A DNA stretch of 64,000 nt from Nitrospirota bacterium (GTDB taxonomy: Bacteria; Nitrospirota; UBA9217): positions 2,496,001-2,560,000 of the forward strand of contig CAVTRN010000002.1 of NCBI GenBank assembly GCA_963737155.1. The letters run 5' to 3'. The notes beneath the pieces were generated by a model that was given only the letters and a program-made list of their open reading frames with translations, searched no databases and was not told where the DNA came from. Every line of letters begins with the position of its first letter. The first letter of the stretch is position 1. Made by a program: the position numbers and the translations under genes. Shown piece by piece: positions 1 through 64,000 of the stretch.

Positions 1-76
1 CAATGGCTATCAGCGCTATCCTGCTGCGTGAGCTCCGGGAACTGCGGTTTGTTTTTAAATAATTCCGTTTGCGCAT
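1..76 (-). CDS. Possible 5' end of a gene running off the left edge (basic N-terminus then a hydrophobic stretch)
   Basis: ATG at 76 reads MRKRNYLKTNRSSRSSRSRIALIAI with no stop before the edge; resembles a signal or anchor start. Too short to identify. Confidence 0.35.
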   Translation of the reverse strand, partial: MRKRNYLKTNRSSRSSRSRIALIAI

Positions 77-217
77 GGCATGAGTAGCGTGGTAGCCGCT
101 CGCTTTTTGTGTTACGGAAAAGAAAAGGACCGGGCTGTAAAAACAATACCACGAAGATCGGCTTCGTGGTAAAGTTGCACATCTGCATTTCGGATATGCT
201 TTATATCCCAAGCTTCG

Positions 218-274
218 TTATTTCTTTTTGGTGGTCTTCTTCGCCTTCTTTGCCGGGGCTTTCTTCGTCGCCAT
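218..274 (-). CDS. 18-aa Lys/Ala/Thr-rich micropeptide (MATKKAPAKKAKKTTKKK), histone H1-tail-like
   Basis: Manual translation, ATG 274 to TAA 218; SD-like GGAAGGGGGTGA just upstream; below the ORF-track cutoff. Confidence 0.7.
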   Translation of the reverse strand: MATKKAPAKKAKKTTKKK

Positions 275-367
275 GAGTCATCACCCCCTTCCATAAATGA
301 ATTTAAAATACGTGGCAAACAGGTAAGCTAACCTTGGTTCCACGCTCATTGCCAATCAGGGCAAATA

Positions 368-394
368 CGCCGGGGGACTCTGTGGCCCCCGGCG
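368..394 (-). terminator. GC-rich hairpin, likely intrinsic terminator after micropeptide 427-489
   Basis: Perfect 9-bp stem CGCCGGGGG/CCCCCGGCG, 9-nt loop, followed by TATTT on the minus strand. Confidence 0.55.
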
Positions 395-426
395 GGCCCC
401 ACTCTGCGGGACGCGATGCATGAAAA

Positions 427-489
427 CTACTTCTTCTTGGTGGCCTTCTTTTTGGTCGCTTTCTTCTTCGCTTTCTTCTTGGCTGCCAT
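427..489 (-). CDS. 20-aa Lys-rich micropeptide (MAAKKKAKKKATKKKATKKK), histone H1-tail-like
   Basis: Manual translation, ATG 489 to TAG 427; SD-like GAAAGGGGGTGG; starts 47 nt after the HEPN stop. Confidence 0.75.
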   Translation of the reverse strand: MAAKKKAKKKATKKKATKKK

Positions 490-536
490 TATTTGTCCAC
501 CCCCTTTCGGCATACCGCGTTCGGACTCAAGCGGCC

Positions 537-1022
537 TTATCTTGAAACAAGCTGAGGTACATAGTTAAGCAGTGACATCTGCGAGTACTTCTCCCGTATC
601 CTGCCGTTCACAAGCTCGATAAATTCCTCAGCATCTTTGATTGCTTGCCCTGCCTCATACCGGGATATGATGTGTTCGGCATCCTCTATAAAGCTCTGAT
701 ATTTCCGCCGCATTCTGTCAAACTTATTAATAAGACTTTTAAATTGCTCGCCGAGCAGCACTCCGGCGGCGGTTACTATGGTCTTTTGGGCATCTCGGCC
801 CCGGACTCCTTTGGGCCTGAAACCCTCGGTAGAAATCAAAGCTCTTGCTGAGCGAACCATTGCCAGGTAGGCAGTCGCAAAAGCCCATTCTTCGTCTTTG
901 TCCTGCAGAAGTTTGCTTGTCGCAAGGTCACGCTCCGCACGGGTAACGAGAGCTATGACCTCGCTGATCTCCGAAGAGCGCTCCTCAACAATCCCCAGAT
1001 TTTTTAACCTTTCATAAGTCAT
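537..1022 (-). CDS. HEPN domain protein with a degenerate catalytic motif
   Basis: AERDL..A..LL, AYLAMVRSARALI..EGFRP and FDRMRRK..A..AIKDAEEFI match HEPN helices; overlaps the MNT gene. No R-x4-6-H motif (RRKYQSFIED). Confidence 0.8.
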   Translation of the reverse strand: MTYERLKNLGIVEERSSEISEVIALVTRAERDLATSKLLQDKDEEWAFATAYLAMVRSARALISTEGFRPKGVRGRDAQKTIVTAAGVLLGEQFKSLINKFDRMRRKYQSFIEDAEHIISRYEAGQAIKDAEEFIELVNGRIREKYSQMSLLNYVPQLVSR

Positions 1023-1578
1023 CTTCCTTGCCTACCAGAAAAATTTTCTTGCCTTTCAATAATTCCCGTATAAAGGGATCCTTAGATTCCTTCCGTTTAC
1101 GGTACTCCTGCTCATCAAATACCAGATAATCGATGTCCTGCTTCAATTTTTCTTCAAGGCCCATCACCATATCGTTTAATTCCGTGATGTTTGCTTGGCC
1201 AATGACCATGAGATTGATGTTGCTGTCCTCTTTCTCAGACCCCTTGGCGTAGGATCCATAAATGAACGCCGCCTGAACCCCCTTAAGCCGGGAGAGCGAC
1301 GTCTTCATGGCGCCTTGCGCACCGGTCGTTTTGAAAATTAGACCTTTCATCTCGGCGAAGATCGGGGAATTTTTATTCGCGAAGTAGTATTTCTGGACAC
1401 CCCGCTTTTCTTTTCCCAAGAGCCCGATCTTAACAAGGTTGTCAAGCTCACGCTTGATCCCCGCCGCATCCTTCCCGATATGGCGCGCTATCTCCCTCAG
1501 ATAGAACCGATCATCCGGGTTGTTAAAGAACAGGCCTAAAAGCTCCGCTCTTGTCGAAGAGAAGAGTTTTGTCAGCAC
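1012..1578 (-). CDS. wHTH + minimal nucleotidyltransferase (MNT) fold protein, DxD replaced by NxN
   Basis: N-terminal wHTH (FYLREIARHIG..IKRELDNL); AFIYGSYAKG..DSNINLMVIG. GTG start with RBS GAGGTGA. Confidence 0.85.
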   Translation of the reverse strand: MLTKLFSSTRAELLGLFFNNPDDRFYLREIARHIGKDAAGIKRELDNLVKIGLLGKEKRGVQKYYFANKNSPIFAEMKGLIFKTTGAQGAMKTSLSRLKGVQAAFIYGSYAKGSEKEDSNINLMVIGQANITELNDMVMGLEEKLKQDIDYLVFDEQEYRKRKESKDPFIRELLKGKKIFLVGKEDDL

Positions 1579-1591
1579 CTTGTATCACCTC

Positions 1592-1630
1592 GTGGACAAA
1601 ATATACTACAAGAGTGTATATTTTGTCAAC
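1592..1630 (-). promoter_or_regulatory. Sigma70-like promoter overlapped by a 12-bp inverted repeat (putative autoregulatory operator)
   Basis: GACAAAATATAC (1595-1606), 9-nt spacer, GTATATTTTGTC (1616-1627); minus strand TTGACA-18-TATATT. Confidence 0.7.
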
Positions 1631-2146
1631 AAGAAAATTAAACAAATTATTTTTCCTATGGTTAGACAATTTATCAACACCGTAATCAACATGTTGAAAA
1701 ATTGTTCACAAATATTATTGTTTTGTCGATCATTTTCACACTATTACTTGTTAGGATTCGGCATCGCGAACTGGTGTTTTCCGGTGCTTCGATTGCATGC
1801 CAACCAGCAAGCGTCAATGCAACTTCCACGGCAAGATGAAAATATCCGCTCAAATAGCGCATCTATCAAGCGAAATGCACAAGCTCGGGTTCGATAACAA
1901 TGAATCAAGTTGGCGCATGAGTGCTAGAAATCTCACCTTAATATTTTTCATGCCGAGATTTTTAGTATCAGCGATGTTGAAATAAACTCCATTGAATCGC
2001 GGGCCATTTACGCGAATTCACAGACTCAGCAGATTTCTCTTTTGTTCGCCGCGTCACTTATGGTATAGTAAGTAAAATAAATCGTTGACATATTGTCTTC
2101 AAAAATTATTTTGTCATCAAATATTATTCGTATTATTCGGAGAACA

Positions 2147-3400
2147 ATGGAATTCAGTAAATTAGAGATACCCTATGAAGTAAAGCAGGGAATCGAGGAG
2201 GCAGGCTTCACGATTTGCACACCCGTTCAGGAAGAAGTCATCCCGCGGGCTGTTCGCGGAGAAGATGTAGCGGCGCAGGCACAGACAGGCACAGGCAAAA
2301 CAGCGGCTTTTCTTATTTCGCTGTTCACTCGGATGATCAGAAACCCGGTGGTGGACTTAGCGAACTCTCCTCAGGCGCTCATCATCGCTCCGACGCGCGA
2401 GCTTGCCGACCAGATATACCACGAAGCATTGCGTCTGGGAAAGTTCACGGGTTACCGCCTCCTGGCAGTCTATGGCGGCATCGATTACCAAAAACAGATG
2501 GATACCCTCCAGAAGGGCGTTGATGTGCTCATTGGAACCCCGGGCAGGCTCATTGATTATTACAAACAGAACATCTACAGCCTCAAGAAGACTCGCTATC
2601 TGATCATCGACGAGGCCGACCGCATGTTCGACATGGGTTTCATCGACGATCTGCGGTATCTTCTCCGGAAAATGCAACCTTATACCAAGCGACAGTCAAT
2701 GCTCTTCTCGGCAACTCTCTCCTACCGTGTGATGGAACTCGCCTATGAATTTATGAACCTTTCTGAGAAGATTTCGATCACGCCAGAAAAAATAACCGTG
2801 GAGCAGGTGGAACAGGTCCTTTACCACGTCGGTAAACACGAGAAAATTCCGCTCCTGCTCGGACTCCTTAGAAAGGAAAAACCCTTCCGCACACTCATCT
2901 TCGTGAACACCCGGCGCGCGGCCGACATGGTCGTTGAGCGTTTGAACCGGAACAATTGGAAGGCCGATGCGATCACCGGCGACATCATCCAGAAAAAAAG
3001 GCTCCGGCTTCTCGCTGAATTTAAAGAAGGAAAACTTCCCATTCTCGTCGCGACCGACGTGGCCAGCCGCGGCATTCATGTCGAAGGGGTGACCCATGTC
3101 ATCAATTATGACCTTCCCCAGGACGCCGAGGATTACGTGCACCGCATCGGCCGGACAGGCCGCGCAGGAGCAACGGGAAAAGCACTCAGCCTCGCGGACG
3201 AAGAATACGTCTATTCCCTTGAGGTCATCGAAAAATACATCGGCCAGAAAATCCCAGTAGAGTGGGCCGAAGATACCATGTACGTCAGGGAAATACGCAG
3301 GACCGCGGAAGAAAAAAAGCATGCTGCGGCAATTGCGGTACAGAAACTCCATCACCCCTCAAAGAACCGCCGTTTCCAATCGAGAACAAAACACCATTAA
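2147..3400 (+). CDS. DEAD-box ATP-dependent RNA helicase (RhlB-like)
   Basis: AQTGTGKT, PTRELA, DEAD, SAT, HRIGRTGR motifs; ATG 2147 follows GGAG. Confidence 0.93.
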   Translation: MEFSKLEIPYEVKQGIEEAGFTICTPVQEEVIPRAVRGEDVAAQAQTGTGKTAAFLISLFTRMIRNPVVDLANSPQALIIAPTRELADQIYHEALRLGKFTGYRLLAVYGGIDYQKQMDTLQKGVDVLIGTPGRLIDYYKQNIYSLKKTRYLIIDEADRMFDMGFIDDLRYLLRKMQPYTKRQSMLFSATLSYRVMELAYEFMNLSEKISITPEKITVEQVEQVLYHVGKHEKIPLLLGLLRKEKPFRTLIFVNTRRAADMVVERLNRNNWKADAITGDIIQKKRLRLLAEFKEGKLPILVATDVASRGIHVEGVTHVINYDLPQDAEDYVHRIGRTGRAGATGKALSLADEEYVYSLEVIEKYIGQKIPVEWAEDTMYVREIRRTAEEKKHAAAIAVQKLHHPSKNRRFQSRTKHH

Positions 3401-3618
3401 TCAGGTTCACTGCCACCATGTACCGGTAACCATGAGCGTTGTGAGCTCTTGCCGTAATTTAGAATAGCCGCTCACAACAGATTCCAGCAACGCATGTTAG
3501 TGAATGCTGTTTTCCCACGGTGGTATAATAGTATCAGGGATTAGAGATGATTTTCCTCTTAAATTATTCTTACAACCCGGCCATATGGGAAGGCGCTTAA
3601 GCAAAGGGGTGTTTCGCC

Positions 3619-5325
3619 ATGGTTGAATTTATGTCAACTACAAATTATGAACGACCTTGGCTCCGTTTTTACGAACCCAGCGTTCCCTCCAGCCTTACCT
3701 ACCCCGAGATTACGCTCGGAGGCGTTCTTGAGCGGAATGCAAGGAAATACCCGGACCATCATGTGATCCTTTTTTACGGGAAGAAAATTTCCTACCGCGA
3801 GCTTGATAAACTTGCGAACCAATTTGGACGAGCCCTCACTACACTGGGGGTGAAAAAAGGCCATCGCGTCGCGCTCATGCTGCCCAATATCCCGCAAATG
3901 GTAATTGCCTACTATGGGGCGCTTCGAACCGGTGCCGTAGTTGTTCCGACCAACCCGCTTTACCACGAGCATGAGCTGGAAGTGCAGCTCAAGGACAGCG
4001 GAACCGAGACGCTCGTTGCGGTCGACATGTTTTATCCAATGATTTCCCGCGTTATTCCGCGGACAAAGGTCAACCATCTAATCCTCTGCGGCATTAAGGA
4101 TTATCTCCCCTTTCCCTTGAACCTTCTGTACCCGGTAAAGGCGTGGATCAACCGGGAATGGGTTCGTGTAAAACGCGCACCTCCAATCTATGATTTTCTC
4201 GATATCATGAGAGATAAAGACGCTTCCCCGCCCGATGCAACGGTGTCCCCTGATGATGTTGCGTTGCTCCAATACACCGGCGGTACGACAGGGATACCAA
4301 AAGGCGCCATCCTGACCCATCGCAACCTTGTAGTGAACGCCGTACAAAGCAATGCCTGGCTTACACTAGGGAATGAAGATAAAGTGATTATTCTCGCGGT
4401 AATCCCCTTTTTCCATGTTTACGGAATGACAACGGCCATGAACCTCGGCATCTTCATGGGTGCCGAACTGCTCCTTCTTCCCAAGTTTCATACGAAGGAG
4501 GTGCTGCGATTCATTGAAAAGTACCGGCCTCAGATATTCCCGGGTATTCAGGCCATGTATCTTGCTATAGGCCATTATCCAAAGGTTCGGAAGTACGATC
4601 TGTCGTCAGCGAAGGTCGCCCTGAGTGGAGCAGGTCCTCTGATGCATGAGGTGCAGGAGCAATTTGAGCGCGCGACAGGAGGAAGGATTGTTGAAGGATA
4701 TGGCCTTTCCGAAGCATCGCCCGTGACCCATGCTAATCCGATTTTCGGCAAGCGAAAAGCGGGCAGCATCGGCCTGCCCTGGCCAGATACCGAAGCGCGG
4801 ATTATGGACATCGAGACCGGCGAGAAAATACTTCCGATCGGCGAAACAGGGGAGCTCGTCATCAGGGGACCGCAGGTCATGAGCGGCTACTGGCACAAGC
4901 CAACGGAAACAGCGACAGCGCTGCGAAATGGATGGCTCCATACCGGCGATATCGCCAGAATGGATGAAGACGGCTACTTCTTCATCGTGGACAGGATTAA
5001 GGACATGATCAAAACGGTGGGAGAGAATGTTTATCCACGTGAAGTGGAGGAAGTGCTCTACACACACCCCAAGGTTAAGGAAGCGGTAGTTGTCGGACTC
5101 CCGCATGAGGAATATCTCGGGGAGAAGATCAAGGCGTTCATCGTCCTGAAGGAAGGAACGACTGCGACAGCCGAGGAGATTATCCAGTACTGTCGAGAGC
5201 AGCTGTCGAAATTTAAAGTGCCGAAAGAGGTTGAATTTCGCGACAGGCTCCCAAAAACCCTAGTAGGAAAAGTGCTTCGCAGAGTGCTCCGGGATGAAGA
5301 GATAAAGAAAGTCGAGGCGAAATGA
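3619..5325 (+). CDS. fadD: Long-chain-fatty-acid--CoA ligase
   Basis: YTGGTTGIPKG AMP-binding loop, EGYGLSE, LHTGD, PKT..GK. Confidence 0.9.
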   Translation: MVEFMSTTNYERPWLRFYEPSVPSSLTYPEITLGGVLERNARKYPDHHVILFYGKKISYRELDKLANQFGRALTTLGVKKGHRVALMLPNIPQMVIAYYGALRTGAVVVPTNPLYHEHELEVQLKDSGTETLVAVDMFYPMISRVIPRTKVNHLILCGIKDYLPFPLNLLYPVKAWINREWVRVKRAPPIYDFLDIMRDKDASPPDATVSPDDVALLQYTGGTTGIPKGAILTHRNLVVNAVQSNAWLTLGNEDKVIILAVIPFFHVYGMTTAMNLGIFMGAELLLLPKFHTKEVLRFIEKYRPQIFPGIQAMYLAIGHYPKVRKYDLSSAKVALSGAGPLMHEVQEQFERATGGRIVEGYGLSEASPVTHANPIFGKRKAGSIGLPWPDTEARIMDIETGEKILPIGETGELVIRGPQVMSGYWHKPTETATALRNGWLHTGDIARMDEDGYFFIVDRIKDMIKTVGENVYPREVEEVLYTHPKVKEAVVVGLPHEEYLGEKIKAFIVLKEGTTATAEEIIQYCREQLSKFKVPKEVEFRDRLPKTLVGKVLRRVLRDEEIKKVEAK

Positions 5326-5435
5326 CGAGGATCGGTATCGTGAGACACGAACAATAATCAGCTCTTGAAGTAGGTGTCCACCCGTTCTTCGCTTCCCATC
5401 CAGCCCGGCGCTTGCCATTTAACGAGGCAATGCTC

Positions 5436-6719
5436 ATGAAGGAAGTCGTTATCATAGATGGTTTGCGAACACCTTACGCCAAGGCCGGCACGGCTTTCAA
5501 GGATGTACCTGCTGTTGACCTCGGGGCAGCCATTCTCAGAGAGATCGTCGCGCGCACTGGGCTCGACCGGGATCGCATTGACGAGGTAATCATCGGCAAT
5601 GCGGGGATGCCTTCGGAAGCGGCCAACATTGCCCGGGTTATCGCGCTCCGCGCGGGAATTCCCGAGCGGATACCTGCTTACAGTGTGCAGAGGAATTGCG
5701 CGTCGGGCATGCAAGCGGTGGCGAGCGCCTATACCCAGATCCTCGCTGGCATGAGCAAGGTCGTGCTTGTTGGTGGTGTGGAGTCCATGTCCAATTATCC
5801 CTTCTATATAAAGAAGAAACTTCGTGATGTTCTGACTAGCGTGCAGAAATCCAAAAAGGTCGGCGGGAGAATTCGGGCAATCCTCTCGCTCCGGCCGAAG
5901 GATTTCGTACCTATTATCGGCCTCACGGAGGGGCTGACTGATCCAATCTCAGGGCTCATCATGGGCGAGACCGCGGAAGTTCTCGTGCGGGATTTCGCGA
6001 TCACGCGCCGCGAACAGGACGAATATGCTCTTGAAAGCCACCGGCGATGGGCAACAGCGAATGAGGCGGGAAAGTTTAAAAACGAAATCGTTCCCTACTA
6101 CGTGCCGCCGGATTTCCAAGCTGTTACAGAAGACATCGGGCCGCGCAAAAGCCAAACTCTGGAGGCCTTGCAAAAACTGAAGCCTTATTTCGATAAACGG
6201 TTTGGAACTGTCAGCGCAGGGAATTCATCGCCCATTACCGACGGTGCTGCAGCCGCTATTATCATGAGCACCGATCAGGCAAGGGAAATGGGCTACCACC
6301 CGCTCGGCCGCATCAGGGCCGTGGCCTTTGTCGGGTTTGATCCATCCCGTATGGGCATCAGTCCGCTCCATGCCACACATAAGGTTTTGAAGCTTGCAGG
6401 CATGACCATGAAAGACATTGGCCTCATAGAGCTGAACGAGGCTTTTGCAGCTCAGATCATTGCCGTGGAACGGGCCGCAGTGTCGAAGGAGTATTTTGCC
6501 AAGAATCTACCCGGCCAGGAACCGGTCGGCGAGTTCCGGCGCGATATCATGAACGTAAACGGTGGCGCGATTGCACTAGGGCATCCAGTCGGTTCATCGG
6601 GCCTCCGGATCATCATCACGCTACTGAAGGAAATGGAGCGCCGGGGCCTCTCAACCGGCCTCGCCACACTCTGTATCGGCGGCGGCCAGGGCGGGGCCAT
6701 GATCGTTGAGCGTATTTGA
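5436..6719 (+). CDS. fadI: Acetyl-CoA C-acyltransferase (3-ketoacyl-CoA thiolase, FadI-like)
   Basis: RNCASG, NEAFA, GHPVG, LCIGGGQG catalytic motifs; adjacent to FadJ. Confidence 0.88.
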   Translation: MKEVVIIDGLRTPYAKAGTAFKDVPAVDLGAAILREIVARTGLDRDRIDEVIIGNAGMPSEAANIARVIALRAGIPERIPAYSVQRNCASGMQAVASAYTQILAGMSKVVLVGGVESMSNYPFYIKKKLRDVLTSVQKSKKVGGRIRAILSLRPKDFVPIIGLTEGLTDPISGLIMGETAEVLVRDFAITRREQDEYALESHRRWATANEAGKFKNEIVPYYVPPDFQAVTEDIGPRKSQTLEALQKLKPYFDKRFGTVSAGNSSPITDGAAAAIIMSTDQAREMGYHPLGRIRAVAFVGFDPSRMGISPLHATHKVLKLAGMTMKDIGLIELNEAFAAQIIAVERAAVSKEYFAKNLPGQEPVGEFRRDIMNVNGGAIALGHPVGSSGLRIIITLLKEMERRGLSTGLATLCIGGGQGGAMIVERI

Positions 6720-6795
6720 TCTCGATGAATCATAAAAATATGTGGCGTTAGCATGCTGACAATCGTGATTTTTTGTACTCTAGTGCGAGGTTCCT

Positions 6796-8946
6796 ATGTT
6801 GGCTTTCGACTATAGAATAAACAAAGAAGGCGTCGCTATCCTCACGTTCGACCTCCCCGAGTCTACCGTAAACAAACTCACCACTCCGGCCATGGAGGAG
6901 TTGAACAGACTCCTTGACGAGCTTGCCGGCAATAAGGAAATAAAAGCGCTTGTATTCCGGAGCGGCAAAGAAGGCAATTTTATCGTGGGCGCCGATATTG
7001 CGGAAATCAGGGACATCGCCGACTCGGAGTCCGGAGAGCGTCTTTCACGAAAAGGCCAAGCAGTCATGAGCAAGCTCGAAACCCTTCCATTCCCCACAGT
7101 TGCGGCCATCCACGGTCCCTGCATGGGAGGGGGGCTGGAACTTGCACTTTCCTGCACCTATCGCATAGTCAGCAACAACCAGAAGACCGCCCTCGCTCTT
7201 CCTGAAGTGAAGCTTGGAATAATCCCGGGCTTCGGCGGCACGCAGCGACTGCCACGCGTCACAGGGCTTGCAAACGCCCTCGACGTAATTCTGACGGGCA
7301 AGTCCGTATTCGCCCAAAAAGCACGGAAGATGGGCCTGGCCGATGAAGTCACCCATAAAGAAATCCTCCTCGACCGTGCCATTGCCCTGGCAATAAGAAT
7401 GATCAGCAAACCGCGGCCTGCCACCATCAGGGCAAAGAGGCCTCTCTTCATCCGTTTGCTTGAAAGCAATCCTCTGACGAGGACAATCATCTACCGGTCA
7501 GCGGAAAACTCCGTGCTTCGGGAAACGCGGGGGAATTACCCGGCCACGCTCGCTGCGCTAAAAGCGGTCCGCTACGGCATGGCACATGGTGGCGAAGCAG
7601 GATATGCGAATGAAGCAAAACTTCTCGGCAGTCTCATACCAACCGAAATTTCAAAAAATCTCATTTCCCTTTTCTATCTCCAGGAGATGCTCAAGAAAAA
7701 CACTCACTCCCCCTCTGTCATCATCCGAAACGCCGGTGTTCTCGGTGCAGGTGTCATGGGTGGCGGCATTGCCCAGCTCTTTGGAGAAAAAGGCATCGAG
7801 GTCCGCGTGAAGGACGTTAATACCGGGGCAGTCGCATCAGGCCTCAGGGAAGCGTGGAAGATCTTTAGGAAGCGGCGGGACAAGGGGGTTCTAACCATGA
7901 TCCAGGCGCGCGACGGCTTCGATCGGGTTTCGGGAATTACCGATTATTCGGGCTTTGGACAAGTTGATATAGCAGTCGAGGCGGTCGTCGAGGATATGAA
8001 CGTTAAAAAATCGGTGCTGCGCGATTTCGAAGCCGTCGCGAAAAACAATGCGATCTATGCTTCTAATACTTCTTCGCTCTCCATTACAGACCTGGCTCTT
8101 GCCTCGAAACGTCCTGAGAGCGTCGCAGGGATGCACTTTTTCAATCCCGTGGAGAAGATGCCGCTCGTTGAAGTAATCAGGGGTAAAAAAACCTCCGCGG
8201 AAACTGTTGCAACAATTGTCGCGCTTGCGCGCAGGCTTGGCAAGCTTCCAGTGATCGTCAATGACGGGCCGGGCTTTCTCGTAAACCGTATTCTCATGCC
8301 CTACCTGAATGAGGCAGCCACAATGCTTGACAAGGGAAACACAATTGAGAATATTGATAACGCCCTGCTCTCCTTCGGCATGCCTATGGGCGCTTTCATT
8401 CTGTTTGATGAAATCGGCATTGACGTTGCTCACAAAGTCGCAGATATTTTGGAACAGGGACTAGGTGACCGCGTCAAACCGTCGCCGCTGCTGGAAGCCT
8501 TATATACGGGAGGCTACTACGGAAAGAAGAACGGAAAGGGATTTTATCAATATGAGGGGAGAAAACGCAGGGGACCTGATCTATCCATTTATACCAGGAT
8601 ACCGGAGAGATCAGGCAGTGACGGAAAGATCGGCCCGGAAGAGATCGTTGACAGGGCTGTGCTCCTTATGATAAAGGAAGCGGCGCTCTGTCTTGAAGAG
8701 AATATCATTGACCGGCCCGACCTTCTCGATGGAGCGCTTATTTTCGGCATCGGGTTTCCTCCTTTCCGAGGCGGCCTGCTCAGGTATGCGGACAAACTCG
8801 GCGCGAAAACCATTGTTAACAAACTTGAAAGTTACGCACAGAAATATGGCGAACGGTTCATGCCGACTAAGTTTCTCATGGAAATGGCAAAGACAGGTCG
8901 GGGTTTTTACGAAACGGCGGGCATGGAGAGGCTAAAGACGGCTTGA
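6796..8946 (+). CDS. fadJ: Fatty acid oxidation complex alpha subunit (enoyl-CoA hydratase / 3-hydroxyacyl-CoA dehydrogenase)
   Basis: GGGLE and LPEVKLGIIPG (hydratase); GAGVMG, SNTSSL, GMHFFNP (dehydrogenase). Confidence 0.9.
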   Translation: MLAFDYRINKEGVAILTFDLPESTVNKLTTPAMEELNRLLDELAGNKEIKALVFRSGKEGNFIVGADIAEIRDIADSESGERLSRKGQAVMSKLETLPFPTVAAIHGPCMGGGLELALSCTYRIVSNNQKTALALPEVKLGIIPGFGGTQRLPRVTGLANALDVILTGKSVFAQKARKMGLADEVTHKEILLDRAIALAIRMISKPRPATIRAKRPLFIRLLESNPLTRTIIYRSAENSVLRETRGNYPATLAALKAVRYGMAHGGEAGYANEAKLLGSLIPTEISKNLISLFYLQEMLKKNTHSPSVIIRNAGVLGAGVMGGGIAQLFGEKGIEVRVKDVNTGAVASGLREAWKIFRKRRDKGVLTMIQARDGFDRVSGITDYSGFGQVDIAVEAVVEDMNVKKSVLRDFEAVAKNNAIYASNTSSLSITDLALASKRPESVAGMHFFNPVEKMPLVEVIRGKKTSAETVATIVALARRLGKLPVIVNDGPGFLVNRILMPYLNEAATMLDKGNTIENIDNALLSFGMPMGAFILFDEIGIDVAHKVADILEQGLGDRVKPSPLLEALYTGGYYGKKNGKGFYQYEGRKRRGPDLSIYTRIPERSGSDGKIGPEEIVDRAVLLMIKEAALCLEENIIDRPDLLDGALIFGIGFPPFRGGLLRYADKLGAKTIVNKLESYAQKYGERFMPTKFLMEMAKTGRGFYETAGMERLKTA

Positions 8947-9399
8947 TTTACGAACGACCGTAGCAAGTGCGCAAACACTGGCAAGCCACCGAGAAGTTCT
9001 TCCCGAATATTATGAATTTTTATAGAAAAATGATTCTAACGATAAGCACGCTTTGGGCTGTGCCGACGATCCCGCGAAATAGGGATTCGAAGAAAGTAAG
9101 CCCGAAGCCATCATGACAGCGCGCAGAAATTTGTCCTCTGTTTGGAATTTTTGATGGGGAAAAGACTACAGTCCTTATCTATCCACTGCATTAGAGGGAC
9201 GCAGCGTGACTAGAAATATCTTTTGGCAGGGATGGACTGGGCCCGTTTCAGCCCCTGTTTTTCTGTTCTCCATCAAGTCTTCATTTCGATACGATGGAAT
9301 CGCTGCTAACTTAAGATCAAGGATGCCCATAAAAATTCACTAACAGACCTTCGATCTCCTTCATCCGCAATCCCGGCCCTGCATGCCTGTTATAACGGC

Positions 9400-9585
9400 T
9401 CATCCCTGTTCGATTGAAATGGCATAGTATGGACAGACAGTGAGTATCCCCTTGAACTTTTCAGCGTCAAACATTTCGGCATTGATGATCCATGCCTTTT
9501 CATCGCGCATCTCGAAAAACATAGGAAACGCTTCGGCGCATCCTCCGCATCCCTGACACAAGCCATAATCGATATTCGGAACCAT
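9400..9585 (-). CDS. Small single-cluster ferredoxin
   Basis: CQGCGGC...CP; ATG 9585 after GAGGT. Confidence 0.8.
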   Translation of the reverse strand: MVPNIDYGLCQGCGGCAEAFPMFFEMRDEKAWIINAEMFDAEKFKGILTVCPYYAISIEQG

Positions 9586-9699
9586 CCCGTACCTCGTTTT
9601 TTTCACAAATTTGAACGTCAACGAGAGGATAATACCACGAAGGTCGAAGATTTGGAAAGATAATAAACTGTATTGCAATGGGTCCGTTGGAGAAAATTG

Positions 9700-9729
9700 C
9701 TTCCGTCATCGCATCATCGATGACGGAAG
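9700..9729 (-). terminator. Hairpin downstream of the CBS gene
   Basis: 12-bp perfect stem CTTCCGTCATCG/CGATGACGGAAG, 6-nt loop; CAATTTT follows on the minus strand. Confidence 0.55.
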
Positions 9730-9780
9730 ACTAAGCGATTGCGGAGAAAACTGCGAGCCGGAGCTTTTCGCATCCTAATG

Positions 9781-10248
9781 CTACGTAGTGACTGCCTCGC
9801 GAGTATATTCGTTTCCGGCGATATAATTCTCAAGGTCATTTATCGCCGCTGACTGCTCTGAGATGACCGCATTGACCACATCGCCGATGCTCACAACTCC
9901 CATGAGCACTCCGTCATTGATGACTGGCAGATGGCGGATATGATTTTCAGTCATAAGAATCATGCAATCCCGTAATGACGTCTGGGAACCAATGGTTATC
10001 GGTGGGCTGCTCATTAGCTCCCGGACTTTCGTATTCTTCGATGATTTCCCTTTTAGGATCACTTTACGCGCATAATCCCGTTCCGAGAAAACCCCCGCGA
10101 GTTTGCCACCCTCTACGACGAGCAAAGCGCCAACGTTTTTTTCTGCCATAATCTCGAGGGCATCATACGCTGTTGCTTCCGGACCAACTGCATGAAAACC
10201 ATGCCCTTTTGCCTTAAGCACCTGAACAACGGTAATGGATGCGTACAT
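9781..10248 (-). CDS. Stand-alone CBS-pair domain protein
   Basis: GVFSERDYARKV, IRHLPV, GVVSIGDVV; RBS AAAGGAGG. Confidence 0.9.
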   Translation of the reverse strand: MYASITVVQVLKAKGHGFHAVGPEATAYDALEIMAEKNVGALLVVEGGKLAGVFSERDYARKVILKGKSSKNTKVRELMSSPPITIGSQTSLRDCMILMTENHIRHLPVINDGVLMGVVSIGDVVNAVISEQSAAINDLENYIAGNEYTREAVTT

Positions 10249-10261
10249 AAAATTGCCTCCT

Positions 10262-10432
10262 TTCGTAAAGTAATAAAGCCGAGCGACCTGAAGACCTTAA
10301 TCCTCGGAACCTCGGCTCTTCCCCCCCAGGGAGCCTACCCCTGACATCGCCTCTTTCTGCACGGAGTTCGGCTTCTTTCGATTCTAGTAGTATATTAACT
10401 AATCTATAACATTCGGTTTAGCTGCTGTCAAA
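10262..10432 (-). promoter_or_regulatory. Promoter plus structured 5' leader with terminator/antiterminator-like alternative pairing
   Basis: TTGACA-17-TATAGA near 10403-10431; hairpin AGCCGAG...CTCGGCT + TTATT before the RBS; upstream AAGCCGA can pair with the same 3' arm. Confidence 0.45.
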
Positions 10433-10970
10433 TTCTATTTCTGAAAGCAGATGATCTAAAGCTGTTTTTTGAACCTTCCTGTGATTTGTCCAATGCCAAT
10501 GCAATCATTTTATGTCAACGAAACATGGAAACGAGAAATTTAAATCGCTGACAAGTCAAAACGGGTAGCCGGGGAATAATGTCTTACAACACCATTGTTG
10601 ACCTTATCATGAGATCGTAGTTACCAAAACGCACCTGGGTTAAAAACAATTGAAATAGTATATTTTATTGAGGAATAGGAACATAAGTGCGTGGAAAGCA
10701 CAGAAAAAGAAGGTTTTAAGGGAGTTAGCTGCAACTAATTCTCTACATCGCTCCTGGAGCAAATAAGTATTCCTATAGTAATGTATGCTTGTTACAGACC
10801 GCGGTCAACCGGCTTGCCCGGATAAATACCAAACCCGCGATGTCAGTTCATATAAGTAACAAAAATCGCTGCCCTATTTGCGAACAAAATCAGCGACTTT
10901 CAGCAGCAACAGAATCTGATTCAGAAAACCTCGGCCGTCAGGCTTGGGAGTATGTCAACACACGGGTGAC

Positions 10971-11753
10971 TCATCCCTCGAAACCCATGCCGTAACCACG
11001 GTTATGATCCATACCGCTGAACACGATCTTGCCGACATATTCTTTCAACTCATCCGATGCCCTAAGGGCTGCCTGGATTACCGATGGATCGTAAACCGAA
11101 CCCGCTACCGTGATGATTTCCTCCATTGCTTCTTCGAAAGGCAGCGCCTTACGATAGGGGCGGGTGACCGTAAGGGCATCGAGGGCGTCTGCAATGGCAA
11201 AAACTCTGGCTCCATGTGGAATTGCATCTCCCTTCAGACCACGCGGATAGCCTGATCCGTCGAAGTGTTCGTGATGGCTTCTAATGATTTCAGCAGCCCG
11301 TGAAAAGTAGCCGATGTGCCCGATGATCCGGTAGCCGATATCAGGATGCTTGCGCATTACCGCCTGTTCTTCGAAGTTCAGGGGACCAGACTTGTGCAGC
11401 ACGGCGTCGGGGACACCTATCTTTCCGATGTCATGGAGCAGAGCGCCGCAATACAGGTCAACGATGTCGCGTCCTCTCACGCCGTAGGCATTTGCGATGA
11501 TGAGCGAGAATTCGGTAACACGCAAGGAGTGGTTCCCTACTTCGTGCTCACGGGCATCAATGGCATTCACAAATGCCTCAAGAGTCACCAGATAAGCCAT
11601 ATCAATATGGTGAACGACTCCCTCCAGGTATGTGTCGTTGAAATAGCAGTTCCCGCAGCGGAAGGTCCCGTCCGGCCTCATGAAGTACTGGTTTTCGGCA
11701 ATCGTATTGCCGCAATTCGGGCACGTATGGATATTCGACTGTTCATCGGTCAT
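10971..11753 (-). CDS. HD-GYP phosphodiesterase with an N-terminal Zn-ribbon
   Basis: LLHDIGKIG, HHEHFDGSGYP; N-terminal CPNC...CGNC. Confidence 0.88.
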   Translation of the reverse strand: MTDEQSNIHTCPNCGNTIAENQYFMRPDGTFRCGNCYFNDTYLEGVVHHIDMAYLVTLEAFVNAIDAREHEVGNHSLRVTEFSLIIANAYGVRGRDIVDLYCGALLHDIGKIGVPDAVLHKSGPLNFEEQAVMRKHPDIGYRIIGHIGYFSRAAEIIRSHHEHFDGSGYPRGLKGDAIPHGARVFAIADALDALTVTRPYRKALPFEEAMEEIITVAGSVYDPSVIQAALRASDELKEYVGKIVFSGMDHNRGYGMGFEG

Positions 11754-11973
11754 AATTTGAAGGTATCAGCACGCATGCTCGTTGTTAATGGTAATATATT
11801 CACGTGAGGTTAACACTCTTGAGTAATGTTCAGAGTTTAAAACATCAAAGCCACTGATCCATGATGGTAAAAACAGGTGTCGGCTTAAGAATCTTCCTTA
11901 TCCTTACTCGATTGCCATCAGGCCGAGTAATTAAATTTCGTATGCCATCCGAACTGGACGGTTAGGTGGGCGT

Positions 11974-12753
11974 TCAGGAAGTGCAGACTGTTCCTGGAAC
12001 GAATCCATTTCCGGAGAAAAGGTCTTTGGCCAGCTTCTGAAAATAGGGACATTTCTCTTCCCTGCAGCCATGAGAAGGTTTTTCGCTGTGTTTGCAGACG
12101 ATCGCGTAGTCCTTGACCGGTAGCAGAATTCCGAAACGCTCACCAAAGAAGGCAACCGCTTCGCGCAACCCGGCCCGCACGTATGCCTTGCAGCAGCTCG
12201 GTCCGGTAAGGGCTGACAAGGCCTGCATGACTCTGATTACACCCTCCATGACAATCTTTTGTTCTCTGTCAGATCCGCATCGTGCGCCGAGATAGACAGA
12301 GAAGCAAGCTCCCAGGGCTGGCGCGATGCCGCAGACGCCGGTGAGGCCGCAGTATCCTCCCACAGCCTGTTTTGTGGTCCGATCGAACACTTCCCTGACC
12401 GCAGCGTTTGAGATATGCCCGTCTCCATATGGTGAATTCTTGAGGGCCGCGATGAGAGCTCCGGCGGCGATGAAGGCATGTTCGCACCCAAGCATGGGGA
12501 GGCCCGGATGGCTGATCATCAATTCAGCCATGGCAAGCGGGTCGTTTTCCCGGCTGATGCAGACAATCTGTTCAATCATGTTCCGTGCCTCTAACCCATG
12601 GCAGGCGTCGCAAACAAAATGCCCTGCGGTACAGACGACATGCCCCTGCTGAGCTTTGTTACAATAGATGCATATACGGCCCTCCGCCCGATTCAGGTAT
12701 TCAAGGGCCGAACCACAGACCATGCATTTCTCGGTATGCTTGTAGACCGGCAT
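11974..12753 (-). CDS. Cys-rich DUF5714-like protein; ends C-T-S-TGA
   Basis: CMVC, CIYC, C..GHFVCDACH, GCEH, GGYCG..GVCG, GPSCCK, GCREEKCPYF; family assigned from memory. Confidence 0.7.
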   Translation of the reverse strand: MPVYKHTEKCMVCGSALEYLNRAEGRICIYCNKAQQGHVVCTAGHFVCDACHGLEARNMIEQIVCISRENDPLAMAELMISHPGLPMLGCEHAFIAAGALIAALKNSPYGDGHISNAAVREVFDRTTKQAVGGYCGLTGVCGIAPALGACFSVYLGARCGSDREQKIVMEGVIRVMQALSALTGPSCCKAYVRAGLREAVAFFGERFGILLPVKDYAIVCKHSEKPSHGCREEKCPYFQKLAKDLFSGNGFVPGTVCTS

Positions 12754-12922
12754 GGCAATTTTATACCACTTCTCGTGGCTATTTGCAATTTCGGCACTTT
12801 TTTGTTTCCCGGCTCCCTTGACTTTGCATGTCCGTTTACGCTATTCTTGCTATTAATAAGTGTTAAGCATTCTGACTCGCCATTTTCATTCCAAAACACA
12901 AAAGGAAAGGCTGATTTTAGCA

Positions 12923-13708
12923 ATGCGCAGACTATACTTTCTTCTGCCTCTGTTTTTACTGTTGCCACATTTAGGCCTGTGCCATGAATCAGAGGTAACA
13001 CGGGCGGATATTGGGATTGATGAAAAACTCGGGCAATACATTCCGGCAGACCTAGTCTTTGTTGATGAAAACGGCAAAAGCATTAATCTCATAAACATGA
13101 TTGACAAGCCGACGATCATTGCTCCCGTTTATTTCAGCTGCACACATGAATGCCCCATGCTTCTGAATGGCCTCGCCGACGTTCTCGGCAAGATGGAACT
13201 TGTCAGACCCGGCAGGGATTTTCAAGTGATAGCCCTTAGTTTCGACGATCAAGATACACCGGCCGTCGCGCACGGCAAAAAAAAGAATTATATAAAGGCC
13301 ATTGGCCACCCGTTCCCCGAAAACGCATGGAATTTTCTGACAGGGACCGAATCCAACATAAAAAAGTTCACTGATTCCATCGGCTTTAAGTTTCAGATGG
13401 ACAGCGCTCACGATTTTTCTCATCCTGTCACTCTCGTCGTCATTGCGCCAGGCGGAAAAATCGTACGATATATAGAAGGCGTCAATTTTCTTCCCTTTGA
13501 AGTGACCATGGCATTGAACGAAGCGGCATCGGGTCAGGTGGGCTTAACTACCCGCAAAGTTCTTCTCTATTGCTTCAGCTATGATCCACTAAAAAAAACT
13601 TACGTGTTCAATATATTAAAAGTCACCGGAATCGTAATGATCCTATTCGTCGGATCATTTTTCATATATCTTATGACCTCGGCAAAAAAAGACGAAAAGT
13701 TTAATTAG
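12923..13708 (+). CDS. SCO/SenC family copper chaperone
   Basis: Signal peptide, CTHEC motif, FSHP His, C-terminal TM; heads the cox operon. Confidence 0.88.
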   Translation: MRRLYFLLPLFLLLPHLGLCHESEVTRADIGIDEKLGQYIPADLVFVDENGKSINLINMIDKPTIIAPVYFSCTHECPMLLNGLADVLGKMELVRPGRDFQVIALSFDDQDTPAVAHGKKKNYIKAIGHPFPENAWNFLTGTESNIKKFTDSIGFKFQMDSAHDFSHPVTLVVIAPGGKIVRYIEGVNFLPFEVTMALNEAASGQVGLTTRKVLLYCFSYDPLKKTYVFNILKVTGIVMILFVGSFFIYLMTSAKKDEKFN

Positions 13709-13800
13709 TTTTTTTAAAACGCGTTCAGGCCCGATAAAAGCTCGTAGCGCAATACTATAAAACACGAAACTTGAAACCAGTTTTTGGGAGAAAAGCAAGC

Positions 13801-15387
13801 ATGGGAGTAAGCTTTTACCACGCGAAAACGAAATATCCCGGCATCTTCGGCTGGCTATTCACAACCGACCACAAGCGGATCGGCCTCCTGTACCTCATCT
13901 CAACGCTGTCCTTCTTTGTTGTTGGGGTGTGCCTGGGTCTCACCATGCGGCTCGAACTCATCCGGTCGGGCATGCACATCATCTCCGCGCAGGCTTATAA
14001 CGCCATTTTCACCATCCACGGAGTGGTCATGGTCTTCCTTTTTATTATCCCGGGAATTCCCGCTTCGCTCGGCAACTTCATCATGCCCCTCCAGATCGGC
14101 GCGCGCGACGTGGCCTTCCCGAAGATCAACATCCTTTCATGGTGGCTGTTCATCACTGGCGGAGCGGTGGTCGTCACGTCCCTCTTTACGGGCGGCGGAG
14201 CGGTGGACACGGGCTGGACCTTCTATATCCCCTACAGTATCCGGACCGGGACGAATGTATCACTTGCGGTTTTCGGCGTGTTCCTGATCGGCCTTTCGTC
14301 CACGCTCACGGGGATGAATTTCCTCACAACTATCTTCCGGCTCAGAGCCCCCGGGATGACCTGGAAACGGATGACGCTATTCACCTGGGCCATTTACGCA
14401 ACATCCTGGATCCAACTGCTGGCCACGCCAGTCTTGGCCATCACGCTCGTGCTTATCATCATAGAACGGTTCTTCGGTGTGGGCTTCTTTGATCCGGCCA
14501 AGGGCGGCGACCCCATTCTCTTCGAGCACATGTTCTGGATCTACTCGCACCCGGCCGTCTACATCATGATCGTGCCCGCCATGGGCGCGGTCACCGATAT
14601 CATCCCCGTGTTCACCCGGAAGAACATTTTTGGGTACACGGCCATCGCCGCATCGAGCCTGGCCATTGCTTTCGTAGGCTACCTCGTCTGGGGACATCAT
14701 ATGTTCACGAGCGGCATGAGCGACACAGCCCGAATCATATTCTCATTCCTTACCTTCCTCGTCGCCGTTCCCAGCGGTGTCAAGGTCTACAGCTGGATCG
14801 CAAGCTTATATAAGGGCTCGATTACCCTCGGCGCTCCGTTGCTCTATACGCTCAGTTTCATATTCCTGTTCTCGATCGGCGGACTAACCGGCCTCATACA
14901 AGGCGCACTGGATACAAATCTCCATGTCCACGGCACCTACTTCATCGTAGCCCACTTCCATTACGTCATTTTCGGTGGAGCAGTCATGGGTTTCTTCGCT
15001 GGCCTCCATTACTGGTATCCCAAGATGTTTGGAAGGATGTATGAAGAGCATCTTGCAAAACTCGCGTGGGTCTTTCTTTTTATCGGTTTCAACATGCTAT
15101 ACTTCTCCATGTTCATTCTTGGTTGGGAAGGCATGCCGCGGCGCTACTACGATTATCTTCCCCGGTTTAATGGACCGAACCTGGTCTCGACTATTGGTTC
15201 CTGGGTCCTCGCCATGGGACTGATCATCATGTTCTATAATCTGATTCATTCGCTTTTCGCGGGCGCAAAAGCGGGGGACAACCCTTGGGGCGCGGCATCG
15301 CTCGAATGGCAAACCTCTTCCCCACCGCCATCAGATAATTTCGAGGATATCCCAGTGGTCACGAAGGGACCGTATGATTTTCAATAA
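13801..15387 (+). CDS. ctaD: Heme-copper oxidase subunit I, type A2
   Basis: TTDHKRIG, HGVVM, GWTFY, WIYSHPAVY (YS motif of A2), WGHHM, VAHFHY, MPRRY. Confidence 0.95.
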   Translation: MGVSFYHAKTKYPGIFGWLFTTDHKRIGLLYLISTLSFFVVGVCLGLTMRLELIRSGMHIISAQAYNAIFTIHGVVMVFLFIIPGIPASLGNFIMPLQIGARDVAFPKINILSWWLFITGGAVVVTSLFTGGGAVDTGWTFYIPYSIRTGTNVSLAVFGVFLIGLSSTLTGMNFLTTIFRLRAPGMTWKRMTLFTWAIYATSWIQLLATPVLAITLVLIIIERFFGVGFFDPAKGGDPILFEHMFWIYSHPAVYIMIVPAMGAVTDIIPVFTRKNIFGYTAIAASSLAIAFVGYLVWGHHMFTSGMSDTARIIFSFLTFLVAVPSGVKVYSWIASLYKGSITLGAPLLYTLSFIFLFSIGGLTGLIQGALDTNLHVHGTYFIVAHFHYVIFGGAVMGFFAGLHYWYPKMFGRMYEEHLAKLAWVFLFIGFNMLYFSMFILGWEGMPRRYYDYLPRFNGPNLVSTIGSWVLAMGLIIMFYNLIHSLFAGAKAGDNPWGAASLEWQTSSPPPSDNFEDIPVVTKGPYDFQ

Positions 15388-15464
15388 CACTTAAGAGTTG
15401 AATGTTCCTCGTGCCTTGGAAGGCATGACGCAAATTTCACCATCAACAAGGATATTTTTTTGTT

Positions 15465-16076
15465 ATGAACGAAACCACTCATATAGAACATCGCGATTAT
15501 GTTGGTGCAAAGCTTGGTATGTGGCTTTTTTTGTTCACCGAAATCCTGCTTTTCGGCGGCATGTTCCTCGTCTATTCGGCCTACCGTGAGGTCAACACAG
15601 CCGATTTCCATGAAGCGGGGAAGGAAATGATCGTGACCATCGGAGCCGTGAATACTCTCATCCTGCTGACCAGCAGCCTGACCATGGCACTTTCAATTTC
15701 AGCCATCAAGCGTGCTGCAAAAATGCGCTCTATCCTTTTTCAGGCCGTTACCATCATCCTTGGGATCGCGTTTCTCGTAAATAAATATTTCGAATGGTCT
15801 GATCATATCCGGCACGGTTTCTACCCTGACTCGCCTAAACTTCTGGCCATGAGCCACGGAAAGATTCTTTTCTTCGGCTTGTATTACGTCATGACGGGCA
15901 TTCACGCCCTGCATGTCCTGATCGGGATAAGCATCATAGGCGTTATCTTGATTATGACGCTTCGCGACAGCGTGTCAGGAACGGATTATGTTAAACTGGA
16001 GAACGCGGGACTTTTCTGGCACCTCGTCGATGTTATCTGGATTTATTTGTTCCCGCTGTTCTACTTGATATTGTAA
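15465..16076 (+). CDS. ctaE: Cytochrome c oxidase subunit III
   Basis: GMWLFLFTE, NTLILLTSS, TGIHALHV, FWHLVDVIW. Confidence 0.92.
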   Translation: MNETTHIEHRDYVGAKLGMWLFLFTEILLFGGMFLVYSAYREVNTADFHEAGKEMIVTIGAVNTLILLTSSLTMALSISAIKRAAKMRSILFQAVTIILGIAFLVNKYFEWSDHIRHGFYPDSPKLLAMSHGKILFFGLYYVMTGIHALHVLIGISIIGVILIMTLRDSVSGTDYVKLENAGLFWHLVDVIWIYLFPLFYLIL

Positions 16077-16084
16077 TTTATTAT

Positions 16085-16157
16085 GTAGCCGCGGATTTGG
16101 CCCGCACGGATTTTAAAGTTGCCGTCATGGAGAAATCGTGGGCTGAAGCCTGCCTAC
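16085..16157. repeat. REP doublet (REPIN-like) between coxIII and coxIV
   Basis: GTAG+CCGCGGATTTGGCCCGCAC facing GTGGGCTGAAGCCTGC+CTAC: inverted imperfect palindromes with GTAG feet. Confidence 0.5.
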
Positions 16158-16167
16158 GGAAAAAATC

Positions 16168-16458
16168 ATGGAACAAAAACAGGAAGAACGGACTCACGTG
16201 CCGACCCAAGTATTTGTAATCGTCTGGATCGTCTTGATTTGCTTAACAGGATTGACGATCAAGGCGGCGCAAATGAAAATGGGTGAATGGAGCATGGTGG
16301 CCAATATCGTCATCGCTTCAACCAAGGCAAGCCTGGTGCTCTGGTTTTTCATGCACCTCAAGTATGAAAAAAGAGTATTTAAACTGTTGATCTTTGTCCC
16401 GTTTATTACAGTCTCGATCATCATCGTGTTGACATTCTTCGATATCTGGTACCGATAA
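16168..16458 (+). CDS. ctaF: Cytochrome c oxidase subunit IV
   Basis: KASLVLWFFMHLKYE motif; three TM helices. Confidence 0.88.
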   Translation: MEQKQEERTHVPTQVFVIVWIVLICLTGLTIKAAQMKMGEWSMVANIVIASTKASLVLWFFMHLKYEKRVFKLLIFVPFITVSIIIVLTFFDIWYR

Positions 16459-16522
16459 TCATGTCATTCTGGATATATAATGGTCTTCCGAACTTTGAAC
16501 TCTGAACTTCTATAGGTGGATT

Positions 16523-17497
16523 ATGGTAACCGGCTGGCCACATATGTCGAACCCCGCAGACAACACTTTTTTCTTTATTCTCGGCATATCTGTCGTTCTG
16601 CTGGCCCTGAACACCGGGGTCATGATCTATTTCGTTTTCCGCTACAGCAGGAAGCGGCACCCCCAGGCCGAGGAGGTGAAGGAGAACATTCCACTCGAGA
16701 TCATCTGGACCATCATTCCCACAATCCTCGTGCTCGTGATCTTCTTTGTCGGCTGGAAAGGTTTCCTGTATATGCGGACAGCCCCGCCTGACGCCATGGT
16801 GGTGAATGTCGTTGCCCGGCAGTGGTCATGGACCTTCAATTATGCGAACGGCAAGGAAAGCAATGTACTCAATGTTCCGGTGCGAAAACCCATTAAGCTC
16901 CTGATCACCTCAGCTGATGTTCTGCACAGTCTCTACATCCCCGCGTATCGAATCAAGGAGGATGCTGTGCCCGGCAGGGTAACACACCTCTGGTTTCTTC
17001 CTGATGAACTGGGGTCCTATGACCTATTCTGCACTGAATACTGCGGATTGGGACACTCCGCCATGATCACCAAAGTGGACGTCATGACCGAGCAGGATTT
17101 CGATGCATGGTACAAAGGGGAGGAAGTAAGCGGTTCTACATCGACCGCGGGAAAAACGCCCGGCCAACCGCAGGCAACAGCAAATAAGGTTGAAGGAAAA
17201 CCAGCGCCCGAGGGTGCGCAACTCATTCAAGTCAAGGGCTGCGTTGCCTGCCATACGACTGACGGCACACCGAAGATAGGGCCTACGTTCAAGGGGGTTT
17301 TCGGAAAAAAGGAAACGGTAATACGGGATGGTAAGGAACGGGACATAACGGTTGATGAAGCATTCATCAAGCAGACGCTTCTGCACCCGGAAATAGACCG
17401 GGTCAAGGGATTCCCGCCGATCATGCCCTCCCAGCAGGGGCAACTAACGGACAAAGAAATAGAATCGATAATTGAGTATATAAAAAGCCTGCAATAG
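16523..17497 (+). CDS. ctaC: Cytochrome c oxidase subunit II with fused cytochrome c
   Basis: LEIIWT, DVLHS, CuA motif CTEYCGLGHSAM, one heme motif CVACH. Confidence 0.93.
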   Translation: MVTGWPHMSNPADNTFFFILGISVVLLALNTGVMIYFVFRYSRKRHPQAEEVKENIPLEIIWTIIPTILVLVIFFVGWKGFLYMRTAPPDAMVVNVVARQWSWTFNYANGKESNVLNVPVRKPIKLLITSADVLHSLYIPAYRIKEDAVPGRVTHLWFLPDELGSYDLFCTEYCGLGHSAMITKVDVMTEQDFDAWYKGEEVSGSTSTAGKTPGQPQATANKVEGKPAPEGAQLIQVKGCVACHTTDGTPKIGPTFKGVFGKKETVIRDGKERDITVDEAFIKQTLLHPEIDRVKGFPPIMPSQQGQLTDKEIESIIEYIKSLQ

Positions 17498-17566
17498 TAC
17501 ATCAATCGGTTCGCGAAACCGAGATCTTCGTGTCATCATGCGCAAAGATAACGTGAAATTATCAGC

Positions 17567-18436
17567 ATGTTAATCTGGAAGCCCTATATCACTCTCAGCA
17601 GGATACCCATTTCCCTGTTCGCCGCCTGTTCCACGCTGACGGGTTTTTTTCTTTTTTCGTATCACAGGGTAATCGATGCGCTTTGCGCTGCCACAGCGAT
17701 CTATTTCCTATCATGCGGCGCATCTGCCCTCAACCAAATCCAGGAACGATTCATCGATGCAAAAATGAAAAGAACGCATCAGAGGCCGCTACCGTCCGGC
17801 ATTATCCACCCCTTACAGGCACTTTTCTTTTCTCTTTCGCTGATGTTAGCCGGTTTGTTGATGCTGTGGTCGGGAAGAAGCAAAATATCCATCGTCATGG
17901 GGCTCGCAGCTATTTTGTGGTATAACGGCGTCTATACCTATCTCAAAAGGGTAACGGCATTCGCATCAATACCGGGCGCCGCTGTCGGAATGATCCCCCC
18001 TGCGATCGGCTGGGTCTCCGCGGGCGGTTCCCTCCTGGATGCCCGCCTTGCAGCGGTCTGCTTCATTTTGTTCATGTGGCAAGTCCCCCACTTCTGGCTT
18101 CTCGTCCTGGATCATGGAGAAGAATATGAACTTGCCGGCCTCCCATCGCTCACGTCAGCGTTGGGCAAACCGCAAATCGCTCGGCTCACATTTGCCTGGA
18201 TCGCTGCGGCGGCAATTGCAAGTTCCATCCTCCCTTTATACGGTACGGTGAGATCGTCCATTGTCTCTTTTTCTTTCTACCCGTTAGCAGCCTGGCTAAT
18301 TTGGAATGAGCGATCTTTAATAGGGACACATCCCTTACTTCCTCTTTCCCCGGTCCTCTTCAGAAACATAAATCTCTACCTGTTCTTCATCATGTCACTC
18401 CTATCAGCCGATAATGTTCTTTTCAGCCTATCATGA
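17567..18436 (+). CDS. ctaB: Protoheme IX farnesyltransferase (heme O synthase)
   Basis: NQIQE..IDAKMKRT.QRPLPSG, YT.LKR, WQVPHFW. Confidence 0.88.
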   Translation: MLIWKPYITLSRIPISLFAACSTLTGFFLFSYHRVIDALCAATAIYFLSCGASALNQIQERFIDAKMKRTHQRPLPSGIIHPLQALFFSLSLMLAGLLMLWSGRSKISIVMGLAAILWYNGVYTYLKRVTAFASIPGAAVGMIPPAIGWVSAGGSLLDARLAAVCFILFMWQVPHFWLLVLDHGEEYELAGLPSLTSALGKPQIARLTFAWIAAAAIASSILPLYGTVRSSIVSFSFYPLAAWLIWNERSLIGTHPLLPLSPVLFRNINLYLFFIMSLLSADNVLFSLS

Positions 18437-18870
18437 CAGACACGCGTAACGATGTTGCATTAAAACTTAAGCAGCTTCTTATCGATTCATCGCTGCTCAT
18501 CGAGGAATATACAGCCGCAATCTGTCCAGATTGTACGAACGTGTGTTGCAAGCAAAAACACGGATTGTATCACGGGCGTGATATCGAATATCTGTATAAG
18601 CTCAACATAAAGGTGCCGCAGCGGGACGAGGCACGATCGCCCGACGGGCCCTGTGAGCTCATGGGTTCGCAGGGCTGTACTCAGCCCCGTTGGATGAGGC
18701 CGTTCAAGTGCACGTGGTATTTTTGCGATTCTCTTCTTGCAGCGCTTGACAACGGGCCGCAAAAAAAAGCGAGGAAGCTCACTAGGATGATGCAGGATAT
18801 GATAACCCTCCGCAATACAGTCGGATACTCGTGTGGGGGCGCTAGCACCATCGCGATGTTTCCATACTGA
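18433..18870 (+). CDS. Cys-rich hypothetical protein (CxxCxxxCC, YkgJ-like)
   Basis: CPDCTNVCC...PC......GC......RPFKCTWYFC; ATGA overlap with ctaB. Confidence 0.65.
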   Translation: MTDTRNDVALKLKQLLIDSSLLIEEYTAAICPDCTNVCCKQKHGLYHGRDIEYLYKLNIKVPQRDEARSPDGPCELMGSQGCTQPRWMRPFKCTWYFCDSLLAALDNGPQKKARKLTRMMQDMITLRNTVGYSCGGASTIAMFPY

Positions 18871-19275
18871 AACTAAAGTGCCAACAAACACTAGCCACTC
18901 AATAAAAGAAAGAACCTAAAAAACCGATCAAGTCAAAGTAAACGGTTTTTGCTAACAGCCAGAATTCGATTATTATGACGGGAAAAGTTCCCTGTGCTTC
19001 CCCTTCAGGAGAAAGGCTTTGATCCGGGACCCTTATTTTTCTGCTGGAGCATCTGAGCGGAGCCGGTGGCGCGAGACCGGCCATTTTCACCGGGATAGAC
19101 AAGAGCGTTCCGAGACCTTCCGGCTTGACAGATCTGCGAAATTAGCATAATCTTCAGCACAGGAAACGCTGGCCAGAGCCGATTTTTTGCCGGATTCTCC
19201 GGCAAAAGGAATGCACGACCCAGCGCCAGTGCTGACAGGTACATACCGCATTTATGTCTTTCGATGGAGGAAAAC

Positions 19276-19755
19276 ATGAGGATTTTCATCCTGTGCTGGC
19301 TTCTGATGCTGGCATTGTCATTCCGAAACGCAACAGCCGGCGAACTGAGAGAACTGGATATGTTTGACGGCAGTACCATCACCGGCGAAGTACAATCGCT
19401 CAGCAACGGGATATACACAATAAAATCGGAAAGCCTCGGAATAATAAAAATCGAGGCATCGAAGATACGAGCTATCCATGCGATATCGTCTTTAGGGGGT
19501 GTAGGAGCCGGGTCCGGCAACGGAAGTTCCTCTGGTGAGATACAATCGCTACAGGAAAAGATGTTGAGCGACAAGAAAATTATGAGCCTAATACAGACCC
19601 TCCAGAACGATCCCGAATTTAAAAAAGCACTTGAGAACCCCGAAATCATGAAGGCCGTCAATGCAGGTGATGTCGCTGCCCTTCTAGCCAACCCTCGGTT
19701 CATGATGCTCCTGAACAACATCACGGTCAAGGAAATAGGAGAAAAAGTAAAATAA
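19276..19755 (+). CDS. Secreted hypothetical protein with a helical STI1-like C-terminus
   Basis: Signal peptide, DGSTITGEV beta region, NDPEF..ALENPEIM..LLANPRF; RBS GGAGG. Confidence 0.7.
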   Translation: MRIFILCWLLMLALSFRNATAGELRELDMFDGSTITGEVQSLSNGIYTIKSESLGIIKIEASKIRAIHAISSLGGVGAGSGNGSSSGEIQSLQEKMLSDKKIMSLIQTLQNDPEFKKALENPEIMKAVNAGDVAALLANPRFMMLLNNITVKEIGEKVK

Positions 19756-19789
19756 GAGAACGAATTACTTCTGTGCAAACACATTGTTG

Positions 19790-19818
19790 TTGACATCGCT
19801 TTCCGTACTGGATACTAT
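19790..19818 (+). promoter_or_regulatory. Sigma70-like promoter of purM
   Basis: TTGACA-17-TACTAT. Confidence 0.6.
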
Positions 19819-19845
19819 CACCGAAAAATTTAGAAGGGAAACGGT

Positions 19846-20874
19846 ATGGCCCTAACCTACAAAGACGCGGGCGTAGATATCGACGCCGGTGACCTCTTCG
19901 TCGAGAAAATCAAGCCCTATGTGAAATCAACGTTCCGGCCGGAAGTTATGACGCATATCGGCGGATTCGGCGGACTTTTCGCGCTTAAGAAATTCAAGGA
20001 GCCCGTCCTCGTGTCCGGGACAGACGGCGTCGGGACGAAACTCAAGATCGCCTTTCTCATGAACAAACACGATACGGTCGGAATCGACTTGGTCGCCATG
20101 TGTGTTAATGACATCATTGTCCAGGGTGCCGAACCACTTTTTTTCCTCGATTACTTTGCAACGGGCAAACTTAAACCTGTAGAACATACCGACATCGTCA
20201 AGGGCATTGCCGAAGGGTGCAAACAATCTGGCTGCGCACTCATCGGCGGAGAGACCGCAGAAATGCCTTCTTTCTACAGCGAGAATGAGTACGATCTGGC
20301 TGGCTTCGCCGTCGGCGTGGTTGAAAAGAAGAAGCTCATCAACGGCTCGAAAATTAAACCAGGGGACCTCCTTATCGGGCTGGCATCTTCGGGACTCCAC
20401 AGCAACGGCTTTTCCCTGGTGCGAAAGGTGCTTCTCGAGAAATCGGGATACGGCGTGCAGGACCTTCTGAGCGAATTGGGTCAAGTTCCCCTCGGCGACG
20501 TCCTGCTTACCCCCACGAGAATATACGCAAATACCATCAAAGCTCTTTTGAAGGAATTCGACATCCATGGCATGGCACATATCACGGGCGGAGGCATCAC
20601 CGAAAATACACCCCGCATGCTTCCGAAGGGCGCTCAAGCCTTGGTCAGGAAAGAGACTTGGGAAGTGCCTCCGATTTTCAAGCTTATCCGGAAAAAAGCG
20701 GGAGTCGACGATAATGAAATGTACCGGGACTTTAACATGGGACTCGGCATGATCCTTGCCGTATCGGGGAAGCAGGCTGAGGCGGTCATGAAAAAAGCTT
20801 CTAAATTGGGAGAAAAGGCGTATCTCGTCGGTGAAATTGTTAAGGGAAAACAGATTGTAAGGTATGAAAGCTAG
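19846..20874 (+). CDS. purM: Phosphoribosylformylglycinamidine cyclo-ligase
   Basis: YKDAGVDI, TDGVGTK, GGETAEMP, SSGLHSNG, AHITGGG. Confidence 0.97.
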   Translation: MALTYKDAGVDIDAGDLFVEKIKPYVKSTFRPEVMTHIGGFGGLFALKKFKEPVLVSGTDGVGTKLKIAFLMNKHDTVGIDLVAMCVNDIIVQGAEPLFFLDYFATGKLKPVEHTDIVKGIAEGCKQSGCALIGGETAEMPSFYSENEYDLAGFAVGVVEKKKLINGSKIKPGDLLIGLASSGLHSNGFSLVRKVLLEKSGYGVQDLLSELGQVPLGDVLLTPTRIYANTIKALLKEFDIHGMAHITGGGITENTPRMLPKGAQALVRKETWEVPPIFKLIRKKAGVDDNEMYRDFNMGLGMILAVSGKQAEAVMKKASKLGEKAYLVGEIVKGKQIVRYES

Positions 20875-20946
20875 GTCTCGAGTTATATCCCTGACTGCCG
20901 ATTACTGACTCCCACCCCGCCTTCGGCGCTTGTTTGAGGTACTTCC

Positions 20947-21597
20947 ATGAAAAAAGTAAAACTAGGCGTTCTTGTATCCGGTCGCGGTTCGAATCTTCAG
21001 GCAATCATCGACAACACCGAGAATGGAACACTCCTGGCTGAACTCGCCGTCGTGATCAGCGACCAAGCCAATGCCTACGCTCTTGAACGGGCTCGAAAAC
21101 ACAGGATTGCCGCAGTGCATGTAAGTGCCAAAGGGTTTAAAAACAAGCGGGATGAGTATGACGCATTGCTCGTAAAAGAATTGCGTACAAGGGACGTGGA
21201 GCTTATCTGCCTAGCCGGTTTCATGCGGATCATCACCCCGACACTGATCAAAGCCTATTCCAATCGCATCCTGAATATCCACCCCGCGCTCTTGCCGGCC
21301 TTCCCGGGCCTTCATGTCCAGAAAGCGGCACTTGACCACGGGGTCAAGTTTTCGGGGTGCACGGTGCATTTCGTGGATGAAGGTATGGATACGGGACCGA
21401 TCATCATCCAAGCCGTAGTCCCAATCCTGGACAACGATACGGAAGACAGCCTGTCTGCTCGAATCCTCAAACAGGAACACAAGATCTATTCTCGCGCCAT
21501 TCAGCTCTATGCCGAAGGTAGACTCGCCATCCTGGGCAGACGGGTTTCTGTCTCCAACGGGGAACATCCTGCCGATACGTTTCTTATAAATCCTTGA
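20947..21597 (+). CDS. purN: Phosphoribosylglycinamide formyltransferase
   Basis: SGRGSNLQA, LAGFMRI, NIHPALLP, GCTVHFVD. Confidence 0.96.
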   Translation: MKKVKLGVLVSGRGSNLQAIIDNTENGTLLAELAVVISDQANAYALERARKHRIAAVHVSAKGFKNKRDEYDALLVKELRTRDVELICLAGFMRIITPTLIKAYSNRILNIHPALLPAFPGLHVQKAALDHGVKFSGCTVHFVDEGMDTGPIIIQAVVPILDNDTEDSLSARILKQEHKIYSRAIQLYAEGRLAILGRRVSVSNGEHPADTFLINP

Positions 21598-21641
21598 CAA
21601 AATAGTAGTTTGGCCACTCGCTCTTATAAAGCGACGGATAA

Positions 21642-21875
21642 TCATGTTATTTGCTCCTGATTTACCTGGGTTACAGGCAGGCGCATTCTGAATGTTTCCC
21701 CGCCCAACATGTTATTCACAGCGCTGATGGTTCCTCCGTGATTCTCAATCAACCGCTTCGAAATCGCCAGCCCCACCCTTCGGTTTTGTACTGAAAAAAG
21801 GGTTGGAATATTTTACTCATCACGGTGGAATCCGGCACCTTACCGGTATCGGACTATTCAACCAAATCCTCACGC
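21642..21875 (-). pseudogene. Frameshifted remnant of a histidine kinase HATPase_c C-terminus
   Basis: Stitched frames read SDTG..SKIFQPFF / STKPKG / VGLAISKRLIENHGGTISAVNN / GGETFRMRLP (G1, F and G2 boxes). Confidence 0.7.
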
Positions 21876-22148
21876 TCATACGTAATGCAGTATCATTTCG
21901 AATAACCATACGAGAAATATGCCAAGTAACCATAAAATGAACAAGGCTGGTATAGAGGCAATTGCCCATTTAACCATAAGCATAACAATTGACCAAAAAG
22001 GCATGTCTATATTGGCAATGGTTACCCGGTTTATGTTGTCAGTCATTTGTCCGGAAAATTGGCTGGTAAAAACGTATCCGCATTTACACCTGGCATCATT
22101 CTCCGGAACTAATTCAGAGCAGTTGGGACATTTTTTGAGCAACGCCAT
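21876..22148 (-). CDS. Small Zn-ribbon + membrane protein
   Basis: CPNC...CKCG, then IDMPFWSIVMLMVKWAIASIPA TM region; RBS GGAGG. Confidence 0.7.
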   Translation of the reverse strand: MALLKKCPNCSELVPENDARCKCGYVFTSQFSGQMTDNINRVTIANIDMPFWSIVMLMVKWAIASIPALFILWLLGIFLVWLFEMILHYV

Positions 22149-22723
22149 CTTTTGAACCTCCTCATTGTTGTTGTAATCAAAGTTCGGTTATGTTTTATAG
22201 CCAGAAAAGCCGCACAAAATTATCAGCTTACATAAACTTGTGTTACATGAGGTCGCAAGTTTAAATTGTATCTCGAATCAATGAGCTATTTCAACATCAA
22301 TACTCATATCCCCAATATTCCCTGCCAATTTCTGATTACTCCCCCTGCCTTCGTTTTTGAGGTACTTTCAAACAATTTCATCTGTTCCCGTGTGTACATA
22401 TCAAACAATTTTCCCCAAACTGGGCTTCCGGTTTGTACTCCGCCTGCAAGATATTCAAGTTCATAATTTGATGCCAGGGCAATGATTACCGCAAAGTATT
22501 CCCTCCAGCCTCCAAGCTTACAGTGGCGCAGTTTTCATCTCTTCTTTTCACCCATAAAAAATCGGTGATATCCTAAATCCATGTATCTGCCACTACCATT
22601 TTCCCTTCATGTTTTCGCTGATATTCTTGTTACCAGCCTATTGTTGGACATCCTATTTCGTCCATGTTTCCGCAAAAATACTGTCGACCAAAAATCAACT
22701 AAACAAAAACTTCACACTGAAAC

Positions 22724-22756
22724 AAAAAAGGACTTAGCATTGGTTGCTAAGTCCTT
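22724..22756 (-). terminator. Terminator downstream of tRNA-Ala
   Basis: 12-bp stem AAGGACTTAGCA/TGCTAAGTCCTT followed by a T-run on the minus strand. Confidence 0.7.
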
Positions 22757-22764
22757 ACAAAGAT

Positions 22765-22840
22765 TGGTGGACGAGAAGGGGATCGAACCCTCGGCCCCCG
22801 CATTGCGAACGCGGTGCTCTCCCAGCTGAGCTACTCGCCC
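22765..22840 (-). tRNA. tRNA-Ala (anticodon CGC)
   Basis: 76 nt GGGCGAG...CTCGTCCACCA, G3.U70 Ala determinant, loop TT-CGC-AA, GGTTCGAT T-arm, encoded CCA. Confidence 0.96.
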
Positions 22841-23227
22841 CCGGTCTGGAGACTGGAAAACGGCTTTAATTTAATTCATCAGCACGGAGAAAGCAAGAGA
22901 ATAATTGCAAAATAGGATCAGCAAGATTAGTGCATGAGGGCATCCTAATATTCACATCCCCGTATCGGATTTCGCTTCCGTGCTTATGTAATACCAAAAT
23001 AGAAATATCCTATTTCAAGATACTAATGCAGTTCTTCAATTGTCATAAGAGCCCGCCTTAATGCACCTGTAATTTCCCTACGTATCATAAACGACGTAAA
23101 AGCAGTGGAAACAGAGATTGATGGCCATAATATCACTAAACAAAGCAGTTTGTTTACGGCTAGAAGCGCTTTTAATGTAAAAAAGTAGGACATTTCTACT
23201 TTGGGACAACATTCGCTTTCGTGCTTA

Positions 23228-23256
23228 TTGACAAATCGGTTCATCTCAGCTATAGT
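23228..23256 (+). promoter_or_regulatory. Sigma70-like promoter
   Basis: TTGACA-17-TATAGT upstream of the sORF at 23301. Confidence 0.7.
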
Positions 23257-23300
23257 GTGCAAGTTTGGGACACAGATATCCCACCAAAGGAGAATGAACG

Positions 23301-23411
23301 ATGCGTGAGAGACAGAAAGAACTGCGCCGGAGGCGCAAACGGAGGGAAGAAACCCTTCGGAGCAAACGTCATGCGGCGAAAGCCGATGCAGCAGCCAAAA
23401 AAGGAAAATAA
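23301..23411 (+). CDS. 36-aa Arg/Lys-rich small protein (MRERQKELRRRRKRREETLRSKRHAAKADAAAKKGK)
   Basis: Manual translation; RBS AAAGGAGA; stop 4 nt before the lipoprotein ATG. Confidence 0.7.
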   Translation: MRERQKELRRRRKRREETLRSKRHAAKADAAAKKGK

Positions 23412-23415
23412 CCGG

Positions 23416-25346
23416 ATGCCCACCCGGCATTCAGGCTTCAGAACATCGATCGTTCTGCTCATGTTGTTTCTTTTCAATGCGCTTCTCCCGCTGGGTTGCG
23501 CCCCGAAACTCGCTCCTGCTCCGGAACATGTTTGGGAAAAGGACGCCCGCGCGCTCCTTGACCAGGCTGACAGTCAGTTCGAAAAGAAACAGTATTACAT
23601 GTCCACGAGCACAATAGAGTCCTTTCTATACCGGTATCCGACGAGCCAATACCGGGACAGAGCTCTCTATCGTATGGGTGAAATTCTTTTTACCCTGCGT
23701 GACTACGCCAAAGCCGCCAATTATTACAAAGAAATCATCCAGGAATATCCCAAATCATCCTCCATTATTGCTGCAAAGTACCGTCTCAGCCAGTGTTACT
23801 TCGAGCTGAAGGAGTACGACCTCACCATAGCAAATCTTGCGGACCACGGAAAAATCTCCGATCCCGTCCAGTTGAGAAGCATTGCCGAAATGCTTTCTGT
23901 GGCCTATTCGGCGAAAAAGGACTATCTCCATGCTTCCCAGGAATACGCTTATCTCGCGGCAAACGCACAGACTGAACAGCAGAGGGCAGGGTACCGGGAT
24001 CGAGTCCGCGAGATCATCAATAAAGATCTTACAGAGAATGAACTCAGGATGCTGGCAACAGAAAACACCTACCCGGCGGACCTAGCCGAATTGCGTTTGG
24101 CGGGACTCCTGATCGAAAAACGGCAGTACCAGGAGTCCATACAGGTCACCCGCCGATTCCTTGAAAATAATGCTGCCCATCCGGAAAAGACACGTGCCGA
24201 GATGCTCCTGAACGAAGCGATGACAAAACTCTCGGCGCCGCGTCATTATCTCGGAGCGCTCATTCCCCGGACAGGACAGCTCGCCTTTTTCGGAGATCAT
24301 GTCTTACAGGGAATTCAGCTCGCCGTGCATGAGTACAACACGCGAAAGCCCGATGACCCCGTAGAACTCCTCACCATGGATACCGAGGGTTCTCCGGATA
24401 AAGCCTTAATTGCCTTGAATGAACTTGCTGCCAAAGGTGTCATAGCGGTGATCGGGCCGCTACTGACAAAAGAAACAGAGGCCCTTGTTCCAGCGCTGGA
24501 AAAGCTTAAAATCCCGGTAATCACTCCCGCGGCATCGGGAGAAGATATCGGGAAGCTGAGTCCCTGGCTTTTCCGGAATGCGCTTACCAATTCGAGTCAG
24601 GCGGAAACGGCAGCCAGGTACGCGCAACAGCAGAGCCTGAGAAAATTCGTAGTTCTCTACCCCGACGATGCCCCCGACAAGGACTTGGCCCGACTCTTCA
24701 CAATGGACATGGATCACCAGGCCAGATCCTGGCAACCATCGCCTATCCTCCCGATGTCAGGGACTTCGGACCGTATATCAGAAGAGTGATGGAAATCGAC
24801 CTACAATCTCGGAAAATCAAGATCCCCGACGATGATGCGGAGCGAAAAAAACTGTTCCAAGATTATATCCCCGCTTTTGACGCTCTCTATCTGCCTGGCT
24901 ACGCCGATCAGATCGGATTGCTGATACCCCAGCTTGTTTTTTACAATATTTCCGGCATTGCAATTATCGGCTCGAATAACTGGCACTCCCCGGACCTGCT
25001 AGAACGCGCCCGGCGTTATGCGGAGGGCACCGTGTTTGTCGATGGTTTTTTCCCGGAAAGCACGGACCCCGCGATCAAGACTATTATTGATGCCTACCAT
25101 TCCGCCTACCAGCAGGAACCGGACATCTTGGCTGCCCAAGCCTACGATGCGGCAGCCATGGTGCTAGCTCTTCTTGGGGAACATAAGGACACGCCACTCG
25201 CAATCAGGGATGGTTTGCTTTCACTCAAGGATTTCCCCGGGATCTCGGGCGCAACAACTTTTGCGGGCACCGGCGAAGCGCAGAAAAAACTCTTCTTGGT
25301 CAAAATCCAGGATGGGAAATTTACCCTCTCTGGTGATAATAAATAA
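23416..25346 (+). pseudogene. TPR + periplasmic-binding-fold lipoprotein (LpoA/LppC-like PBP activator), split by one frameshift near 24720
   Basis: Lipobox LPLG-C, BamD-like TPRs, VIGPLL, AAQAYDA; the frame of ORF 24786 is open upstream as QILATIAYPPDVRDFGPYIRRV. Could be a sequencing error. Confidence 0.75.
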
Positions 25347-25443
25347 AGTCCTTCCCTGTTTTCCCTTGACAAGACCGCTTCATTTCTTTTACTATCATTA
25401 TTCGCTGCATTCGGAGCTTCCGGAGCACTTGTCGGCATAATCG

Positions 25444-26154
25444 ATGGATAAACTGAACATCATACAAAAAATCGTAGTCATGGCCCCGCCTCTTGTATTC
25501 GCCATAGTTCTCCACGAGGTGGCCCACGGCTGGATCGCAAACAAGCTCGGAGACCATACAGCGCGTGACCGCGGCCGGCTTACTCTGAATCCCATTTCCC
25601 ATATTGATCTTTTCGGCACCATCATTATGCCAGTCCTCCTCTACCTGACCACGCACGGCAGGTTCATTTTTGGATACGCAAAACCGGTTCCTATCAATCC
25701 CTACAATTTCAAAGACCCTAAAAAAGGAATGGCGCTCTCTTCGCTCGCCGGCCCCGGTGTGAATCTCATCATGGCGATAGCGTTCTCTTTTTTCCTGCGC
25801 ATCGTATTACCGAGCATTGAAGTCTTCATTCCGCGATCGGTATGGGAATCCATAGGGATTCCCATAGTCCTTATGCTGGGCTATGGTGTCCTCATCAACA
25901 TCGGATTGGCCCTCCTCAACTCGATACCCATTCCCCCGCTCGATGGAAGCAGAATCGTCTATTGGCTCCTTCCCAATGCCCTGGCGTCGGCATACTATCG
26001 TTTAGAACGATACGGGATGCTAATCATCTTAGCTCTCTTTGCATTCAATATTCTCAGTTACCTGATCTGGCCGATCATGCAACCGGCCCTCGACATCCTT
26101 CTCGGACAGAATATGCTTGACATACTCAGTCACTTTCTCTTTTCAGGCGGATAA
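25444..26154 (+). CDS. Site-2 protease family (M50) membrane metalloprotease
   Basis: HEVAH, AGPGVN, NSIPIPPLDG. Confidence 0.92.
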   Translation: MDKLNIIQKIVVMAPPLVFAIVLHEVAHGWIANKLGDHTARDRGRLTLNPISHIDLFGTIIMPVLLYLTTHGRFIFGYAKPVPINPYNFKDPKKGMALSSLAGPGVNLIMAIAFSFFLRIVLPSIEVFIPRSVWESIGIPIVLMLGYGVLINIGLALLNSIPIPPLDGSRIVYWLLPNALASAYYRLERYGMLIILALFAFNILSYLIWPIMQPALDILLGQNMLDILSHFLFSGG

Positions 26155-26195
26155 CTTTAAGGCAAATAACGAAATGGAGTTTGAGAGTACACGCT

Positions 26196-27179
26196 ATGTC
26201 CAAACAACGCGTATTAAGCGGCATGCAGCCTAGCGGGCTGCTTCATCTTGGCAACCTCATGGGTGCTCTCGAAAACTGGAGAAAACTCCAGGATCAACAC
26301 GAGTGCTATTACTTCATCGCCGACTGGCATGCCCTCACAACGAACTACGCTGACACGTCCCGTATCCGCACCTACAGCAGGGAAATGGTCATCGATTGGA
26401 TTGCGGCCGGACTCGATCCTGAAAAGGCGGTGCTTTTCCAGCAGTCGCTCGTGCCCGAACACGCGGTCCTCCATGTGCTCCTGTCCATGTCCACGCCCCT
26501 TCCCTGGCTTGAGCGCGTCCCCACCTACAAGGAAAAGATCAACCAGCTCCAGGACAAGGACATGAATACCTATGGCTTCCTCGGCTATCCTGTTTTGCAG
26601 GCCGCGGATATCCTGATCTACAAGGCCCACTTAGTTCCCGTCGGGATCGACCAGCTCCCACACCTTGAACTTACTCGCGAGATCGGCAGGCGCTTCGACC
26701 AGCTGTACGGGGAGATATTCCCTGAACCTCAGCCGCTCATGACCGAATACCCCAAGCTCCCGGGCACCGACGGTCGTAAAATGAGCAAGAGCTACAACAA
26801 CTGTCTTTACCTGTCCGACAGCCCCGAGGAAATCACCAAGAAGGTCATGCAGATGGTGACCGACCCCGCCCGCATCCGGAGGCAAGACCCCGGTAATCCG
26901 GACGTCTGTCCCCTCTTCGACCTTGACAGGATATTCGCGCCCAAGGAGTGGTGCGCTTACGTTAATGTGGAATGCCGCCGCGCGGGCATCGGCTGCGTGG
27001 ATGACAAAAAAGAATTGTTGAAGCATCTCCTCGCCTATCTCAAACCCCTCCAGGAACGGCGAAAGGAACTTGCCGCAAAGCCCGAGCAGGCGAGGGAGAT
27101 TATCCAAGAAGGCTCACGCCGCGCACGGGTTATTGCCGCGCAGACCCTGGTTGAGGTGACCGAGGCAATGAAACTTTAA
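26196..27179 (+). CDS. trpS: Tryptophan--tRNA ligase
   Basis: SGMQPSG, HLGN, YPVLQAADI, VGIDQ, KMSKS. Confidence 0.97.
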   Translation: MSKQRVLSGMQPSGLLHLGNLMGALENWRKLQDQHECYYFIADWHALTTNYADTSRIRTYSREMVIDWIAAGLDPEKAVLFQQSLVPEHAVLHVLLSMSTPLPWLERVPTYKEKINQLQDKDMNTYGFLGYPVLQAADILIYKAHLVPVGIDQLPHLELTREIGRRFDQLYGEIFPEPQPLMTEYPKLPGTDGRKMSKSYNNCLYLSDSPEEITKKVMQMVTDPARIRRQDPGNPDVCPLFDLDRIFAPKEWCAYVNVECRRAGIGCVDDKKELLKHLLAYLKPLQERRKELAAKPEQAREIIQEGSRRARVIAAQTLVEVTEAMKL

Positions 27180-27379
27180 TGTCCGAAAAGATTTCATGAA
27201 CCACAGGCGACTTTATCGCACAAGACCCATCTTAAATCTGCTCCGACCTGCGTCTCTTGTGTTGCGAACCTGTGATTTTAGTTCTGTTGAAGCCGTTTTT
27301 AACCGCCCATACTTCTAGAAAAAACCTTGACAATACAGTGCTTCTCCCCTATTATTTCTCTAGTTAGTTAGAGTATATC

Positions 27380-28366
27380 ATGATGATCACTTCCCTTCAG
27401 GACATCTTAAAAGAATACAAATCCGATATGGAACGGATGGAGCACAGGATCCATGAAAGCCTGGGCACCGATGTCCCCCTCATTCAGCAGGTCAGCAAAT
27501 ACATCCTCGGCGCGGGCGGCAAGCGTTTCCGCCCCCTGCTTCACCTGCTCTCAGCCCGTCTCTGCGGCTACCGCGAGCATAATGCCGAATATGTTCTCGG
27601 GAGCGTGGTGGAATACATCCATACCGCTTCGCTCCTGCATGATGATGTAGTCGATGAAGCGATGATCCGCCGTGGCAGGTCGTCAGCCAACACGCTCTGG
27701 GGCAACCAAGCAAGCATTCTGGTCGGCGACTACCTCTATTCAAAGGCCCTCTACCACGCCGTGCGTCTCCAGATCCAGCGCGTCATGGACGTCCTCTCGG
27801 AAACCACTACGACCATGTCCGAGGGTGAAGTCTTGCAGCTCATGCAGATTCAGAATTCCGACATTACGGAATCCGACTATTTCAGACTTGTGGAATGCAA
27901 GACCGGCGTACTAATCTCGGCATCCTGCCGGCTCGGCGCCATCATCAGCAAGGCTCCGCTCTCACAGGAGGATGCCCTCACCGCCTACGGGAAAAAACTC
28001 GGTCTCGCGTATCAGATCACCGATGATACACTCGATTACGCGGCAGATCAGAAACAGCTCGGCAAAATGCTCGGCAAAGACTTTGCTGAAGGCAAGGTGA
28101 CTCTCCCACTCATATACCTCATGCGGCAGGCAAATGAATCGGAGCAGGAGCACCTCAGAAGCCTTCTCCGGACGGATACTATGACCGACGCCGATCTGAC
28201 TTATACCCTGGCACTCATGGGGGAATACGGCTCCGTCAATGAGGCTCTCTCCATTGCCCAGACCTTATCGGGCGAGGCCAAGACAGCCCTAAACGTGTTC
28301 CCCGATTCCGCACCGCGACAAGCCCTCATGGCCCTTGCAGATTATGTGGTGCAGCGGGAGATGTGA
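27380..28366 (+). CDS. ispB: Polyprenyl (octaprenyl-type) diphosphate synthase
   Basis: GGKRFRP, LHDDVVD..RRG, QITDD.LD. Confidence 0.85.
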   Translation: MMITSLQDILKEYKSDMERMEHRIHESLGTDVPLIQQVSKYILGAGGKRFRPLLHLLSARLCGYREHNAEYVLGSVVEYIHTASLLHDDVVDEAMIRRGRSSANTLWGNQASILVGDYLYSKALYHAVRLQIQRVMDVLSETTTTMSEGEVLQLMQIQNSDITESDYFRLVECKTGVLISASCRLGAIISKAPLSQEDALTAYGKKLGLAYQITDDTLDYAADQKQLGKMLGKDFAEGKVTLPLIYLMRQANESEQEHLRSLLRTDTMTDADLTYTLALMGEYGSVNEALSIAQTLSGEAKTALNVFPDSAPRQALMALADYVVQREM

Positions 28367-28878
28367 TGCATCCCCTCGTTAAGCTGGCAAAAGATACCGT
28401 TGAACTTTATGTCAGGGAAGGCAAAATCCTCAAAGTAAATGAGGAAGAGCTACCATCCGAGCTCAGGCAGCGTGCCGGTGTGTTCGTCTGCCTCAAGATA
28501 AAAGGAAATCTTCGCGGCTGTATCGGGACGTTCTCACCCATGGAGCAGACAATTGCCCATGAGACCGTACGGAACGCGATTAGCGCCGCTAAATGCGATC
28601 CGCGGTTCGAATGCGTTCAAGCAAACGAGTTGGACACAATAGAGTATACCGTGGACGTGCTGACCCTCCCGGAAAAGGTAGCCAACAAAAGCCAGCTTGA
28701 TCCTCGGCGGTACGGAGTCATAGTTCAGGCCGGTGGCAGAAGAGGTCTGTTGCTACCCGATCTCGAAGGTGTCGACACAGTCGATTACCAGGTCAGCATC
28801 GCGTTGCAGAAGGCGGGCATATCGCCCGGCACAAGCGTTGAGTTATTCCGGTTTGAAGTAAAACGATACGAACAATAG
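28366..28878 (+). CDS. AmmeMemoRadiSam system protein A (AMMECR1 domain)
   Basis: GVFV.LK..G.LRGCIGT, DPRF, GLLLPDL. Confidence 0.88.
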   Translation: MHPLVKLAKDTVELYVREGKILKVNEEELPSELRQRAGVFVCLKIKGNLRGCIGTFSPMEQTIAHETVRNAISAAKCDPRFECVQANELDTIEYTVDVLTLPEKVANKSQLDPRRYGVIVQAGGRRGLLLPDLEGVDTVDYQVSIALQKAGISPGTSVELFRFEVKRYEQ

Positions 28879-29073
28879 TATTTAGGACAGCTCATCGACT
28901 CATTCGAATGCATTTATCTTACCTTTGCATCACGACCTGCCACGGCATGTCCGAAACTGAGCCGAGGAAATCGCATGGCTTCAAAGGGATTCGGACAAGC
29001 CGGAACCAAATCAAAAGCGCATACCCTGTTTTTTTGATACGTAATCATTTACCCAAGGAGGAAGAAAAAATAG

Positions 29074-29409
29074 ATGGAGAGACCGGACAAAGTTGAGAAA
29101 GAAGATACGCAGAAAATAAAGCTCATTTTTCTCTCACTTGCAGTATTAGCGACGATCTTGCTGATTTGGAGTTTATATGCCGCTAACAAGGCCAGAACAG
29201 AGCGGGACTCTGCCAGGCAGGATTTGGAGCAGTTGAAACAGGACAATGCAAAACTCGAAGAGATGGTGAAAGACCAAAACCAGGAAATAGACGCTCTTAA
29301 GAAGCAAGTACAGGAGTGGGAAGCCAAAGCCAAAACAAAGCCTGTGGTCAAGAAAAAGGCTCGAGCCAAAGTCAAGAAAAAGAAGAAGAAGTCAACAAAA
29401 CATTATTAG
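29074..29409 (+). CDS. Single-TM coiled-coil protein with a Lys-rich C-terminal tail
   Basis: TM helix, heptad coil, tail KAKTKPVVKKKARAKVKKKKKKSTKHY; RBS AAGGAGG upstream. Confidence 0.75.
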   Translation: MERPDKVEKEDTQKIKLIFLSLAVLATILLIWSLYAANKARTERDSARQDLEQLKQDNAKLEEMVKDQNQEIDALKKQVQEWEAKAKTKPVVKKKARAKVKKKKKKSTKHY

Positions 29410-29527
29410 GCTTTTTTCAACAAGGCAGATAAACCGGTGGGCTGTCGGGAAATGCCACCTTTTTTCTGGTATGCTTCCCGGGTGATATCCTTGCTTGTTC
29501 AACCATTTTCCCGAGAAGGAGTACGCC

Positions 29528-30052
29528 ATGAATAATCAGGCTGTGCGTTCCTACGAGTTCAAAAATGATTATCTGTACGTTGTTATCAGGCAGATGCCTG
29601 AACAAGGCGATCGGACTTATCTGTATTGCTGTGGGATCAACACGACGCGGTTCGATCCGATCTGCTGGGGCAAAACCGGCATCTGTTCGAATCCCGCTTT
29701 CAAGGGACTGCAGCAGATGCGCGCTGACGTCTCAGCCTTTGCGCTGAATAATAGTTTCCAGACCAAGTCGGCTGAGGGCATCGATTGCACCCCGATCACG
29801 CCCCGCGGCCACGGGTGGTACCGCGAGAACATGCTCATTATCGACGCGTCTCCGAAGAATATCAGTGAAACTCTTGAATACAGTGTCTGGGACTTAGTCA
29901 AGACGGTTCTCTATGTCTGTGCACCGGAAGCAAAAGTCCCCGACAAACAGCCGACACCCTCTGAGCTTCAAAAGTGGCTCGACACGTTCAATGTGAAAAA
30001 TTACGTGGCGGCTGCTCCACCTCCGATCGCGAGAGTGCGAGACCAAAAATAA
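29528..30052 (+). CDS. Hypothetical protein
   Basis: 174-aa ORF with RBS AAGGAG; no motif recognised. Confidence 0.65.
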   Translation: MNNQAVRSYEFKNDYLYVVIRQMPEQGDRTYLYCCGINTTRFDPICWGKTGICSNPAFKGLQQMRADVSAFALNNSFQTKSAEGIDCTPITPRGHGWYRENMLIIDASPKNISETLEYSVWDLVKTVLYVCAPEAKVPDKQPTPSELQKWLDTFNVKNYVAAAPPPIARVRDQK

Positions 30053-30143
30053 GAGATCTTCATCATTTCTCTCATGAAGGATATTCCCCACTGACCAGTC
30101 GGGAATATCCTTCGCGTTTCCAGAGTTTTCCGGGGGCTCTGCC

Positions 30144-31193
30144 ATGTCCTCTCTAGCGCTCATCAAAGACGACCGTTATCTGGAGCACTACGCCGGTGAG
30201 GGCCATCCTGAGAGCCCTAACCGACTCCGCGTGATCCATGACCTGATTAACGCGGAATTCAGCAACCTCCCCCATATACCGCCCCGTCTTGCAACGGAAA
30301 GTGAACTGACCCTCATCCATGACCCGTTCTACATTCAAACGGTGGCAAACACGGAGGGCAAGCTATTCTCACGGCTCGATCCTGACACCGGCCTCTCAGC
30401 CCGGTCTTACGAAATCGCGCGACTCGCGGCAGGCGGTCTCCTTCAGGCCGTAGACACCCTCCTGTCTCATGACCCCGGCCCTCGGACCCCGAAAGCTGTT
30501 TTCGCATTCGTTCGGCCGCCAGGGCACCACGCTGAATCTTCACGAGGCATGGGGTTTTGTATTTTTAATAACGTTGCGATCGCCGCCGAATATGCCAGAG
30601 TAAAGTTCGGCTTAAAGCGTATTCTGATTGTGGACTGGGATCTGCATCACGGAAATGGTACACAGCACGCATTTTACGATAGCCCTTCCGTGCTCTATTT
30701 TTCTTCGCATCAGTATCCCCACTATCCCGGTTCCGGTAGCATCGATGAAATAGGCAGCGGTGCTGGCGAAGGCTTTACTATAAATGCTCCCCTGCCTGCC
30801 GGTTTCGGTGATGCTGAATTCCTCCGTATTTATTCCACCGTCTTGTTGCCAGTCGCGCTGGAGTACAATCCGGATATGGTCCTTGTCTCGGCAGGTTTCG
30901 ATCCTTCAGCCCAGGATCCCTTGGGTGGAATGAAGGTGACCGAGAAAGGTTTCGGTGCGCTGGCCGACATTGTCCAATACATCGCGAAGGCTTCCTGCGC
31001 TGGGAAAATATTAATAACGCTCGAGGGTGGCTACAATCCCGAGGGGTTAAGAAGCGGAGTAAGATCGGTGCTCCGGACACTCCTTAATTGTAATACGTCT
31101 AAAGTTATAGAAAAAATACCAGCAAACGAGGCGGACCGGATTATCGAGCGTATCATCAGCATTCAGAAAAGATATTGGAAAAGTCTCCAATAA
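30144..31193 (+). CDS. Histone deacetylase family amidohydrolase
   Basis: HPESP.RL, RPPGHH, DWDLHHGNGTQ, SAGFD, LEGGY. Confidence 0.93.
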   Translation: MSSLALIKDDRYLEHYAGEGHPESPNRLRVIHDLINAEFSNLPHIPPRLATESELTLIHDPFYIQTVANTEGKLFSRLDPDTGLSARSYEIARLAAGGLLQAVDTLLSHDPGPRTPKAVFAFVRPPGHHAESSRGMGFCIFNNVAIAAEYARVKFGLKRILIVDWDLHHGNGTQHAFYDSPSVLYFSSHQYPHYPGSGSIDEIGSGAGEGFTINAPLPAGFGDAEFLRIYSTVLLPVALEYNPDMVLVSAGFDPSAQDPLGGMKVTEKGFGALADIVQYIAKASCAGKILITLEGGYNPEGLRSGVRSVLRTLLNCNTSKVIEKIPANEADRIIERIISIQKRYWKSLQ

Positions 31194-31280
31194 GAGACCT
31201 ATCAGCCCACTCCCCCGCCGGTGATACGGCACATGTAACGATTGTTGACTTAGCAAGCCTTGTTCTGGTATTATCAACGC

Positions 31281-32471
31281 ATGCCGCAGTTCATTTATAA
31301 AGCAGTGCGAGAAGACGGCACATCGATCAGCAGTGAAGCCATAGCGGCATCGGTCGAGGAACTGCGTCAGGAGCTGGAAAACAAGGGTTATCTCGTACTG
31401 AGCCTCGCTGCGAAAAAAAATCGGTTCGAAAAAAAGGGCGGCAATGAGAAGGACTTCCTCCTTTTTAATCAGGAATTCGTCACACTCATAAAAGCGGGGT
31501 TGCCCATCCTCCAAGCGATAGATCTCTTGTGCAAACGCACCCAAAATCCGCGTTTTCGAATAATCCTCGAAAATATCATCAATGATATCAAGGGCGGCGC
31601 AGCTCTTTCCGATGCTATGGCCCAGCATCCTATGTATTTCCCGCCCCTCTATACGTCCACTGTGCGCGCCGGGGAGAAGAGTGGCGCTATCGTGGACGTG
31701 CTCAAACGGTTTATCGTGTATCAGAAAAGGATGATCGCTGTGATGAGCAAACTGAAAATGGCGCTCGCTTACCCCATTTTCCTCGTCTTTGCCCTTCTCG
31801 GTGTTCTTACGCTTTTTTTCCTTTATATTATCCCGAACTTCATGAAGATGTACAGCGATCAGGGCAGCAAACTCCCGTTCCTGACCATGATGCTGATGTC
31901 ATTCACTACGTTCGTAACGCATGCCGCGCCTTTCATCCTGGCAGGTTTGGTTGCCGCGGGCTTTGGCCTCGCGATGTGGAAAAAAACGGACGCGGGGCGG
32001 ACGGCACTGGACACCGTGAAGCTCAGGATTCCGCTCCTCCGGTCGCTCATCACGCAGTATTTCCTTGCGCAGATCACCCGGACACTCGCGACCGTGCTTC
32101 GGGGAGGCATACCGCTTGTCCAGGCTTTGGACACCACCGCAGGGGTGATCAACAACAAAGTCCTAGCGCGCAGACTTTCGGAGGTTCAATCGCTCGTTAC
32201 GGAAGGAGTAAGCTTCGCGGACGCATGCGAGCGGACCCGGCTAGCATCGGATATGACCGTGCGCATGATCGAGGTCGGAGAATCGTCGGGAGACCTTCCC
32301 CAGATGCTTGAAGACGTTGCTGATTTCTATGACCAGGAGGTCGAGAACAGGCTAACGGCGCTAACGACGCTAATAGAGCCCGTGCTCATGCTCTGCATGG
32401 GACTGGTGATGGCAGTAATCGTCGTCGCTCTCTACCTGCCAATATTTGAAATGGGGGCGAACATTAAATGA
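31281..32471 (+). CDS. Type II secretion / type IV pilus platform protein (GspF/PilC family)
   Basis: AGLPIL, GEKSG, ALAYP, VGESSG.L, LIEP. ATG lies 6 nt after TGnTATTAT with no SD. Confidence 0.92.
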   Translation: MPQFIYKAVREDGTSISSEAIAASVEELRQELENKGYLVLSLAAKKNRFEKKGGNEKDFLLFNQEFVTLIKAGLPILQAIDLLCKRTQNPRFRIILENIINDIKGGAALSDAMAQHPMYFPPLYTSTVRAGEKSGAIVDVLKRFIVYQKRMIAVMSKLKMALAYPIFLVFALLGVLTLFFLYIIPNFMKMYSDQGSKLPFLTMMLMSFTTFVTHAAPFILAGLVAAGFGLAMWKKTDAGRTALDTVKLRIPLLRSLITQYFLAQITRTLATVLRGGIPLVQALDTTAGVINNKVLARRLSEVQSLVTEGVSFADACERTRLASDMTVRMIEVGESSGDLPQMLEDVADFYDQEVENRLTALTTLIEPVLMLCMGLVMAVIVVALYLPIFEMGANIK

Positions 32472-34192
32472 CGGCGTTCCGCAGAAGACGAGTAGGCGAT
32501 ATCCTCACGTCCAAGGGCGTCGTGAGTCAGGACCAGATCAACGACCTTTTGTTGAAAAGTGAAAGCCGCCAGAGGCGAATCGGCGAGATGCTCGTTGCCG
32601 AGGGGTTGGTGACGGAAGAGGTTCTCTTTGAGTCACTGGCGGAACAGCGCGGTTTGCGCTATGTTGCCCTGACAGATTTCCACATACCCGCCACCCTCTT
32701 TGAAGACATCCCCGTCGAATTGATGCAGCGGTATCAGTTCGTTCCCATAGAAAAATCCGGCGATGTGCTTATCATCGCTTTGGCGGACCCTAGCAACCTG
32801 CCCGCCATAGATGAGCTGGAAATGATCCTGAACAGGCAGGTCGAGATCACCGTGAGCACACCCTCGGCCATCGGAGCAGTATTGCAGCGAAGCGGATCGT
32901 CGGAGCAGGTTATGCATGCCGTTTCCGAGGATTTCAAGTTCCACCTTGTCAAGGAGCAGGAGGACGGAGAAAGAGAAGAAATCCTCTCCTTCGAAACGAT
33001 TGACAAGGATGAGAGCCCCATCATCAAACTCATGCATACCACCATTTTTGACGCCATCCAGCGCCGTGCCAGCGACATCCACATCGAGTCTACCGACAAA
33101 AATGTGCTGATCAAATACCGCATCGACGGTGTGCTATACCCCGCAACGGACCCGATTGATATTAGGTTCCACAATTCCATCGTATCTCGCATCAAGGTCA
33201 TGAGCGAACTGGATATTGCCGAACGCCGTGTGCCACAGGACGGCCGCTTCAAGCTCCGCACCTCCGGCAAAACCATCGACTTCCGAGTCTCGATCCTACC
33301 CTCCGCCTTCGGCGAAGACGTAGTCATCCGCATCCTTGACAAGGAGTCGATCACTGCGGGCGTCAATTCTCTCCGGCTCGATAGCCTCGGGTTCGATGAA
33401 CGCGACCTTACCAGGTTCCGCAAGAGTATTCGTGAACCCTACGGAATGGTCCTGGTGACGGGGCCAACAGGAAGCGGTAAAACAACATCGCTCTATGCGG
33501 CCATTACCGAGATCAACACCGGCGAAGACAAGATGATCACCATCGAGGACCCGGTGGAGTATCAGCTCCGGGGAGTGGTGCAGATCCCCGTAAATGAAAA
33601 GAAAGGTCTGACATTTTCGCGGGGCCTGCGTTCGATTCTCCGGCACGATCCAGACAAGATCATGGTTGGTGAAATCCGCGATGCTGAAACAGGGCAGATC
33701 GCGGTCCAGTCCGCGCTCACCGGTCACCTGGTTTTTACCACGGTGCATGCCAACAATGCTTTCGACGTGCTTGGCAGGTTTCTGAACATGGGGATCGAGC
33801 CCTACAATTTCGTATCATCGCTTAACTGCATTCTAGCCCAGAGACTTGTCAGGATACTCTGCGTCAGGTGCAAAAAGCCCGTCATCCATACGCGCAAAGA
33901 GCTCGAGGAGTCAGCGGTTGATTACGAGCAGCACAAGGACCACCACTATTACGACGCTGCGGGGTGCAAGGAGTGCAACTTTACCGGCTTCCGGGGCAGG
34001 AAAGCCATCACCGAGTTTCTCGATCTCTCGGACCCCATTCGGGAGATGATTCTGGAAAAAAGACCATCGTCGGAAATCCGAAAAGCCGCCATTGCGGAAG
34101 GCATGACAACGCTTCGCCAGTCCGCTCTTGCCAAAGTTTTCGCGGGTGATACCACTTTCAAGGAAATCAACCGGGTGACCTTTATAGAATAA
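32468..34192 (+). CDS. GspE/PilB family secretion ATPase
   Basis: ASDIHIE, PQDGR, GPTGSGKTT, TIEDPVE, DPDKIMVGEIRD, two CxxC. Confidence 0.94.
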   Translation: MTAFRRRRVGDILTSKGVVSQDQINDLLLKSESRQRRIGEMLVAEGLVTEEVLFESLAEQRGLRYVALTDFHIPATLFEDIPVELMQRYQFVPIEKSGDVLIIALADPSNLPAIDELEMILNRQVEITVSTPSAIGAVLQRSGSSEQVMHAVSEDFKFHLVKEQEDGEREEILSFETIDKDESPIIKLMHTTIFDAIQRRASDIHIESTDKNVLIKYRIDGVLYPATDPIDIRFHNSIVSRIKVMSELDIAERRVPQDGRFKLRTSGKTIDFRVSILPSAFGEDVVIRILDKESITAGVNSLRLDSLGFDERDLTRFRKSIREPYGMVLVTGPTGSGKTTSLYAAITEINTGEDKMITIEDPVEYQLRGVVQIPVNEKKGLTFSRGLRSILRHDPDKIMVGEIRDAETGQIAVQSALTGHLVFTTVHANNAFDVLGRFLNMGIEPYNFVSSLNCILAQRLVRILCVRCKKPVIHTRKELEESAVDYEQHKDHHYYDAAGCKECNFTGFRGRKAITEFLDLSDPIREMILEKRPSSEIRKAAIAEGMTTLRQSALAKVFAGDTTFKEINRVTFIE

Positions 34193-34215
34193 TAGGGTGT
34201 CACGAGGGTGACAGA

Positions 34216-34806
34216 ATGAGCAGTTCGACGTTCGGGTTTCAGGAATCACATTTTTTCACAGCTCGCGAGCTTCACCATCAGCCCGGGAAATCAGCGGGTT
34301 TCACATACATCGCGCTCCTGGTAATTATTGTGATCATCGGCATCAGTCTCGGCGCCGCGGGAAAGTATTGGCAGAATGTCATGACCCGCGATAAGGAGGA
34401 GGAACTGCTTTTTCGGGGCGATCAGTACCGTCTGGCCATTGAGCACTATTTTCTGGCGATTCCCGGAGCTCCGCAGTATCCCCAGACCATCGATGATCTG
34501 CTGACGGACGGCCGGACTGAAGTGGGCATGCACTATTTGCGCCGGAAATACAAGGACCCGATGACGGGAAAGGATTTTAAGGAGATCCGCGATCCACTCA
34601 GTAACCGCATTACCGGCGTGTATAGCGAAAGCAACATGACACCGTTGAAACAGGCCAATTTCCCAGGACTCTATAAGGACTTTGAGGGGAAACAGCAGTA
34701 CAGTGATTGGCGATTCATTTCGAGCATAATAACTGCTCCGACAGCGAGCGTCGGTTATAACCCGAGAAGAATGCGCGCGATGCCCACACCTCAGCCAACG
34801 CACTAG
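34216..34806 (+). CDS. Pseudopilin / type II secretion system protein
   Basis: Prepilin site G|FTYIALL (no Glu at +5), hydrophobic helix, KEEELLFRG, YLRRKYKDP. Confidence 0.82.
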   Translation: MSSSTFGFQESHFFTARELHHQPGKSAGFTYIALLVIIVIIGISLGAAGKYWQNVMTRDKEEELLFRGDQYRLAIEHYFLAIPGAPQYPQTIDDLLTDGRTEVGMHYLRRKYKDPMTGKDFKEIRDPLSNRITGVYSESNMTPLKQANFPGLYKDFEGKQQYSDWRFISSIITAPTASVGYNPRRMRAMPTPQPTH

Positions 34807-34925
34807 TTGCAGCGAGTCGGACAACAATAATAAATCCCCGATTATATCGTATACCACGCAACGCTGATGTATTCGGAACAAACCATAAAAGCGCAGAAAA
34901 AGGACACTGGATTTTTATGGTATTC

Positions 34926-35132
34926 ATGCAGAAGCTGCCTTGGGGACTGCTCATTATCGCCTGTTTGACTTTGGGGCTTGCCCCCTTTGCACCTCCCCAT
35001 ATCTGGGAAAAGCTCCAGATGTTGGCTAAAGGCAGGCTGGTCAAGCCCATTGACTGGTTCGATCTTATTTTACATGGTACACCATGGGTCCTGCTCATCG
35101 TCAAGGTAGTGGGAACGTTGGTGCAGCAATGA
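34926..35132 (+). CDS. Small membrane protein
   Basis: LTLGLAPFAPPHIWEKL..DWFDL.LHG pattern; start could also be 34917. Confidence 0.7.
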   Translation: MQKLPWGLLIIACLTLGLAPFAPPHIWEKLQMLAKGRLVKPIDWFDLILHGTPWVLLIVKVVGTLVQQ

Positions 35133-35178
35133 TTGCCATAGAAGGCTAACCTTCAGAGCGCGCTCCTCCGGTTCACTC

Positions 35179-35373
35179 TCAGTCCTTCAGCATGTCATCC
35201 AATATTTTCGCTGCATCCTGAACATATTTCGGACAACGCTTTTTGAAATGTTTATCCTTCCGCGCTTGCTGCCATCCTTCCTCCATGGACAAATCACCTT
35301 CCCAGCAGAGGGTCGTCTTGTCTCGGGCTTGGAATTTACGCATAAACTTGGCTGCAAGCGCATTGGAAAACAC
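35179..35373 (-). pseudogene. C-terminal fragment of a C-GCAxxG-C-C family protein
   Basis: FMRKFQARDKTTLC..DLSMEEGWQQA..FKKRCPKYVQDAAKIL resembles the family C-terminus; N-terminal motifs absent. Confidence 0.55.
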
Positions 35374-35627
35374 GCTACGGATTCTCCTTCATAAGTCCAA
35401 TTCCTCGGTGTCCTATCATCGGATATTGCAACACTCATTCCGGAGAAACTCTATCTTTTCAGGAATCACACACGCAGGAAATTGTCATTAAATATATGCA
35501 TTTGATAATTTTTTTTTCAAACGGCCCGTTGGCAGCCTGCCATTTTCCCCTTGATTTATCGCGATGCTTGCATTAGATTATATTTTGTTTGCTCATATTT
35601 CTTTATGGGCCGCAAGGAGGCAGATTG

Positions 35628-36503
35628 ATGGCAGAGCAAGATTTTTCAAAAAAAGAAAAAAATTACCATACCGACATCCCTCAAAAAAGCGAAGCTTTCT
35701 TTCTAAAGGGATCGAATGCCTATGACTGGGGCATGAAAAACAGGCTTGCCCGAATTTTCAATCCCCAGTCCGGGAAAACCGTCATGCTGGCCTTCGACCA
35801 TGGATATTTTCAGGGCCCCACGACCGGTCTTGAGCGAGTCGACGTTTCGATCCTGCCGCTCATCCCTCATGCCGACGCGCTCATGCTTACCCGCGGAATT
35901 TTGCGCTCCGTCATAGAGCCATCGGTAACCAACTCGATCGTTATGCGCGCCAGCGGCGGTCCGAGCATCCTGAAAGAGCTCTCTGATGAGCGCATTGCCG
36001 TAGACATAGAAGATGCGCTGCGCATGAACGTGTCCGCCGTGGCCGTGCAGGTCTTCATCGGCGGGCCCTTCGAAACTCAGACTGTGAACAACATGACCCG
36101 CCTCATCGACATGGGCATGCGATACGGCATGCCGGTGCTCGGCGTTACCGCGGTGGGCAAGGAACTCATCCGCGATGCCCGGTACATAGGCCTTGCAAGC
36201 CGTATCCTGGCAGAACTGGGTGCATCTTTCGTAAAAACGTATTTCGTTCCGAATTTCGAGCAGGTCACAGCCTCCTGTCCGGTACCGATCGTGATCGCAG
36301 GGGGCACGAAACTTCCCGAACGGGACGCCCTTCAGATGGCCCGCGATGCCATAGACCAAGGCGCTTCGGGAGTGGATATGGGGAGGAATATTTTCCAGTC
36401 TGATTCACCGGTTGCTATGATCGGTGCTGTTCGCAAGGTTGTTCATGATGGCATAAGCGTGAAAGAAGCATACGAGTACTACTTGGACATGAAGAAAAAA
36501 TGA
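35628..36503 (+). CDS. lsrF: LsrF-like class I aldolase / thiolase
   Basis: [34 protein letters not shown] (Schiff-base Lys), [12 protein letters not shown]. Confidence 0.85.
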
Positions 36504-37543
36504 AAGTCGGTGTCTATTATAGCAATAGCGACGTCCGGGTTGAGGAGCGTCCCAACCCGAAAATCGGTGACCATGATATCCTCGTCGAGGTCATAGCCTG
36601 CGGTCTTTGCGGAAGCGATCTTCTGGAATGGTATCGGATCAAACGCGCGCCACTTGTGCTGGGACATGAACCTGCCGGGGTCGTCGTAAAAACCGGGAAT
36701 CTAGTCACAAGCGTCAAGCCCGGAGACCGTGTTTTTGTGACCCACCATGTCCCCTGCAACGCTTGTCACTACTGCCTGACTGGTCACGAAACTGCATGCA
36801 CCATGTTCCAGAGCAGGAATAATTTCGACCCAGGCGGCTTTTCACAACTGCTGCGCGTTACCGGGAAGAGCGTTGAAACAGGAACGTTCATTTTACCTGA
36901 CTCAGTGACATTCGAGCAGGCAACCTTTATTGAACCTCTCGGGACGGCTGTCCGGGCCATGAGGACCGTCGTGCTGAGACCTACGCAGAGCGTTCTGGTA
37001 CTTGGCAGCGGCGTCGCCGGATTGCTTATCATCAAACTAGCCCGAGCGCTTGGCGCCGGCAGAATTATCGCAACCGACGTCAGCTCCTCCCGACTTGAGA
37101 AGGCGAAGCAGTTCGGGGCTGACCACATCATTCCCGCCCACGCAGATATCCCTACGTTCATCAAAAAGGTGAATGAAAATAGGCTTGCTGATGTTGTTGT
37201 CGTTTCAGTAGGCGCCCTGGCAGCAGCACGGTCCGCCTTTCAATGTGCCGAACGCGGTGGTACGATACTCTTTTTCGCGGTCCCCAAACCGGATGAAACC
37301 GTAAACGTGGATTTAAATCCCTTCTGGCGCGATGACATAACGATCAAGACTTGCTACGGCGCCGCCCCCCTCGACAATCAACAAGCAATTGATCTCATCA
37401 GACACAGAACAGTGACGGTGACCGACATGGTCACGCATCGTTTCAGCATTGATGAAATCGGTAAGGCATTCGCAATTGGGGCCCACCCTGACGATTGCAT
37501 GAAGGTCATCATCGAACCGAACACAAACCCTAACCACGCCTGA
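36500..37543 (+). CDS. Zn-dependent alcohol/polyol dehydrogenase (MDR family)
   Basis: CGSD, GHE, CNACHYC...C, GSGVAG; ATGA overlap with lsrF. Confidence 0.9.
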
Positions 37544-38182
37544 CTCGTAGCCCCCCTGCTTTAATTCTTTGGATCATATCATTAACCTAGCTTGAAATGC
37601 TCATGAATGCAGTTATTGATTCCCGCAATACCGTAGCGCCGAGCTGCCCATCAAACACATTTTATTAAAAACTGCACAGCTCGGTCTTTGAGCAAAGAAG
37701 ACTCAACGATTCGCTTTTGACCCAGCAGGCCTGTATTTATACAGTACTGATCATCAGGTCGTTGATAGCAAGGGATGCACTGTAGGTGGAGGAGTTCGCC
37801 ATTTGGCTTCCACGAGATTAACATGAAAGCGTTTGCGGGCCACAATCGCATATCGACATCTTTTGTCGGATAGATTACCCGTCACTAAATCGTTTAAACA
37901 ATGGCAATGGGGTTCACGGTTGTCGGTTTGAAAGCATTTGCCCTCAGATCGTCTTAGCTCCATCACCGCGCGTTACTTCGTCCGACTCTCGACTTAATTG
38001 TTGTTTTTCTATAACCGCATGACATACTTTTTTTGCTTTTCAGTAATCTCGACAACATCCCAATACTTCTCTATTAATGATGCAAGGAAGCGTTGAGTTC
38101 GGCGTTTCCGGCAAGAAAAGCAACAACCTGGTTGCTTTCATATGTCGATAGCCGCCGAACCAGCCTAGGCCATACAATTCTT

Positions 38183-38211
38183 TTGACTCTTTCGGCTGTT
38201 CCCTTTATAAT
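38183..38211 (+). promoter_or_regulatory. Sigma70 promoter directly before the gpsA start (leaderless-type)
   Basis: TTGACT-17-TATAAT, 8 nt before ATG, no SD. Confidence 0.7.
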
Positions 38212-38219
38212 TCGCCATC

Positions 38220-39221
38220 ATGAACGAAAAAATCGCAGTTATCGGCGGAGGGGCCTGGGGTACGGTACTGGCCATACTTCTTGCAAACAAAGGGCATGAG
38301 GTGTCCCTTTGGATGTACGAAAATGAACTGGCCGAGGAAACTGCTTGCACGCGTGAAAACCGGGTCTACCTCCCCGGGTTTACCCTCCCCCTTTCCATTA
38401 ACATAACCTCCTCTCTCGGAACTGCAGTCATAGGAAAACCCATTCTCCTCTCCGTCGTTCCGTCACATACAGTGCGAGCGGTAACTGGACAGTACGTATC
38501 CTTTCTTAATAAGGATACAATTATAATCAGTGCGTCAAAAGGCATCGAAATCGACACGCTGATGCCGCTTTCCGATGTTTTCAGGGATATCTTACCCAAG
38601 GAAATGCACGGCCGCATTTGCTTCCTCTCCGGCCCCAGCTTCGCAACAGAGGTGGCTCGCAGGATGCCTACCGCAATCGCCCTCGCCTCCTCCGATCCCG
38701 TCCACGGCAAAAAAGCGCAGTCAATCTTGAGTAATGATTATTTCCGCGTGTACACCAACGACGACATCATCGGGGTGGAAGTCGCGGGCGCACTCAAAAA
38801 CGTAGTTGCGATTGCAGCAGGCGTTCTCGAAGGTATGGGCTACGGTTACAACACCATGGCAGCGCTGCTCACGCGCGGGCTCGCCGAAATGACGCGTCTC
38901 GGAGAAGCCATGGGTGGGAAGCCTTCCACCTTTGCGGGTCTTGCTGGCATGGGTGACCTTGTCCTGACTTGCACTGGTGGCTTGTCGCGAAACCGCACCC
39001 TCGGCACAAGACTCGGCAGAGGCGAAAAGCTCGATACCATCATGAAACAAACCAGGACCGTTGCAGAGGGCGTAAAAACGGCCAAGGCGGCCAGAGATCT
39101 CGCCCGAAAATACGAGATCGATATGCCGATTGTTGATGAAGTCTACCAGCTGCTCTATGAGGGCAAAGACCGGAAACTGGCCCTGAAGGATCTTATGGCG
39201 AGGGAATTAAAAAACGAATAA
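38220..39221 (+). CDS. gpsA: NAD(P)H-dependent glycerol-3-phosphate dehydrogenase
   Basis: GGGAWGT, SKGIE, SGPSFA, ALKN, GDLVLTC, SRN. Confidence 0.96.
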   Translation: MNEKIAVIGGGAWGTVLAILLANKGHEVSLWMYENELAEETACTRENRVYLPGFTLPLSINITSSLGTAVIGKPILLSVVPSHTVRAVTGQYVSFLNKDTIIISASKGIEIDTLMPLSDVFRDILPKEMHGRICFLSGPSFATEVARRMPTAIALASSDPVHGKKAQSILSNDYFRVYTNDDIIGVEVAGALKNVVAIAAGVLEGMGYGYNTMAALLTRGLAEMTRLGEAMGGKPSTFAGLAGMGDLVLTCTGGLSRNRTLGTRLGRGEKLDTIMKQTRTVAEGVKTAKAARDLARKYEIDMPIVDEVYQLLYEGKDRKLALKDLMARELKNE

Positions 39222-39249
39222 GCAATCCGCTTCTTCAGATTGACTCCTT

Positions 39250-40005
39250 ATGAATAAATCAGAGATTATTAAGCTCCTGCAAAACGTACGCACCGGCAAA
39301 ACCGACGTGGAAACCGCGCTCAAGCGGCTCAAGCACCTGCCCTTCGAGGACATGTCGTACGCCCATATTGACCATCATCGCCATTTGCGCCATGGGATGC
39401 CCGAGGTAATCTACTGCGAAGGGAAAACCCTTGAACAGATCGTGGGAATCACGAAGCGTATGCTCAAGGTGGGAAGCGATATCCTTGCCACTCGGTCTAG
39501 TGAGGTGATCTACAAAGCAGTCAAAAAGCTGGATCGCCGAGCCATATATCATAAAGCTTCCCGCGCCATCGTCATAAAGCATAATGAAAATAAACCCACA
39601 AGAGGCGTCATCCTTATTCTGACGGCGGGAACATCGGATATTCCGGCGGCCGAAGAAGCGGCCGTCACCGCCGACATGCTCGGTAGCACAGTGCAGACGG
39701 TGTTCGATGTCGGTGTGGCAGGAGTCCACCGCGTTCTAAGCAAGCGGGACATCCTAGACGACGCACGGGTGATCATTGTCGTTGCCGGCATGGATGGTGC
39801 ACTCCCTTCTGTCGTGGGCGGCCTCGTGGACAAACCCATGATCGCTGTACCCACCAGTGTTGGCTACGGAGCAGGCTTTCAAGGTCTGGCCCCGCTCCTC
39901 ACCATGCTCAACTCCTGTGCTTCAGGCATCGCCGTCATGAACATCGACAACGGCTTCGGCGCCGGGGTGCTGGCACATAGAATCAATCTGCTTGGAGAGC
40001 GGTAA
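39250..40005 (+). CDS. larB: Nickel pincer cofactor biosynthesis protein LarB
   Basis: PEVIYCEGK, AGTSD, DVGVAG.HR, AGMDGALPS, PTSVGYG, NIDNGFGA. Confidence 0.92.
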   Translation: MNKSEIIKLLQNVRTGKTDVETALKRLKHLPFEDMSYAHIDHHRHLRHGMPEVIYCEGKTLEQIVGITKRMLKVGSDILATRSSEVIYKAVKKLDRRAIYHKASRAIVIKHNENKPTRGVILILTAGTSDIPAAEEAAVTADMLGSTVQTVFDVGVAGVHRVLSKRDILDDARVIIVVAGMDGALPSVVGGLVDKPMIAVPTSVGYGAGFQGLAPLLTMLNSCASGIAVMNIDNGFGAGVLAHRINLLGER

Positions 40006-40058
40006 GCTTTGGCGATTATTGCAGTCGTGACGAAACGCAAGCAGATAGGTAGAAACTT

Positions 40059-41243
40059 ATGATCATTGCCTACTTCGACTGTTTTTCAGGCATTTCCGGA
40101 GATATGACGCTCGGCGCGCTCGTGGATGCAGGTGTCCCCATCGAAGCCCTGCGTGCGGAGCTTGAGAAACTCAGCGTTGCCGGATACGAGATCACCGCTC
40201 TGAATGTGATGCGTTCGGGTGTATCAGCAACAAAGGTGCATGTATGCCTTCAGGACAAGGAGCAGCCGGCACGACATCTGGCTGAGATCCTCAGGATCAT
40301 CGGTGACTCCTCGCTGTCTCCGGCCATTAAACAGAAAAGCACAAAGATCTTCGAACAGTTGGCGCGGGCCGAAGCCAAGGTTCACGGCACAACGTCGGAC
40401 CATATCCATTTCCATGAGGTCGGGGCTGTCGATGCGATTGTAGATATCGTCGGATCGGTCATCGGTCTTGATATGCTCGGCATCGATTCAATAGTTGGTT
40501 CTCCGATCAATCTCGGTTCGGGATTAATCACAACCGCTCACGGAACATTACCGGTACCTGCACCCGCCACTGCGGAGTTGCTCAAGGGCATTCCAACCTA
40601 CGGGTCTTCAATTCCCTTTGAGCTTACCACGCCCACTGGAGCCGTTATATTGAGTACTCTCTGCACTTCCTTTGGGCCTATGCCTCGCACGAAGTTGACC
40701 CGCATAGCGTATGGCGCGGGAGGAAAAGACATTGCGAGCCAGCCAAACGTGCTCAGGCTCATGATCGGTGAACAGACGGCCGGCTATGATGAAGATACTT
40801 CAGTGGTAATCGAGACCAATATTGACGACATGAACCCGCAGGTTTATGATTATCTGATAGAAAAGCTCATGCTACAGGGAGCTCATGACGTTTATCTCAC
40901 ACCTATTATTATGAAAAAAGGACGCCCGGCGATTCTGGTTTCGGTGCTCACCGATGCCGGTCAGACTGAAGCATTGTTGGATACCCTTTTTCGGGAAACA
41001 TCAAGCATCGGGGTCCGCATCCAAGAAGTCGGACGGAAAAAACTGATCCGCGAGATACAGGAAGTCAATACGCCCTACGGAAAAGTAAGGATTAAATTGA
41101 GCAGGCGGGGAAACGATATTCTTACGGCCACACCAGAGTACGAGGATTGCAGAAAATTAGCGGCAGAGAAACAAATGGCTCTCAAAACGATAATTGACGA
41201 GGCAAAAGCTTCATATTACCGCAAAGACATAAAGAAGAAGTGA
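40059..41243 (+). CDS. larC: Nickel pincer cofactor biosynthesis protein LarC
   Basis: DCFSGISGDM, HFHEVGA.D, ELTTPTGA, ETNIDD, MKKGRP, PEYEDC. Confidence 0.93.
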   Translation: MIIAYFDCFSGISGDMTLGALVDAGVPIEALRAELEKLSVAGYEITALNVMRSGVSATKVHVCLQDKEQPARHLAEILRIIGDSSLSPAIKQKSTKIFEQLARAEAKVHGTTSDHIHFHEVGAVDAIVDIVGSVIGLDMLGIDSIVGSPINLGSGLITTAHGTLPVPAPATAELLKGIPTYGSSIPFELTTPTGAVILSTLCTSFGPMPRTKLTRIAYGAGGKDIASQPNVLRLMIGEQTAGYDEDTSVVIETNIDDMNPQVYDYLIEKLMLQGAHDVYLTPIIMKKGRPAILVSVLTDAGQTEALLDTLFRETSSIGVRIQEVGRKKLIREIQEVNTPYGKVRIKLSRRGNDILTATPEYEDCRKLAAEKQMALKTIIDEAKASYYRKDIKKK

Positions 41244-41330
41244 AGAGGAAATCCGGGCAGGTGAAAAGTCACCCTTTTTTAAACATGTGAAGCAATTTTT
41301 TTTTGATTTCCATATCCAAACGAGACACTC

Positions 41331-43052
41331 ATGAGAACGATCCGCATATCCCTGGCCCAAATGAATCCGACCGTAGGCGACCTCAAGGGCAACCGGGACA
41401 AGATCATCGACTGCATCAACCGCGCCCGGAAAGTCGGCTCCGATATCGTCGCATTTCCCGAACTTGCACTGACAGGCTACCCACCCGAAGACCTGGTGTT
41501 GAAACCACAGTTTGTAAAAGACAATCTGCGGACACTCAAGCAGGTCGTCAAAGCGTCACGAGGGATCACCACCGTAGTCGGGTTTGTTGATTCCCGGGAG
41601 CATATCCATAATAGCGCGGCGATCATCCATAACGGCAAACTCACTCATGTCTATCATAAGATGCTGCTGCCGAATTACGGCGTTTTCGATGAGTACAGGT
41701 ATTTTAAGCCGGGCAAACGTTATCCCATCATCGCGGTCAAGGGCGTGAACATTGGTGTGAACATCTGTGAGGACATCTGGTACGCTGACGGCCCTGCCCG
41801 AACCCAGTCGCTGGCCGGCGCAGAAATCATACTCAACATAAACGGCTCCCCTTATCACAAGGGTAAAGGTTGGGAACGCCGGCATATGCTTGCCTCGCGT
41901 GCGGAAGAAAACAATGTTTACGTGGTCTATGCCAATATGGTGGGCGGCCAGGACGAGCTCGTTTTTGACGGTCACAGCATGATACTGAACCCCAGGGGTA
42001 AGCTGATTGCGTCGGGAAAGCAGTTTGAGGAAGATCTGCTTACCTGCGACCTCAAACTGCCGGGTAGATATAAGCATGTGGATCTGTCATCGGAGCAAAT
42101 TCTCGATGAGCATCGGGATTTCATTGACACCGTCGAGCTATCGGCCCGTCCAGCGGGGGATAGGAAACCTCTTCCCCCTATCCGAAGCATAAAACCTTAT
42201 CCCATGTGCGAAGAAGTCTATCATGCCCTTGTGCTCGGGACCAGAGATTATGTGAAAAAAACCGGATTCAAATCTGTGGTCATTGGGCTTTCAGGTGGAA
42301 TTGATTCGTCGCTGGTGGCAGCCATTGCTGTTGCAGCCATCGGGAGGGACAACGTCACCGGCGTGTTCATGCCGTCGCAATACAGTTCCGACCAAAGTCG
42401 TGAAGATGCTTCTGATCTAGCTGATCGCCTAGGCATCAAGATGCTTACCATCCCTATCCATCAGCCCTATCAGGCTTATCTGGAGACACTCCGCCTCGCA
42501 TTTACACACACGAAGCAGGACGTGACTGAAGAAAACCTTCAGGCCCGCATCCGTGGCAATATTCTCATGGCGCTCTCAAATAAATTTGGATGGCTCGTAC
42601 TCACTACCGGAAATAAGAGCGAAATGTCCACAGGCTATGCCACGCTCTACGGTGATATGGCCGGTGGCTTTGCCGTCATCAAGGATGTACCCAAGACCTT
42701 GGTCTACGATATCTGCAAATGCATCAATCGTCTTGCCAGGAAAATAATAGTCCCAAAACGCGTATTGACCAAGGCGCCAACTGCCGAACTCCGTCCGAAC
42801 CAGAAGGATAGCGATTCCCTGCCGGCATATCCCCTCCTGGATCCGATTCTGAAAGCCTATGTCGAGGATAACAAGGAATTCGAAGAAATGTTCAGGATGG
42901 GCTTTGACCGCAAAACCGTTGAGCGCGTGATCCGCCTTGTGGACACCAGCGAGTACAAGCGCCGCCAAGCGCCGCCGGGCGTCAAGATAACGCCGCGCAG
43001 CCTCGGTAAAGACAGACGCTTTCCGATAACAAATCGGTATAAAAGCTTTTAA
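41331..43052 (+). CDS. nadE: Glutamine-dependent NAD+ synthetase
   Basis: Nitrilase domain (FPEL, LPNYGVFDE, ICEDIW) plus SGGIDS, ENLQARIRG, TGNKSE. Confidence 0.96.
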   Translation: MRTIRISLAQMNPTVGDLKGNRDKIIDCINRARKVGSDIVAFPELALTGYPPEDLVLKPQFVKDNLRTLKQVVKASRGITTVVGFVDSREHIHNSAAIIHNGKLTHVYHKMLLPNYGVFDEYRYFKPGKRYPIIAVKGVNIGVNICEDIWYADGPARTQSLAGAEIILNINGSPYHKGKGWERRHMLASRAEENNVYVVYANMVGGQDELVFDGHSMILNPRGKLIASGKQFEEDLLTCDLKLPGRYKHVDLSSEQILDEHRDFIDTVELSARPAGDRKPLPPIRSIKPYPMCEEVYHALVLGTRDYVKKTGFKSVVIGLSGGIDSSLVAAIAVAAIGRDNVTGVFMPSQYSSDQSREDASDLADRLGIKMLTIPIHQPYQAYLETLRLAFTHTKQDVTEENLQARIRGNILMALSNKFGWLVLTTGNKSEMSTGYATLYGDMAGGFAVIKDVPKTLVYDICKCINRLARKIIVPKRVLTKAPTAELRPNQKDSDSLPAYPLLDPILKAYVEDNKEFEEMFRMGFDRKTVERVIRLVDTSEYKRRQAPPGVKITPRSLGKDRRFPITNRYKSF

Positions 43053-43102
43053 TACCGAGGCAGGAACGGTATATATTTCACTTGCTGCTTGATAAGTGAC
43101 CA

Positions 43103-43930
43103 ATGCCCACAGGCACTCTCTACATAGTAGCCACTCCCATCGGGAACCTCGAAGACATCACTCTCCGCGCGATCCGTGTCCTGAAAGAAGTCGATCTTAT
43201 CGCAGCCGAGGACACCCGACATACCAAGCACCTTCTCGATCGCTATGAGATTGAGACGCAGATTACGAGTTACCACGATCACAACAAGGAAGAAAAAGCA
43301 CCCGTGCTCATTGCGCGCATACAAGACGGAAACAACGTGGCGCTCGTATCCGACGCAGGTACGCCCGGCATCTCCGACCCCGGCTATTTTCTCATAAACC
43401 TCGCCATAGACCGGAATATATCCGTAGTCCCGATCCCTGGCGCAACCGCCGCCATCGCGGCGCTTTCGGTTTCCGGAATGCCCACAGACAACTTCATATT
43501 CGAAGGATTCTTTCCAGCCAAGCATCAAGGCCGGATCAGGCGGCTCAAGGAACTTGCCAAAGAAGAGCGTACCATCATTTTCTACGAGGCACCACATAGA
43601 ATAATCAGGACTATGAAAGACATGATCGAAGTATTCGGCGACCGTCGTGCAGTCATCACCCGTGAATTGACCAAGATTCATGAGGAGACTATACGGGGAA
43701 CGCTCCCAGAAATTCTGGTGCATCTTCAGACTGGATCGATCAAAGGTGAGTTTACGATCATACTGCACGGCGCTTCAACAAAACCACTGCAGCAGGACGT
43801 AGACGCTGCCGAATATCTTAAAAACCTCATGCTCCATCGTGGATTGAGCAAAAAAGAAGCTATTTCCACCGCAGCGGAGGAGTTGGGAATGCCCAAGAAG
43901 GACGTTTATAAGGAAAGTTTGAAGCTCTGA
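43103..43930 (+). CDS. rsmI: 16S rRNA (C1402) 2'-O-methyltransferase
   Basis: VATPIGNLEDIT, AEDTR, SDAGTPGISDPG, RELTKIHEE. Confidence 0.95.
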   Translation: MPTGTLYIVATPIGNLEDITLRAIRVLKEVDLIAAEDTRHTKHLLDRYEIETQITSYHDHNKEEKAPVLIARIQDGNNVALVSDAGTPGISDPGYFLINLAIDRNISVVPIPGATAAIAALSVSGMPTDNFIFEGFFPAKHQGRIRRLKELAKEERTIIFYEAPHRIIRTMKDMIEVFGDRRAVITRELTKIHEETIRGTLPEILVHLQTGSIKGEFTIILHGASTKPLQQDVDAAEYLKNLMLHRGLSKKEAISTAAEELGMPKKDVYKESLKL

Positions 43931-44252
43931 CCGGAAAATGGTTCTTTTTGCGGTCTTTGCAAATACTAATGCGCTGCCAATGGCCGCCATTGTCTGCAGA
44001 CCAGCTCTTTAGCCCTCATCTTTAGCAAGCATGTCAGAGAGACGGTCATTTGTCCCATGTCACACTAATTCAATATTTATCTGGTTGTCGTGTAAACAGC
44101 GCCTTATATTCCCACCCTGAAGAGTGATAATAGGGCATCCAGATGGCATGCGTTATTTTTTGCCTGTCGAAATGAATGCGGTTTCTAATTCATCGTTGGC
44201 ATAAGTTCCTGCTCTTTTGAAGCGATGTGAACTCCCATATAGTGAGGTTCCT

Positions 44253-45377
44253 ATGTCTAAAGTGTATTATTCCACCGCCCGCACCCTTCGCTGGGACTAC
44301 AATCACAGTATTCCTGGCAAACTCGAAGCAATGCTCGATAAGATGAGTTTCTCAGCCCGCTACAAAGAGGACGAATGGGTCGCGATCAAAACCCATTGGG
44401 GATCGCAGGGTGCCTTCAGAATCGTGCCGCCAGTCATGATCCGGAAGGTGGTGGAAGCAGTGCAGAATGTCGGGGCAAAACCCTTTGTCACGGACACGGT
44501 CAGGATAACGGGATTGAATTATCTCGAGGTTGCCAATCAGAATGGGCTGAACCACCTTTCCTGTGGAGCGCCGCTCGTTCTGGCCGATGGACTCTACGGC
44601 AAGGACAGCATCCTCGTCAAAGCGGGCCCTATCCTCGGAGAAATAGCCGTTGCCTCGGCGATCCATGACGTGCCTGCCATGGTTGTCTGCTCCCACACTA
44701 AAGGCCACATCAACTCCGGTTATGCCGGTGCTCTTAAGAACCTTGCTATGGGTTGCGTGAGTTCCCGTCATCGCACCCAGGGCTGGGAAAAGGGCCGCGG
44801 TGGCATGCACTGCCACGGAGAAATGGGACTTCAGTGGAACCCCGAAATCTGCACCTTCTGTGAACAGTGTAAAAACATCTGCCCGCTCCACGCAATCGAT
44901 TTCGCGAAAGGTACCTTTGTCTTGGATCAGAACAGTTGCTGGCACTGCGGTCGATGCAGCCGGGTGTGCCAGGAAGGCGCGCTCACCCTTCCCCAGGATG
45001 ATGTAACGTTCCAAAAAAGTCTCGCAGAGGCAGCGTCAGCCGTGCTTTCAACATTCAAAAAAGGCAAGGTCATATATGTTAACTTCCTCTTCGAAATTCA
45101 GCCCGAGTGCGACTGCATGCCCGTAGCCGACGTGCCGGTTGTCCAGGACCAGGGCATCATGATCTCCGACGACGTCGTTGCAATCGAACAGGCCTCTCTC
45201 GACATGATTAAAACCGCCTTTCCCCTGCCTCAATCAGCGGCCGAAGACATGAAGCTGAAACCGGGAGATGACATTCTAGCGAAGCTCAACCCCCGTCCCA
45301 TGCATATTCAAATCGAAGAAGCGGAGAGATTGGGGTTGGGAACGAGGAGTTACGAGCTGGTGCGAATAGTACCATAA
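44253..45377 (+). CDS. DUF362 family protein with a 2x[4Fe-4S] ferredoxin insert
   Basis: KTHWG, SHTKGH, GALKNLAMG, two CxxCxxCxxxC, PECDC. Confidence 0.85.
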   Translation: MSKVYYSTARTLRWDYNHSIPGKLEAMLDKMSFSARYKEDEWVAIKTHWGSQGAFRIVPPVMIRKVVEAVQNVGAKPFVTDTVRITGLNYLEVANQNGLNHLSCGAPLVLADGLYGKDSILVKAGPILGEIAVASAIHDVPAMVVCSHTKGHINSGYAGALKNLAMGCVSSRHRTQGWEKGRGGMHCHGEMGLQWNPEICTFCEQCKNICPLHAIDFAKGTFVLDQNSCWHCGRCSRVCQEGALTLPQDDVTFQKSLAEAASAVLSTFKKGKVIYVNFLFEIQPECDCMPVADVPVVQDQGIMISDDVVAIEQASLDMIKTAFPLPQSAAEDMKLKPGDDILAKLNPRPMHIQIEEAERLGLGTRSYELVRIVP

Positions 45378-45560
45378 AAAACAGTAAACAGCAGATTGCA
45401 AATGATTAACAGTAGAAGCATATACGGGAAGAGAATATGGCACCTGCTCGTTTTCTAATACCTTTTGCCTCCTGCTTTTCAAATGTGCTATACTCTAGCA
45501 TGATTTTCTTATCCGCCAGCTACTATCCGCTGTCTACTTCCTTGAAGGAGTCTCCCTCTC

Positions 45561-46982
45561 ATGCATAAACGCACAAAGATCATTGCCACCATCGGCCCGG
45601 CATCAAGCTCTCCAACAATCATCGCAAAACTTATCCATGCCGGCATGGATGCCGCGCGGTTGAACTTTTCCCATGGGGACTGGGATGACCATACCAAACG
45701 CGTGAGGTTCATCCGGCGTGAGGCGGAAAAGGCAGGAAAACAGATTGCAATCATCCAAGACCTGCAGGGTCCGAAGCTTCGCATAGGCATAATAAAAAAC
45801 GATGTAGTCATGCTCAGGCGAGCAGAAGAGATTTCACTGACCACGCGCAAAGTTCTCGGCACGAACCAGATTATCTCCGTTACCTACCCTCAACTTACGA
45901 AATCCTTGAAACCCGGAGACCGAGTGCTTCTGGATGACGGCAGACTCAAACTCGAAGTGATCAGGAAGATCGCATACGGCCTACGTTGCAAGGTTGTCAA
46001 TGGCGGCTTGCTCGGGAGCCACAAGGGAGTGAACCTGCCGGGCGCCTCGCTTGCACTTCCCTCGCTCTCTCCGAAAGACAGGGACGACCTCCGTTTCGGC
46101 ATCGCGCGAGGCGTGGATTATATCGCTCTTTCCTTCGTGCGCAAGGCCGCCGACATCGAAGCCGTCCGTCTCTTCCTTCAAGCACACGGGGGCGACATCC
46201 CGATCATCGCGAAAATCGAAAAACCCGAAGCTGTTCAAAACCTTGAGGAGATTATCGAGGCGGCCGACGGGATCATGGTGGCGCGCGGTGACCTAGGTGT
46301 GGAAATGTCCCCGGAGCAGGTGCCTTTGCTTCAGAAAAAAATCATCGAGGCTTGTAACCAGGCCGAAAAGCCGGTAATAACGGCCACCCAGATGCTCGAA
46401 AGTATGATCGAGAACCCCCAACCTACTCGTGCTGAGGCGTCGGATGTGGCGAATGCTATCCTCGACGGCACGGACTGCGTCATGCTTTCCGGTGAAACCG
46501 CTATAGGTAAATACCCTGTCCAAGCCGTCGAAGTCATGACGAGAATCGCAATTCAGGCGGAAACCTCTGTTCGTCCCCGGCAACCCAACTCCGATCTCTC
46601 CGGCACTGATGAAAGCGTGGCCCATGCATCCTGCAAGGCAGCCGAGGAGCAGAAGGCGAGGGCGATCGTGACCTTCACCCAATCCGGATCGACCGCCCTC
46701 CTGGTCTCTAAGCATCGTCCCACCGTGGACATCATCGCTGCAACTCCCTTTGACGTGGTTGCGCGCAAAATCTCGCTCTACTGGGGAGTGACCCCCATTA
46801 TCCTGAAAACAAGGCGCACAACTGACAGCATGATTGCTAGTGTCGAGCGCGCTATGCGCTACCGCAGACTCGTCAAGTTGAGAGATCTGATTGTAATAAC
46901 TGCTGGTGTGCCCGTCGGTGTAGCCGGGAGCACGAACATGATGAAGATCCACCGTGTTGGTGAAGACCAGTGCCTGGAATAG
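45561..46982 (+). CDS. pyk: Pyruvate kinase
   Basis: TKIIATIGP, RLNFSHG, DLQGPK, AKIE, MVARGDLGVE, MLSGETA. Confidence 0.97.
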   Translation: MHKRTKIIATIGPASSSPTIIAKLIHAGMDAARLNFSHGDWDDHTKRVRFIRREAEKAGKQIAIIQDLQGPKLRIGIIKNDVVMLRRAEEISLTTRKVLGTNQIISVTYPQLTKSLKPGDRVLLDDGRLKLEVIRKIAYGLRCKVVNGGLLGSHKGVNLPGASLALPSLSPKDRDDLRFGIARGVDYIALSFVRKAADIEAVRLFLQAHGGDIPIIAKIEKPEAVQNLEEIIEAADGIMVARGDLGVEMSPEQVPLLQKKIIEACNQAEKPVITATQMLESMIENPQPTRAEASDVANAILDGTDCVMLSGETAIGKYPVQAVEVMTRIAIQAETSVRPRQPNSDLSGTDESVAHASCKAAEEQKARAIVTFTQSGSTALLVSKHRPTVDIIAATPFDVVARKISLYWGVTPIILKTRRTTDSMIASVERAMRYRRLVKLRDLIVITAGVPVGVAGSTNMMKIHRVGEDQCLE

Positions 46983-47159
46983 CGGTAACTGGCCTTCGTT
47001 CTGCCATGCATCATGCGAAATCCAACATCAGCCATGGATTTTCAATCGCTGACCGTTGCAATCTTATGTAGCAATTCTGAAGGCAAACCTGCTCTTCAGG
47101 TCTGAAGAAATCTTATTTTTTTAGATTTTCTCGGATCAGAGTGCTATAATATCCCTCAT

Positions 47160-49298
47160 ATGGAAAATATTTCCACCACCTGTCCCTGGTGCGGTTGTGG
47201 CTGCGGTCTATACCTCCATGTCGAAAATAACCTCATCATTGGCGTTTCACCGAGTCGCAACCACCCAGTTAATCAAGGCACGCTGTGCGTCAAAGGATGG
47301 AACTGCCATGAGTTTGTCCATCATCCTGACCGACTGATCACGCCCCTGCTCAAGGACAGCAAAACAGTCTTCCGCAGGGCGACGTGGGATGAGGCGCTGG
47401 GAGTGACCGCCACGCGGATGTCTGATATCAAAAAGAAGTATGGCCCCGATGCAATCGGCGTACTCGGCTCCGCCAAATGTACGAATGAAGATAACTTCGT
47501 GCTTATGAAGTTCGCCCGTGCAGTCATTGGCACGAACAATGTGGATCACTGCGCGAGACTCTGTCACTCCTCCACCGTAGGCGGTCTGGCTGCCGCGTTC
47601 GGTTCCGGCGCCATGACCAATTCCATCGACGAGATCCGGGACGCACGGGTCATTTTCGTAATCGGTTCAAATACCACAGAACAGCATCCCATGATCGGCA
47701 TGCACATGCTCGAAGCTAGGGACCGCGGCGCGATCATCATCGTGGCCGATCCACGACGCACGCAAATTGCTATGTTTAGCCACCTCCATATGCGCCATAA
47801 AAGCGGCACCGATGTGGCGCTGTTGAACGCTATGATGCACGTGATCATAACCGAGGGCCTTGTTGATCTTTCCTTTATCCGGCAGCGCACCGAAAACTTT
47901 GATGACTTCGAAAATCGCGTTCTGGCTTATCCGCCGGACGTCGCCGAGCGGATTACCTCGGTTCCTGCTGAGGATATACGCAAAGCGGCTCGTCTCTATG
48001 CCTCGGAAAAACGCTCCATGCTTTTTTATTCCATGGGAATCACCCAGCACATAACGGGCGTAGACAATGTGCGTTCCTGCGCCAACCTCGTGATGCTGAC
48101 CGCCCATATTGGCCAACCCATGACGGGATTGAACCCGCTGCGCGGCCAGAACAATGTGCAGGGGGCCTGCGATGTAGGCGCCTTGCCCGATGTCTATTCC
48201 GGCTACCAGAAGGTCGCCGACCCCACTGCGCGGAAGAAATTCGAGCTCGCATGGTCGAGGCCCCTGCCCGAGAAGCGCGGGCTTACGCTCACGGAAATGA
48301 TCGACGCCATCCATGAGAACCGCATTCGCGCGCTCTATATCATGGGCGAAAATCCTATAGTGTCCGATCCCGATGCTGCGCATGTGAAGGACGCATTTGC
48401 GAAGCTTGAATTTCTGGTGGTCCAAGACGTTTTCCCCACCGACACCGCGGAATACGCTCATGTGATCCTGCCCGCCGCTTCGTTCGCGGAAAAGGATGGT
48501 ACCTTCACCAATACCGAACGGCGAGTGCAGAAAATCAGAAAAGCCGTTCCGCCAGTGGGCGAGTCCAAACCCGATTATGAGATAATCTGCAGCCTAGCGA
48601 AGCTCATGGGCTATCCCATGGATTACCGCGCCGCCCATGAAATCATGGAGGAGATCGCTATCCTTACGCCATCGTACGGGGGCATCCTTCACCACCGCCT
48701 CGACTCGGGATTCGGTCTCCAGTGGCCCTGTTTCGGCATGGACCATCCCGGCACGCCCTATTTGCACAGGAAAAAATTCGCCCGAGGCATGGGCGCGTTC
48801 ATTCCCGTCGAGTTCATTCCGCCGGCCGAACCGACAGACAGTGAATATCCCTTTATCCTGACCACGGGCAGAAGCTATTTTCACTACCACACCGGCACCA
48901 TGTGCAGGCGAACTATTACACTTGAACGGGAAGAGCCTGAGTGCACCGTAGAGATCAATCCCATCGACGCAGAGCGGATCGAAATCCGGCCGAACGATCC
49001 GGTGCGGGTCAAATCCCGCCGCGGCAGCATTGAAGTGAAAGCCCGGGTTACCGCGACCGTCCCGGAGGGCATCATTTTTATCCCCTTCCACTTCCGGGAA
49101 GCGGCAGCGAACCTGCTTACAATTAATGCGGTCGATCCGAATGCCAAGATCCCGGAATTCAAGGTCTGTGCAGTGGCGGTCGAGGCCGTCAGAAGCAGGC
49201 CCGGCACACGCCAGCGACCGAGAATCGGCTATTATGAAGGAATGCGAATCGGTCTCGATCTCTATATTCCTCCCGAGGAAATGGTCCCGAAAAAGTAA
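47160..49298 (+). CDS. fdhA: Cytoplasmic Mo/W-bisPGD formate dehydrogenase alpha subunit (Cys-type)
   Basis: CPWCGCGC..C, DHCARLCHS, LRGQNNVQGACD, AEKDGTFTNTERR; no Tat signal. Confidence 0.92.
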   Translation: MENISTTCPWCGCGCGLYLHVENNLIIGVSPSRNHPVNQGTLCVKGWNCHEFVHHPDRLITPLLKDSKTVFRRATWDEALGVTATRMSDIKKKYGPDAIGVLGSAKCTNEDNFVLMKFARAVIGTNNVDHCARLCHSSTVGGLAAAFGSGAMTNSIDEIRDARVIFVIGSNTTEQHPMIGMHMLEARDRGAIIIVADPRRTQIAMFSHLHMRHKSGTDVALLNAMMHVIITEGLVDLSFIRQRTENFDDFENRVLAYPPDVAERITSVPAEDIRKAARLYASEKRSMLFYSMGITQHITGVDNVRSCANLVMLTAHIGQPMTGLNPLRGQNNVQGACDVGALPDVYSGYQKVADPTARKKFELAWSRPLPEKRGLTLTEMIDAIHENRIRALYIMGENPIVSDPDAAHVKDAFAKLEFLVVQDVFPTDTAEYAHVILPAASFAEKDGTFTNTERRVQKIRKAVPPVGESKPDYEIICSLAKLMGYPMDYRAAHEIMEEIAILTPSYGGILHHRLDSGFGLQWPCFGMDHPGTPYLHRKKFARGMGAFIPVEFIPPAEPTDSEYPFILTTGRSYFHYHTGTMCRRTITLEREEPECTVEINPIDAERIEIRPNDPVRVKSRRGSIEVKARVTATVPEGIIFIPFHFREAAANLLTINAVDPNAKIPEFKVCAVAVEAVRSRPGTRQRPRIGYYEGMRIGLDLYIPPEEMVPKK

Positions 49299-49306
49299 AA
49301 AAGCAT

Positions 49307-50344
49307 ATGGTCGAAATGTACGTTCTCAATAAGAACCACCTTTCTTTCTGGCTCCGCAAGCTCAAGACCTCCCATGAGCTGATCGCGCCAGTGCGGGACG
49401 TTTCGGGCGACATTGTTCTCACCGAACTGTCACGCATGCACGAGACCGCTCTCGACGGCCCCGCTCTTATGCCTTCGCCCAAGGAATACCTGCTTCCACA
49501 AATGGAACAGCTCTTCTGCTACTCCGCGGAGGGTATTGAAGAGGCGTTCAATAAACGGCCGCGGGTACTCTTCGGCATCAGGCCCTGCGACCTCTCGGCC
49601 ATCAGGATCCTCGATATCTTTTATCTGGGGAAAACGGCGGATGCCTACTATGCATCGCGGCGCAGCAGGACTTCTTTGATCTCAATTGCCTGCAACCAGC
49701 CAGATCCTACCTGTTTCTGCCTCGGTCTTGGGACCGGACCGTTCCTGAAATCGGGATTTGATCTGCAGCTTACCGACCTTGGTGAACGTTTCCTGGTCGA
49801 AACTGGATCGGAAGCAGGGCAGGCCCTGATCAGGGATTTTCCACACATCTTTACTCAGCCTGTTCAAACAGATAGCGAGGATTTATACGAAACCCGCCTT
49901 GCATCGCAGAGTCGCTTTGAAAAACACGTCAACCTCGAGCACGTACGCAGGAAAATTCAAGCAGGCGTGGTGAGCGATGCATTTTGGGAAACGGTGTCCG
50001 TCCGCTGTTTCGAGTGCGGTGGCTGCGTCTATAACTGTCCGGTATGTACCTGCTTCAACGTCATCGACCGGCCCGTGGCGCCCGACTCTGGTAAGCGCAT
50101 CAGAATCTGGGATACCTGCATGTTCAAGGGGTTTTCGCGCATGGCAGGCGGCGTGGTGCCCGCGGAAATAAAAATAAACCGCACCAAGCGGTGGTTCCAT
50201 CACAAGCTTCTTCACTGGCCCGAACAGTTCGGGACTTTCGGGTGCGTGGGCTGCGGACGCTGCGCAATCTCCTGTCCAGGGAAAATCGATATGGCCACAG
50301 TGGCGCTCAGGATCAAAGGCGCGGACCAGGTGGAAGAAAGATAA
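49307..50344 (+). CDS. AsrA / sulfhydrogenase-beta-like Fe-S subunit
   Basis: SPKEYLLP, GIRPCD, CFC, CFECGGC...CPVCTCF, CVGCGRC...CP. Confidence 0.88.
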   Translation: MVEMYVLNKNHLSFWLRKLKTSHELIAPVRDVSGDIVLTELSRMHETALDGPALMPSPKEYLLPQMEQLFCYSAEGIEEAFNKRPRVLFGIRPCDLSAIRILDIFYLGKTADAYYASRRSRTSLISIACNQPDPTCFCLGLGTGPFLKSGFDLQLTDLGERFLVETGSEAGQALIRDFPHIFTQPVQTDSEDLYETRLASQSRFEKHVNLEHVRRKIQAGVVSDAFWETVSVRCFECGGCVYNCPVCTCFNVIDRPVAPDSGKRIRIWDTCMFKGFSRMAGGVVPAEIKINRTKRWFHHKLLHWPEQFGTFGCVGCGRCAISCPGKIDMATVALRIKGADQVEER

Positions 50345-50446
50345 CCTTACACGTAACGCGCAAAGCAGGGCGTTTGCTCGGCGAAACGGCTCTGTTGTTT
50401 TTTCCGTTTTCGCTATGCCCTGTGCATTAGCAGCAATCATATTACT

Positions 50447-51286
50447 ATGAAAACGACAAACATCTATCTGCCGTTCAAAACATCTGTCCGTGATGTGAAG
50501 GAAATCGCGAAGGACGTATATCTTTTCTCGATCGTCGTCCCTGACGATTTCACTTATCAGCCCGGCCAATTCGTCATGGCATCCCTGTTCGGCGTCGGCG
50601 AAGTTCCTATTTCGATTACATCCACTCCCGGCGTGAGCAGAGATCTTGAAATTTGCGTTCGCACAGTGGGACACGTTTCATCGGCCATGAACAGCCTGAA
50701 GTCGAACGATATTATTTGGATCCGCGGACCCTACGGCAGGCCATTTCCCATTAATGGGCACCAAGAGGTCCTGTTCATTTGTGGCGGCATCGGCATTGTG
50801 CCGCTCCGGCCACTTATAAATCAGATAATCAATTTGCGAACAGCCTCAGGCGGAAAAGAGATGGTGACAATAATATACGGTTCCCGAAATCCCTCTGAAG
50901 TCCTTTTCATGGATGAAATCTCCTCTTGGACGAATCTGGGTGCCAACGTTGTATTGACCGTTGATGCCTGCCAGATTGAGAGTTGGAAAGGTTGCACGGG
51001 ACTTGTAACAGACCACTTCGGCAATGCGAGAGTAGATTTCAAGAACAGCACTGCCTACATTTGCGGCCCTCATGTCATGATCCAAGCCGCGATGCGCGAT
51101 CTGTCGCTCATGGGCATGCCTGATGATCACATCATAACGACGCTCGAAGCTCACATGAAATGCGGTGTGGGAAAATGCGGTCACTGCTACTGCGGGGGAA
51201 AGCTTATCTGCGAGGAAGGGCCGATCTTCTCACTTGAGGAAATAAAAAAATACAATATCAGACCGGGCAGGGACAGCCTCGTATAA
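50447..51286 (+). CDS. AsrB / sulfhydrogenase-gamma-like FAD/NAD(P)-binding [2Fe-2S] subunit
   Basis: PGQF, GEVPISI, RGPYG, GGIG, CGP, MKCGVGKCGHC..C.EGP. Confidence 0.9.
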   Translation: MKTTNIYLPFKTSVRDVKEIAKDVYLFSIVVPDDFTYQPGQFVMASLFGVGEVPISITSTPGVSRDLEICVRTVGHVSSAMNSLKSNDIIWIRGPYGRPFPINGHQEVLFICGGIGIVPLRPLINQIINLRTASGGKEMVTIIYGSRNPSEVLFMDEISSWTNLGANVVLTVDACQIESWKGCTGLVTDHFGNARVDFKNSTAYICGPHVMIQAAMRDLSLMGMPDDHIITTLEAHMKCGVGKCGHCYCGGKLICEEGPIFSLEEIKKYNIRPGRDSLV

Positions 51287-51306
51287 TAAAAAGGCTATCT
51301 CCTGGC

Positions 51307-51612
51307 TTAATCTTCATCCTTATTAGGGCTACCAGGTTTTCCGTACCTCTCCAAGTAATCGCGGCTGAATGCTGGAATTACGCCAGCCTGGCCGTCCTGG
51401 GGATGAATCATGAAACGATAGGAAACGAGTTGGCCATAGCCTTCCATCATGTGCTCCCATCCCTTTTTGAACAAAGTGCACTCGTTATTGTAACATACCC
51501 AAAGATAGGGCGAATCCCAGTCTAGGTAACGGGAATCCATCTGCTCCATTTCATGCCTGCAGTGCGGACAGGTCGGGGCCGTGGTGACCTTCCAGTCTGA
51601 TGTATCCATCAT
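51307..51612 (-). CDS. Small zinc-finger protein
   Basis: CPHC...WVCYNNEC; RBS GGAGG. Confidence 0.7.
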   Translation of the reverse strand: MMDTSDWKVTTAPTCPHCRHEMEQMDSRYLDWDSPYLWVCYNNECTLFKKGWEHMMEGYGQLVSYRFMIHPQDGQAGVIPAFSRDYLERYGKPGSPNKDED

Positions 51613-51683
51613 AAAAACCCTCCAAAACAAATTCGACCAATATTATACGTGTCCGCAAAGTTTATTGCAACAGGAAAAGGCTT

Positions 51684-52256
51684 TCAATAATTTTCGGTCC
51701 AGAGCTCGAAAAAGCTCTTCTTATGAAGACAGGCGGGACATACATCAAGCGCATCCGTACCTTCGTGATGATAGCCGCAATTCCGGCAAATCCAGGTCGT
51801 CTTTTCGTCCTTGCTGAAAACCGTGTTCGACTCTATATTTTCAAGCAGCTTCAGAAACCGCTTCTCGTGTTCGACCTCGACCTTAGCAATATAACGGAAC
51901 GCCACGGCAACATCAGGAAAGCCCTCCAGTTCTGCCTCATCGCCGAATCCCGGATAAAGGTTCGTCCACTCCTCGTGTTCTCCTGCGGCGGCTGCCTTCA
52001 GGTTCTGGGCCGTGATCCCAATGGTGCCTGCGGGAAAGGACGCGGTAAATTCAACCATGCCTCCCTCAAGGAATTTAAAGAATCGCTTAGCATGCTCCTT
52101 TTCGTTCTCCGCCGTTTCCAGAAAAATTGCCGCTATCTGCTCATAACCTTCTTTTCTCGCCCCACTCGAGAAAAAGGTGTACCGGTTCCTTGCTTGAGAT
52201 TCGCCGGCGAAAGCTGCAAGCAGATTTTTTTCCGTTTTGGTTCCTTTCAGCCTCAT
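51684..52256 (-). CDS. rbr: Rubrerythrin
   Basis: AFAGESQARNRY, EKEH, EVEH, C-terminal CRNC..CPAC. Confidence 0.95.
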   Translation of the reverse strand: MRLKGTKTEKNLLAAFAGESQARNRYTFFSSGARKEGYEQIAAIFLETAENEKEHAKRFFKFLEGGMVEFTASFPAGTIGITAQNLKAAAAGEHEEWTNLYPGFGDEAELEGFPDVAVAFRYIAKVEVEHEKRFLKLLENIESNTVFSKDEKTTWICRNCGYHHEGTDALDVCPACLHKKSFFELWTENY

Positions 52257-52644
52257 TAATTCCTCCCTAGCATCTTTCCCGACATGCAAGCTTTAATCAC
52301 GGAATGAACAAAAACGAGTTGACTTCCCAGCTAGTACAAACATACAATATATTTCAACAGCCTGTGAGTAACTTATTAATTTTACAGAGCTACTTATACA
52401 ACATGATCACATTATTCCGCATGCTTGTAGTCCCCTGCGCATGCCACTCCAATCCTTGATTTCTGCTTGATCAAAACTTTTTCCTTGAACGCAAAGAGGC
52501 ACAAAATCCGATAATAAAATTTGCATGTGTCTCAAGTGCCTTTTTGCGGTTATTTTACCGGTGATGTATGTTCTGACCGTTAACAATTGTCTCCTCAAAC
52601 TGCTATTGTTCAATTTTATGTGTGGTCAAACAGTCACTGCACTT

Positions 52645-53784
52645 TCATGACCGGGACCGTGCTCTTAACCGATTCCTGAGGGAAGCACGGGAAAATATAA
52701 TATCTAGCCGCGCCAGCAGGCAATAGCTGAACCGCTCCTTCACCTTCTGGAAAAACGGGCGTTTCTGCCACTCGTCATAGGTAACACGGACCGATTGGGC
52801 CAAATCTGCTTCGAAATCGGCCCTCACTTTTGCCGCGAGCACCGTATCGTTCACGATAGCCACCAGTTCATAATTGAACCTTCCGCTCCGGATATCCAAA
52901 TTTGCTGAGCCGGCAATCACCGTATCGTCGGCGATTACGAGTTTCGAGTGCATCATGGAGGGAAGATACTCCCATATTTCAACGCCGCTACGGAGAAGCC
53001 TGCCGTAGAGCCCCCTGGCCGCCCAACGACTAATCGGCACGTCCGTATGCAGCGGCATCAGGAGTCTTACGCGCACACCTCGTCTCACGGCGCGCTTGAA
53101 GGCCCGCAGTATCCTTCCATGAGGATAAAAATACCCCATGGCAAGATCGATGCCGTCCACGGCATTTTCAATCGTTTGACGGTAGGCCCTGCGCACTGGC
53201 CGGGCCAGGTTGTCTGGTCCGCTTTCAAGAAACAGTATGCCGCTGTCGCTTTTCCCCTTTCGTCGGATGTTACGAAAACGTTCAATCAGTCTTCGGATCG
53301 GGGATTCTGCAATTCTCCACATATGGGAGAAAGAATTCTTCAATAAGGCGACCTCGGGGCCGGATATCTCAAGTACATTGTCGCGCCAGGGCGGTTGTGC
53401 GTGAGCCCCGCCATAGTATTCATCGGCGATATTGAGTCCGCCGGTAAACGCTACGCTATCATCGATAAGCAGAAGTTTTCGATGATTCCTGAAAGGCAGG
53501 AGCCCCTTAGTTAACGGACGAAACCAGTGCACTATGCCACCCGCAGTGCGCAACTCTTCCCAGAATGAGTCTGGCAGGTGCCAGGAACCCCAAGAGTCCA
53601 CGAGCACTCGCACAGAAACGCCTCGATTCGCGGCCTCGGTGAGATGACGACGGTATGCCCTCCCCGTTTCGTCATCCGCGATAACATACATTTCTAGCGC
53701 GATGAACAAGGCGGCCCGGTCAATAGCCGCGAACATCGCCGGGAATGCAGTTTCGCCGTTTTTGAGGAGGCGGACGGAGGTCAT
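52645..53784 (-). CDS. Phospholipase D superfamily, cardiolipin synthase ClsB-like
   Basis: Two HxKxxxxD motifs (NHRKLLLID, MHSKLVIAD); no N-terminal TM. Confidence 0.87.
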   Translation of the reverse strand: MTSVRLLKNGETAFPAMFAAIDRAALFIALEMYVIADDETGRAYRRHLTEAANRGVSVRVLVDSWGSWHLPDSFWEELRTAGGIVHWFRPLTKGLLPFRNHRKLLLIDDSVAFTGGLNIADEYYGGAHAQPPWRDNVLEISGPEVALLKNSFSHMWRIAESPIRRLIERFRNIRRKGKSDSGILFLESGPDNLARPVRRAYRQTIENAVDGIDLAMGYFYPHGRILRAFKRAVRRGVRVRLLMPLHTDVPISRWAARGLYGRLLRSGVEIWEYLPSMMHSKLVIADDTVIAGSANLDIRSGRFNYELVAIVNDTVLAAKVRADFEADLAQSVRVTYDEWQKRPFFQKVKERFSYCLLARLDIIFSRASLRNRLRARSRS

Positions 53785-53854
53785 ACCATAACACTATCAT
53801 AGACGGATACCGAGTTTACGCTCGCGTTATCCATGCCCTGCCTTGACAACGACA

Positions 53855-54328
53855 TCAGACAGCCTCGAACGTGTAATCCACCTTCATTTTCATGTCTTTC
53901 CTGAGGGTGTGATACACGGAGCAGTATTTCTCATGAGACAGGGATATCGCCCGTTCAATCTTTTTTGCGGTAAGTCCCGTGCCGGTAACAGAGATGACCA
54001 TCTCCATGGAGGTGTAATATTGGGGCGGCGTGGGGTTTCGTTCGCCCATGATATCCATCTTGTAGGTTTTGATTTCACACTTCATTTTTTTCAGAAATGA
54101 AACCATGTCGATCGCCATGCACCCTGCCACGCTCAGGAGCAGCGTTTCCGTCGGGGAGCATCCCCATTGCTGCTGGGCATCGTATTCTACCTCGTATCCG
54201 CGGTTTGTGCGGCCGAGGAAGATCAATTCCTTGTCCCAGGTGAGGGTTGCCTTATTCACCTGCGACACTTTCGATTTATACACATCGAGTGATTCTTCAA
54301 GTTCCTTCATTTCTTTATCTTCCGCCAT
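53855..54328 (-). CDS. OsmC family protein
   Basis: SPTE.LL..VAGC, KYCSV; RBS AAGGAG before 54328. Confidence 0.87.
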   Translation of the reverse strand: MAEDKEMKELEESLDVYKSKVSQVNKATLTWDKELIFLGRTNRGYEVEYDAQQQWGCSPTETLLLSVAGCMAIDMVSFLKKMKCEIKTYKMDIMGERNPTPPQYYTSMEMVISVTGTGLTAKKIERAISLSHEKYCSVYHTLRKDMKMKVDYTFEAV

Positions 54329-54412
54329 AGAACTCTCCTTCAATGTCCAAGATGGGACTTTGGAGCTTCGCTGGGGCATCGCATATATAGCTATCCCCAT
54401 GCGCCCGATCCT

Positions 54413-54736
54413 TTATTTTTCCCAGAATTTTTCCCGCAAGAATGCTAGCGCCTCGCTCTCCCTGCCGACTTCAACTTTCAGGACATAAGTCTTGATAGCG
54501 GCAGGCTCTAGCCCTAGGGAAAATGAATCGAAGGTTGCCCTGACCCCACGCGACCCGAGATAGGCCACCAGGTCCAACATGACCGAATCGTCGAACCCCC
54601 TGCCTGTATCTCCCCGAAGCACCTCAATGTATTCGATGTCTTCCTCTGCCGCAGGTTCCTCGGCCGATCCTTTCTTCCAAACGTCGCCGTAATCCCAGCC
54701 CGATTCATCCTTACTGTCGTCATTATCCCGTTTCAT
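54413..54736 (-). CDS. Acidic hypothetical protein
   Basis: Clean ORF preceded by TTGACA-17-TAATAT; no motif assigned. Confidence 0.65.
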   Translation of the reverse strand: MKRDNDDSKDESGWDYGDVWKKGSAEEPAAEEDIEYIEVLRGDTGRGFDDSVMLDLVAYLGSRGVRATFDSFSLGLEPAAIKTYVLKVEVGRESEALAFLREKFWEK

Positions 54737-55035
54737 GATCAATATTAATATTAAAGGAGAGGCCGAGTACTGTCAAATAAAAAATTCTGTTTGCTCGTTC
54801 CCGTTGCAGTGAACGAAATAAAGTCATCCCGATTGCCGCAAGATTTTCATAAACTGCGTTATAAAACTGTTTGTGGCCGTCTGTTCTCTCTCGTCTTGTC
54901 GTAATAAAAACTCTGCAAACACACAGGCTGCTGAAGAGGCCCTGATAAAATACTCAACCTAGAGAAAAGTCGGTCCCGTTGACATCCCGTTGGCATGCGT
55001 GTTGACAAGGTATTTCACATCAGATACAATTTGGT

Positions 55036-55239
55036 ATGATTGACACTATTTCCTTTCTTGCCGGTCTTAGTTTCAGCCTTCTGGTCTATGTGCTCTCCAT
55101 TAGGCCCTTGAAGGAGTCAGCATTCAGAAAGTTCGTTTATTTCTTTTTTACGCTAATTGGGATAACAGGAAGCCTGTTTCTCTTCGGGGTTCTGAGCGCC
55201 CACTTCCTGCGAAAACTCGGTTGGTGTCAATTAAAGTGA
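55036..55239 (+). CDS. Small two-TM membrane protein, probably leaderless
   Basis: TTGACA(55002)-17-TACAAT(55025-55030), ATG 5 nt later; two hydrophobic helices. Confidence 0.6.
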   Translation: MIDTISFLAGLSFSLLVYVLSIRPLKESAFRKFVYFFFTLIGITGSLFLFGVLSAHFLRKLGWCQLK

Positions 55240-56034
55240 TTTAAGTTTACCGCCGATGTACGAGATCCATGAATGCCTGATGTATGCACGCTTCAATGGG
55301 TTTTTATTACGGCAGCCGAAGAAGACCAGCATGATTCCTGCCAAGAATAGCTGGAGCACACCATATCCTTCAAGACGCGGGAAACTATGATGCCGTCATC
55401 GCGTATAGCTGCGCAGATGCCACGGAGAAAGGCGCCGTTGATACGGCAGGGCTGGTTCTGATACAACGTCTTGATCATACGTACAACGAACTCGGCGTCA
55501 ACAACAGCGAGACTTTGACGACATCGGGTCTTACCGTTTACATGACCTCTCTCGTCAGATTGTCAATGAAAACACGCTGAATGACCTGGAGCGCTCATCC
55601 ACGAATACAGCGATATATCAAACACATCGGATTTGTAACCGGTCGCCCACTTCTATCTGAGCCTTGTCGACTCGATAAAAGCCTAATCCCTCATTTAGTT
55701 CGAAATTACTGACGTTACCGGGACACTGAAACGACCTGCGACATCAATTCAAATGCTGAAACGGCCGTGTTACGACGCTGAGTTGCAGCTTTTCGATGTA
55801 TGGACATCAGTAATGGATCTCCGGGTCGGCATGTATGAGGATTATCCGACACTGGTTGTGGATTTGCGTTTGTTTCCATGTTTCCATATTCCGTGTATAC
55901 AGAGGAAATCGGCGCCTATGCCGGTCAGGACAAGAATAATAGGTAGCTTTCAACGGTGAACATAGGGTGGTAAAGAATCATGTGTGCAGACACAATGAGG
56001 CCTGCTCTTGTCGATAGGAGCAAGCTTGATTATT

Positions 56035-56421
56035 TCAATCACACATCTCCGACAGAGAGTCCCTAGCCGCATCTCTCACTCCAGGGTTCCTGTCTTTCAG
56101 GCTTTCCCGCAGCGCATGTACTGCTTCTTTGTCTTTAATGATGCCAAGCACTGATGCGGCATCTCCCCGGATCGTCGGGTTTTCGTGATGGAGCAACCCG
56201 ATAAGTCCCGGAACGGCGGCCCGCAACTCCCACCGATGCTCTTTAACCAGTTCTTCAACCAGTGCCGTCGCTCCCAATCGCACCCTGATGTTATCGCTGC
56301 CTAGCATGTCGGCGATGAACGAGTACAATGTCGAATCCTGTTTGAACAGGGCAATGATGTTGTCAAGAAATCCCCTCCCCATGTAGTCGACAAGCATTTC
56401 CTTCATTTCCGCGTCGCTCAT
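56035..56421 (-). CDS. HEAT-repeat protein
   Basis: AVPGLIGLLHHENPTIRGDAASVLG..LKDRNPGVRDAA. Confidence 0.82.
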   Translation of the reverse strand: MSDAEMKEMLVDYMGRGFLDNIIALFKQDSTLYSFIADMLGSDNIRVRLGATALVEELVKEHRWELRAAVPGLIGLLHHENPTIRGDAASVLGIIKDKEAVHALRESLKDRNPGVRDAARDSLSEMCD

Positions 56422-56496
56422 AGATGATTCATTAAAGCCGGCAAAGCGCCGATCCCCTCTTGTCTTCCCCGTAGTGTGGCGATTTAATATCTGCTT

Positions 56497-57132
56497 TCAA
56501 GCTTGGGCCTTCTTTTCTTTGAGAATATTCTTCACCCGCTTCAGTCTATAGAAAGATTCCCGCTCCCGCTCTCCTATATACTGTGTAATGGATTTTATCT
56601 CTAGCTTCAAACCCGGCAACACCATCTCTTCAAGCACCTTGATTCGCCGGGTAGTATGAACGATCTCCTCACTGAGGCGTTTGAGCTTGCTCTCATATTC
56701 GGCGAGATGAAGCATGAATTCCAGCAGCTTTTCAAAAAGCCCCGCGCTTTCCTCAAGGTGCGGCGTCGTTCCCCGTTCGTCGTAGCCCCGCTTGTCCGCA
56801 GCCCTCATCGGCACGTCGTGAAAGAGAAGATCCTTGTATCGCAGGCCCCAGATGCTTTTTTCGATTACATCTATTCCAAACTCTCGCTCTGTCGCCTTGA
56901 CAATCGATTCGACGGTATTTCTCCCTTCACGGCCAAGCGTGATTGCCAGTTCCCGAATCGCTTTTCCGTATGACTGCCTGATCTCCTCCCGGGAGCGGAG
57001 GAATGGCAAGGTGGCGGCGAGAAACTCCTTGATCAGCGCCTGTTTCCTCGCCTTGAGAATTCCAATGCTATTCACCACAGACCGGGCCTTGTCCTTCAAG
57101 AGCAGCAGGTTAGTGCGGGTCGGATGGATCAT
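56497..57132 (-). CDS. V/A-type ATP synthase subunit D
   Basis: PTRTNLL, TTRRIKVLE, ERERE.F.RLK. Confidence 0.92.
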   Translation of the reverse strand: MIHPTRTNLLLLKDKARSVVNSIGILKARKQALIKEFLAATLPFLRSREEIRQSYGKAIRELAITLGREGRNTVESIVKATEREFGIDVIEKSIWGLRYKDLLFHDVPMRAADKRGYDERGTTPHLEESAGLFEKLLEFMLHLAEYESKLKRLSEEIVHTTRRIKVLEEMVLPGLKLEIKSITQYIGERERESFYRLKRVKNILKEKKAQA

Positions 57133-57266
57133 CAAATTGCCTCAACAAAGTACAGTTCAAAGTTCAGCGTCCAGAGTTCATAATAGACGGTAGCGGTAAG
57201 AGACAACGATTATTACGATGAGTATGTTGATGTTTTTCAACTCTGAACTCTGAAGCCAATTTTTCT

Positions 57267-58598
57267 TCATACCACCACTTCAAGCAAAAATTTTTTCATG
57301 AGCGCCACTCCCGCATCGAGTGTTTCGACCACGGTCCGTTTGGTCATTCCTTGTCCCACAAAATCCCGTTCAAAAGCATCAGCAAAATCGAGCATGAGAA
57401 TGTCCGCCTGGGTCATGCCATCCCTGCCCACGATAGCTTCAAGCCTGCGCAGATCCCGGCCCTTTGCATAATATTTGTAGAGATAGTTTGAGATTTTCCT
57501 GTGGTCAGAGCGCGTATGCCCTTCGCCAATCCCTTTCTGCATCAACCTAGACAGGCTCGGAAGCACGTCAATCGGTGGGAATATGCCTTTCTGGTGGAGT
57601 TCCCGGGAGAGTACGATCTGGCCCTCGGTTATGTAACCGGTCAAGTCGGGAATAGGATGAGTAATATCGTCTTCGGGCATAGTCACGACCGGCAGCATGG
57701 TGATCGAACCTTCCTTCCCGTAAATCCTTCCCGCCCGTTCGTAAAGCGACGCAAGGTCGGAGTACATATAGCCGGGGTAGCCACGCCTTCCGGGCAACTC
57801 CTCGCGGGCAGTGGATATTTCCCTCAGGGCATCGCAATAGTTCGTCATATCCGTAATAATGACAAGAATATCCATGTCCTTTTCAAAGGCAAGGTATTCA
57901 GCAACGGTCAGTGCGAACCGTGGGGCAAGAAGCCGTTCCATGACCGGTTCGTCAGCCATATTCACGAAAGCCACGAATCCCGTCTTCATTTCCTCCAGCA
58001 CTTTCAAATAAAAGGCATATTCGTAGAAGGTTAAGCCGAGCGCCGCGAAGACCACGATGAATTTCTTCGAACTATCCGCAAGGCGGGAATTCCTCAGAAT
58101 GGCGGCTACCACCTCCTTTGATGGCAGACCCGCTGCGGAAAACACAGGGAGCTTCTGGCCCCGGACGAGCGTATTCAGACCGTCGATCGCCGAAAAACCG
58201 GTCTCGATGAAATCCGCAGGCCGCGCGCGTGCCGACGGGTTGATCGGAGACCCGGTTATCGGCTTCAGCATTTCAGGGATGAACATTGGCGCGCCATCCT
58301 TGGGCTCGAAGGATCCGTTGAAAATCCTTCCCACAATGTCCGCCGACAGAGGCACCTTCTTTATGGCATCGGTGAATGATACGGACGTCCGCTCAACGTC
58401 AAGGCCCTGTGTGCCACCGTAGGCTTCGATGAGCACCGTGTCTTCATCGATTTCGAGTACCTCGGCTTCCATGTCCCGGCCATCGGGTGTATGGATCGTC
58501 ACGACCTCCCCGATCCTTGCGCTGAAAACTTTCTGCACGAACAGGAGTGGACCGGCTACGGTTGATATAGTGCGGTATATATGTTCTGAAAGTCGCAT
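57267..58598 (-). CDS. V/A-type ATP synthase subunit B
   Basis: [44 protein letters not shown]. Confidence 0.95.
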
Positions 58599-58674
58599 AG
58601 TGAACCTCAAAAGTCAGAGGACATCTGGCATGTAACAGACACTGTGTGTGTTTTAAATCCTCACCCCTCTTTCC

Positions 58675-60303
58675 TTATTTCTCCCCCTCTGCTTTTATTG
58701 CATCGTCCAGCATCATCCCTTCTTTTATTTTCCCTAATGCCCGGTCGTGGTCTTCAACGATGCTCTTGATGAGAGCCAGCGTTTTTTCCGGCGGCGAAAA
58801 TCCATCTTCGCTGTAAGCATTCTGCTGAAGAAACTCCGTCCGTATGCGCTCTGCCGTATGCATCAGCAGTCGGTCCGCATCCTGCAGTCCTTCCGCGCCC
58901 ACGATTTCCGCCACTTCCCTGAGCGATTCCTCCTGCTGAAGAACCTGCCGACACCGAGCCAGCATTGCATCCCATTCCGTGGATATTTTTCCCCGATAAT
59001 GGGCGGCAACCTCTCCGGCGTAGAGCGAATAGCTCTGAAACCAGTTGATAGCAGGGTAGTGCCTGCGGTGTGCCAGTGAAGTGTCGAGCATGAGAAACGC
59101 GCCGGTGGTTCTCAGGCAAGCCTGCGTAACGGGCTCGGTAAAATCGCCGCCTGGCGGAGATACCGATAGAATCATGCTGAGCGATCCGATCTTGCCACTC
59201 AGGGTTTCCACAACACCCGCTCGCTCCATAAAGCCGGACAGTCGAGAGGATAGATAGGTCGGGTATCCTTCTTCTCCCGGCATTTCCTCGAGCGAGGCCG
59301 AGATCTCTCGAAGCGCCTCGGCCCAGCGAGAAAGGCTGTCCGCAAGGAACAGCACATGATATCCCATATCACGGTAGTACTCAGCCATGGTGACGGCCGT
59401 ATAAATAGAGGCCTCGCGGGCGGCAACAGGCATATTAGACGTGTTGACCACGAGAACGGTACGATCCCGAAGCGGCCGTTTTGTCCAAGGATCCCGCAAT
59501 TCCTCGAATTCAGCGATCATGTCCGCCATTTCGTTGCCGCGCTCTCCGCATCCAACGTAGACCACAATGTCGACATCAGCGAATTTCGCCACTGACTGTT
59601 CAAGGATGGTTTTCCCGGTGCCGAAGCCGCCGGGAAAAATCGCCGTCCCGCCCCGAGCCAAGGGGAAGAGAAAATCGATGCTTCGCTGGCCCGTGATGAG
59701 CGGATCGACAGGCGCCAACTTCCTTTGGAAGGGTCTTGCTATGCGCACTGGCCACTCATGACAGCCGGGAATTTCCATCCCATTGGAGTAATCGCCGAGC
59801 GGTTCATCAAGGCTGATACTTCCGGCAACAATCCTAGCTATGGTCCCGGACTCGTTGGGCCCGCTCATGATGGAATGCTGGAACTGTCCCTCCTGAACCG
59901 TCCCGAGGACCTGCCCGGGACGGACTACATCGCCGTTTTTTAGCACAGGAGCGAATTCCCAGCGCTTCATGTAATCAAGGGCATACATCTCCCTGCTCCC
60001 CGTTATGAAGGGCCCCATTTCTTCCTTGAGCCGTTCAAGAGGACGCTGAAGACCATCGAACATACCGCCGAGGAGGCCAGGCCCCAATCGTACCGTAAGC
60101 GGCATCCCCACACCTTTTACCGGCTCGCCTGCCGCAAGGCCGCGTGTGTCCTCGTAAACCTGAACCACAGCCAGATCCTTTTCTATCCTCACCACTTCCC
60201 CCGTGAGCATGGCATGCCCCACATAAACGCGTTCGTACATTTTGAGCCCTTTTAGATCGACGCTCACGGTAGGTCCTGATAAGCCCAGTATCTTTCCGAT
60301 CAT
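58675..60303 (-). CDS. V/A-type ATP synthase subunit A
   Basis: GGFGTGKT, GCGERGNEM, NTSNMPVAAREAS, EEMPGEEGYP. Confidence 0.96.
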   Translation of the reverse strand: MIGKILGLSGPTVSVDLKGLKMYERVYVGHAMLTGEVVRIEKDLAVVQVYEDTRGLAAGEPVKGVGMPLTVRLGPGLLGGMFDGLQRPLERLKEEMGPFITGSREMYALDYMKRWEFAPVLKNGDVVRPGQVLGTVQEGQFQHSIMSGPNESGTIARIVAGSISLDEPLGDYSNGMEIPGCHEWPVRIARPFQRKLAPVDPLITGQRSIDFLFPLARGGTAIFPGGFGTGKTILEQSVAKFADVDIVVYVGCGERGNEMADMIAEFEELRDPWTKRPLRDRTVLVVNTSNMPVAAREASIYTAVTMAEYYRDMGYHVLFLADSLSRWAEALREISASLEEMPGEEGYPTYLSSRLSGFMERAGVVETLSGKIGSLSMILSVSPPGGDFTEPVTQACLRTTGAFLMLDTSLAHRRHYPAINWFQSYSLYAGEVAAHYRGKISTEWDAMLARCRQVLQQEESLREVAEIVGAEGLQDADRLLMHTAERIRTEFLQQNAYSEDGFSPPEKTLALIKSIVEDHDRALGKIKEGMMLDDAIKAEGEK

Positions 60304-60367
60304 AAGAAATATTTTCCTTAGATGCCTGTTCTGGTATCGTTGCACATCTCATCAAAGGGATTCGATG

Positions 60368-60688
60368 TCATATCTTAAGCCTTACATGATATCCGATCGC
60401 TCTTCTGATGAGGCGCGCCGCATAATCCTCGACTTCAAAGAGAGACTTCACAGGGGACGGAAGCACCAGGAGAATCCCGTGCCAGATATTTTCAAGCTCG
60501 CGAAGCCGGTCCTCCGCCATGCCGGAGATCAGGCGTTCCTCAATGATGACGAGTCCATTCTCGGCCTCGGCCATAAGCTTTTTAAGGGTCTCCTCTGCTT
60601 CATTAGTATTCACCACATGCTGCGAGACACCGCTCAGACCGAACCCATACTTCACGTCAGGAGGCGTTAAAAAGGCTACCTTCTTCAT
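60368..60688 (-). CDS. V/A-type ATP synthase subunit F
   Basis: GFGLSGV, LIRRAIG; position before subunit A. Confidence 0.88.
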   Translation of the reverse strand: MKKVAFLTPPDVKYGFGLSGVSQHVVNTNEAEETLKKLMAEAENGLVIIEERLISGMAEDRLRELENIWHGILLVLPSPVKSLFEVEDYAARLIRRAIGYHVRLKI

Positions 60689-60904
60689 CAGGGTCTCCCC
60701 AGGATCGGCAGCACCATACTAAATAGTAACCACTGAAAGCGCAGAGAAAACCGATATATCAGGAACGACTCTATATCCCGGATTTCCTTCCGCTCCTGCC
60801 TATTTCCTGTTCCGTACGATTCCATCCATCGCCTGATCCGCATTTTCAGCTTTCACTGCGCCCCCTATTCTTTTACGGAATTGGCTCCCCATCTCGCGCC
60901 ATCA

Positions 60905-61873
60905 TCAGGGTTGCACGATTTCAGCCGCGATTGTCTCCCGCTCAAGATCTCTTCCGTAATAGAGTTCACGCAGATTCATTGCTTCAATCGAACAGCGCCA
61001 GAGATAATCAAGAATAAGACCCACACCAAGGGGGTCTTTTCCGGCTTTCCTCAGCCACCGTGTCATGCCCCGGTATAACGCTAGTTCTACGGATGTCGGG
61101 TCGGGCCGCTCAACGGGAATGCCGGTCAGCTCCTGAATTAGAGCACCCGCTTTATCGAGGTCGTCAGACCCGGCCAGTCCCAGCAGCCTTGAATCGGGGA
61201 TGGCGCCGCCGGGAATAAAGAACGGATGTGTACTCAAGTCTAATCTCAGAAATTTGTAAAGACTCATGGCGTTTCGGGCGTCTATGAGCCGAATAAAGAA
61301 ACCTTTCATGAGCGGATGGAGCTTTGATCCGGCCGTCTCAGCGAGATATCGTTCCGTGAGCTGTTGCTCAACACCGCGCATGCCTTCACTTGCCAGAATT
61401 GCAACGAGCCCTGCATACCGCGGTGAAAGCAAAGAAAAAAGTCTTTCGATCTCGGTGACGGCAATTTTTACGTCTGCGCTCTCCAGCAAGATGTCCTTCA
61501 TGGCATCGGACAGCAGACTGGTGTCGAGCAGTTCATCAAGTACTCCCGCTTTTTTGTCCTTAATATGCCTGAGACAAATGAAAATGGTCCTGAACTCTGA
61601 ATAGAAGAAAAAAGGACCGAAAATCTCACGGAGCCAAAGGTTCATCTGCTCATAAACCCAGCGGTATTCCCGCACGAGATCTGCACCAATAGAGTCAGGC
61701 GATTTTCCCTTGAACAAACCGTCCGGCAGTGAGACCGTTGCCGCGTCAAACAGCCCTGCATCAAAGGTCAGGCGTTTCCAGTCCCTAATGAGCCGGGACC
61801 TCCTCCCCTTGATCCTGACCAAGAGATAGTCCACGGGATATCCCTGGTCAGCGGGACTGCACAGAAGTTCCAT
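60905..61873 (-). CDS. V/A-type ATP synthase subunit C (d)
   Basis: YLLVRIKGRRSRL, IDARN, E.MNLR; position between E and F. Confidence 0.78.
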   Translation of the reverse strand: MELLCSPADQGYPVDYLLVRIKGRRSRLIRDWKRLTFDAGLFDAATVSLPDGLFKGKSPDSIGADLVREYRWVYEQMNLWLREIFGPFFFYSEFRTIFICLRHIKDKKAGVLDELLDTSLLSDAMKDILLESADVKIAVTEIERLFSLLSPRYAGLVAILASEGMRGVEQQLTERYLAETAGSKLHPLMKGFFIRLIDARNAMSLYKFLRLDLSTHPFFIPGGAIPDSRLLGLAGSDDLDKAGALIQELTGIPVERPDPTSVELALYRGMTRWLRKAGKDPLGVGLILDYLWRCSIEAMNLRELYYGRDLERETIAAEIVQP

Positions 61874-62438
61874 CGGACACCTCCCGGTAAACATCTTTGA
61901 CCAGGAGCGGGATCAATTCGTTCCATGCCCGCTCAAGCCTTTTCTCGAGAGTATTGATAACTCTGACCGTACTGTCGGCCACTGCTGCGTCCACTCCCCC
62001 GGCAATGTTCTCCACGGGGATGATTTCAGCGTTGGGGAAATATTTTCGCGCCATGCTGAGATCGGCCGGATTGACGCGTACGAGTTTCCAGGGAAAAGAG
62101 GGCAGTTCAAGCGCCAACTTTTCAAATACCGCCGGATAGCCGTTGTCCCGAAGCAGGTGAAGTGAAGAACAGGCAATTGAGTAGAGGCGATCGGAAAGTG
62201 CTTTTTCCGCCTCCAGTCGCACTCTCCTGGCGTGATTGCCCGCCTCAGCCAGAGCGCGAAGCGTCTCATCTCCTTCCGCGGAGATTAGTTTGTCTGCGTA
62301 GTGTTTGCGCAGTTCTTCGATCTTTCCAGCCACGGCCGCCTGCAGAACTTTTGCCTCCTGCTCGGCTTCTTGCCGGATAAGACGGACCTTCCCCTCGCCG
62401 GCAAGCCGTAGCGACTCAATCAACGCCCGGGAGCTCAT
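61848..62438 (-). CDS. V/A-type ATP synthase subunit E
   Basis: Coiled N-terminus, VNPAD, IAGGV, NTLEKRL; ATG 62438 right after subunit K. Confidence 0.85.
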   Translation of the reverse strand: MSSRALIESLRLAGEGKVRLIRQEAEQEAKVLQAAVAGKIEELRKHYADKLISAEGDETLRALAEAGNHARRVRLEAEKALSDRLYSIACSSLHLLRDNGYPAVFEKLALELPSFPWKLVRVNPADLSMARKYFPNAEIIPVENIAGGVDAAVADSTVRVINTLEKRLERAWNELIPLLVKDVYREVSDGTSVQSR

Positions 62439-62440
62439 CG

Positions 62441-62665
62441 CTATTTCACCGTGAACAGGATCATCGTCGCCACAACGAAACCGAGAATAACCATAGTCTC
62501 GGGGATGGCAACGAGGATCACGATCGTACCGGTGAGTTCCGGTTTTTCGGCCAGAGATCCGGCGCCTGCAGCGCCGATCTTTGACTGGGCCCATGCCGTC
62601 GCAAGGGCGGTGAGACCGATTGCCAAGGCTGCGCTCAACGCGATAAATGCCTTTTCATAATTCAT
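62441..62665 (-). CDS. V/A-type ATP synthase proteolipid subunit K (c), single hairpin
   Basis: AWAQSKIGAAG, AIPETMVILG with the ion-binding Glu. Confidence 0.92.
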   Translation of the reverse strand: MNYEKAFIALSAALAIGLTALATAWAQSKIGAAGAGSLAEKPELTGTIVILVAIPETMVILGFVVATMILFTVK

Positions 62666-62790
62666 ATAGACCTCCCTTTTACTATTTTTTTAAGTAATAA
62701 TGGTTTCTCACAATGTCGTTATTTCCGCTTTTCGGGAAGTAAACCAGCCTACCATTAATTCAAGGGCATCATTCCGCATCTTCAAAAGCA

Positions 62791-64000
62791 TCACCCCTGT
62801 CTCTTCAACGGCTCAAACTTTCTCCCGCCGTGCTCCATGAATTTGCTGAAGAATTCGACATAATGGAGCCTCAACGAATGGATGGTGGGTGAGAACACTC
62901 CGAGAATGATGTTAAGCAGGTGGATCATCCCTGCCACGAAAACCCCGATCACGACATCTCCAGTCAAACCACCGAGGTTGTTCGCCACAAATGCGAGAAG
63001 GACGGAGGTGAGGCCTATGGCCATGATACGCACATAAGAAATGATGTTTCCGATGCTCTTCAAAAACTCCAGCGGCGCCAGCAGGCCGCCGGTAAAGAAC
63101 AGGGCCGGTGTCAGGAACAAGATGGCAATGATGACCGGCCTGGCAAGTATCTTAGGCAAGACGCCGAAGAATGATGCGAGAACAACGATCAGCGCCAGGA
63201 TGACGATGATGCTCAACAGTTTATAGACGGCCTCTTTCGTTTCCTTTTTCCGGAACTTCGCAATGACTCCGAATGCCAGCCCGAGCAGGACATGGGCCAC
63301 ACCCACTGCAAGGGTGAAAAATATCATCGGGACAACTGCGGTGCGTCGTTCTATGCAGAGTGGCTGCAAATGAAAGAGGCGTTCGGGCAGGTCTCCAAAG
63401 AACTCCCCAAAGAGCACACCGAAAAAAATGGTATACAGCGATGCGACCAGCAGGATGGAGGCGCCGTCCTTGACGAATTTTCGCTGCCTAAATTTTCGTT
63501 TCAGCACATGCGCAATGCCAGCAAGGAACAGGCCGTACCCAGCATCACCTAGAATCATGCCGAAAAACACGGGAAAGAAAATCCCGATGAACGGCGTCGG
63601 ATCGTAAGAAGTATAAGCCGGCAGCGGAAGCAGGCTCGAGAAAATTTCGAAGGGTTTAAAATAGGGAGAGTTCTTAAGGATGATCGGAACCCGTCCGAGA
63701 TCTTCCTCGCGGATTTCCTTCTCCTCCAGCATGACGCTCCCGTGATAGGACTCCACAAGATTTTTTCTCACGGCCGCCACGTCCCTTGCCGGCATCCATC
63801 CATTGATGAAGAAGCACATGCGCGTTTCGAAGGCCGCCGCGGTCGTGGAAAGAAGCGAAACCCGGTCGTCTATCCATTCACGCACACTCCGGTAGATCGG
63901 CACCCAGCGCAGGGAAAACTGGGTAAGCACGGCATCTATCCCCTCCGCCTCGCGGGTATTCTCGGCCATCCGCTTTTCGACGTAGACGACCTTTTCGAAG
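62791..64000 (-). CDS. V/A-type ATP synthase subunit I (a), 5' part outside the window
   Basis: DPTP, FFGMILGDAGYG, SYVRIMA, HSLRLHYVEFFSKF. Confidence 0.93.
   Translation of the reverse strand, partial: FEKVVYVEKRMAENTREAEGIDAVLTQFSLRWVPIYRSVREWIDDRVSLLSTTAAAFETRMCFFINGWMPARDVAAVRKNLVESYHGSVMLEEKEIREEDLGRVPIILKNSPYFKPFEIFSSLLPLPAYTSYDPTPFIGIFFPVFFGMILGDAGYGLFLAGIAHVLKRKFRQRKFVKDGASILLVASLYTIFFGVLFGEFFGDLPERLFHLQPLCIERRTAVVPMIFFTLAVGVAHVLLGLAFGVIAKFRKKETKEAVYKLLSIIVILALIVVLASFFGVLPKILARPVIIAILFLTPALFFTGGLLAPLEFLKSIGNIISYVRIMAIGLTSVLLAFVANNLGGLTGDVVIGVFVAGMIHLLNIILGVFSPTIHSLRLHYVEFFSKFMEHGGRKFEPLKRQG

Follow-up and report, generated by a model that had tools for sequence, protein, structure and literature searches.

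The locus described here raises the question of what a toxin-antitoxin (TA) pair is kept for when neither partner seems to retain its chemistry and when the pair heads genes for very short Lys-rich peptides. MNT-HEPN dyads are reportedly classical, having been treated in Makarova 2009 and Anantharaman 2013, and in the type VII HepT/MntA systems the Tyr next to the HEPN motif is the acceptor of nucleotidylylation. An earlier note on this DNA had described an MNT without the DxD and a HEPN without the RNase motif, with a promoter and a palindromic repeat in front of them and a Lys-rich ORF starting 47 nt after the HEPN stop and preceding the first hairpin, a second such ORF following, and had taken the whole for a domesticated module rather than a decaying TA. 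In the window, that is, the whole 64,000-nt stretch that was analyzed, we found all of these features on the minus strand, where the note had placed them, with the repeat lying over the promoter (Table 1). As in HepT/MntA systems, the unit is bicistronic, with the MNT gene first and overlapping the HEPN gene on the same strand, the Pfam Polbeta/NTP_transf_2 and HEPN domains are present, and there is a palindrome over the promoter; the order MNT then HEPN is conserved in the HEPN-bearing lineages. Each of the two Lys-rich short ORFs (sORFs) is preceded by a near-perfect Shine-Dalgarno (SD) sequence. Since the arrangement is seen again in >120 related loci, it is more than chance.

Table 1. Parts of the module and their positions in the 64,000-nt window
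Feature	Position	Strand	Description
wHTH-nucleotidyltransferase-like MNT	1012..1578	minus	188 aa, GTG start, N-I-N for D-x-D; predicted DNA-binding pseudoenzyme
HEPN-domain protein	537..1022	minus	161 aa, 11-nt overlap with MNT
SD of sORF1, AAAGGGGGTGGA	496..507	minus	core AAAGGGGGTGG the same in 23/23 aligned family-f1 loci
sORF1	427..489	minus	20-aa polycationic peptide MAAKKKAKKKATKKKATKKK, charge ca. +11.5
GC-rich double hairpin after sORF1	362..412	minus	CGCCGGGGG..CCCCCGGCG at 368-394; weak U tract
SD of sORF2, AAGGGGGTGA	281..290	minus	
sORF2	218..274	minus	18-aa peptide MATKKAPAKKAKKTTKKK, with a PAKKA-type motif
Intrinsic terminator, end of the unit	137..171	minus	ACCACGAAG..CTTCGTGGT, then a T run
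Sigma-70-type promoter	1600..1629	minus	TTGACA (1629-1624), 18-nt spacer, TATATT (1605-1600)
Inverted repeat over the promoter, putative operator	arms 1589-1606 / 1616-1633 (18 nt)		core GACAAAATATAC / GTATATTTTGTC
Second inverted repeat, farther upstream	1666..1705		ACAATTTATCAACA / TGTTGAAAAATTGT, contains the GTTGATAAATTGTCTAAC box

The MNT protein carries a wHTH at its N terminus, and two Pfam profiles recognize it, Polbeta PF18765 with 35.5 bits (cut-off, 26.9) and NTP_transf_2 PF01909 with 23.1 bits (cut-off, 21); its match to NCBIfam MntA_antitoxin is weak (27 bits, below the cut-off of 60). It reads GS-x10-NIN where DxD is expected. Against its best solved-structure match, the nucleotidyltransferase 2rff (E, 0.006), the GSYAKGSEKEDSNINL of the MNT pairs at every residue with GSRARGDYLDTSDIDI, N-I-N standing for D-I-D. 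N-I-N is found in all 24 family-f1 loci, and the other families of the clade have DVN, DID (with the GS lost), EID, AVD, or TVD. The GS is also gone in most of the clade's MNTs, and the two motifs erode to forms such as STNSHPPGEGLGAILLL. In numbers, GS-x8-13-[SN]DxD was kept in 0/80 related genome-contig loci, compared with a GS..DxD in 135/150 representatives of the wider family and in all 80 metagenome relatives (one with SS for GS). The column of the third “catalytic Asp” was discarded as evidence, being Asn in most of the wider family and therefore uninformative. The NIN form of family f1 may have residual activity, since Asn can still ligate metal. Throughout the clade, no nucleotide- or metal-binding residue of the MNT is conserved, which disfavors the nucleotide sensor that the earlier note had proposed as one possible role.

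The HEPN protein matches Pfam HEPN PF05168 (UPF0332-like) with 37.5 bits (cut-off, 22), and its orthologues in Methylomirabilota match Pfam HEPN too. A single-sequence search of solved structures gave no match for it, and a profile search gave only AF0298 (2hsb), weakly (E, 0.027). Its motif region reads FDRMRRKYQSFIED (RRKYQSFIE), against a FDRMRRKRHDFIYE-like sequence in the canonical partners of the canonical relatives, with H/N replaced by Q and the conserved Tyr by E. The pattern R-x-K-R-[HN]-x3-Y was present in 36/45 canonical control ORFs and in neither of the two sets from this clade (0/27 and 0/15). In the window protein, the column of the canonical Tyr holds Glu113; elsewhere in the clade it is occupied by E, D, K, V, or Q. 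One Tyr at another position, Y122, never varies within the clade, and the same holds for R28, D43, W46, R57, G67, D102, R105, R106, E123, and A131. Part of the original argument has to be given up here: MNT-associated HEPNs commonly lack Rx4-6H, as stated in the relevant part of PMC3710099, and the case for the HEPN must consequently rest on R-x-K-R-[HN]-x3-Y, the motif proper to this family, the loss of which did stand. Nor is motif loss a proof of harmlessness, given that the same part of the source reports, from a genome-scale screen, that motif-less HEPNs of MNT-HEPN dyads are toxic (PMC3710099).

Are these losses peculiar to one strain or common to a lineage? Alignment of the homologues showed the NxN or eroded MNT and the motif-less HEPN to be clade-wide rather than strain-specific. 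An orthologue was found in 126/301 sampled genomes of Nitrospirota, near all-or-none by family (57/63 in f1 and 22/23 in f11, 0/50 in f9, 0/28 in f10, and 0/25 in f17), and the module is also present in Methylomirabilota. It is mostly single-copy, and its identity tracks kinship; typical TA modules are, in contrast, patchy, mobile, and multicopy. The low dN/dS that had been anticipated was borne out, with medians of 0.038 for the MNT (208 pairs), where the constraint affects both domains, and 0.053 for the HEPN (100 pairs). The neighbors are housekeeping genes that differ between lineages (DEAD-box helicase, FtsB/DivIC, hemA, LpxC, DksA, and dCTP deaminase). A quick tree of 101 rows (every third representative, every third metagenome locus, and chosen clade members) recovered a HEPN-less clade of 12 rows (support, 100) and a HEPN-bearing clade of 19 rows (support, 82). 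Both dead clades form an unresolved polytomy with the canonical groups, and the tree fits a single origin or several. Given that the clade is essentially one evolutionary lineage, the association between dead motifs and K-rich ORFs counts as roughly one event.

These data bear directly on whether the locus is still a working TA or anti-phage module. The PADLOC models of the candidate-defense system PDC-M05 match strongly, the nucleotidyltransferase PDC-M05A hitting the MNT (4.2e-54) and the HEPN model PDC-M05B the HEPN (1.6e-16), both present and adjacent, and the passage of PMC12988326 that concerns PDC-M05 gives its antiviral role as unconfirmed. Together with the antitoxin-first order, the 11-nt overlap, the palindrome over the promoter, and the reported toxicity of motif-less HEPNs, these matches speak for a module of this type that does without catalysis, in which the toxin would be the HEPN, binding RNA stoichiometrically, the wHTH-MNT would be a type-II-like antitoxin that binds this toxin and represses the operon, and the sORFs would be passengers or a third component. 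Plasmids, moreover, carry canonical relatives (26 records, of which 18 are conjugative; none reaches 60% identity). Nevertheless, we hold a working TA to be distinctly unlikely in view of the family-by-family, mostly single-copy presence, the identities that follow kinship, the dN/dS values, and neighbors that are housekeeping genes rather than a defense island; no plasmid or phage record reached 60% identity to the module. It further differs from PDC-M05 in lacking the catalytic motifs and in carrying an extra peptide payload. Finally, large sister lineages have lost the HEPN “toxin” and keep only the dead MNT “antitoxin” and a K-rich ORF, which would be senseless for an addiction module. Because these lineages keep the MNT and the K-rich ORF alone, the HEPN is dispensable.

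K-rich ORFs lie 3′ of the pair in 29/30 loci and downstream in 77/80 genome loci, the remaining 3 having at most 587 nt of flank, and one follows the MNT in 14/14 HEPN-less loci. Among canonical paralogues, a K-rich ORF was found in 0/5 loci, and an A/K-type ORF occurred in 0/57 canonical metagenome loci, counting those with at least 700 nt of flank. The expected synteny with K-rich sORFs is thus kept in both phyla and not seen in canonical relatives. The HEPN-bearing clade has one to three micropeptide ORFs per operon (13 to 30 aa), and the sister lineages without HEPN have K-rich ORFs of 55 to 102 aa. At codon positions 1, 2, and 3, the variable sites number 0, 0, and 12 of 19 in sORF1 and 4, 1, and 17 of 17 each in sORF2 (12 loci, chosen by length only). 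The identical sORF1 peptide is present in 14/23 family loci and is encoded there by 13 distinct DNA sequences, and in the 23 family-f1 loci the spacer flanking the invariant SD core differs in sequence and length. This variation at third codon positions supports translation of the sORFs.

That the K-rich frames might not be genes at all, marking instead a purine-rich RNA, an antisense gene for a hydrophobic (F/L-rich) peptide, or a leader-peptide attenuator of downstream genes, is in our opinion hardly credible. It is true that the third positions of the F-rich antisense frame coincide with the sense ones, so that third-position variation alone cannot discriminate, and hairpins do follow the sORFs. 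However, the sense strand keeps its ATG, stop, and SD at a constant spacing, whereas the antisense hydrophobic ORFs, rejected as candidates, share neither a start nor an SD nor a length; some loci are without any antisense start, and the SD-ATG spacer varies by ±1 nt, which would shift the antisense frame. The peptide family also persists across two phyla with very different nucleotides, and as long repeat proteins. The attenuator was rejected as well: the sORFs stand at the 3′ end of the unit with a hairpin after each, and the next gene differs between lineages. As for an RNA, scanning of positions 1 to 6000 (E up to 1) gave no Rfam family match.

The peptides are rich in A, K, T, and P, with PAKKA- and KKTTA-type repeats, and have charges of +8.5 to +11.5, with Arg and aromatics essentially absent, so that they look like free histone tails. 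The resemblance to histone H1 is one of composition: two of four sister forms of 66 to 102 aa matched Pfam HC2 PF07382 with 18.1 bits (E, 0.003), below the cut-off of 40, and the 28-aa upstream-extended sORF1 (427..513), the one sORF sequence of the window that was scanned, had no Pfam match. A homology search with a 66-aa K-rich form scored 8,000 candidates, of which 0 were significant. None of four sORF sequences and none of four long sister forms was present, by exact look-up, in a collection of 15 billion proteins, the former because gene callers skip such short ORFs. Further K-rich sORFs, unlinked to an MNT-HEPN pair, occur elsewhere in the genome.

Composition matters for a reading that keeps the regulation unchanged and sees in the peptides small basic proteins associated with the ribosome or with RNA, and not with the nucleoid or polyphosphate. 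Thx, bS22, bL37, and eL41 would be the parallels. The sORFs are very short and very basic, with very strong SD sequences and duplicates that suggest selection for dosage; a DEAD-box RNA helicase, moreover, adjoins the module in family f1. We consider this reading unlikely, as the A/K/T/P makeup, the repeats, the expansion to 55 to 102 aa, and the subthreshold HC2 matches look rather H1/Hc2-like, Arg and aromatics are all but wanting, and the helicase neighbor is not conserved outside f1.

Alternatively, the peptides themselves could be the harmful part, coating nucleic acids or ribosomes, and the dead MNT, with or without HEPN, a neutralizer or chaperone and repressor, making up a new three-part TA-like or stress-dormancy switch. 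A regulator gene that is always upstream of and tightly linked to the K-rich ORFs in >120 loci, with MNT plus K-rich ORF as the minimal conserved pair, would suit such a switch, as would a strongly charged peptide facing the mildly acidic NTase-like half of the MNT (pI 5.5). The whole MNT (pI 9.3) and the HEPN (pI 8.8) are nonetheless basic and thus poor partners for a polycation, and the occurrence of identical sORF copies in tandem, like the very strong SD sites, points to selection for much peptide and not for a tightly restrained toxin. We therefore rate it as improbable.

How would the pair act on the peptides? The promoter has 11/12 consensus matches, and orthologues from both phyla retain its -35 box (GTTGACAAA) and its -10 in front of them. 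Among loci with enough upstream sequence, the pattern GTTGA[CT]A..N22-32..T[CT][ACT]AC was found in 102/122 (78/96 distinct sequences); the downstream half-site is missing in the other 20/122, HEPN-less lineages included, and the -35 half of the putative operator is also a plain consensus TTGACA. The half-site TTGACAAAATATAC has a single occurrence in the 4.8-Mb genome, as has the GTTGATAAATTGTCTAAC box of the second repeat, which is conserved in family-f1 loci. One loose operator match was seen elsewhere in the genome, at C1:757544. The conserved promoter and inverted repeat and the single-occurrence half-site suggest that the wHTH would bind the promoter-spanning repeat, that this binding may repress the operon, and that the pair would in this way regulate the peptides.

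Co-transcription, as had been proposed, agrees with contigs from RNA libraries, which may contain DNA and are not equivalent to single transcripts. Metatranscriptome contig X2 record 9 (1,389 nt, ca. 90% identical) covers positions 231 to 1583 and hence all four ORFs, and two others, X1 record 1 and X5 record 11, each join sORF1 and sORF2; all three read through the hairpin after sORF1. This hairpin (368-394; -32.2 kcal/mol; z, -1.7) is conserved in family loci and is possibly a leaky terminator or an RNA-stabilizing 3′ structure; the terminator after sORF2 (147-171), also conserved in family loci, is clear (z, -3.76). A 5′ hairpin before the sORF1 SD was dismissed, being no stabler than shuffled sequence (z, +0.73). 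Contigs from three runs end at positions 1583 to 1585, a few nucleotides past the expected start, which is a weak hint. In run X5, the contig depths summed over the sORFs far exceeded those over the HEPN; depths of this kind cannot rank genes and were given no weight as evidence. Taken together, the clade-wide motif loss, low dN/dS, synteny, and bridging contigs favor domestication over decay.

We consider it probable, with some reserve, that the locus is a domesticated former TA pair turned into a dedicated DNA-binding regulator of histone-tail-like polycationic peptides. The ancestor would have been an MNT-HEPN toxin-antitoxin or candidate-defense pair of the PADLOC PDC-M05 type, both partners of which have shed their hallmark catalytic or acceptor residues and are yet retained by strong purifying selection, in a chromosomal module that is inherited vertically as a single copy. 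The wHTH-NTase-like protein, with the HEPN where present, is most likely a nonenzymatic, sequence-specific DNA-binding (auto)regulator acting on the inverted repeat that spans its own promoter, and an MNT-HEPN complex may well persist. Its payload would be one to three translated A/K/T/P-rich polycationic micropeptides resembling the tails of histone H1, Hc2, or AlgP. These most likely bind polyanions, DNA in the first place and RNA or polyphosphate as alternatives; condensation of nucleic acids by the peptides is a role that their composition may suggest.

More tentatively, the module may form a polycation homeostasis circuit, a possibility that we regard as doubtful, in which the level of ultrashort (13 to 30 aa), ribosomally made histone-tail-like peptides, a class not recognized before, is set by the TA-derived pseudoenzyme pair. 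The Glu in place of the acceptor Tyr would mimic a permanently “neutralized” HEPN, the chemistry of the MNT would become dispensable, and the freed complex would act as a repressor that senses free peptide.

Whichever way the peptides act, the domesticated regulator departs from the systems it resembles. Unlike HepT/MntA-type TA pairs, it is a core, vertically inherited chromosomal locus (dN/dS, ca. 0.04) whose MNT is without DxD, mostly without GS, and has an N-terminal wHTH, whose HEPN has lost the R..[HN]..Y motif, with Glu at the Tyr position, and can be dispensed with in sister lineages, and whose K-rich sORFs are always attached. Bacterial histone-H1-like Lys-rich proteins (Hc1 and Hc2 of Chlamydia, AlgP of Pseudomonas, the HupB tail of mycobacteria, and DdbA of Streptomyces) are likewise A/K/P/T low-complexity polycations with PAKKA/AKKA-type repeats, but the peptides of this module measure no more than 13 to 30 aa, have no globular domain, are encoded by separate tandem sORFs, do not reach the Pfam cut-off, and have a genetic link to a dead MNT regulator. 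MtlR and HEPN domains fused to active nucleotidyltransferases (kanamycin NTase and GlnE type) are discussed as domesticated or inactive HEPNs in part of PMC3710099, and in these as here a catalysis-less HEPN domain is kept for a non-RNase regulatory or binding role. In those cases, however, the NTase is still active or the HEPN stands alone, while here both partners look inactive, are separate proteins, and have a DNA-binding wHTH on the NTase. A literature search found no dead MNT-HEPN pair linked to Lys-rich sORFs, although the supplementary family lists of Anantharaman 2013 might include the subfamily.

The module would thus be a clean natural case of the complete domestication of a TA or candidate-defense pair, with both chemistries lost, within a core and strongly constrained gene set of many Nitrospirota families and of Methylomirabilota. 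Defense annotators would label the locus PDC-M05, which would inflate the defense counts in these phyla. Its peptide genes are conserved, apparently translated, and covered by RNA-library contigs, and the peptides offer a minimal, synthesizable model for the organization of bacterial nucleic acids or polyphosphate by polycations. If the homeostasis circuit were true, they would be the smallest bacterial proteins known to be dedicated to organizing the nucleoid or polyanions, shared by two phyla and passed over by gene callers.

The earlier note had described, in the first 1.7 kb of the window, a winged-helix nucleotidyltransferase-like protein (MNT) overlapping its HEPN partner and followed by two Lys-rich micropeptide ORFs (sORF1 and sORF2), and its coordinates and descriptions of the locus were accurate. 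The MNT scored 35.5 bits against Pfam Polbeta (cut-off, 26.9) and the HEPN 37.5 bits against PF05168 (cut-off, 22). The next gene downstream, on the same strand, is FtsB/DivIC-like, and the upstream neighbor is a divergent DEAD-box helicase. The more distal of the two inverted repeats contains a GTTGATAAATTGTCTAAC box; family members conserve this box, and the genome has a single copy of it.

Features of the MNT-HEPN-sORF locus (window positions; SD, Shine-Dalgarno).
Feature	Position	Strand	Remarks
Whole unit	137-1705	minus	all features
Intrinsic terminator	147-171	minus	clear; closes sORF2; z -3.76
sORF2, 18 aa, MATKKAPAKKAKKTTKKK	218..274	minus	own AAGGGGGTGA ahead
GC-rich hairpin	368-394	minus	after sORF1; weak U tract; -32.2 kcal/mol, z -1.7
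sORF1, 20 aa, MAAKKKAKKKATKKKATKKK	427..489	minus	starts 47 nt past HEPN stop; AAAGGGGGTGGA ahead of start
HEPN, 161 aa	537..1022	minus	11-nt overlap with MNT end
MNT, 188 aa, GTG start	1012..1578	minus	N-terminal winged helix-turn-helix (wHTH), C-terminal minimal nucleotidyltransferase domain
Promoter TTGACA-18-TATATT	1629..1600	minus	consensus-like; upstream of MNT
18-nt inverted repeat	arms 1589-1606 / 1616-1633		over promoter
Second inverted repeat	1666-1705		between divergent DEAD-box helicase gene and MNT promoter

In the alignment with the solved nucleotidyltransferase 2rff, the GS-x10-N-I-N of the window MNT fell column for column on GS-x10-D-I-D. A search of 1.84 billion cluster representatives showed a large wHTH-MNT family (5585 matches at E up to 1e-3), and GS..DxD was kept in 135 of the best 150 of these 5585; the exceptions were mostly fragments (PxR, PxP, PxD, AxD) of the clade formed by the window pair and its orthologues with eroded motifs, or of its nearest relatives. 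The motif losses from which the earlier note had argued are clade-wide rather than those of one strain. N-I-N was found in 24/24 loci of the window's taxonomic family, and GS..[SN]DxD in none of 80 related genome loci, kept from 347 places that were found when one genome per species was scanned and labeled Nitrospirota or Methylomirabilota/NC10, apart from a few. Other families of the phylum carried DVN, DID (with GS lost), EID, AVD or TVD, and the Methylomirabilota orthologues had no trace of GS or DxD (e.g., WLYSTNSHPPGEGLGAILLLIVG).

The missing textbook Rx4-6H, also invoked in the earlier note, is by itself a weak argument for a dead HEPN: Anantharaman et al. (2013, PMC3710099) point out that it is missing from many HEPNs associated with MNTs, which may be toxic all the same. 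For that reason, the HEPN was compared instead with 45 distinct metagenome-derived ORFs downstream of canonical, DxD-bearing MNTs. The motif R-x-K-R-[HN]-x3-Y occurred in 36 of them (e.g., FDRMRRKRHDFIYE), its Tyr being the nucleotidylylation site proposed in the same text. The window HEPN reads FDRMRRKYQSFIED, with Y-Q in place of R-[HN] and Glu in place of the conserved Tyr, and the motif was missing in 27/27 and 15/15 clade members, which have invariant residues of their own (R28, D43, W46, R57, G67, D102, R105, R106, Y122, E123, and A131). Thus, motif loss holds for the family motif, whereas the absence of Rx4-6H alone proves little.

The gene linkage of the pair to the Lys-rich sORFs was borne out by conserved synteny. 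SD-preceded Lys-rich ORFs lay downstream in 29/30 loci from relatives (the exception being an MNT truncated by a contig end) and in 77/80 genome loci (two ORFs in 62, one in 8, three in 7); in the other three, the flank after the MNT was at most 587 nt. By contrast, canonical paralogues of the same phylum had none (0/5), and of 57 canonical metagenome loci whose downstream sequence reached 700 nt or more, none showed an A/K/T/P-type ORF and two showed chance ORFs in which Lys made up 33% or more; the 22 loci with shorter flanks had neither. In lineages without any HEPN, a K-rich ORF directly followed the degenerate MNT (GPY..VNL/VDL) in 14/14 further loci, ten recognized by filter and four by reading, with lengths that range from 13 aa to the 55-102 aa of repeat proteins, e.g., MAAKKKAAAKKK(TTAKKK)n. 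Therefore, the conserved core is the dead wHTH-MNT plus the K-rich ORF, and the HEPN between the two is optional. Since the clade is essentially one lineage, the association amounts to about one evolutionary event, long maintained; a quick tree neither resolved nor rejected a single origin of the clade.

Codon pattern and SD sites of the sORFs across the family speak for their translation. The same 20-aa sORF1 peptide was encoded by 13 different DNA sequences in 14/23 loci, with 0, 0, and 12 of 19 sites variable at codon positions 1, 2, and 3 (a set conditioned on identical peptides); for sORF2, in 12 loci picked by length only, the values were 4, 1, and 17 of 17. The SD core AAAGGGGGTGG was invariant, while the SD-ATG spacer differed in sequence and by +/-1 nt. 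An antisense F/L-rich frame shares its third positions with the sense frame and was therefore checked separately; it was rejected as a gene, since neither a start nor an SD nor the length is conserved and some loci lack a start altogether. Tandem sORF copies with identical peptides within one locus (L092, L100, and L107) suggest that the copies duplicated recently or underwent gene conversion, and that dosage was selected for. In several lineages (L025/L026, L081-L085, L094, L096, and L099), a C-terminal Cys is seen on the first K-rich sORF (..KKGKC, ..KKKRC, ..GGKGC, ..GGRGC) and not on those after it; this residue could serve disulfide dimerization or metal binding. The 28-aa extended form of the window sORF1 matched no Pfam or NCBIfam family, Pfam HC2 reached E 0.003 (below cut-off) in 2/4 long forms tested, and a look-up of four sORF peptides and four long forms in a 15-billion-protein collection found none of them. 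Judged by their A/K/T/P composition, their PAKKA-type motifs, and the Hc2-like repeat proteins into which they have expanded, the peptides probably bind one polyanion or another (DNA, RNA or ribosome, or polyphosphate).

Other Lys-rich ORFs occur in the same genome. One of them, MACG(S/T)(K/R)CGAKK...KKK (25-29 aa; contig C1, ca. 1118784, outside the window; loci L242-L253), represents a third family of conserved micropeptides, with an N-terminal Cys-x3-4-Cys ahead of a Lys-rich tail; its SD is strong, and it has a terminator to itself. It lies downstream of a RibF-like gene without MNT linkage and was present in 10/12 genus loci fetched, with a DNA match in 12/14 same-genus genomes. Also outside the window are an SD-preceded Lys-rich 20-aa ORF, MAASRQGAKKETKKPKSKKK (C1, ca. 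929451), and a 202-aa GroES-like protein with a long Lys-rich C-terminal tail (contig C2, 983718-984326). Within the window, a plus-strand 21-aa Lys-rich ORF without SD, MVKKKARAKVKKKKKKSTKHY (29344 region; C2:2525344), is probably chance or a piece of a larger gene.

The earlier note had favored domestication over a decaying toxin-antitoxin (TA) module, and selection and distribution agree. In family loci, the median pairwise dN/dS (Nei-Gojobori) of the MNT was 0.038 over 208 pairs and that of the HEPN 0.053 over 100 pairs, with both MNT halves constrained (wHTH, 0.034; nucleotidyltransferase, 0.046). An MNT orthologue, usually single-copy, was found in 32/41 relatives, including 23/24 of the same family, and in 126/301 genomes sampled across the phylum (E up to 1e-30). 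Its presence was near all-or-none per family (57/63 in the window's family f1, 22/23 in f11, 5/5 in f4, and 7/7 in f26 versus 0/50 in f9, 0/28 in f10, and 0/25 in f17). Identity dropped with kinship (genus, 91-99%; family, 80-92%; other families, 40-58%), and the flanks are lineage-variable housekeeping genes (DEAD-box helicase, DivIC, hemA, LpxC, DksA, dCTP deaminase, aldehyde dehydrogenase). Canonical relatives with 31-37% identity do occur on plasmids (26 records, 18 conjugative), and none of the plasmid or phage records searched was close to the clade (all below 60% identity). Such a pattern marks a core gene that has been domesticated rather than a TA that is mobile or in decay. In two long-read MAGs (L088 and L095), MNT or HEPN frames are frameshifted, with assembly error as likely as a true pseudogene.

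Ahead of the orthologues, both phyla conserve the -35 GTTGACAAA box and the -10. In 102/122 loci (78/96 distinct sequences), T[CT][ACT]AC stood as an inverted partner 22-32 nt downstream of the GTTGA[CT]A box; it was missing in the HEPN-less lineages and one further family, which often have a second direct GTTTACAAA-like box upstream instead. Because the half-site TTGACAAAATATAC occurs once in the 4.8-Mb genome, the simplest putative target of the wHTH would be its own promoter, and hence the sORFs too. At HEPN-less loci L116-L129, a TATAAT-like box often stands 4-8 nt before the MNT start without an SD (e.g., ..TATATAAGTG ATG), which suggests leaderless or near-leaderless mRNAs.

Parts of the stretch were found in ten metatranscriptome runs from four studies, and in two further runs of a fifth study that are on record as RNA but are probably DNA. 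Four runs from three studies were mapped to the window and read as contig extents, where a contig is no proof of a single transcript and DNA may be present in RNA libraries. In run X2, one 1389-nt contig, ca. 90% identical and so from a relative, spans 231..1583 and thus all four ORFs; in X1 record 1 (219..499) and X5 record 11 (229..450), sORF1 and sORF2 are joined across the first hairpin. Three runs, which belong to two studies, have contigs that end at 1583-1585, ca. 8-10 nt short of the start predicted from the -10 box, a weak hint of a transcript end rather than contaminating DNA. At the other side, contigs of three RNA runs carry sequencing-adapter letters where they break off at 229-231; internal priming at the A-rich sORF2 end is the likely cause, not a real RNA end.

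In domains and gene order, the window pair is the same as MNT-HEPN TA systems, and PADLOC would assign the locus to PDC-M05 (M05A nucleotidyltransferase plus M05B HEPN), a candidate system with an unconfirmed antiviral role (PMC12988326). Known cases include inactive HEPNs with a regulatory role (MtlR) and fusions of HEPNs to active nucleotidyltransferases (PMC3710099). In the favored reading, the locus is probably a pair of TA or PDC-M05 descent that has come to regulate, without enzyme activity, a payload of polycationic peptides. Speculatively, Tyr-to-Glu at the presumed acceptor site would have locked the HEPN in a "modified-like" harmless state, making the MNT chemistry dispensable. The nucleotide sensor also envisaged in the earlier note is unlikely, since the clade as a whole shares none of the nucleotide-binding residues, and a simple acidic-chaperone role is argued against by the basic pI of both proteins (whole MNT, 9.3; HEPN, 8.8). 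Our literature search, which covered publications outside their supplementary lists, returned no core pair of two phyla with both partners inactive-looking and tied to ultra-short histone-tail-like sORFs. It is the peptide class that could prove categorically new.
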